Assembly (NCBI RefSeq): GCF_030253515.1
Contig: NZ_CP124549.1
Location: 480,001 to 512,000 of the forward strand
Direction of reading: 5' to 3'
Origin: Candidatus Nanosynbacter lyticus
GTDB lineage: Bacteria; Patescibacteriota; Saccharimonadia; Saccharimonadales; Saccharimonadaceae
DNA: 32,000 nucleotides
How positions within the stretch are numbered: position 1 is the first letter of the stretch; each line of letters starts with the position of its first letter. The notes beneath the pieces were generated by a model. It saw only the letters and a program-made list of their open reading frames with translations, did no database searches and had not been told where the DNA came from. This document shows, one piece after another, positions 1 to 32,000 of this stretch. A program made the position numbers and the translations under genes.

Positions 1-1311
1 GAGAATCGCGGCAGTAATCAGCAAAATTATGGTTCGGGCTCAATCCTCAGCGACGAGAACATTGACAAGATTTATGGCGCCAAGCTGAACAACTGGGATC
101 GACGATTTATGGGAAGTATTTCTATTCGCCGCTCGCTAGCGCTTTCCCGTAATATCCCAGCAGTCAAGGCGATGTATATCGCAGGCAACGGCTCGCCAAA
201 ACCAACTGTTGACTATATTCACAACATGGGTAATACCAATTATTGCCAGCAAGAAGAAGCGGCCGGCGGCTACGGACTGTCAGCAGCCATTGGCGCCTGC
301 GGTACGAAGCAGACCGAATTGGTGAATGCTTACGGCACCTTTGCTCGCATGGGCGTCGCCAAGCCAAGCACCAACGTCCTCGAGGTAACCAACAGCCAGG
401 GCGATACGTTAAAGAAATGGAAAGACGAGAGCAAACAGGCAACCGACCCGCAAGTCGCCTACATCATCAATGACATCTTGGGTGACGCGGACGCGGCGCG
501 CGACCTGCACGGTTATGGCGCGATGAATGTACCCGGCGTTAGAACCGCCGCCAAGACCGGTACTACCGACAAAAACGGCCACGCCAAGGATGTCTGGATC
601 GTCAATTATAGTCCGGCACTAGCCATGGGTATGTGGCTCGGTAATTCCGACACCAGCACCATCAACACCCCGAACTCGGCCTTTGGTATGCCGGTGGTGC
701 GTAACGTCATGTCATTTGCTCACAACGAAGTCTATGCCAAACAGGGCAAATGGAAGCCAAATGATTGGTTCAAGCGGCCAAATGGTATCCAGCAGCAAGG
801 CAAAGAGCTCTATCCATCGTGGTGGAATAAAAAACAGGGCGAGACTACTGAAAAGATTAAGTTTGACCGTGTCTCCAAGAAAAAGGCGACAAATTGTACG
901 CCAGCTGACGCCATTGAGGAAATTGAGGTCACCAAGACCATCGACCCTCTCACCAAGAAACCATCATACTCAGCGCCTGAAGGTTACGACGCCAACGCTG
1001 AGGACGATAAGCACAAATGTGACGACGCTAAGCCAAGTGTTAGCCTATCGCTTTCTGGCTCTGGCTCCAGCCGCACCATCACCGCCCGCGCCACCAACGG
1101 CACATTCCCGCTCACCTCAATTGACATCCTCGTTGATGGTCGCAGCGTCAAAAGCGAGTCGATCTCCGGTAGTGGCGGCAGTGTTTCGGTCGATATCAGG
1201 GTCAGTAGCCCAGGTCGGCACACCATTCAGGCAATCGCCCGCGACGAAGGCTACTATACTGCATCAGACAGCGGTAGCTTCTCGGTAGGCAGCAGCTCAA
1301 GCTCCGACTAA
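1..1311 (+). CDS. Class A penicillin-binding protein, transpeptidase and Ig-like C-terminal part; 5' end lies outside the window
   Basis: Frame 1 has no stop from base 1 to the ORF-track Met at 109, so the gene enters from upstream. SLALSRNIPAVK and the KTGTT (KTG box) are PBP transpeptidase-region motifs. A Ser/Gly-rich linker and beta-rich C-terminus follow. The TAA stop is followed by a hairpin terminator. Confidence 0.85.
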   Translation, partial: ENRGSNQQNYGSGSILSDENIDKIYGAKLNNWDRRFMGSISIRRSLALSRNIPAVKAMYIAGNGSPKPTVDYIHNMGNTNYCQQEEAAGGYGLSAAIGACGTKQTELVNAYGTFARMGVAKPSTNVLEVTNSQGDTLKKWKDESKQATDPQVAYIINDILGDADAARDLHGYGAMNVPGVRTAAKTGTTDKNGHAKDVWIVNYSPALAMGMWLGNSDTSTINTPNSAFGMPVVRNVMSFAHNEVYAKQGKWKPNDWFKRPNGIQQQGKELYPSWWNKKQGETTEKIKFDRVSKKKATNCTPADAIEEIEVTKTIDPLTKKPSYSAPEGYDANAEDDKHKCDDAKPSVSLSLSGSGSSRTITARATNGTFPLTSIDILVDGRSVKSESISGSGGSVSVDIRVSSPGRHTIQAIARDEGYYTASDSGSFSVGSSSSSD

Positions 1312-1338
1312 TCCGCCCTCTTTCCCCTTGTGACACAT

Positions 1339-1367
1339 AAAAACCAGACCGCTTCAGTCTGGTTTTT
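1339..1367. terminator. Bidirectional intrinsic terminator between the convergent PBP and PIN/TRAM genes
   Basis: AAAAACCAGAC / CGCTTCA loop / GTCTGGTTTTT. Perfect 11-bp stem including the A/T runs, so a U-tract is available on both strands. Confidence 0.8.
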
Positions 1368-1388
1368 ACTTCTTCTTAGTCTTAGCGA

Positions 1389-2294
1389 CTATTGCTCGTT
1401 AACCATCCGGATCAAGTCAGCCTCGCGCTGCGACTGGGTCTTGGAGCGAGCCGAACGGTGACTTTGAGCTGCGGCGCGTGGGGCATCAGGTTTCGCTGCC
1501 TTGCTGGTTTGCGGCCGACGACCGGTGGAGCGCTGCTTGGGTTGTTTGGGGGCAGCTTGAGCTGGTGACTGTTGCGCCGCTTCTTTTGCTTCTTTTGGCT
1601 CAGCGCAAACTTTCGCAAACATCATCTTGCCAGCATCGGTCTGTAGGCTACGAATAATTTCAATGCGCTTCTTCTGACCCAGGAACTTTTTGGCTTGCTC
1701 AACCACCACCATGGTGCCGTCATGCAAGTAGCCGACGGCCTGATGAGAATCCTGACCTTTTTGTGTCAATTCAAGCACCAGCTCATCACCAGGCAGATAG
1801 CTCATCCGCAAGCTCTTGGCCAGCTCATTGATATTGAGAATCTGAATGCCTTCGACTTGCGCCACCTTGTTCAGGTTGTAATCCAGCGTCAAAATGGCAG
1901 CATTCATTTCCTTGGCGAGTTGCAACAGGCGGTTATCAACACCCTCAGGGATGCGCGTCGCATCGTCAAGCAGCGTAAATGAGCCGCCCAACACATCTTT
2001 TAGTTCCTTCATGGCATCCATACCAAAGCGGGCACGTTCGCGCTTGGCGTGATCAGCGCCGTCAGCCAACAGCTGCAGTTCTATTAGCACACTGCGCGGC
2101 ACAATAATCTGCCCCAATAGGAACCCGGTCTTTGCCAAATCAACCACCCGGCCGTCCATCAGTACCGAGGTATCAACCAGAATCGGCAGCTGCGTGCCGC
2201 TGCCTGTGTGCCGCCGCGGCTTGACTAATAGATATATCTCCGCCATGATGGCCAGCAGCATGATAATGATGATAAGTTCAATTGTTTTTTCCAT
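1389..2294 (-). CDS. Membrane-anchored PIN/TRAM domain protein (YacL-like) with a basic low-complexity C-terminal tail
   Basis: N-terminal hydrophobic helix, PIN-like LVDTSVLMDGR segment and TRAM-like VGYLHDGTMVVVE segment, then a K/P/A/Q/R-rich tail. AAAGGAAA SD 5 nt upstream of the ATG. Sits downstream of radA, as yacL does in Firmicutes. Confidence 0.75.
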   Translation of the reverse strand: MEKTIELIIIIMLLAIMAEIYLLVKPRRHTGSGTQLPILVDTSVLMDGRVVDLAKTGFLLGQIIVPRSVLIELQLLADGADHAKRERARFGMDAMKELKDVLGGSFTLLDDATRIPEGVDNRLLQLAKEMNAAILTLDYNLNKVAQVEGIQILNINELAKSLRMSYLPGDELVLELTQKGQDSHQAVGYLHDGTMVVVEQAKKFLGQKKRIEIIRSLQTDAGKMMFAKVCAEPKEAKEAAQQSPAQAAPKQPKQRSTGRRPQTSKAAKPDAPRAAAQSHRSARSKTQSQREADLIRMVNEQ

Positions 2295-2319
2295 AATAAT
2301 TTCCTTTTATCTAATAATG

Positions 2320-3669
2320 TTATTGTAAATAGTCAATCAGTGCCTGGCGTAGATCGCCGACGCCGCGCACAAATGCGTCTTTGTGGGTTTTTGGCGCGAT
2401 GGCATAGGTAAAACCAAGCTTTTTAGCCTCTTTGACACGGGCGTGCCAGCCTTGAGCGGAGCGCACTTCGCCGCCCAAACCGACTTCGCCAAACACCACC
2501 GCTTCATCACTAAGCTTGCGGCCAGCTGAGGCTGAGGCGATGGCCATGGCGACTGCCAAGTCCGCCGCTGGATCGCTCAGTTTCAAGCCGCCAACCACAT
2601 TGATGTAAATATCTTTGTCGGAGAGATTGAGCTTGGTGCGCTTTTCCAGCACCGCCACCAACAAGTTCAAGCGGTTGAGATCAAAGCCACTGGCCGCGCG
2701 CTTGGGATAGCCAAAGTTCGTCGGATTGACCAGCGCCTGAATTTCCACCAGTAGCGGCCGCGCCCCTTCCATGGTGGCTAGGACGATGGAGCCGTCGAGG
2801 TTTTGCCGCTCCGCCAGTAAGCTAGCCGATGGATTAGCCACAATCCGTAAGCCATCCTCATGCATTTCAAAAATTGCCGCCTCATTGGTCGAGCCATAGC
2901 GATTTTTCTGCGCTCGCACTACCCGGAAGCCTCCGTAGCGATCGCCCTCAAAATTCAGCACCACGTCAACCAAATGTTCCAGGACTTTCGGCCCAGCAAT
3001 CGAGCCTTCCTTGGTGACGTGACCGACCAAAATTACCGCGGTGTTCGAGGCCTTGGCGGCGCGAATGATGACGTTGGATGAATTAGTGATTTGGCTGACC
3101 GAACCTGGCGCTGAGGCAATTTCTGCCAGCGACAATGTTTGTATGGAATCGACGATCACCAGATTGTACTGGCCAGTCTGAATGGAGGCGGCGATGTCCT
3201 CGGCGCTGTTACTAGACGCCAGCCGCAGGCTCTCTGAATCAACCGCACCCAACCGCTCAGCCCGCAATTTGACCTGCGACACCGACTCCTCGCCACTGAC
3301 ATATAGTACCGGTTGCTGCCGAGCAATAAAGGCCGCGACTTGTGCTAACAGGGTACTTTTACCAATCCCCGGCTGCCCCGCCACCAGCACCACGCCGCCT
3401 GGCAAAAAGCCGCCGCCGAGCACCGCGTCAAGGTCGGCGATGCCGGTTGCCAGCCGTGCTTGCTTGGCCTCGGTGGCCGTTTCGCTGAGCTTGAGCGTGG
3501 TGAGCGCCTTACCTTTACCGCTGCTGCGAGCTACCGCCGACGCGCCGGTGTCAACCGGTAGTTGCTCAACCAGTGAATTCCACTCGCCACAATTGTCACA
3601 CTTACCAACCCACTTCGGATAACTGGCGCCGCACTGCTGGCAGATAAATTGTGACTTTGCTCGCGCCAT
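2320..3669 (-). CDS. radA: DNA repair protein RadA
   Basis: N-terminal zinc finger CQQCG...CDNCGEW, Walker A GQPGIGKST, KNRYG motif and a Lon-protease-like C-terminus. The start overlaps the upstream stop (TAATG). Confidence 0.95.
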   Translation of the reverse strand: MARAKSQFICQQCGASYPKWVGKCDNCGEWNSLVEQLPVDTGASAVARSSGKGKALTTLKLSETATEAKQARLATGIADLDAVLGGGFLPGGVVLVAGQPGIGKSTLLAQVAAFIARQQPVLYVSGEESVSQVKLRAERLGAVDSESLRLASSNSAEDIAASIQTGQYNLVIVDSIQTLSLAEIASAPGSVSQITNSSNVIIRAAKASNTAVILVGHVTKEGSIAGPKVLEHLVDVVLNFEGDRYGGFRVVRAQKNRYGSTNEAAIFEMHEDGLRIVANPSASLLAERQNLDGSIVLATMEGARPLLVEIQALVNPTNFGYPKRAASGFDLNRLNLLVAVLEKRTKLNLSDKDIYINVVGGLKLSDPAADLAVAMAIASASAGRKLSDEAVVFGEVGLGGEVRSAQGWHARVKEAKKLGFTYAIAPKTHKDAFVRGVGDLRQALIDYLQ

Positions 3670-4646
3670 TATTTGACCGCCTTTTGGCTATCAAGGCTTT
3701 GATTGAGCTGATCAATCTTGCGCCCCAACGCATTTAATTTTTCAACATCAGTGTTATAGGCATCGACTTTGCCCTGGATGGTCTGCTGTTCACGACGAAG
3801 CACCAGACCGCGCTGGCTCAGCCGGGTTCGCTCAGCCTGAAACTCGGCTTGCGTCTGAAAACCACCCGTCGTCGCCTGCTGATTAAATGCCGCTACGTCT
3901 TGATTATAGGCACTAACGCGTGCACTGTACGACGTCGTCAGCTGCTCAATTTCGCGCTTTCGCTTGGCGAGACTGGCCGCCAGCGCGTCGGCCTCGGCCT
4001 CGGCGCTAGTAAACTTTTCATTATACTGAGCGTGCAGTTTTAGTAGCGCCGCTCGATTACTAAAATACTCGGCATAGTGCGCCTCCAGCTCCGACCCGAG
4101 ATCAGCAAACTCTGTACCCAAAATTGAATGCAGCTCATTGGCGCGCGTACCCGGCTGAGCACGCTCATAGTACGCCATCCGCTCCTCCAGCTTTTTGGTC
4201 TTGACCTTGGCATAAGCCGCCTCCAGCAGCTCGCCCAGCTGCCGACGCTGCTCCGCCGAATAGCGCGACCACGCCACGTGCAGCATTTCATGAGCCGCCG
4301 TCACCTCTTTGATGCCGTCTAGCTCCGCGTTCTGCACATTATAAATGTGAATGGTCTCTTTGGCGTGGGCGTAACAGCCGACGATCGGGCTAGCCTGTTC
4401 GACACGACGGCAATCGTGGTTAAACTGCGTAGCGTTTTCTAGTCGCGGCTGCGCCAGATAAAAGCTAAATTTAGCCTTGTCGGTCATCGTCGCCCGATCT
4501 GCCAGCGTCGCTATGTCCTGGCTGGGCTGATACTGCCAGACCCTGATATGATCCAGTACTAGCTGGCGATTGAGTACCAGCCAGCTACCGCCGGCCACCA
4601 GCCCCACGAACACCACGACGCCGAGGAAATTACGCAGCCTGAACAT
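3669..4646 (-). CDS. Hypothetical membrane-anchored protein with an HExxH motif and a long C-terminal coiled coil
   Basis: N-terminal TM segment (FLGVVVFVGLVAGGSWLVL), AAHEMLHVAW (HExxH), and a heptad-like Q/A/E/K-rich C-terminal ~130 aa. Overlaps the clpC 3' end and the radA start. Confidence 0.7.
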   Translation of the reverse strand: MFRLRNFLGVVVFVGLVAGGSWLVLNRQLVLDHIRVWQYQPSQDIATLADRATMTDKAKFSFYLAQPRLENATQFNHDCRRVEQASPIVGCYAHAKETIHIYNVQNAELDGIKEVTAAHEMLHVAWSRYSAEQRRQLGELLEAAYAKVKTKKLEERMAYYERAQPGTRANELHSILGTEFADLGSELEAHYAEYFSNRAALLKLHAQYNEKFTSAEAEADALAASLAKRKREIEQLTTSYSARVSAYNQDVAAFNQQATTGGFQTQAEFQAERTRLSQRGLVLRREQQTIQGKVDAYNTDVEKLNALGRKIDQLNQSLDSQKAVK

Positions 4647-7098
4647 TGATCACCACCTCACGATTTTTCGCAGTTGCTACCAAGACCGCGCCGGGACGGG
4701 CCTGACGAGACAACAAGGCGTCGCTCAGTGGATCAGCCAACATCGTCTGAATCGTCTGCCGAAGCACCCGCGCGCCGCGCTGCTCATCAAAACCGTTGTC
4801 TATAATACAACGTTTAGCGCTTGGCGTAATCACCAGCGTCATTTGCTGCGCCCGTACTGCTGACTTGAGCTCACTCACCAGATTATCAAAAATCTTACCC
4901 ACCACCGGCCGGGTCAAGCCCTTGAAGTGCACCACCGCATCAAACCGCCCAATTAGTTCTGGCCGCAGTAGCTCCTCTAGCTCACGACGCGCCGCCCGAG
5001 CATTCCGCTCATTCATATCGTCCGCCCGTGAAATATGCTCACCATGCCAGCCAAAGCCCAGCTCACCATCACGCACCATCGCCTCAGCGCCGACATTGCT
5101 GGTCAAGATCACGATCGTCTGGCGAAAACTCACCGACCGACCGTGCGAATCGCTGAGCTTACCGTCTTCTAAAATCTGCAGTAGCAAGTTCAGTACGTCT
5201 GGATGCGCCTTTTCAATCTCGTCAAACAGCACCACGCTGTACGGCTGCCGGCGAACCTTGTCGGTCAATTTGCCGCCCTCATCATAGCCGACATAACCAG
5301 CCGGCGCGCCAATCAACTGGCTGGCCGTATGTCGCTCCGAGAACTCACTCATGTCAATCTTGATCAAACTATTGTCGCCGCCAAACACTTCCCGTGCCAA
5401 TACGCGCGCCAGCTCCGTCTTGCCCACGCCAGTCGGCCCGAGAAAAATGAACGACCCAAGCGGTCCCGACCGCCGACTCAGCCCGGCCCGCGCCCGGCGA
5501 ATGGTTCGCGCCAGTGTCGCCACGGCCTTCTCTTGACCAAGCACCGACCGGCCCAGCCGCTGTTCCAGCGCCGCCAAGTCTTTGCGCTCATTTACCGTCA
5601 CTTTTTCCGCCGGCACACCAGCCATCGCCGCGACCGCTCGCCGTACATCATCCTCGGTTAGCTCCAGCAATACTGGATCATCAGCCGGTAGCTGCTTGGC
5701 CTGCTGCTCCAGTTGTTTGATGCGAATCTTTAGTTCAGCCGCACGCTGATATTGCTCAGCCTCGACCGCCGCATCGAGCTTGCCTGCCAGCTGTTTGATC
5801 CGCCGCGCTAATTGTTGTTGCTTGGTCAGTTTAGCCGGCCGCCGCGTACTGACGAGCGCCGCCGCCTCATCCAGTACGTCAATCGCCTTGTCCGGTAAAT
5901 GACGCTCCGTCACGTAGCGCTGACTGAGGGCTATACTCAGCTCGATCATCTCATCAGAAATCCGCAGTCGATGATGCGTCGCCAGCCGGCCGGCTAGCGC
6001 CCGCACCATGGCCACCGCTGCCTGCTCATCCGGCTCCGCCACCGTTACCGCCTGAAATCGCCGGCTGAGGGCCGCGTCTTTTTCGATGTGCTTGCGGTAT
6101 TCATCAAATGTCGTTGCACCGATCACCCGCACTTCGCCGCGCGCCAATGCTGGCTTTAGGACATTCGCCGCATCCATCGACCCTTCGGCCGAGCCAGCCC
6201 CGACCAGCAAATGCAGCTCATCAATGAACAACATAATCTCCTGATGATTACGCGCTGCGGCCACAACTTTTTGTAAGCGCTCCTCAAACTGACCGCGAAA
6301 CTTTGTACCAGCGACCATGGCTGTCAGGTCAAGCTGAATCAGCCGCTTGCCCACCAAAAAATCTGGCACCGCCCCCTCTACGATACGCTGCGCCAACCCT
6401 TCGACTACCGCAGTTTTACCGACGCCCGGCTCGCCGATCAGCGCTGGATTGTTTTTACCGCGCCGCCCAAGCACCGTGATCAGCCGCTCCATCTCGGCTT
6501 CCCGACCGACCACTGGATCGAGCAGTCCGCTCCGCGCTCGCTCGGTCATGTCAACTCCATACTGATCAAGGATCTTGAGATCAGCCGACCGACGAGCATG
6601 CGGCGCCGCACCTTCCTTCGACTCGTCCTGCATGGCCTCCAGCTGCTGCCGATCAAACACGTCCTCCAATGTACCGCGCAGCTCCTCCAGATCCACATTC
6701 ATATCACTGAGTAGCTTCGTCGCCCGAGCCTTGTGCTGCAACAGCATGCTATAGACGATGTGCTCGGTACCGATGCGCTCCTGCCCAAACTCCGTCGCCA
6801 GCTGCCAGGCAGCCCGTATCGTCTCCAGCACTTCGGCGTTCATGCCTTTGTGAACAACCACCACCACGAACGACTGCGCCGTTAAGCCCAGCGCTAGCTC
6901 CGCCCGATCCAAGGTTACGCCATTTTCCGCCAAAATTTTCGCACCCAGCGACGAATTTTGCGCCAGCACGCCGAGCAGCACATGCTCAGTGCCGACATAC
7001 GGACTGCCGCTATTATGCGCCAACAGCCCAGCGCGTTCTAAGCTGGCCTTGGCGGTATCAGTCAGCCGAGATTCCAACTCAGAAAAATCTTCCGGCAT
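4630..7098 (-). CDS. clpC: ATP-dependent Clp protease ATP-binding subunit ClpC-like (class I AAA+)
   Basis: Duplicated Clp_N repeats, two AAA+ modules (GEPGVGKT and GPTGVGKT Walker A) and a short UVR-like middle region ([16 protein letters not shown]). Start placed at MPEDF (7098) because AAAGGAGGG lies 4 nt upstream; the ORF-track start at 7158 would overlap nusA. Confidence 0.9.
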
Positions 7099-7138
7099 AT
7101 CGCCCTCCTTTCGTTTTCGGCGATTATCAGAAAACAGC

Positions 7139-8260
7139 CTATTCCGCCGCCTCCTCAACCGCGCTCATCAAGCTGTCCTCAATGTTCTTACGAGGTTTTG
7201 CTTCAGGTTTAGTAGTCGCCTTCGCCTCAATGTCCAGCTCATAACCAGTCAGCCGACTTGCCAAGCGAACATTCTGCCCGGCCCGGCCGATGGCCACTGA
7301 CTGCTGATCCTCGCCGACGTAGACCGTTGCTCGCTTTTCGTCTTCATTAACCGTCATACTCAGCACTTCCGCTGGGCTCATGGCATTGGCGATGAAGCCA
7401 GCCGCATCTTCTTCAAACGGAATGATATCAATTTTTTCCTGCTCGCCGATTTCGTTCATCACCGCCTGAACACGCGTACCGTGACCACCGACAAACGTAC
7501 CGACTGGATCAACACCTGGCAGTGCTGATGCCACCGCCAATTTGGTACGGCGGCCCGCCTCGCGAGCAATCGCTTTGATCTCCACGGCGCCCGTTTCCAT
7601 CTCTGGCACTTCCTGGCTGAACAAGAAGCGCACAAATTCTTCATTGCCGCGGCTCAAAATCAACTGCGGACCGCGACCTTCGCGCTCAATGTCCTTGATA
7701 TACACTTTGACGCGGCGACCAACACCGTAGTACTCGCCAGGAATTTGCTCGGACTGCGGCATGATGCCGACGGCCTTGCCCAGCTCGATCCGCACCACGC
7801 GCGGCTCAACCCGCTGAATTGTACCAGTCACCACCGTGCCAATTTTATCCTCAAATTCTGCCAGCACCACTTCGCGCTCTGCTTCACGCAACCGCTGCAA
7901 AATCACTTGCTTGGCGGTCTGGGCGGCCACCCGGCCAAACGTCGTCACGTTGTGGGTCTCGACCGTCACTTCGCTGCCTAACTCAGCCGCCGGGTCAATC
8001 GTCTTGGCTTCCTCCAAGCTCATTTGATTGACGTCATTTTCGACTTCTTCAACCACGGTTTTGACGACCGACACCACAGCCGTGCCACTATTGATGTTTA
8101 GGCTGGCGCGCACCAATTGCTCGCGCGTCCCGTTATCACGCCGCCACGCTGCCGCGATAGCCTGCTCAATCACCTCTAAAACGGTTTCTTCTGGCAGGTT
8201 CTTTTCCTCGGCAATCGTCCGCACCGCCAACGTCAATTGCTTGATATTCAAATCTTCCAT
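7139..8260 (-). CDS. nusA: Transcription termination/antitermination factor NusA
   Basis: Typical NusA N-terminus (IEQAIAAAWRR), S1 domain and two KH domains (GRAGQNVRLASRLTG). AAAGGAG SD. A TATAAT box lies ~20 nt upstream of the SD on the minus strand. Confidence 0.95.
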   Translation of the reverse strand: MEDLNIKQLTLAVRTIAEEKNLPEETVLEVIEQAIAAAWRRDNGTREQLVRASLNINSGTAVVSVVKTVVEEVENDVNQMSLEEAKTIDPAAELGSEVTVETHNVTTFGRVAAQTAKQVILQRLREAEREVVLAEFEDKIGTVVTGTIQRVEPRVVRIELGKAVGIMPQSEQIPGEYYGVGRRVKVYIKDIEREGRGPQLILSRGNEEFVRFLFSQEVPEMETGAVEIKAIAREAGRRTKLAVASALPGVDPVGTFVGGHGTRVQAVMNEIGEQEKIDIIPFEEDAAGFIANAMSPAEVLSMTVNEDEKRATVYVGEDQQSVAIGRAGQNVRLASRLTGYELDIEAKATTKPEAKPRKNIEDSLMSAVEEAAE

Positions 8261-8466
8261 ACTAGCTCCTTTACGCTATATTATTATACTACGTTTCACA
8301 TCAAACGCCCAAGAGACGAAAAACTCCGACCTGATTGGCCGGATATGTCAGTAGTGTAGCATATCCAGCCAGGCGGCGTCAAGTTCAGCCGCCCCATTCG
8401 CCCATGTCAGCCTGCGAACGGGTATGCATCTCTAACAGAGGTAGTGACTCATGGCCATCCACAATC

Positions 8467-8523
8467 TTGACAAAAAGCATTGACATTTTCTACTAATAGT
8501 GATATACATATATCAGCCTTTTG
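8467..8523 (+). promoter_or_regulatory. Promoter module copy A: TTGACA-N7-TTGACA, 17-nt spacer, TATACA, then TATCAGCCTTT
   Basis: TTGACA at 8467-8472 and 8480-8485; TATACA at 8503-8508 after a 17-nt spacer. By-eye identity to 19549-19603 is about 80-85%. Confidence 0.65.
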
Positions 8524-8632
8524 ACAATTTTTAATTAAATCTGTCAACTGCGCTTCGCTACTGTAGGTCGGATACCTGCGGTGGCTTGAGGCGCGGAACG
8601 GCCGCACCTCAAAAAGTAGAAAGGAATGGGTC
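8524..8632 (+). promoter_or_regulatory. Long structured 5' leader of the 110-aa membrane ORF
   Basis: Three hairpins. TTGACA/TGTCAA at 8521-8547. CTACTGTAGGT/ACCTGCGGTGG at 8558-8584. GAGGCGCGG/CCGCACCTC at 8588-8610. The box GGCTTGAGGCGC (8583-8594) is shared with leader B. Confidence 0.5.
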
Positions 8633-8965
8633 ATGCTGGGAGGGCTGACTATCATCATTATTGCGTCTATTGTACTCGGGGCTGTGACTAGCGTAGCTTC
8701 AAAGAGTGATGAATTCATCATGACGAGCGGTATCATGTTCACCGTTTTTGGATTGACTGCCCTTTTTTGGGTGGCCAGAGTAACGACCCCATACCTCCGC
8801 AAAGATTCGGGCCTTCTGTGGCTATACAAGCCACTGGCCAGCCTGCCTGAATGGATGGGCCATGCGGGGCTCGGAGCCACCGCGGTACTATGGATACTAG
8901 CTATCGTCTTTCTGGTGGATGACTACATCCACCTTCCCCGACGACGGAAAGGAGGGCACTGCTGA
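8633..8965 (+). CDS. Hypothetical small membrane protein (about 3 TM segments)
   Basis: GAAAGGAA SD 6 nt upstream, three hydrophobic stretches and a basic C-terminus. Followed by a strong hairpin. Confidence 0.6.
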   Translation: MLGGLTIIIIASIVLGAVTSVASKSDEFIMTSGIMFTVFGLTALFWVARVTTPYLRKDSGLLWLYKPLASLPEWMGHAGLGATAVLWILAIVFLVDDYIHLPRRRKGGHC

Positions 8966-8970
8966 GGTGC

Positions 8971-9007
8971 GGGGCGGGATTGATACATTCTTTGTATCTC
9001 CCGCCCC
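8971..9007. terminator. Long GC-rich hairpin between convergent genes (no clear U-tract)
   Basis: GGGGCGGGA-TT-GATACA / TTCTT / TGTATC-TCCCGCCCC. 15 bp of stem with a 2-nt bulge. Confidence 0.6.
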
Positions 9008-9036
9008 ACTCACATCACTGAACTTGTATATAGAAC

Positions 9037-10065
9037 TTATGATATGACTGGCTGCTGGAGGTAGTGGCCGACGTCCGCTACTAGCTCGACCAGGCGATTA
9101 GAGTACCCCCACTCGTTATCGTACCAGACCATGATTTTCACCATATTACCACCAACGACCTTGGTCAGTGGCAGATCAACGATGCCAGAATGCGAATTAC
9201 CGATAAAGTCGCGACTGACCAGCGGCTCCTCACTGACACCCAAAATCCCTTGATAGAAACTATCAGCGGCGGCTTTCTTGAACGCCTCATTCACCTGCTC
9301 GACCGTCACGTCGCGCCGCAGCAAGGCCGTCACGTCACTGAGCGACACCACCGGCGTCGGTACGCGTACACTGAGGCCGTCAAACTTGCCAGTTAGCTGT
9401 GGCAGGGTTTTGGTCACGGCGATGGCTGCACCGGTCGTTGTCGGCACGATGTTTTCGGCCGCGTTGCGACCCTCGCGAAGGTCCTTGGCCGGCGCATCCT
9501 GTAGGCGTTGGCTGGCAGTATAGCTATGCACCGTTGTCAGCATTGATTTTTCCACGCCAAATTCTGCGTCCAGAATTGCCATCACCGCGCCCAAGCTATT
9601 GGTGGTACAGCTGGCATTAGAGATGATCGGTGTGGCATCCTTGATCTTGCTGTCATTAGTGCCGAGCACGATGGTGTCAACGCCATCGGATTTGGTCGGC
9701 CCGCTGATGACCACGCGCTTGGCGCCCGCAGTCAAGTGCTTGCCCGCGCCGTCTTTATCGGTAAAGAATCCAGTTGATTCGATCACCACGTCAATATTCA
9801 TCTCGCCCCACGGCAAGTTTGCCGGATCTTTTTCCGCCAGCACTTTGACATGTTTTCCGTCAACGACCAACTCGTTTTCTGTAAAGTCAACTTGGCGGCC
9901 ATATTCCCCGTAATTGCTATCGTGTTTTAATAGGTACGCCAGCGTCTTGGTGTCCGTCAAATCGTTGATCGCCACAATCTCCAAATCGCTGCGCTCCCAG
10001 GCAATCTTAAAGGCGCTGCGCCCGATCCGCCCGAAACCATTAATCGCTATTTTCGTTATCGCCAT
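9037..10065 (-). CDS. gap: Glyceraldehyde-3-phosphate dehydrogenase
   Basis: MAITKIAINGFGRIGR N-terminus and active-site SNASCTTN. Start set at 10065 because GGAGG lies 9 nt upstream; the ORF-track extension to 10140 runs into the rel promoter. Confidence 0.95.
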   Translation of the reverse strand: MAITKIAINGFGRIGRSAFKIAWERSDLEIVAINDLTDTKTLAYLLKHDSNYGEYGRQVDFTENELVVDGKHVKVLAEKDPANLPWGEMNIDVVIESTGFFTDKDGAGKHLTAGAKRVVISGPTKSDGVDTIVLGTNDSKIKDATPIISNASCTTNSLGAVMAILDAEFGVEKSMLTTVHSYTASQRLQDAPAKDLREGRNAAENIVPTTTGAAIAVTKTLPQLTGKFDGLSVRVPTPVVSLSDVTALLRRDVTVEQVNEAFKKAAADSFYQGILGVSEEPLVSRDFIGNSHSGIVDLPLTKVVGGNMVKIMVWYDNEWGYSNRLVELVADVGHYLQQPVIS

Positions 10066-10131
10066 ATAATTATTCCTCCCAAGTAGCATTAGCTTTTTAC
10101 TAATTATACTACAAAGTTGTATAATGAAACT

Positions 10132-11655
10132 ATGACGCACGAGGAATTACTACATCTAGCGGCGCCGCAGTACGATGAAGTACCGGTACTAGTGTTAGAT
10201 AGCGCTATTGACTACGCCACCAAAAAGCATGCCGGCCAAAAGCGCAAAAGCGGCGAACCCTACATCACGCACCCGCTGGCGGTGGCTGGGATTTTGGTGG
10301 AATGGGGTATGGATATTGACACGGTGATCGCTGGCGTGCTGCATGATACCGTCGAGGATACCGATGCGACGCTGGATGAACTAGAAAGTTTGTTTGGCCG
10401 CGACATTGCTTTTCTGGTTGACGGCGTAACCAAGGTGTCGCAGGCGCGCGCTGGCATGCGCAGCCTTGATAGCTACTTGCCGCACACCAAGGACAACCTC
10501 GCCAAGCTGATGATCGCGGTCGGCGAGGACATTCGAGTGATTATTATCAAGCTGGCGGATCGGCTACATAATATGCGCACGCTTCAATATATGCCGCGCG
10601 ACAAGCAGAAGAAAATCGCCCGCGAAACAATTGAGGTGTTTGCGCCGTTGGCGGATCGGCTGAATATGGGGCGCGTCCGCGTACAATTAGAAGAGCTTAG
10701 TTTCCGATTCTTGATGCCCAAGGATTTTCAGCGCACCAAGAGTCTGATGGACAGCCGCCTGAAAAAAAGCCAGCGCAAACTCGCCAAAGTCCGCCGCGAC
10801 GTTACGGCGCGCCTGCAGAGCGAAGGCCTACGGTTCGATATGGATGGCCGGGTCAAAAGCGTGTATAGCCTGTTCAAGAAGCTCGACCGCGTTGGCAATA
10901 TTGATAAGATTTACGATCTGATTGCCCTACGCATCATTGTTGATGATTTAGCGACCGGCTATCTGGTACTGGGCGTGCTGCACGAGATGTACCAGCCATT
11001 CTATGAGCGCATCAAAGATTACGTTGCCAACCCTAAACCAAACGGCTACCAAAGTCTGCACACAACAGTGCAAACGCCGACCGGACAAATTGTCGAATTC
11101 CAAATTCGTACCCAAGACATGCATGAATACGCCGAGCGCGGTTTGGCGGCCAGCTTTCATTATAACGAACAAAAGATGTCCGATGCCTACCGCCAGGGGC
11201 GAATCGCCGCGCTGCCGACGGATTTGGCATGGATTCGTGACCTACAGGAAACGGCGGCCCGAGCACGCGAGGGTAAATCATTTGATTCAGAAAAATTCCG
11301 CATGAAGTTGTTTGAAGATCGCATCTTCGTCTATTCGCCCAAAGGTGATATTTATGACTTACCGCGCGGCGCCTTCCCGCTGGATTACGCCTATCGCATT
11401 CACTCCGACATCGCAGCGCACGCCAGCGGCTTTAAGGTCAATGGCGTTATGAAGCCGTTCACTTATGAATTGCAGCATGGCGATGTTGTTGAAGTCTTGA
11501 CCAGCAAATCAGCCAAGCCCAAACCAGCCTGGCGCGACATGGTCATCACGCCGCACGCCAAAACCAAACTGCGCATGCAGCTATCAAGGAGTGGTGGCGT
11601 ACTCGGGCATCTGACTGGATTGACCGACGGCGTTTCGTCGTTGTTTCGACGGTAG
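10132..11655 (+). CDS. rel: Short bifunctional (p)ppGpp synthetase/hydrolase (RSH: HD + synthetase + TGS, no ZFD/ACT region)
   Basis: HDTVEDT hydrolase motif, YQSLHTTV and EFQIRT synthetase motifs, and a TGS-like GDVVEVLT C-terminus. First ATG at 10132, 6 nt after TATAAT (10120-10125); the ORF-track start at 10117 is a TTG inside the promoter. Confidence 0.9.
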   Translation: MTHEELLHLAAPQYDEVPVLVLDSAIDYATKKHAGQKRKSGEPYITHPLAVAGILVEWGMDIDTVIAGVLHDTVEDTDATLDELESLFGRDIAFLVDGVTKVSQARAGMRSLDSYLPHTKDNLAKLMIAVGEDIRVIIIKLADRLHNMRTLQYMPRDKQKKIARETIEVFAPLADRLNMGRVRVQLEELSFRFLMPKDFQRTKSLMDSRLKKSQRKLAKVRRDVTARLQSEGLRFDMDGRVKSVYSLFKKLDRVGNIDKIYDLIALRIIVDDLATGYLVLGVLHEMYQPFYERIKDYVANPKPNGYQSLHTTVQTPTGQIVEFQIRTQDMHEYAERGLAASFHYNEQKMSDAYRQGRIAALPTDLAWIRDLQETAARAREGKSFDSEKFRMKLFEDRIFVYSPKGDIYDLPRGAFPLDYAYRIHSDIAAHASGFKVNGVMKPFTYELQHGDVVEVLTSKSAKPKPAWRDMVITPHAKTKLRMQLSRSGGVLGHLTGLTDGVSSLFRR

Positions 11656-11921
11656 GCAAAACACTCACACCTCATCCCAGAGGCTGCGGCAAACACGACA
11701 CCTCCTCTGTCAGAGACTGTGAAACGTTCGCGAACAGCGGACGTTTCAGCCGAACGCTCGCGAGAAATCTCCAGCGGAGATTTGAGCGAAGAGTGTGCTC
11801 TGGCGGCGGGCGCCGTCCGCAGAACCACCGACTTGTCGGAGAGACTGACGGTTGCACTGCGTGACAAACACGGATCGAGTCTTAGGTGAGACGTAATACC
11901 ACCCTGCTTTACACGACAGTA

Positions 11922-12455
11922 TTACGCCTGCTCGTTCCAGCGCTCAATCGCCGCCGCCACAACCTGCTTGGCGGCATCAACGCCAGCAAACTCCTTGACA
12001 ATGGTCGAGCCTGGCTTCTTCAGATCCTTATAGTGATTGAAGTGGAATTCAATTTGCTTAATCAGCTGTACTGGCAGATCCTCCAACGACTGAATGGCGT
12101 TACCATTATGGCGATCGTCGCTTGGCACCGCGATAATCTTATCATCAACCTCATCGTCATCGACAAACTTCATCACGCCAAGGATCCGCGCCTCGACCAC
12201 CAACCCGGTCGTCAGTGGCGTATCCGTCACCAACAGCACGTCCAACTCATCGCCGTCCTCATCCAGCGTCTGCGGAATGAAACCATAATTAGTCGGCTTG
12301 GCAAAGATCGCCGGATCAACCCGATCTAGCCGCATGACGCCGACCTTCCGATCCCATTCAATTTTATGATTTGACCCAGCCGGAATCTCTACGACAACGG
12401 TGATTTCGCCGTCCTGATAGTTTCCCGGGGTTACTACTTGGTTAAAATCCGCCAT
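11922..12455 (-). CDS. ppa: Inorganic pyrophosphatase (family I)
   Basis: EIPAGSNHKIEWD and DGDELDVLL motifs. GAGGAG SD. Confidence 0.95.
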   Translation of the reverse strand: MADFNQVVTPGNYQDGEITVVVEIPAGSNHKIEWDRKVGVMRLDRVDPAIFAKPTNYGFIPQTLDEDGDELDVLLVTDTPLTTGLVVEARILGVMKFVDDDEVDDKIIAVPSDDRHNGNAIQSLEDLPVQLIKQIEFHFNHYKDLKKPGSTIVKEFAGVDAAKQVVAAAIERWNEQA

Positions 12456-12458
12456 GAT

Positions 12459-13391
12459 CTACTCCTCTCTGGCTTTTTCTTGTAAATATTCACGAATCTG
12501 CAACGCCGCGACCGCGCCCTCGCCGACCGCCGAAGCGATTTGCATGGTTGCGCCCGAACGGACATCGCCCGAGGCAAAGACACCAGGGATGTTGGTATGT
12601 AAATGCTCGTCAGTAACGATGTGTCCGCCTAAGTCCAGTTCAACACCTGAGTCTGCCAAAAACTGTGTGTTTGGAATCAAGCCGATGAAAACGAATAAGC
12701 CGTCTGCGGTAAATTCTTTTTGCTCGCCGCTCTGGGTTGATGTGACGCCGTAGAACTTGTCGTCTTTGACGATAATTTCATCAGTCGTCGCACCAAGATG
12801 GACGGTTATTTTGCCTGCGTCAACGTAGTTTTGCAGTTCCTTTTGCAGGACATCGCTGGCGCGTAATTTACTGCGTACCAATAGGTCAATGTGACTGACG
12901 TAGCGGGTCAAAAAGATCGCTTCCTGCACCGCCGAGTTGCCGCCGCCAACGACGATTAAGCGCTTGTCGCGGTAAAATGCGCCGTCGCACGTCGCGCAGT
13001 AATGCACGCCGCGGCCATACAATTCGTCTTCGCCCGGCACGCCCAGCTTGCGGTGATTTGAGCCGGTCGCCAGCAGCACTGCTTTGGCGCGCATCGGCTG
13101 ACCATCGACCGTCAATTCCAATTCGCCGTCAACTTGCTTCAGGGCCGTCACGTCGCCGTACTCGATCTCCGCACCGAATCGCTCGGCCTGCTGCTGCAGT
13201 TCGGACGCCAATTTCATACCGGTCACACCCTCGGCAAACCCTGGATAATTATCGATTTGATCAGTGATGGCCGCCATACCGCCAACTACGCCGCGTTCGT
13301 ATAGTGTTGTCGGCACGTCTTCGCGCGATAGGTAAATTGCTGCAGTGAGTGCGCTTGGACCGGCACCGACAATGATAATCTCTTTAGACAT
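12459..13391 (-). CDS. trxB: Thioredoxin-disulfide reductase
   Basis: GAGPSALTAAIY FAD-binding site, CATCDG redox-active motif and GGGNSAVQEA NADPH-binding site. Confidence 0.95.
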   Translation of the reverse strand: MSKEIIIVGAGPSALTAAIYLSREDVPTTLYERGVVGGMAAITDQIDNYPGFAEGVTGMKLASELQQQAERFGAEIEYGDVTALKQVDGELELTVDGQPMRAKAVLLATGSNHRKLGVPGEDELYGRGVHYCATCDGAFYRDKRLIVVGGGNSAVQEAIFLTRYVSHIDLLVRSKLRASDVLQKELQNYVDAGKITVHLGATTDEIIVKDDKFYGVTSTQSGEQKEFTADGLFVFIGLIPNTQFLADSGVELDLGGHIVTDEHLHTNIPGVFASGDVRSGATMQIASAVGEGAVAALQIREYLQEKAREE

Positions 13392-14061
13392 TCAACCCCC
13401 TTGACCTATAATATCGCTTGATAACTTCTGGCATCTCCGGCCGTGGAATCTCCGCCGGTTTTTCGATAGCCATTACCACAAATTTGAGTGGCGAATTAGC
13501 AGGAATTTTATCACCCTGACCCCTGTCGCCGTAGGCTTTGTCAGCTGGAATTGTCAATTCACGCACACCACCAATTTTCATACCAATCAGCCCCTCTTTC
13601 CAGCCCTGAATCACCGACGTATTCGCCGGGCCGTCCACCGCAAATGGTGCTTTCAACTTACCGCCATTAATCGACTGATCAAAAATCTCGCCCTTGGCAT
13701 TCCAGCCAATGTAATAAGCCGCAAATTTGGTATCACCCTTAACTTCTGCGCCGCCGCCCTCCACCAAGTCTTCTTTGCCGAGCTCTTTAACGTCACCAGC
13801 CTCAAACGCACCAACTCGCGAGCTAAACTCAGCAAATTTAGCGTAATATTTTTTGTTCAATTCCGCCGTCTGAGCATCAACTTTCTTTTGCCACTCCGTG
13901 GTTGCTTTTTTATAATCTTCTTGCGCCTGCTTTAGCTCGGCCTGGTCTTTGGCATCATTGCTTGGCTGCACCATCATGGCGATGAACCCGCCAATTGTCC
14001 CAATCGCTAATGTCCCCGTGATGATCCATATACCGAGTCGCTGTCCCCTCGTCGTCGCCAT
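13384..14061 (-). CDS. Membrane-anchored FKBP-type peptidyl-prolyl cis-trans isomerase
   Basis: N-terminal TM segment; C-terminal FKBP signature GWKEGLIGMKIGGVRELTIPADKAYG. AAGGAGG SD. Confidence 0.9.
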   Translation of the reverse strand: MATTRGQRLGIWIITGTLAIGTIGGFIAMMVQPSNDAKDQAELKQAQEDYKKATTEWQKKVDAQTAELNKKYYAKFAEFSSRVGAFEAGDVKELGKEDLVEGGGAEVKGDTKFAAYYIGWNAKGEIFDQSINGGKLKAPFAVDGPANTSVIQGWKEGLIGMKIGGVRELTIPADKAYGDRGQGDKIPANSPLKFVVMAIEKPAEIPRPEMPEVIKRYYRSRGLNV

Positions 14062-14091
14062 AATCCTCCTTTATCTTACCTTGAAATTATA

Positions 14092-15891
14092 TCAATGTTT
14101 CCCCTCAACCGCAATGTCATAACGTGCCAGCTCATCATCAACCCCCACGCCGGCTGTCCGCTGTAGTTTGAGCAAATCAGCATAAATGCCACCCGATTTC
14201 GCCAGCTGTTTCGGCGTACCGATCTCGTCGACCCGGCCATGTTTTAGCGTCACGATCCGATCTACCGTGGCGATGGTACTCAGCCGGTGAGCGATAATCA
14301 GCGTCGTTCGCCCCTTCATCAGCCGCTCCAGCGCCTGCTGCACTAGATGCTCGCTCTTACTGTCAAGGTTGCTTGTTGCCTCGTCGAGAATGAGAATCGG
14401 CGCATCCTTGAGCACCGCCCGCGCAATGGCGATGCGCTGCTTTTGACCGCCAGACAGTTTGAGGCCACGCTCGCCAATTTGCGTGTCATACCCTTTGTCA
14501 AGCCCGCTGATAAAGTCGTGCGCATTGGCGGCCTTGGCAGCGGCGATTACCTGCTCATCCGTCGGCTCGTCGGCGCCATAAGCGATATTTTCACGAATTG
14601 TGCCAGAAAAGAGCGCTGGCTCCTGAAATACCGTGGCGATATGACGGCGCAAACTCTTTTGCTGCACCGCGTCAATGGCCATATCGTCAATGGTAATCTC
14701 GCCACTATCTGGCTGATATAGGCGCATCAGTAAATTCGTCAAGGTAGTCTTGCCGCCACCCGACTCGCTGACGAGAGCAACATGCTCACCGGGACGAAGC
14801 GTGAACGAGATGTCGGTCAACACTGGTTTTTGCGGAGCAGAGGCGTAGCGAAACGAGACGTTGCGAAACTCGACTGCCCCGCGGCTCACGACTAATTCCG
14901 GCGCGTGAGGCACATCTTCAATTGCTGGGCGTAGCGTCATCACACCAACAAAATCCCGACTCCCAGCCAGAGCTTTCTGGAAATTATCAACGATGAAACT
15001 CATGTTAAACAGCGGCATCCGCAAATTATTAATCAGCGTGATCAACAGCACCATATCGCCGATCGAAAAACGCCGCTCGGTCGTCTGCACAAAAATGTAG
15101 GCAAAAATCATAAAGAAAATGACCGACAACACCACGCCGCGCACGATGTCCATGCTGTGCCAATAGCGCGATTGCTTGCGTGTGATGGCGATTGTTTTGC
15201 GGTAACGCTTGGCAAAATGACGATATTCGAGCGACTCACGGACGTAGCTTTTGACGACTTTGATCTGAGCAATGACTTCGGCGAACCGGCCGCTGGCCAT
15301 ATCCGTCTCATGATTTTTACGGTTCTGAAAGGCCTGCCATTTCTTGCTGGTCAGCGCCGTCAGCCACATAAATAGCGGGTACATGATGACCACCATTACC
15401 GCCAGCTCCAGACTGTACACCAGAACGATACCGATGGTAATACCTGTCGTGAGCAGCATTTGGAAAAAGTTGTTGGCAAACATGTTCAGGAAGTTCGTCG
15501 TTTCGGTAATCGCCCGGTTGAGGCGATTGATAATTGTGCCGGTCAGCTCACCGTCAAAATAACTTTGCGGCAAGCCAAGCAAGTGATGGTAGTACCGCGT
15601 CGACAGCTGCTGTTTGAGCCGCGTGGCCATCACGTCGCCCCAGTAACCGCCAAGGTTTCGCACCATCGTATTCGTCACGTCAAGCGCCAGCAGCACCAGC
15701 GCCAAGAAAATCGCCTGCTCAATTCCTACCTTGCCGCCCTCAACCACTTCAACCATCAAGTTGGTCGCCCGCGAAATGACGAATGGTACTGCAATGCCGG
15801 TTAGTGCCACGACAACCGAGCTAATACTAACCCCAACGTAGTATCTGCCCATACCGCGCGCATATCGAAGCATGTGGATTAGCGGCTTCAT
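14092..15891 (-). CDS. ABC transporter, fused permease/ATP-binding protein (MsbA-type exporter)
   Basis: Six-helix TMD, Walker A SESGGGKTT, LSGGQKQR signature and Walker B ILILDEATS. The start overlaps the pheT stop (TGATG). Confidence 0.9.
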   Translation of the reverse strand: MKPLIHMLRYARGMGRYYVGVSISSVVVALTGIAVPFVISRATNLMVEVVEGGKVGIEQAIFLALVLLALDVTNTMVRNLGGYWGDVMATRLKQQLSTRYYHHLLGLPQSYFDGELTGTIINRLNRAITETTNFLNMFANNFFQMLLTTGITIGIVLVYSLELAVMVVIMYPLFMWLTALTSKKWQAFQNRKNHETDMASGRFAEVIAQIKVVKSYVRESLEYRHFAKRYRKTIAITRKQSRYWHSMDIVRGVVLSVIFFMIFAYIFVQTTERRFSIGDMVLLITLINNLRMPLFNMSFIVDNFQKALAGSRDFVGVMTLRPAIEDVPHAPELVVSRGAVEFRNVSFRYASAPQKPVLTDISFTLRPGEHVALVSESGGGKTTLTNLLMRLYQPDSGEITIDDMAIDAVQQKSLRRHIATVFQEPALFSGTIRENIAYGADEPTDEQVIAAAKAANAHDFISGLDKGYDTQIGERGLKLSGGQKQRIAIARAVLKDAPILILDEATSNLDSKSEHLVQQALERLMKGRTTLIIAHRLSTIATVDRIVTLKHGRVDEIGTPKQLAKSGGIYADLLKLQRTAGVGVDDELARYDIAVEGKH

Positions 15892-18389
15892 CAGACTGTT
15901 TCAGCTCCCCATCTGTCTTTAGTTGTCTGTTCAATCCGCTGCATCACCGGCGTGATATCATTATCCACCAATGTCCGTGCAAGTGAAGTAAACGTCAGCC
16001 GCCACGTCATCGTTTTCTGCGCCGCTTCATGCTCAGATTGATAAATGGTGAGTGGCTCAATTCGCACCTCCATACCAACGTCCCGCACGGCCTCATCCAG
16101 TGTCTGCAACAGTTGCTGATATCTGATGGTGGTCGGTAGTTTGAGCGAAATGTCGCGGCTGGTTGATGGATAGCGGCTGAGCGGCTGATAATGACTGTCA
16201 CGCTTGGCGTAAACGGTCTCCAGGCCGGCCATGTCCAAGCTCGCTGCCGCCACGTACGTTGGTAATTTGAAGCTCTTGATGACTGACTGCTTCAATTCGC
16301 CGACTATGCCAATGAACATTCCATCGGTTGTCTCGACCAGTGCACTGCGTGATTGGTCAAACGGTGCCGCGACTGGGAAAGTGAGCTCCTCTTCAATTGG
16401 CTTGAATACCAACTTGGTGCCAAGATCATGCACTAGCTGTTCAACCAAGCGACGAATTTTGTAAAATGGCGCGCCTGCTGCCGGCTTTTTGGCGGCGTAG
16501 ACGATGTCGGTGAACTGACTGGCTTCTGGCAAACCATCTTCGCCTAGGCCATGCATTTTGCCGTGACCCTTACCCATTTCAAACAGAGCGAACTCATCAT
16601 GCCCGGCCTTGATGTTGGCGTGAACCTTGTCGAGCAAACTCGGCAGCACCGTCAAGCGGTAGTACTGCAAATCAGGACTGAGGGCGTTTGATAATTTATA
16701 TGCCTGAGTGACGTCCTGCTCGGCGTTTTTCAGGATGCGTTCATGAACGAAGCTGTAGGTCAAGACTTCATTGGCACCAGCACGCGATAGACTACGGCGA
16801 ACGGCGTTTTTCAATTCGCGGCGCACATTTTTTGGCGCGGGTTTAATACTACGACGCGGCAATTGACGCGGCAGTTTATCGAAACCATACAGCCGCCCAA
16901 CCTCCTCGACGATATCCTCAGGCAGCTCAATATCGGTGCGCCAAAACGGGCTGTAAATCTCGCAGCCACTCTCATCAACTTCAACCATAAACTCAGTACG
17001 GCGCAAGATATCAGCAATTTCATCGTTAGAAAAGTTAGTGCCCAGTCGTTCGTTAACAAACTCATTCGAAACACCTTGCGAGTCAACACGGTGAATAGCA
17101 TCCGGCATAATACATTCATTAGATGAGCTAGCGTCAAACACTTCGCTGGCCTGCACACCACCCACCATGCTCATCAGCTGTTTCAGCACGGCAGCATTTT
17201 GGAGCGGCGATTGCCCCTTGTTGAACCGCGTGAGTGCATCGGTGAAAATACCGTGACGCATAGCCGTACGGCGCAGTGCGTACATGTCAAAATTAGCGCA
17301 TTCCAAAACGATGTTTTTCGTGCTATCCGAAACCTCAGTGTCAACACCACCCATAATTCCCGCTAGACCTATCACACCCTCGCCATCAGCAATGACAATG
17401 TCATCCGCTGTCAGCTCATACTCCTTGCCATTCAGCAAGCTAACTTTCTCACCAGCACGAGCCAGCCGCGCCCCAAGTGTAGACCCGCGTAATTTATCAT
17501 AATCATAGGCATGGGTCGGCTGTGCCGTCAGTAGCATCATGTAATTTGTCGCGTCAACAATATTGTTAATTGGTTTACTGCCCATCGCCACCAGCTGACA
17601 CTGCAGCCATAGCGGACTCGGCCGCACCTCGATATTTTTGATAGCTACCGCTGAAAACACCGGCACTACTTCAGTCACCTCATTGAATATCTCGAGCTCG
17701 AGACCGTCGCCACCAGCAAATTCTTGAATCACATTGTACCACTCGGGACTGGTAAATTGCTGATGAAAAATCCCGGCAATCTCGCGCGCCACACCGAGCT
17801 GCCCGAAGCAGTCCGGCCGGTGCGTAAACATCTTATTTTCAATGTCCAGCACATAGTCATCCAAACCAAACGTTTCAGCGAAACCAGCTCCCGCGGTTAG
17901 CTCAACACCCGCCGGTACGTCGTGTTCATGAATTTCAATAATTCCCTCGTGATCAGTACCAATTGCCAGCTCATCCGCCGCCGCCAACATGCCCTGACTC
18001 AGCACGCCGCGTAGTGGCCGCGCGTCCAGCACAAACGGCTTGTCGTCATCAAAACTCGCTGGCACCGTACTTTTCGGCGGCAGCCAAATCGCCCACATAT
18101 CCGCATGCACATTTGGCGCGCCGCAAACCACTTGTACCAGACCGCCCTCATCGCGCGGCACATCCGCCACTGCGCCACCGTCATCAATCTTAGTCACACT
18201 CAGCCGATCAGCATCAGGATGCTTAGCACATTCAACCACCCGGACGATTCGCGCGCTGCCATATTTGGCTTTCAGGTCGATCACTTCCTCAACGCCACCA
18301 AGCTGCTGATTGACCCGCGCCACTAATTCATCTACGGGAGGCAATTCAAAATTAATCAATTGTTTGATAAGATTTAGGCTGACTTTCAT
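15891..18389 (-). CDS. pheT: Phenylalanine--tRNA ligase beta subunit
   Basis: 832 aa with an N-terminal tRNA-binding (OB) domain, B3/4 and B5 regions and a C-terminal anticodon-binding-like domain typical of PheT. Confidence 0.95.
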   Translation of the reverse strand: MKVSLNLIKQLINFELPPVDELVARVNQQLGGVEEVIDLKAKYGSARIVRVVECAKHPDADRLSVTKIDDGGAVADVPRDEGGLVQVVCGAPNVHADMWAIWLPPKSTVPASFDDDKPFVLDARPLRGVLSQGMLAAADELAIGTDHEGIIEIHEHDVPAGVELTAGAGFAETFGLDDYVLDIENKMFTHRPDCFGQLGVAREIAGIFHQQFTSPEWYNVIQEFAGGDGLELEIFNEVTEVVPVFSAVAIKNIEVRPSPLWLQCQLVAMGSKPINNIVDATNYMMLLTAQPTHAYDYDKLRGSTLGARLARAGEKVSLLNGKEYELTADDIVIADGEGVIGLAGIMGGVDTEVSDSTKNIVLECANFDMYALRRTAMRHGIFTDALTRFNKGQSPLQNAAVLKQLMSMVGGVQASEVFDASSSNECIMPDAIHRVDSQGVSNEFVNERLGTNFSNDEIADILRRTEFMVEVDESGCEIYSPFWRTDIELPEDIVEEVGRLYGFDKLPRQLPRRSIKPAPKNVRRELKNAVRRSLSRAGANEVLTYSFVHERILKNAEQDVTQAYKLSNALSPDLQYYRLTVLPSLLDKVHANIKAGHDEFALFEMGKGHGKMHGLGEDGLPEASQFTDIVYAAKKPAAGAPFYKIRRLVEQLVHDLGTKLVFKPIEEELTFPVAAPFDQSRSALVETTDGMFIGIVGELKQSVIKSFKLPTYVAAASLDMAGLETVYAKRDSHYQPLSRYPSTSRDISLKLPTTIRYQQLLQTLDEAVRDVGMEVRIEPLTIYQSEHEAAQKTMTWRLTFTSLARTLVDNDITPVMQRIEQTTKDRWGAETV

Positions 18390-18407
18390 ATATATCAGTA
18401 TACCATT

Positions 18408-18914
18408 CTAATCAACAGTGTAGTCAAACACCTTGATGGGAATACCTTTTTCCCTGGCTTGATCAATTGTAAACGTCGTGCCAGGGCTATCGTTGACCCG
18501 AAATGCCACTAATTCATCTGCCAGAGCAACAATCTGGCAATTACGCGCATGAAACGACTCGGCGTTGACTTCGGTAAATTCGGTGGTATCGCTCAGCACT
18601 CCAGGTCGATGTTCGGTGATGTCTCGCAAAAGAGCGACCGTCGCGACCGCATCATCTTGGCGACATTTACCGACAGCTGCTCGGTCATATAACGCTTGGC
18701 AATATAGTTCCAGCTCCACTGGCAAAAATATCCGAAACCGTGCCGCCTCCAAACCATGCTCATACGCCAGCCGAGCCGCTTCGTGATCAACACCAGTAGC
18801 GCCGCCCGTCACAATCCCGCCGCCTTCAGTAATCTTTTGTCCAACACACTGCTCAATGTCACGGCGAATCGTGTCATTCACTTCGCGCGTACCGACAACT
18901 CCGAGCCACTTCAT
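18408..18914 (-). CDS. SLOG-fold (DprA-like Rossmann, DUF2493-like) protein of unknown function
   Basis: VVGTRE...TGGATGVDHEAARLA...ARNCQIVALADELVAF...SPGTTFTIDQAREKGIPIKVF matches, by eye, the GxR / GGAxGxD / RN..iv..aD / GT...i..A pattern of stand-alone SLOG/DUF2493 proteins. Confidence 0.6.
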   Translation of the reverse strand: MKWLGVVGTREVNDTIRRDIEQCVGQKITEGGGIVTGGATGVDHEAARLAYEHGLEAARFRIFLPVELELYCQALYDRAAVGKCRQDDAVATVALLRDITEHRPGVLSDTTEFTEVNAESFHARNCQIVALADELVAFRVNDSPGTTFTIDQAREKGIPIKVFDYTVD

Positions 18915-18936
18915 AGTTTGCCCCGTTGACTAGATA

Positions 18937-19392
18937 TCACCCTTGAGCGGCAATGATCTGCGCCTGAATCCGGTCAAGCTCCGCCTCATCCATCTTTGGC
19001 CCCTCGGTCGTCGTCAGCCAGCCGCGATAGCTCTCGTGGAACTCTGCATTCTCCGCCCAGACGTCAGTCCGCCCCGCCAAATCACCATGTAGCGGATACA
19101 GTTTGGCGTGCACATGCGCTACGCCCGTTCCCTCGAACACCAGCGCTACCCGCGGCGTATTAAACGCTCGTTCTAGTAGCCGCGCCACTTGACGCACTGC
19201 TCGCATAAACTCGAGATATAGCGTCTCGTCAATCGCAAAAATATAATCACCCGGATTATGCTTTGGAATGACCACTGTCACCCCCGGGGTATTTGGAAAC
19301 GGCGTGAGAAACGCCAGGAACTGCTCGTCCTCCCAAACCTTCCATGATTTTACGGTGCCTGATACAATGTCGTCGAAAATTGTATGGTTCAT
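18937..19392 (-). CDS. HIT-family nucleotide hydrolase/transferase-like protein with a variant triad (HVHAK)
   Basis: HIT-like fold sequence ending in GVAHVHAKLYPLHG. AAAGGAG SD 5 nt upstream of the ATG at 19392; the ORF-track start at 19407 is a TTG. Confidence 0.75.
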   Translation of the reverse strand: MNHTIFDDIVSGTVKSWKVWEDEQFLAFLTPFPNTPGVTVVIPKHNPGDYIFAIDETLYLEFMRAVRQVARLLERAFNTPRVALVFEGTGVAHVHAKLYPLHGDLAGRTDVWAENAEFHESYRGWLTTTEGPKMDEAELDRIQAQIIAAQG

Positions 19393-19548
19393 AGTTACTC
19401 CTTTCAAATAATTATAGCAAATAATTTTAAGCTAAAGCAAAATACAACGTAAGGCTACATCCCGTGTTATACTCACAACTTCCCACTAGGTTTAGTCCTA
19501 TGGTTAAACTATTGCTGCAGAGGTAATCTATTATTTTATGCCATAATT

Positions 19549-19603
19549 TTGACAAAATCCATTGACGTTTTGTTCTATTATTTGATATATATATCAGCCT
19601 TTG
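19549..19603 (+). promoter_or_regulatory. Promoter module copy B: TTGACA-N7-TTGACG, 17/18-nt spacer, (A)TATATA, then TATCAGCCTTT
   Basis: TTGACA at 19549-19554, TTGACG at 19562-19567, TATATA at 19586-19591 and TATCAGCC at 19592-19599. Same order and spacing as copy A, with 1-2 nt indels. Confidence 0.65.
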
Positions 19604-19698
19604 CATCCGCAAGGGTCGGCGTTTCGCCCAAAGCCATTGGGCTTGAGACGCTCCACTTCGCGAGATAATTATCTCGCCTGACTCCAAGAGGAGTTATT
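19604..19698 (+). promoter_or_regulatory. Structured 5' leader with an SD-sequestering hairpin
   Basis: GCCCAA/TTGGGC hairpin. 18-nt perfect palindrome GCGAGATAATTATCTCGC (19660-19677). TGACTCC-AAGA-GGAGTTA hairpin (19679-19696) pairs the AGGAG SD. Confidence 0.5.
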
Positions 19699-19914
19699 AT
19701 GGGAACTAACAGCCAGTACGAGGGTGGTATGGGCCGCATCGGTGGAGAGGTCATGTACTGGGACAAGAACGATGACGGTACTACCAACATCTTCCCCGGT
19801 GGCATGCCCGGCGCACGGCCGCACGACCACATCGTCGTGAATGAGGACGGTGGTGTCGAGTATATGCGCGTCGACGGCGAGGTCATCAACGACTACCGCG
19901 ACCACCACGGCTGA
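19699..19914 (+). CDS. Hypothetical 71-aa Gly/Asp/His-rich soluble protein
   Basis: Strong SD (AGAGGAG, 5-nt spacing) and a terminator hairpin 18 nt after the stop. No similarity recognised. Confidence 0.6.
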   Translation: MGTNSQYEGGMGRIGGEVMYWDKNDDGTTNIFPGGMPGARPHDHIVVNEDGGVEYMRVDGEVINDYRDHHG

Positions 19915-19931
19915 TTCCTACTAAGCGGTTT

Positions 19932-19960
19932 GTGGCTTCCGTACAAAAAGCCACTTTTCC
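19932..19960 (+). terminator. Intrinsic terminator after the 71-aa ORF
   Basis: GTGGCTT / 9-nt loop / AAGCCAC followed by TTTTCCTTT. Confidence 0.75.
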
Positions 19961-19968
19961 TTTATAAT

Positions 19969-20319
19969 ATGTCATTGATTATGGATAATCATCATACTAT
20001 TATTGAGAAATTTACCGGCAAGCTTCATGAGTGCGCCTCACGTGGTCATTTTGAATTTACTAATCTGCCTATGGGGTCATATGACTTCTTTTACATCGTG
20101 ACTGAAGATAGATGCTTTGCTGGTGAAGTATGTCTTTTTAAGACGCGGTCTGTGTTGTATGACCCAATGAGCCGCTCAAGTGAAGCTTCTCCGATAGTTG
20201 GCGTAGAAGATGGATCTGGTAAAATTGTAGACTCTTGCTTCTCGTTGTATAGTCAACCAGATAATTTTATATTCTTCGACGGAGACTTCAACTATTGCTT
20301 ATATAAGCTAACACCGTAA
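19969..20319 (+). CDS. Hypothetical protein (116 aa from M14; the start could also be 19981)
   Basis: The ORF-track start (TTG at 19930) lies inside the terminator hairpin, so it is trimmed to the first ATG. TATAAT at 19963-19968. No SD and no recognisable domain. Confidence 0.4.
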   Translation: MSLIMDNHHTIIEKFTGKLHECASRGHFEFTNLPMGSYDFFYIVTEDRCFAGEVCLFKTRSVLYDPMSRSSEASPIVGVEDGSGKIVDSCFSLYSQPDNFIFFDGDFNYCLYKLTP

Positions 20320-20453
20320 GCTTAATGCTTTTTCATTTTTCAGGAACATAGACCAAACCATCTTCATCAGCGGAAGCTGTCGCCCAGCTACTCATGATTT
20401 CAGAATGATAGTCTTCAAATACTTGCTCATTCGTTGATTTTGGCCAGTTTGTC

Positions 20454-20738
20454 ATGGGATTTTTCGTGTTTGAGAATTGCAACCTGGATTACGCAAAGCA
20501 TATTTACAGGCAACCAGTCTGTTTTAAGAATTCATCAGTTCAGAGCGTAGATTTTCGCGGCGTCAAAGCTATTATTGAGGCAGGGGGCTGTGCCTTTCGC
20601 GGTATGAAATACGACGAGGAAACACAATTTATTTATGGTAGCGGCAAGTTGGCAGCACGATCACACTTTGTGAATCGCCAGGTGGACGATGGAGTGCAAG
20701 AGTTTTTTGATACGGCAAGATGTAGAGACTATAGATAG
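20454..20738 (+). CDS. Hypothetical protein, possibly a decayed fragment (pentapeptide-repeat-like stretches)
   Basis: Open frame of 94 aa without an SD or nearby -10 box. FENCNLDYA and FKNSSVQSVDFRG loosely resemble pentapeptide repeats. Confidence 0.3.
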   Translation: MGFFVFENCNLDYAKHIYRQPVCFKNSSVQSVDFRGVKAIIEAGGCAFRGMKYDEETQFIYGSGKLAARSHFVNRQVDDGVQEFFDTARCRDYR

Positions 20739-20802
20739 GTAACTGTATAATATAATTAATAGGCTAAATACAATACTAGATAAACGCCAGAAAGGCCACC
20801 AA

Positions 20803-21366
20803 ATGACCAAAAAACTATTAGAAATCGAACGCAAACGTCAATTAACTGGTGACGCAAACGAATTACTCAAGCGATTGCAAGACCTTGGTTTTGAACTACA
20901 GAGCAATCTCCACGAAATTGATACGTATTATTCTCGTCCTGATGTCGACTTTATGCAGACGGTTGAATGTCTGCGAATTCGCCAGCGCGATGGTTTTGCT
21001 GAGGTGACATATAAGCCTGCAACGACGGCTGCGACACATACGAAAAATAATGTGATTATTAAGCCCGAGACAAACCTGCCAATTCAGCCCGAGAGCGCAA
21101 CGGCTGCCAAACAACTGTTTGCTAACCTTGGCATGGTAAAACTGGTCGAGGTCAACAAATACCGGCGATCGTTCCAATCACCAAACTTTCCAAAAGCAAC
21201 AGTAGCTATTGATGAAATTAAAAACGCCGGCACGTTCGTGGAAGTTGAGGTTTTGTCAGACGATGAGACTAGTGCTCTAGCGATGATTAGTGACATTGAA
21301 ACCAAACTCGGCCTTGACTCGACAGAAGTTGTCACGCGGCCTTATCGGGATATTTGTATGGGATAA
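20803..21366 (+). CDS. CYTH-domain protein (class IV adenylyl cyclase / triphosphatase fold)
   Basis: N-terminal ExExK signature (EIERK, residues 7-11), 187-aa stand-alone size and the beta-rich alternating pattern typical of CYTH. TATAATATAAT at 20746-20756 upstream. Confidence 0.8.
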   Translation: MTKKLLEIERKRQLTGDANELLKRLQDLGFELQSNLHEIDTYYSRPDVDFMQTVECLRIRQRDGFAEVTYKPATTAATHTKNNVIIKPETNLPIQPESATAAKQLFANLGMVKLVEVNKYRRSFQSPNFPKATVAIDEIKNAGTFVEVEVLSDDETSALAMISDIETKLGLDSTEVVTRPYRDICMG

Positions 21367-21837
21367 TCAAGCTACGTTTTTATCAAATCCACGCCTCGCC
21401 CCACCGCCCAACCGCAGCAGTACATTATACAAAAACATGATAACTCCCCAAAAAATAACACTCAGATAATTACCCCAATTAAAATCATTCCAAGGATTGC
21501 GAGCCGGGCTGTCTGTCGGGTCGTACGCCACAAACCCCACTACGGCCATCACGAGAATGATCAAGAGTCCGGAGATGACAATTTCACGCACGTAGCTGGA
21601 GCGCTGAAATACTGATAGCCTCAGATTATATCGAGCCCCTGATGGCAACAACACTAGTAACACTATAACGATATATGATGGGATGGTTATTATACCCTCG
21701 AACACATCCCACGGGTTCACTTTCATGATATCAGGCTTCACTACCTTTACGATTTCTTGCATACCCAAGGACACCCCGAAGAATAACACCAGTATAATCA
21801 GTACTAGTCCAATAGAACTCCATCGCCTAGTCCACAT
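21367..21837 (-). CDS. Hypothetical 4-TM membrane protein, second gene of the AT-rich cassette
   Basis: GGGAG SD 6 nt upstream of the ATG, located inside the 3' end of the preceding gene. Four hydrophobic segments at about residues 8-26, 47-66, 84-106 and 123-143. Confidence 0.75.
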   Translation of the reverse strand: MWTRRWSSIGLVLIILVLFFGVSLGMQEIVKVVKPDIMKVNPWDVFEGIITIPSYIVIVLLVLLPSGARYNLRLSVFQRSSYVREIVISGLLIILVMAVVGFVAYDPTDSPARNPWNDFNWGNYLSVIFWGVIMFLYNVLLRLGGGARRGFDKNVA

Positions 21838-22753
21838 TGTTGGCTCCCGTTATGACATTGGTGGCTGCTTGATACACCTCGTGGATTTTACCAAAAACCT
21901 GGTTGTCATATTCTTCTCGATCTTCGATGCTGCTGTCTGGCAGTTCAATTGTATTCTTGAACTGCGGCTGCATAATGTTAACCGACGTCACTTCCATGCC
22001 CTCTTCAATCTCAACTTCGTAAACCTGCTTTTCGACACCCGGAAACTCCTTCATATAGTGATCAATGTACGCGCCAGGAGACAGAAACTTACCTCTACTC
22101 GGCCGAAAATCAATGACGATAGTACCAAGTGTATCAGTACGATTATCGATCAAAGGTGCGGAGAATAAACTCTTCGCTAGTTGGCTAATTTTATTATTGT
22201 GTTCTATGGCTTCGCGAGGAACAAATATCTTCGCGGATTTTATACGATGCGCCCGCCTGATTAACTCGATGGCGTCTGGATGACAAATCACCGTCCCGAT
22301 AAATGCTGCCTTTTCAGAAAGCGAAAGTTTTACTACTTGATTATTAATATACGCTAAAATCTTTACGTTTGTGGCGACGTTTCGGTTGTATTCTAATGCC
22401 ATAATTCCCTTATCAGCATAGTACAGAAAATGCACCACTTGCACCGGCAGCTGCCCATCAGGCAGCGGATAGCGCTTGACGAGATCATCATCGTCCTTGC
22501 CTATAGTAATCACATTTGACCCATACACGGCGATGATGCCAGCATAGCATTTGGATAGTTCGCTGGTTTTATGTAGCTTATCAAACTGCAAAAGCCGCAT
22601 GAAAGACTCATCATCATTCGGATTGTACTGCCAATTCCTATCGTCTTCTTCGAGGTTCATCAGATCACGAAGAACATCCTCAAACGGATAGCTGCCGTAC
22701 CCCTCATCGTCGCGATTGGTGATGTTGTAGAGAAAGACGTTGCGCTTAATCAT
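21827..22753 (-). CDS. Hypothetical 308-aa soluble protein, first gene of the AT-rich cassette
   Basis: GGAG SD 7 nt upstream of the ATG at 22753 (a GTG lies at 22756). Long uninterrupted frame in AT-rich DNA. No catalytic motif recognised by eye. Confidence 0.8.
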   Translation of the reverse strand: MIKRNVFLYNITNRDDEGYGSYPFEDVLRDLMNLEEDDRNWQYNPNDDESFMRLLQFDKLHKTSELSKCYAGIIAVYGSNVITIGKDDDDLVKRYPLPDGQLPVQVVHFLYYADKGIMALEYNRNVATNVKILAYINNQVVKLSLSEKAAFIGTVICHPDAIELIRRAHRIKSAKIFVPREAIEHNNKISQLAKSLFSAPLIDNRTDTLGTIVIDFRPSRGKFLSPGAYIDHYMKEFPGVEKQVYEVEIEEGMEVTSVNIMQPQFKNTIELPDSSIEDREEYDNQVFGKIHEVYQAATNVITGANNVD

Positions 22754-22784
22754 CACATATCTCCAAATGGACTAATTGACTGAA

Positions 22785-23828
22785 TTAAAACTGCTCCAAA
22801 AAGTCCAACTTACCGCTCTCAAAATGCCGCACGTCCTCGATGCCGTATTTCATCATCACCAAGCGGTCGATGCCGCAGCCAAAGGCAAAGCCGGTGTATT
22901 CATTCGGATCGATGTTAGCAGCTTTCAGCACATTCGGGTGAATCATGCCGCAGCCTAATAGCTCAATCCAGCCTTCGCCCGAACAGACTTTACAGTCCGG
23001 ATTTTTGCCTTCGCAAAACGGACAGCTCAGCGCAAATTCAAAGCTCGGTTCGGTGAACGGAAAATAAAATGGATTGACGCGCACATCCAATTGCTTGCCG
23101 TAATATTCCTGCAAAAACTCTTGCAACGTCGCGATGAGGTTGCCGACATTGACACCCTTGGCGACATACACACCTTCAACTTGGTAGAACGTGTGCTCGT
23201 GCCGCGCGTCCAAATCTTCGTTACGAAACACCCGGTCGGGCACGATGGCGGCGATCGCCTCGCCGTTTTCTAAATTACCATGATATTTTTTCAGCACGCG
23301 GTTTTGCATGGTCGAGGTGTGCGCCGGCGCAATCAAGCGGTCGCCATTAGCGTCAGTCTCCTCAGTCATGAACGTGTCATAATCATCGCGCGCTGGGTGA
23401 CCTTTCGGGAAATTCAGACTCTCGAACATATGGAATTGATCGTCAATCTCGCGCGATTCTTCCGTCACGAAACCCATGCGATTAAAAATGTCAGAAATCC
23501 GCTCAATCTCGGCGCTCAGCGGGTGAATCGTGCCGCGCTCACTCGGCAGCAAATCGGGTTGCGGCGCATTGACATCCATCGGCGCTGTCACGTCAATTGG
23601 CGGTAAATCAACTTTCGATAATTCAGCTTCACGAGCCGCGATCACCCGCTCCAATTCCTGCTTCAACTCATTGACTTTCTTACCAAACGCCCCGCGCTCT
23701 TCACTCGGTAGCGTCGCGATAACGCCGTATAGTTCCCGCAGCTCCGCGCTCCGCAACACGCTGCGCGGTTCAGCCGCCTCGGCTACGCGCGATAATAATA
23801 GTGCTCGAACTTCATCCAATTTTTCCAT
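22785..23828 (-). CDS. pheS: Phenylalanine--tRNA ligase alpha subunit
   Basis: Class II aaRS motifs (FRNEDLDARHEHTFYQVEG; GFAFGCGIDRLVM) and an N-terminal coiled-coil arm. Confidence 0.95.
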   Translation of the reverse strand: MEKLDEVRALLLSRVAEAAEPRSVLRSAELRELYGVIATLPSEERGAFGKKVNELKQELERVIAAREAELSKVDLPPIDVTAPMDVNAPQPDLLPSERGTIHPLSAEIERISDIFNRMGFVTEESREIDDQFHMFESLNFPKGHPARDDYDTFMTEETDANGDRLIAPAHTSTMQNRVLKKYHGNLENGEAIAAIVPDRVFRNEDLDARHEHTFYQVEGVYVAKGVNVGNLIATLQEFLQEYYGKQLDVRVNPFYFPFTEPSFEFALSCPFCEGKNPDCKVCSGEGWIELLGCGMIHPNVLKAANIDPNEYTGFAFGCGIDRLVMMKYGIEDVRHFESGKLDFLEQF

Positions 23829-23829
23829 G

Positions 23830-24066
23830 TCATCGCCCCTGCATTAGAAACATCCCAACAACCACGGCTGCCATGATCACAATTATAATCCAAGCTGGCG
23901 CCAGCGTCGTCGTCTGCTTCGTATCTTCCAAATATTTTACATCCTCTACGCCGTCTAGACTGGCTTTTTCCTGCAGACCCGACGCTTTGGCCTTCTCGCG
24001 CAGCTCCGCCGCAATGCGTTCTTGTAGTTCACTGCGCCGATCTTGTTGATTTACAAATAATCCCAT
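23830..24066 (-). CDS. Hypothetical 78-aa tail-anchored membrane protein heading the pheS transcription unit
   Basis: Charged N-terminal part and a single C-terminal TM segment (APAWIIIVIMAAVVVGMFL). The stop lies 1 nt before the pheS ATG. TATAAT lies 6 nt upstream of its ATG. Confidence 0.6.
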   Translation of the reverse strand: MGLFVNQQDRRSELQERIAAELREKAKASGLQEKASLDGVEDVKYLEDTKQTTTLAPAWIIIVIMAAVVVGMFLMQGR

Positions 24067-24122
24067 ATGTCGATTATACCAGATATGTTATAATGATAGT
24101 AATAGTACAGTAAGGAGGGACT

Positions 24123-25118
24123 ATGGCCACGAAGAAGACTACTAAAAAGGCCGCGACTGCAAAATCCAGTCCAAAGAAGACGACTGCTGCAGCTGCTACA
24201 TCGAAAACAACCGTAACGCGCGTCACCAGCAAAACTGAGGCGAAAAAACCAGAGGTCAAATCGACTGCCGTTAAGCCTGTCAGGACTAGCTCGCCGCGTA
24301 AAAAACTAGACAGCAAACTACCACGCAACCTTGTCAACATCGTATTGGCTGAAGTTGCCGGCACATTTATTTTGACATTAGTCGCCTTATTCTCGGCATA
24401 TATGATGACGCCGTTTTATGTCGGCCTCGCACTGGTAGTACTAGTACTCGGTATTGGTGCAATCTCTGGCGCGCACATTAACCCAGCCGTGACGTTCGGT
24501 CTCTGGACGATGCGCAAGCTTCGAGCTATACTCGTGCCGTTCTACTGGGCAGCACAATTCCTTGGCGCAATGGCTGCCGTTGTCTTGATGGGAGCAATTT
24601 CATCAGGCAGCTTCGTCATTAACTTTGACCAATTCACCACTTTCTCGTGGGCGATCTTTGCCGTCGAGCTCGTCGGTATGGCGGTCTTTATGTTTGGCAT
24701 CAGCGCAGCCCTATCGCGCACTGATCTCAAGAATACCAGTAAAGCCGTGGTCATTGGTATGTCATTGACACTTGGCTTGGTGGTTAGCGGTGCATTGCTA
24801 CCACTCGCCCAAAATGCTGCTGTTCAAAAGTACCAAGAAGAGCAAGCAAATGCGACTCGGCAAACTCAGCAGCTAAAGGATCAGCGCACCTACCCACGCG
24901 AAGTGTATATCAGCGGTGCAACACTGAACCCAGCAGTTGCTCTAGCGGTTACGGAAAAGACTAACTCACAGCTACAAAATGCTTCGGCACCAGCACAAAA
25001 AACAGAGAAGCTGTATACCCGCCTCAGCCTTGAGGTAATCGCTGCGACGCTCGTTGGTGCAGCACTCGGCGGTAACTTGTTCTTGCTCATCAACTACCGC
25101 AATAAGGAAGAAGAGTAA
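24123..25118 (+). CDS. MIP-family channel (aquaporin/glycerol facilitator-like) with a Lys/Thr/Ala-rich N-terminal extension
   Basis: Two NPA boxes (HINPAVTF and TLNPAVAL) and six hydrophobic segments. AAGGAGGG SD. Confidence 0.85.
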   Translation: MATKKTTKKAATAKSSPKKTTAAAATSKTTVTRVTSKTEAKKPEVKSTAVKPVRTSSPRKKLDSKLPRNLVNIVLAEVAGTFILTLVALFSAYMMTPFYVGLALVVLVLGIGAISGAHINPAVTFGLWTMRKLRAILVPFYWAAQFLGAMAAVVLMGAISSGSFVINFDQFTTFSWAIFAVELVGMAVFMFGISAALSRTDLKNTSKAVVIGMSLTLGLVVSGALLPLAQNAAVQKYQEEQANATRQTQQLKDQRTYPREVYISGATLNPAVALAVTEKTNSQLQNASAPAQKTEKLYTRLSLEVIAATLVGAALGGNLFLLINYRNKEEE

Positions 25119-25138
25119 ATCATAGTTCTACCATAACG

Positions 25139-25170
25139 ATATCCCGCCTCTTTTGGCGGGATATTTTTTG
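25139..25170. terminator. Bidirectional intrinsic terminator between the MIP gene and rmuC
   Basis: ATATCCCGCC / TCTTTT / GGCGGGATAT followed by TTTTT. Confidence 0.8.
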
Positions 25171-25172
25171 CG

Positions 25173-26243
25173 TTAGTCTTCCTGCGCCGGTCGGTCGATT
25201 AACTCTGGCTGTGTTTGGTGGTCGCCGCCAGTAATCCGCACCACGTCTTTATCAATCTTGCCCAGCTCTTTGTACGAATTATTATAATGCCCGACAGTCG
25301 TACTGAGGCTCTTGCCCATCTTGGTCATCAGCTCATCAAACTTTTTGATGTGCACGCCCAGCTGGCCGACGCGTACCTGAATATCTTTGGCCTGCTCTTC
25401 AATTTGTAAACTCCTCAGGCCCTGCAGCACCGTCTGCAAATACGCTAAAAAGCTGGTCGGACTGACGATAATCACGCGCTTGTCACGAAAGGCATATTCG
25501 ATCAAATCGCGACTCGAACCGCCCGCCCCGACATTGTTAATGAGTAAGTCATAATACAGCGACTCACTCGGGATGAACATAAAGGCAAAGTCCATAGTAT
25601 GCTCACGCGGGCGGATATATTTGCTGGTTTCGTCAATGCGCCCCTTGAGGTCTGCCTTCACCTTATTCAGCCACAGCTCGCGCTCAGCCTTGGTCTCGGC
25701 GTTAATCATCCGGTTGTAATTTTCCAAGCTAAACTTACTATCCACCGGCAACATCTGCCCCTTGTCTAGAAAAATAACTGCATCAACAGTCTCGCCATCC
25801 TTGAAGCGGTATTGCATCTGGAACTGCTTGGCAGGCAGTACATTATCCAACACGCTTTCCAGGTAGAATTCGCCGAACACACCACGCTGCTTCGGATTTT
25901 GCAAGACATTTTGCAGGGTCTTTAGGTCAGTCGCCACGTCGACCACCCGTTTGTTCGTCTCATCCAACTTGGCCAGCCGCTGTGTTACGTCAGCCACCAA
26001 TTTGGCACTTTCCGATAGCTGCTTTTGCACCGAAGTTTGCACTTGAGCATTGCTGCGCTCTAATTTGTCGCTGACTGATTCATTCAGTTTGGCGATAGTT
26101 CGCCCCAGCTCCACCACGTCAGTTTTGATGAGCTCGACTGATGATTGCTGTTTCAGCTCGCTTAACTTCGACTGCAGCACAAACAATGTCGCACCTAACC
26201 CCATAACGATAATACCTAAGAGAATAATGATAATGATTTCCAT
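25173..26243 (-). CDS. rmuC: DNA recombination protein RmuC
   Basis: N-terminal TM segment, long coiled coil and the C-terminal RmuC nuclease-like region (FAFMFIPSESLYYD...VIIVSPTSFLAYL). Confidence 0.85.
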   Translation of the reverse strand: MEIIIIILLGIIVMGLGATLFVLQSKLSELKQQSSVELIKTDVVELGRTIAKLNESVSDKLERSNAQVQTSVQKQLSESAKLVADVTQRLAKLDETNKRVVDVATDLKTLQNVLQNPKQRGVFGEFYLESVLDNVLPAKQFQMQYRFKDGETVDAVIFLDKGQMLPVDSKFSLENYNRMINAETKAERELWLNKVKADLKGRIDETSKYIRPREHTMDFAFMFIPSESLYYDLLINNVGAGGSSRDLIEYAFRDKRVIIVSPTSFLAYLQTVLQGLRSLQIEEQAKDIQVRVGQLGVHIKKFDELMTKMGKSLSTTVGHYNNSYKELGKIDKDVVRITGGDHQTQPELIDRPAQED

Positions 26244-26261
26244 ACTCTTAGTGTACAGGGA

Positions 26262-26711
26262 TTACAGAGACAAGACAACTCGCGCCAACAGGACGAATAT
26301 AGCCAAAACGATAATCGCCGCCACGTTGCCGCGGGTCCGGTTCAGCCACATCGCGGTTGCGTATACGAAGCCAAACGCCACAGTTGTTATCATCAGCGAC
26401 AACCACCATACCTCAGCAGTCGAGACGCCGACACCCCACAGTGCGCCAACCGCAGCGAGTACCACGAGCAGCGGCCGCCTGACTCGATTGAGGGCGATAA
26501 TCGGTACGAGCATAACGCTGACCAATACCAGCGCAACGTAGGCACCAATTTGCGCACTGTTCGTACACATTGATGGGTCGGCCGTCGGGCCACAAATAAT
26601 CTGCTTTAGGATAAAGCGATCAAGCGCCAGGGCAATCAGCCATGTCACGACACCGCCAACCATACCGCTGATGACAACTCGCCAGAACACCGCCGGCGTC
26701 ACGGGAAACAT
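26262..26711 (-). CDS. Hypothetical multi-pass membrane protein (start uncertain)
   Basis: Hydrophobic throughout. Trimmed to the first ATG (26711); the ORF-track start at 26855 is a TTG that overlaps the PAP2 gene by 58 nt. Confidence 0.55.
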   Translation of the reverse strand: MFPVTPAVFWRVVISGMVGGVVTWLIALALDRFILKQIICGPTADPSMCTNSAQIGAYVALVLVSVMLVPIIALNRVRRPLLVVLAAVGALWGVGVSTAEVWWLSLMITTVAFGFVYATAMWLNRTRGNVAAIIVLAIFVLLARVVLSL

Positions 26712-26797
26712 ATAATCTGATTCTTCCTCGTGAAAAACTTTCTCAAACCACTTCACAATAGATACAACTATACCAATAATTTGATAAAACCGCAACC

Positions 26798-27280
26798 CTA
26801 TTTTGCAGTGCGTGACGCCTGTCGCAACGGCATGTACCAGAATATGCCCACCCAAGCGATAATGAGCCCCCCGGCCACATCAAGCGGCGTATGCACCAAT
26901 GCCACCACCCGCCCTATACCAACCAGTAGCGTCATCACTAAACAGGCCACGGCCCACCCTCGACACTTCGCGCCGAACCACACCGCCAGCGTGATGGCCA
27001 TCGTGAACAGGGCGTGATCAGACGGGAAGCCCGGATTATCCAAAAACGAGGCGCCAGCACTCACGCCCGCCAGTTCAAACGGACGGAGGCCTGATGGCTG
27101 ATATAGCAACCCGATAATTTTTGCTGCGACGAACGCCGTCAGCCCCGCCATTAGCACTCGTGTATACACTTGATGGCGCCGATCTCGCGGTACGTGTCGG
27201 ATGAGCGTATACATCCCGATCAACACCACCGGGATCACCAGCCCGTCGGCAACAATTTTCACCATCCATGAAATATCCAT
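26798..27280 (-). CDS. PAP2-superfamily phosphatase (undecaprenyl-diphosphatase/lipid phosphatase type)
   Basis: PSDH (PSGH-type) motif and GRVVALVHTPLD (R-x5-H-x3-D) motif. Start set at the ATG at 27280, 7 nt after a minus-strand TATAAT (27288-27293); 27289 is an alternative. The ORF-track extension to 27403 would overlap tRNA-Gln. Confidence 0.8.
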   Translation of the reverse strand: MDISWMVKIVADGLVIPVVLIGMYTLIRHVPRDRRHQVYTRVLMAGLTAFVAAKIIGLLYQPSGLRPFELAGVSAGASFLDNPGFPSDHALFTMAITLAVWFGAKCRGWAVACLVMTLLVGIGRVVALVHTPLDVAGGLIIAWVGIFWYMPLRQASRTAK

Positions 27281-27337
27281 AAGCCCCATTATACCCTGCT
27301 GGGCGTCGGCGTCAAACCCTGCGCTCGACCCGCTGGC

Positions 27338-27366
27338 TTGCGCCGCTTTACCATCCGTAGTATAAT
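27338..27366 (+). promoter_or_regulatory. Promoter of tRNA-Gln
   Basis: TTGCGC (27338-27343), a 17-nt spacer, then TATAAT (27361-27366), which ends 11 nt before the mature tRNA 5' end. Confidence 0.6.
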
Positions 27367-27377
27367 CAGACACGCGT

Positions 27378-27452
27378 TGGGGATTCGCCAAGTGGTAAGG
27401 CACCGGGTTCTGGTCCCGGCATTCGGGGGTTCGAATCCCTCATCCCCAGCCA
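27378..27452 (+). tRNA. tRNA-Gln (anticodon CUG), CCA encoded
   Basis: Acceptor stem TGGGGAT/ATCCCCA. D arm GCCAAGTGGTAAGGC. Anticodon stem CCGGG/CCCGG with loop TTCTGGT. T arm GGGGG-TTCGAAT-CCCTC. Discriminator G plus CCA. Very close to the canonical bacterial tRNA-Gln. Confidence 0.95.
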
Positions 27453-27460
27453 AGAAAAAG

Positions 27461-27485
27461 GATTGACGTTTTGTCAATCTTTTTT
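27461..27485. terminator. Hairpin terminator after tRNA-Gln; overlaps the stop of the convergent membrane gene
   Basis: GATTGAC / GTTTT / GTCAATC followed by TTTTTT and preceded by AGAAAAAG, so it can act on both strands. Confidence 0.7.
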
Positions 27486-27974
27486 CTTACGCTTTGGTTT
27501 GGTATGAGCCTGATGGTCAGTTGATGTTTCTTGAGATTTTACCGTGGTCATCGCACCCTGGCCGAAACCACTTGCCCATATTGCCAAAATCCACACGCCG
27601 GCCAGAAACAGGAGCGACCAGCTACCGCCCGGTAGGTCAAACGTCGCCCCAAATATCATTGATACTCCGTGACAGAACGCCATGCTTTCTAGCAGCGTCA
27701 ACAGCAGTAGCGCCACGACGCCCATCACGGCACTTACTTTTCTCAGTCTAGCCGATATATCCATGGCGAGTAGAAATGGTAGCGCCCCAACCTCTGTGAC
27801 AACGAGAACGATAGCGCACACTGCCGCCAGCATGCCCGGCAGTCCAGCGAGCATTGATGGAAACTTATCAAACGAGAATAGCTGGCTCAAGACGATGACG
27901 AGAATGTATCCAGCAATAATTCGCCGCACGATCTGCACAACTGACATTGGCTGCTTGGTCACTGTTTTCTTCAT
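27474..27974 (-). CDS. Hypothetical multi-pass membrane protein (DoxX/MauE-like by eye)
   Basis: Four hydrophobic segments and a basic C-terminal tail (KPKRKKKD). TATACT lies 6 nt upstream of the ATG. Confidence 0.65.
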   Translation of the reverse strand: MKKTVTKQPMSVVQIVRRIIAGYILVIVLSQLFSFDKFPSMLAGLPGMLAAVCAIVLVVTEVGALPFLLAMDISARLRKVSAVMGVVALLLLTLLESMAFCHGVSMIFGATFDLPGGSWSLLFLAGVWILAIWASGFGQGAMTTVKSQETSTDHQAHTKPKRKKKD

Positions 27975-28126
27975 AGATACAGTATACCGACCCGCCTTAA
28001 AAAGCTCAAGCTTGTTGTATTATTTACCAAAACGCTTGCTTTTTTTACTAAAAACACGTACAGTAACAACAAGCGAACGATACAAAAACAAACACTACTG
28101 ACGTTTCTTTCGCTCTACGACATCCA

Positions 28127-28206
28127 CCACAACAAAATACCGTTACGAGTATGTAGCGGTATTTTCCGTTGTTGGATAAATCACAACGCTATATATAGCG
28201 TATACG
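28127..28206. promoter_or_regulatory. Cluster of inverted repeats upstream of the ParB-like gene
   Basis: About 20-bp imperfect hairpin/IR at 28127-28175 (CCACAAC-AAAATACCGTTAC / GAGTAT / GTAGCGGTATTTT-CC-GTTGTTGG). Perfect 14-bp palindrome CGCTATATATAGCG (28187-28200) overlapping the 8-bp palindrome CGTATACG (28199-28206). TATAGT at 28210-28215. Confidence 0.55.
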
Positions 28207-28221
28207 TGCTATAGTAACAAT

Positions 28222-29346
28222 ATGAAAGAATATCGTGAGTCGAGAGGGTTTGTTGAGTTTGGTCCAAAAAATACCGCACCCGTACCATTACCTGCCATTA
28301 ATGAAATTGAGCAGATTCGTAAAACATATGATCCAGGGGCAATCACTGAGCTAGCGACTTCAATTGTTCACGAGGAAGACGGTAATACTTGGTTCGATAT
28401 GTACAATCCTCTCCTAGCCGCCTGCCTCACACCAGAGGAGGCGGAGCAATACCTCAAGGAACACGCTGCGTTTCATAAAGGATCTCAGTCAATCGATAAT
28501 CTCACACCGGATGATGATGGTAACTACGTCATCCTAATCTCTGGGCATCGTCGTAAACGCGCTATCGAGCAGCTACTGAGCCAACATGGCATTGCGCCGG
28601 AATGCACCCTAGTAAATGTCAATCTTCGCCGTGGCATTACCTTCGAGGAGGCACTCGTTGCCCAAGTGCGCGAGAATACGCACGAGAAAGTGTCACCTAC
28701 TGAAACTGCCAAATATATTGAGCAACTATATATCTACCTCCGAGACAAAGAAGGGGCACAACCAACCTACAGGCGACTGTCTATGATGACCGGGATTAGT
28801 GAAGGCATTATTAGTACTGCGCTACGGTTTCAACGCTTACCGGAAAGTATCCAAAAACTCGCTACCACTCATGGTGATATCCTCCCCTACTCGACTCTCG
28901 TCAAACTCGAGCCGCTAATGCGCAAACGAGGTGAGCTGTATAAGAAGTTGCTCTCGCTCGGGCAAACCATGGACGGGGAAGACTGTGAGACCTATGTCGA
29001 GAATCACCTTCATATCGTGGCGAATACCATTGTTGAAGACCTCCTTGGCGCCAAGAAGCGCAATCACTATATTGAACAGCAGATTAGAGACCTAGAACTA
29101 CGAATTATCAATGCCCAGCCCAGCTTTGACCTTATAGCAGAAACCAGCTCTGGAGCTCAGCGAAAGACATCAGAGACCCGCCTCGGTAAGACAGCCGTAT
29201 CGGCCATGCGGCATGCCTGTCGAGACGATCCAAGAAATATGCCGCCCGAACAGCTAGCTGAACTCGAGGAGTTCGTCGCAAAAGCCAAGGCATTAGCGAC
29301 TCCTGCTGTCAATGGCTACGAACAAGAGTCGCTGCTATCCGCCTAA
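28222..29346 (+). CDS. ParB/Srx-fold protein with an HTH (ParB/Noc-like), orphan with no adjacent parA
   Basis: ParB N-terminal boxes (ITELATSIV...; ILISGHRRKRAIEQL = GxxRxxA arginine patch; VRENTHEKVSPTETAKYI). HTH-like RRLSMMTGISEGIISTALRF. Helical C-terminus. Confidence 0.75.
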   Translation: MKEYRESRGFVEFGPKNTAPVPLPAINEIEQIRKTYDPGAITELATSIVHEEDGNTWFDMYNPLLAACLTPEEAEQYLKEHAAFHKGSQSIDNLTPDDDGNYVILISGHRRKRAIEQLLSQHGIAPECTLVNVNLRRGITFEEALVAQVRENTHEKVSPTETAKYIEQLYIYLRDKEGAQPTYRRLSMMTGISEGIISTALRFQRLPESIQKLATTHGDILPYSTLVKLEPLMRKRGELYKKLLSLGQTMDGEDCETYVENHLHIVANTIVEDLLGAKKRNHYIEQQIRDLELRIINAQPSFDLIAETSSGAQRKTSETRLGKTAVSAMRHACRDDPRNMPPEQLAELEEFVAKAKALATPAVNGYEQESLLSA

Positions 29347-30002
29347 TCAACAGTTGCTTTTTGCGACTGCTGTTTGCGCCACTCAGCGATTTTGCCGTGA
29401 TGCCCACTCAGTAAGACTTCCGGTACTCGCAAGCCATTAAATACCTCTGGCCGAGTGTACTGTGGATACTCTAGTGTTTCGCCGTCTGAGAAACTCTCAA
29501 TCTCCGCTGACGTTTCACCGCCCAGCACACCTGGCAGCAGCCGCACGATCGAATCAATAATGGTCATCGCCGGCAGCTCGCCGCCAGTCAGCACAAAATC
29601 ACCGATACTCCACTGCTCATCAACCAATTCCATAATGCGCTCGTCAACACCCTCATATCGCCCGCAGATAATGATAAGCCCCCGGCCCTCATCCGCCACC
29701 ACACGCGCCATCGCCTGCCGCCAGCGCCGACCACGTGGACTCATTAGGACAACCTTTGCACTCTCGTCACGCGACCTGGCGAACTCCACCGCCCGCCACA
29801 GTGGCTTGATCATCAGTAGCATGCCATCGCCACCGCCATACGGCGTATCATCCACCTGCCGACGCGGCCCCAGACCAAATTCACGCAAGTTCACCGTCTC
29901 GAGCGAAACAATACCGTCTTTTTGCGCCTTCCACATCATTGAATTTTCAAACACTCCAGAGAACATTTCGGGAAACAGGGTAATGACTTGAAATTTTCGC
30001 AT
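29343..30002 (-). CDS. trmD: tRNA (guanine37-N1)-methyltransferase TrmD
   Basis: MKFQVITLFPEMF N-terminus, GRYEGVDERI motif and the SIGDFVLTGGELPAM SPOUT knot region. Confidence 0.95.
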   Translation of the reverse strand: MRKFQVITLFPEMFSGVFENSMMWKAQKDGIVSLETVNLREFGLGPRRQVDDTPYGGGDGMLLMIKPLWRAVEFARSRDESAKVVLMSPRGRRWRQAMARVVADEGRGLIIICGRYEGVDERIMELVDEQWSIGDFVLTGGELPAMTIIDSIVRLLPGVLGGETSAEIESFSDGETLEYPQYTRPEVFNGLRVPEVLLSGHHGKIAEWRKQQSQKATVD

Positions 30003-30037
30003 ACCTTTTATTATACCGCGCCCACATAGAAACCACC

Positions 30038-30068
30038 AAAAAACCGCCCTCTAGCCAGGCGGTTTTTT
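30038..30068. terminator. Bidirectional intrinsic terminator between khpA and trmD
   Basis: AAAAAACCGCC / CTCTAGCCA / GGCGGTTTTTT. Confidence 0.75.
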
Positions 30069-30150
30069 AGCACAAATAAGGCTCTCAATGGTTACCCATT
30101 GCTCGCATAGAGCTGTTCTCGCATATTGTCTGTGCTTGAACTAGTTATGA

Positions 30151-30543
30151 TTATATATCAAGGTCGTCCAGTTCTGCAAGCTCTTTTCGAGCATTTTCTG
30201 TATAAGAAGAGCTATTTTCCACAGTTTCATCTGTTGAGTTGTCCACAGAATCATTATCCGAAGCGGTAGTCGTAGCTTGTTTAGCACCTGTAAAGCCGTC
30301 ATTATTGACAATTTTCAGGTTGTAGCGCGCATCATTTTTCGTCCCCAATGCCCTGAGCAGCGTCCGCAGACTTTGCGCTGTACCGCCACGCTTACCGATG
30401 ACCCGACCGAGATCCTCTGGGTTGACCGTCAGCGTGAGTAACACCCCTTTTTCGTCAATCAAACGCTCGACGACGACATCTTCTGGATGCCCAACCAGCG
30501 CCTTTACTACGTATTCTACAAATTGCTGATCTATCGTTGACAT
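30151..30543 (-). CDS. khpA: KH-domain RNA-binding protein KhpA (YlqC-like) with an acidic Ser/Asp-rich C-terminal extension
   Basis: FVEYVVKALVGHPEDVVVE...LTVNPEDLGRVIGKRGGTAQSLRTLL is the KhpA pattern with a GxxG loop. AAGGAGGGG SD before the ATG at 30543; the ORF-track extension overlaps mltG. Confidence 0.85.
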   Translation of the reverse strand: MSTIDQQFVEYVVKALVGHPEDVVVERLIDEKGVLLTLTVNPEDLGRVIGKRGGTAQSLRTLLRALGTKNDARYNLKIVNNDGFTGAKQATTTASDNDSVDNSTDETVENSSSYTENARKELAELDDLDI

Positions 30544-30604
30544 ACTGCCCCTCCTTGGAATTAACTGTACTCCTAGTATAGCATAGGCGATTTGCCGAGG
30601 GCAA

Positions 30605-31693
30605 CTATGGCAATTGGCACTTTTTGGCGCAGTGGGCGGTAATGTTCGCTTTGTGCTCAGCCTCGGTCTTCGCAAAATAAGTTATGTTGTCGTCGCCGCT
30701 CAAGAAATAAAGGTAATCCTCCTGGGCTGGATCGGCCGCAGCATTCAGTGCCGCGAGACCAGGCGAAGCGATTGGCCCAGGCGGCAGCCCCTTGTGAATG
30801 CGCGTATTGTACGGTGAATTAAGCGTGTGCGAGCGAGCGACGCCAGCCTTATCGGCGGCATAATGATAGGTCACGTCTGACCCGAGTGGCATATCCTTTT
30901 TCAGACGGTTATAAAACACGCTGGCAATCCGCCGCATATCCTCACAGGTCGCTTTACCCGGGCAGCCAATTGACTCGCGCTGAACAATCGAAGCCAGCGT
31001 CAAGCCCTGATACAGCGACAGCCCTCGCGCCGCAAATTTTTTCTCGAGATTATTCTCAGCCACCACCCGGTCTAGCTCGCTGATGGCCCGCTGCAAGGCC
31101 TGCTGGGCGGTGGCGTCTGACGGCAAGAAGTACGTATCGCCATAGATATAGCCCTCGAGATCGGCGGTCGCTGGCTTGCTTTTCATGACCGCACCGGTAT
31201 ACGTAGCGGCGAAGGCGGCTGTAATTTGCTCATCGCTGTAGCCAGCGCGCTTGAGGGCGCTGGCTACAGCGGTCTTTTGAGTAGCGGGAGTCGAGGTCTT
31301 GTCGCGTAGTGTTGCCCCTGGATAAAATAGTACCGAACGCCGATCCGGTTTGCCACCGAGTAAATGCTTAAGCACCGACGCCACATCTTGATCTTGTGTA
31401 AAGCTGTACACGCCCTTGTTGAAGGTGCCGGTAACGTTATTTAACTTGAGGTAAATCGTCATGGCAAAGGCGCTGCGAATAATTTTTTTATCTTCAAGTT
31501 TTTTGGCGATAACCTGTGCCGTGTCGCCACTGGCGATTTCGACACTAATTTTTTGCCGCGCCCCGGCGTTGACCGGACGAAGCATTTGTTTGTACCAAAT
31601 GACGCTGCCAAGTATCACCACACCCGCCACCGCGACAACTGCCGATACGATAATGAGCCACAACCGCCGTTTTTTGATCTTCATTTTCTTCAT
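30605..31693 (-). CDS. mltG: Endolytic murein transglycosylase MltG (YceG-like)
   Basis: N-terminal TM anchor, LysM-like region and a C-terminal YceG catalytic region (ASIVQRES...YNTRIHKGLPPGPIASPG). Confidence 0.9.
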   Translation of the reverse strand: MKKMKIKKRRLWLIIVSAVVAVAGVVILGSVIWYKQMLRPVNAGARQKISVEIASGDTAQVIAKKLEDKKIIRSAFAMTIYLKLNNVTGTFNKGVYSFTQDQDVASVLKHLLGGKPDRRSVLFYPGATLRDKTSTPATQKTAVASALKRAGYSDEQITAAFAATYTGAVMKSKPATADLEGYIYGDTYFLPSDATAQQALQRAISELDRVVAENNLEKKFAARGLSLYQGLTLASIVQRESIGCPGKATCEDMRRIASVFYNRLKKDMPLGSDVTYHYAADKAGVARSHTLNSPYNTRIHKGLPPGPIASPGLAALNAAADPAQEDYLYFLSGDDNITYFAKTEAEHKANITAHCAKKCQLP

Positions 31694-32000
31694 CCGTGCA
31701 CCTCCAAATAATCTTGCAAAATAATACTCGCTGCCTCGGCATCGATGTCGCCTTTATCTTTGATCTTGCCAGCTAGGCGCTGTTCGGCCTGAACGCTGGT
31801 TAGCGACTCATCCTGATAAGCGATCTCGGCATCAATGTCCAGCTGACCCAACCGCCTAACAAAATCGACCACGAACTCTGTTTGTTGTGTTGGCTCACCA
31901 GACTGATTGCGCGGATAGCCGACCACTACCAGCGAGATATCGTGCCGCAACATGATCTCTGCCAGCTCCTTCATGGCCCGCTCGTCATTAGCCACCCAGC
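31690..32000 (-). CDS. ruvX: Putative pre-16S rRNA nuclease / Holliday junction resolvase-like YqgF (RuvX), N-terminus outside the window
   Basis: VVVGYPRNQSGEPTQQTE...QDESLTSVQAE is the YqgF C-terminal pattern. The frame stays open to base 32000, and the usual N-terminal LGLDxGxxRIG segment is missing. 4-nt overlap with mltG, the usual ruvX-mltG synteny. Confidence 0.8.
   Translation of the reverse strand, partial: WVANDERAMKELAEIMLRHDISLVVVGYPRNQSGEPTQQTEFVVDFVRRLGQLDIDAEIAYQDESLTSVQAEQRLAGKIKDKGDIDAEAASIILQDYLEVHG

Follow-up and report, generated by a model that had tools for sequence, protein, structure and literature searches.

A RexAB-like two-gene cassette behind pheS as a candidate phage-exclusion module in an oral Candidatus Nanosynbacter

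Introduction

The described systems closest to the locus studied here are RexA and RexB of phage lambda, a soluble protein of 279 aa and a membrane protein of 144 aa that are encoded in this order by adjacent, coupled genes beside the cI repressor of an enterobacterial prophage. RexA consists of a split globular domain of seven strands, a dimerisation domain of four strands and the helix alpha8, with RdgC, IML3 and CHL4 as structural relatives; its DNA binding is uncorrelated with T4rII exclusion, and the Rex mechanism is incompletely established (PMC11077077). Rex-like pairs borne by prophages of actinobacteriophages (Sbash gp30/gp31, CarolAnn gp43/44 and Butters gp30/31) likewise comprise a soluble protein and a small four-TM partner encoded just downstream, and their defence against heterotypic phages has been demonstrated. 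In Sbash, a DUF4747 defence protein, gp30, is paired with gp31, a protein with four TM helices (PMC6426596). The defence system Kiwa also brings together a tetraspan protein and a soluble DNA-binding partner of ~300 aa, KwaB, which is built from a Rossmann-like domain and DUF4868. Anti-phage defence is poorly understood in CPR/Saccharibacteria, and phage attack on Nanosynbacter has been demonstrated experimentally only recently (PMC13578794).

Here we describe a gene pair, X-Y, in the window, that is, the whole stretch of 32,000 nucleotides of Candidatus Nanosynbacter lyticus DNA analysed (positions 480,001 to 512,000 of NZ_CP124549.1). We propose, with somewhat more confidence than doubt, that X-Y is a RexAB-like two-component phage-exclusion module, carried as an accessory cassette behind pheS in this oral member of the Saccharibacteria (TM7).

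Organisation of the X-Y cassette

The cassette and its surroundings comprise the following features:

21827..22753, minus strand: X, an open reading frame of 308 aa from its ATG; soluble, acidic protein with a RexA-like (RdgC-type) predicted fold
21367..21837, minus strand: Y, an open reading frame of 156 aa; basic four-TM protein of RexB-like size and topology
22761..22764, minus strand: ribosome-binding site of X by sequence, GGAG, 7 nt before the ATG
21844..21848, minus strand: ribosome-binding site of Y by sequence, GGGAG, 6 nt before the ATG and within the 3' end of X
22754..22784, minus strand: pheS-X spacer and left cassette junction, 31 nt with no terminator-like site
21364..21369: right cassette junction, where the Y stop codon TGA (21369-21367, minus strand) abuts the CYTH stop codon (21364-21366, plus strand)
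18390..22784: hypervariable pheS-pheT interval hosting the cassette, in the order SLOG/DprA-like, HIT, three small ORFs, CYTH, Y, X

As pheS stops at 22787-22785, the gap to X amounts to 31 nt; an in-frame GTG is found at 22756, ahead of the X ATG. The stop codon of X (21829-21827) overlaps the start of Y, giving an overlap of 11 nt, which is kept in close relatives and suggests translational coupling of the two genes. The GGAG upstream of X is also kept, in loci L043, L046, L051, L035 and L045. No terminator-like site was found between pheS and X, and the sole minus-strand candidate lies at 21184-21162, ~180 nt beyond the Y stop, in a promoter and terminator scan whose counts were not above those of shuffled controls. 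Thus the two overlapping minus-strand genes, both Shine-Dalgarno sequences and the short terminator-free gap to pheS, all described in a previous sequence-only reading of this DNA, were confirmed. In the window, the pair appears to be carried on a housekeeping transcript, an observation that we count against the Rex-like reading.

Also in agreement with that description of a soluble acidic protein and a tetraspan one, X has no hydrophobic segment and a pI of 5.1, while Y has four (residues 8-26, 45-63, 86-104 and 125-143) and a pI of 9.8. The GC content is 0.443 for X and 0.454 for Y, compared to 0.523 for pheS, 0.518 for pheT and 0.521 for the window; the cassette is therefore poorer in GC, as had been claimed, but the size of the difference had been overstated (33-50% versus 55-62%). 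Both genes are under purifying selection, with dN/dS values of 0.05-0.08 for X and 0.06-0.12 for Y, across lineages in which the identity of X falls as low as 52%. Conservation in 50+ loci at dN/dS of 0.05-0.12 shows that X and Y are genuine genes rather than chance ORFs.

Linkage and distribution of the pair

Y is an obligate partner of X: it lies directly downstream, with start and stop overlapping, in 50/50 assessable loci, which answers the question of co-occurrence that the initial annotation had raised. The pair itself is patchily distributed, accessory and exchanged by recombination. Of the 66 Nanosynbacter species that could be assessed, only 6 have it, in the slot after pheS; in other species, this slot holds an MmeI-type RM cluster or orphan genes, or is empty. 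When loci are compared, the insertion or deletion of X-Y appears as a clean indel; in relatives without the pair (L022, L024, L034 and L036), the pheS stop lies ~17 nt from the CYTH stop, the same CYTH stop as in the window, and in L099 a recombination breakpoint falls within pheS. The locus is thus polymorphic for the presence of X-Y, and the suggestion that a soluble and a tetraspan protein are exchanged horizontally as a pair is borne out, whereas a housekeeping pair that every relative retains at this position is ruled out.

The pheS-pheT interval ranges from 1.8 to 9.9 kb in length, with 14 loci having no pheT within at least 9.5 kb, and comprises 137 ORF clusters over 80 species. Among these clusters are type IIG RM, AbiP2/DRT, SoFic and OLD-like matches; in L018, the slot carries an MmeI-type IIG RM, a helicase and a T5orf172 protein. 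Genes adjoining X-Y in Saccharibacteria relatives encode a type I RM with a KAP NTPase and an RT, and elsewhere a methylase with GmrSD. The pair therefore does occur in the defence-like contexts that had been anticipated for it. Since metabolic and orphan genes are present in the interval as well, location alone is weak evidence for defence.

X-Y of the window is located outside any prophage and has no adjacent repressor, and in Saccharibacteria relatives, too, it is found between pheS and pheT; phage genes, an integrase or a repressor were absent near X-Y in the window and in 40+ related loci. Partial pheS-3' repeats flank alternative cassettes, with no integrase in sight. The CYTH gene abutting Y, which had been put forward as part of the module, turned out to be resident here in 38 of the 80 related species, irrespective of X-Y. 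Most of these species lack the pair and several X-Y loci lack CYTH, ruling it out as a third component.

X and the extended DUF6731 family

Direct scans of X and Y against Pfam, PADLOC, NCBIfam and PHROGs returned nothing significant, including no match to any PADLOC model. A profile search with X recovered the proteins P0021, P0022 and P0038, which score 33.9, 35.8 and 54.1 bits, respectively, against the DUF6731 model (PF20505; cut-off 27), and in hhalign the X family aligned with relatives of this type over the full length (probability 100%, E 3.5e-51). X and its Saccharibacteria relatives gave no direct match to the Pfam DUF6731 model. By sequence comparison, X would thus belong, as a divergent member, to an extended DUF6731 family, a membership that is transitive only, because X lacks a direct match while the relatives found with its profile pass. 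X also resembles DUF6731 proteins in its length of ~300 aa and in sharing the motifs HF.Y and NLLQ.K and a C-terminal Y located in a helix. Furthermore, phrog_10865 and phrog_7651, both phage protein families, are matched by 11/17 and 8/17 family members, respectively. The Pfam and PADLOC searches recommended by the sequence-only reading were thus empty when run directly, with Pfam informative through relatives, and the label 'orphan' for X was too strong.

DUF6731 is not mentioned in the literature that we searched and hence comes without an attached function. DUF4747 (PF15931), the domain of Sbash gp30, was matched by P0021 only, at 19 bits against a cut-off of 27, in a co-linear alignment of residues 93-226 with positions 86-221 of 257; X gave no match. 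P0038 is encoded in a prophage, with an HTH_3 repressor/M78 peptidase pair on one side and a serine recombinase on the other, and so occupies an immunity region next to a repressor, which X-Y of the window does not. P0021 belongs to an RM-like cluster with an SNF2 helicase, a methyltransferase and a ResIII endonuclease. Each of the two has a four-TM partner, and such partners of distant X relatives measure 133 aa in L016 and 166 aa in L014. With X, P0038 and P0021 as queries, tblastn returned no match in deposited phages and plasmids, IMG/VR viral contigs scanned with the X alignment and P0038 contained no relative, and a second, word-indexed homology search with a wider alignment added nothing.

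Comparison with RexA and RexB

In the AF2 model of X (pLDDT 74.7, pTM 0.75), five strands are followed by four strands with 4-5 helices, two further strands and a long C-terminal helix (residues 279-305). A Foldseek search of the PDB with this model returned RexA (8twq, chains B and A) as the best match (E 9.5e-7 and 1.1e-6; probability 1.00), followed by RdgC (2owl; E 8.2e-6) and then CENP-N/Chl4. The order of strands and helices, with 5+2 strands outside the central block, agrees with the topology published for RexA, and the matches belong to the same set of relatives as listed for RexA (PMC11077077). X is thus predicted to adopt a RexA/RdgC-type fold, with a globular domain that is split, a four-stranded domain at the centre and a long helix at the C-terminus. 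The global TM-scores to 8twq were only 0.30-0.37 (rmsd 10-12 A), values that would be compatible with a hinge movement between the two domains but also with model error. At the sequence level, X had no match to RexA (PF15969) in a Pfam scan taken at E<=0.1; hhalign of X-family profiles with RexA, used as a single sequence or as an 18-sequence alignment, gave a co-linear alignment at a probability of 0.1-0.5% (0.14-0.47% with the RexA alignment; E 0.12-0.41), and PDB sequence searches with X-family profiles did not recover 8twq. RdgC, a dimeric non-specific DNA binder, is similar to X in length; however, it is encoded by a stand-alone chromosomal gene, whereas X always has a membrane partner, and X did not match the Pfam RdgC model (PF04381).

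Y has the topology of RexB, with four TM segments in 156 aa and a position immediately downstream of, and overlapping, the gene for its soluble partner. Its segments are nearly superimposable on those of RexB (8-26, 49-67, 84-102 and 116-134), and both proteins have a basic central loop with an R-x-RL...Y pattern. No match to RexB (PF15968) was found for Y or five of its homologues, hhalign of the Y alignment with RexB gave a probability of 0.15% (E 0.4), and a fold search with the Y model, which was built from the single sequence and is poor (pLDDT 62), found nothing.

In fold, gene order and partner topology, X-Y therefore matches RexA/RexB of lambda and the Rex-like pairs of actinophages, and the layout is a described one, contrary to what had been assumed. 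Nevertheless, neither X nor Y is significantly similar to its lambda counterpart in sequence or profile; X-Y resides in a variable chromosomal slot of a Saccharibacteria episymbiont, unlike the prophage-borne lambda and actinophage systems; and Sbash gp30 and CarolAnn gp44, at ~370 aa, are longer than X.

A resemblance to Kiwa, suggested previously on the basis of protein sizes, did not hold at any point tested, and membership in that system finds no support. X and Y matched neither KwaA, KwaB nor DUF4868 in Pfam and PADLOC, the 50 top-ranked PDB matches in the fold search with X included no Kiwa entry, the domain architecture of KwaB is unlike the predicted topology of X, and the order kwaA-kwaB is the reverse of the soluble-then-membrane order of X-Y.

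Discussion

X-Y resembles lambda RexA/RexB in combining a protein of predicted RexA fold with a four-helix membrane partner, and is therefore probably a very divergent anti-phage module rather than a system of a new kind. On the model of lambda RexAB and Sbash gp30/gp31, X would probably act as a dimer that binds nucleic acids non-specifically; it may sense a DNA or protein signal induced by the phage and then activate Y in the membrane, which would dissipate membrane potential and ATP, so that phage development would abort. Expression would probably be constitutive, through read-through from pheS, supplemented by translational coupling of X and Y.

The same components could also serve a defence that spares the cell. 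Following the logic of Kiwa, Y would anchor X at the membrane and sense the perturbation of the envelope at DNA entry, upon which X would clamp the incoming DNA non-specifically and block its replication or late transcription. Kiwa, with its four-TM protein and dimeric DNA-binding partner, acts in this way, proteins of the RexA/RdgC fold are non-specific DNA binders (PMC11077077), and a non-suicidal defence seems plausible in an episymbiont whose genome is very small. We nonetheless consider this unlikely, given that neither the Pfam and PADLOC searches nor the 50 top-ranked PDB fold matches link X-Y to Kiwa, that KwaB is built differently, and that the genes are arranged as rexA-rexB. A role outside immunity, with X as an RdgC-like modulator of recombination or DNA uptake (for instance in the processing of competence-imported DNA) and Y as its tether, strikes us as decidedly improbable. 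It would accord with RdgC being the second-best structural match of X and a regulator of RecA-dependent processes (PMC11077077), with the DprA/SLOG-like gene in the same interval of the window, and with the apparent co-transcription of the pair with pheS. Yet a gene pair limited to 6 of 66 close species and exchanged by recombination fits an accessory function better than a core factor of DNA metabolism, and of the distant relatives, one is found in a prophage immunity region and another in an RM-like cluster. Moreover, we know of no membrane partner of canonical RdgC.

It is very improbable that X-Y is a remnant or moron left by a former prophage, with its main role in the phage life cycle and little function for the cell in whose chromosome it is now stranded. 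Lambda RexA does bias the bistable lysis-lysogeny switch independently of RexB (PMC11077077), the family matches PHROG phage families, and P0038 is part of a prophage immunity region. Strong purifying selection on both genes over such divergent lineages, their invariable linkage, and the absence of phage genes around them in the window and in 40+ related loci speak against a stranded remnant.

If this reading is correct, Rex-type exclusion would reach beyond the temperate phages that infect enterobacteria and actinobacteria and into CPR/Saccharibacteria chromosomes, and DUF6731 would gain a function-level hypothesis, that of a RexA-like sensor. As current defence-finder models miss X-Y completely, modules of this kind are undercounted. 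A broader proposal, which we regard as speculative and rather unlikely, is that the pheS 3' end is a dedicated insertion site, and that pairs of a DUF6731-type and a four-TM protein form an unrecognised, widespread Rex-like branch, being one of many interchangeable cassettes. Were it true, these ultra-small episymbionts would keep a recombination-driven 'defence slot' in an essential tRNA-synthetase operon, and the module might, beyond classical lytic phages, also act on competence-imported DNA or host-derived prophages. The pheS-pheT interval is a compact, well-delimited variable slot, in which further defence candidates of oral TM7 could be sought.

Sequence features of the X-Y gene pair

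In the window, the gene for X, a soluble, acidic protein, and that for its four-TM partner Y are placed downstream of pheS as follows:

22787-22785, minus strand, pheS stop codon, followed by a 31-nt spacer and then X
21827-22753, minus strand, X, an ORF of 308 aa counted from the ATG
21367-21837, minus strand, Y, an ORF of 156 aa
20803-21366, convergent with Y, CYTH gene, its stop directly abutting that of Y

The two minus-strand ORFs described in the sequence-only reading are thus present, as are the signals it had assigned to them: by reading of the sequence, GGAG precedes the ATG of X at 7 nt and GGGAG that of Y at 6 nt, the end of X shares 11 nt with the start of Y, and the gap to pheS is as claimed. 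A terminator-like hairpin was indeed not found in this spacer, and promoter- or terminator-like matches across the region did not outnumber those in shuffled sequence. The four hydrophobic segments of Y (pI 9.8) and their absence from X (pI 5.1) were likewise confirmed. The low GC content proved to be a genuine contrast (0.443 for X and 0.454 for Y, versus 0.523 for pheS, 0.518 for pheT and 0.521 for the window), although smaller than first estimated. Pairwise dN/dS against relatives, taken at unsaturated dS only, was 0.05-0.08 for X and 0.06-0.12 for Y, compared to 0.02-0.15 for pheS; these low values point to purifying selection and indicate that both are functional genes.

A variable slot between pheS and pheT

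A pheS protein search yielded 80 species-level oral Candidatus Saccharibacteria/Nanosynbacter genomes (84-97% identity), 66 of which were assessable, with at least 1 kb of sequence downstream of pheS. X occurs in six of the 66 (L019, L035, L043, L045, L046, L051), each time together with Y, so that the presence/absence comparison suggested earlier for this locus revealed a polymorphic, accessory cassette. A clean ~1.4-kb indel separates it from the empty state, in which the stops of pheS and CYTH are ~17 nt apart (L022, L024, L034 and L036); in L069, too, CYTH directly follows pheS. Elsewhere the slot holds other cassettes, such as a pyridine-nucleotide oxidoreductase, several orphan cassettes or, in L018 (11213-17105; pheS 97% identical), an MmeI-type IIG restriction-modification (RM) enzyme (PADLOC E 4.9e-251) accompanied by a DEAD/ResIII helicase and a T5orf172/MUG113 protein. 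The distance from pheS to pheT ranges from 1.8 to 9.9 kb, with no pheT inside 9.5 kb in 14 genomes, and the interval comprises 137 ORF clusters across the 80 species: housekeeping genes at rearranged loci, accessory genes of metabolism, numerous orphans and obvious defence genes, the last with matches to MmeI-type IIG RM (E 4.9e-251), AbiP2/DRT (E 1.9e-153), SoFic and ATPase-Toprim/OLD-like systems. The pair also remains within this interval in distant Saccharibacteria, where X is 52-58% identical; it is the sole content of the interval in L001, and its neighbours are, in L003, a type I RM system with a KAP NTPase and a reverse transcriptase and, in L011, a methylase accompanied by GmrSD.

Three post-pheS orphan cassettes (L052 11079-12013, L048 11045-11686 and L060 11044-11625), comprising an 89-aa and 221-aa pair, a 210-213-aa protein and a 193-aa protein, had no matches in Pfam or PADLOC and are candidates for further accessory or defence functions.

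Horizontal exchange of the island

Across loci, X-Y identity does not track pheS identity: X and Y are 100% identical in L099, a metagenome contig with 85% pheS identity; X reaches 94-95% in L104, L110 and L113 at 83-86% for pheS; and in L112 pheS is 99% and X 95% identical. L099 5143-12918 matches window positions 23607-15833 at ~96% DNA identity, from mid-pheS through pheT. Since this identity stops mid-pheS and only the RmuC gene aligns upstream of it, at 67%, the alignment places a recombination breakpoint inside pheS and indicates that the whole island moved between divergent Nanosynbacter lineages.

A second, partial pheS 3' end of 33-73 nt, 90-97% identical, was found in 12 related loci (L076-L078, L081, L082, L084, L085, L091, L095, L104, L125, L128; for example, L076 10925-11043 and 11925-11965). 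It lies 0.7-1.7 kb beyond the genuine stop codon of pheS, bracketing alternative cassettes; L128 has two such copies, the second ~2.6 kb downstream, and L104 is a chimera of pheS, oxidoreductase, truncated HIT, pheS-3' remnant, X, Y and CYTH. In the window, the pheS 3' end is single-copy. The extra copies resemble the att-like trace that a cassette inserting at the pheS 3' end would leave, but they have no integrase close by; around the X-Y pair, neither an integrase nor a transposase was observed.

Family and predicted fold of X

Neither X nor Y had a significant match in Pfam, PADLOC, NCBIfam or PHROGs, the first two being scans that the sequence-only reading had proposed. A word-indexed search returned 19 clusters 51-96% identical to X, none with a Pfam domain. 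The family is small: out of 1.84 billion representatives, an exhaustive profile search recovered only 20 members, 15 of them at E<=1e-10. Distant full-length relatives (P0020-P0038, 18-35% identical) align with the close family over the full length (hhalign probability 100%, E 3.5e-51). P0038, P0022 and P0021 pass the DUF6731 (PF20505) gathering score, and P0021 has a weak but co-linear DUF4747 match as well; by sequence, the distant members tie the family to DUF6731, a domain of which we found no mention in the literature searched. Two phage protein families of unknown function, phrog_10865 and phrog_7651, are matched by 11 and 8 of 17 members, respectively. DUF4747 has been noted in gp30 of the actinobacteriophage Sbash; this protein and the four-TM gp31 make up a defence, encoded by the prophage, that has been compared to lambda RexAB (PMC6426596).

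An AlphaFold2 model of X, based on an 18-sequence alignment (mean pLDDT 74.7, pTM 0.75), retrieved lambda RexA as the top Foldseek matches in the PDB (8twq chains B and A; E 9.5e-7 and 1.1e-6, probability 1.00), followed by E. coli RdgC (2owl, E 8.2e-6) and the kinetochore proteins CENP-N/Chl4. RdgC, IML3 and CHL4 are known structural relatives of RexA, which has a split globular domain of seven strands, a dimerisation domain of four strands and four helices placed between its two parts, and a long C-terminal helix (PMC11077077). The model consists of five strands with helices (residues 3-143), four strands with four to five helices (151-249), and two strands (254-270) preceding a helix (279-305). 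Global TM-scores to 8twq are low (0.30-0.37), as would be expected if the two hinged domains differ in orientation, but they leave some doubt. Among predicted viral structures, uncharacterised phage proteins 277-322 aa in length scored best (lowest E 6e-14), with phage RdgC proteins lower in the list. At the sequence level, the hhalign match to lambda RexA was not significant (E 0.12-0.41), the alignment being long, co-linear and nearly equal in register from two query profiles. Judging from the model, X probably adopts a RexA/RdgC-type fold.

A four-TM partner and the contexts of distant relatives

In all 50 loci with sequence reaching past the 3' end of X, a co-oriented 131-156-aa ORF follows, its start overlapping the X stop in all but one (49/50); the co-occurrence that was to be checked is therefore complete, and the four-TM partner is obligate. 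Y diverges much faster than X, with 20-25% identity where X has 52-58%. Its TM segments (8-26, 45-63, 86-104, 125-143) nearly coincide with those of RexB (8-26, 49-67, 84-102, 116-134). The motif in its central loop that includes the nearly invariant Arg73, R.N.RL..F....Y, is like RTRRLAKIREYGY of RexB, but at an hhalign E of 0.4 the resemblance is statistically nil. None of the Y homologues matched Pfam RexB, and a fold search with Y was empty, its single-sequence model being poor (pLDDT 62). In L001 and L002, the public gene call is an antisense 144-aa ORF (L001 10824-11258, L002 898-1332), and the conserved four-TM Y homologue, encoded on the opposite strand (L001 10903-11328), went uncalled; Y-type partners are therefore probably under-annotated.

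Small membrane partners accompany the distant relatives too: P0021 is followed by a 133-aa four-TM protein, P0022 by a 137-aa protein and P0020 by a 64-75-aa hydrophobic protein, and the 3' end of P0038 is overlapped by a convergent gene for a 166-aa protein with four hydrophobic stretches. P0038, a bona fide DUF6731 protein, resides in a prophage (L014 5750-11099), with an HTH_3 repressor/M78 peptidase pair on one side and a serine recombinase on the other; Gam and Rad52-like genes are close by, and the arrangement resembles the lambda immunity region with rexAB. The P0021 pair (L016 321-9956) has an SNF2 helicase on one side and, on the other, an N6/N4 methyltransferase with a ResIII endonuclease, in what may be a composite defence locus.

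Discussion

Given the fold class of X, its DUF6731 link and obligate four-TM partner, the selection on an accessory pair exchanged by recombination, and the defence or prophage contexts of its relatives, we modestly favour a RexAB-like two-component exclusion module as the best explanation of X-Y. By analogy with lambda RexAB and Sbash gp30/gp31, X would sense an infection signal and then activate Y, which would collapse membrane potential and ATP. The same logic could operate in a non-suicidal, Kiwa-like version, but the likeness to KwaB and KwaA raised by the sequence-only reading did not hold as membership: every test made was negative. A physiological, RdgC-like role for X is less likely because of its patchy distribution. 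X-Y is probably a very divergent Rex-like variant rather than the undescribed kind of system first proposed; it escapes current models, in a phylum whose defence has been little studied.

The CYTH gene, with a CYTH/class IV adenylate cyclase-like match, had been grouped with the pair in the sequence-only reading. We reject it as a component: it is often found at this locus whether or not X-Y is there. CYTH genes adjoin the pair in two lineages, co-oriented and upstream in L008 (9395-9997), convergent and downstream in the window; they are of very different types (~26% identical), and their recurrence probably reflects locus residency, since CYTH is common here without X-Y. Further genes of the interval are:

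19699-19914, plus strand, 71-aa ORF with a strong Shine-Dalgarno site, unusually GC-rich (GC 0.60, GC3 0.78)
18937-19407, minus strand, HIT-family protein, by family match
18408-18914, minus strand, 168-aa SLOG/DprA-like protein (Pfam DNA_processg_A; PADLOC ShosA, E 6e-11)

The 71-aa ORF, Gly/Asp-rich and with no family match found, is set in an AT-rich stretch (GC 0.38-0.39 on both sides). The SLOG/DprA-like and HIT genes lie directly upstream of pheT. HIT is 97-99% identical in five of the six X-Y-carrying GTDB genomes (the five that have it) and ~70-81% identical in those without X-Y, which raises the possibility that the cassette and the right half of the island move together.
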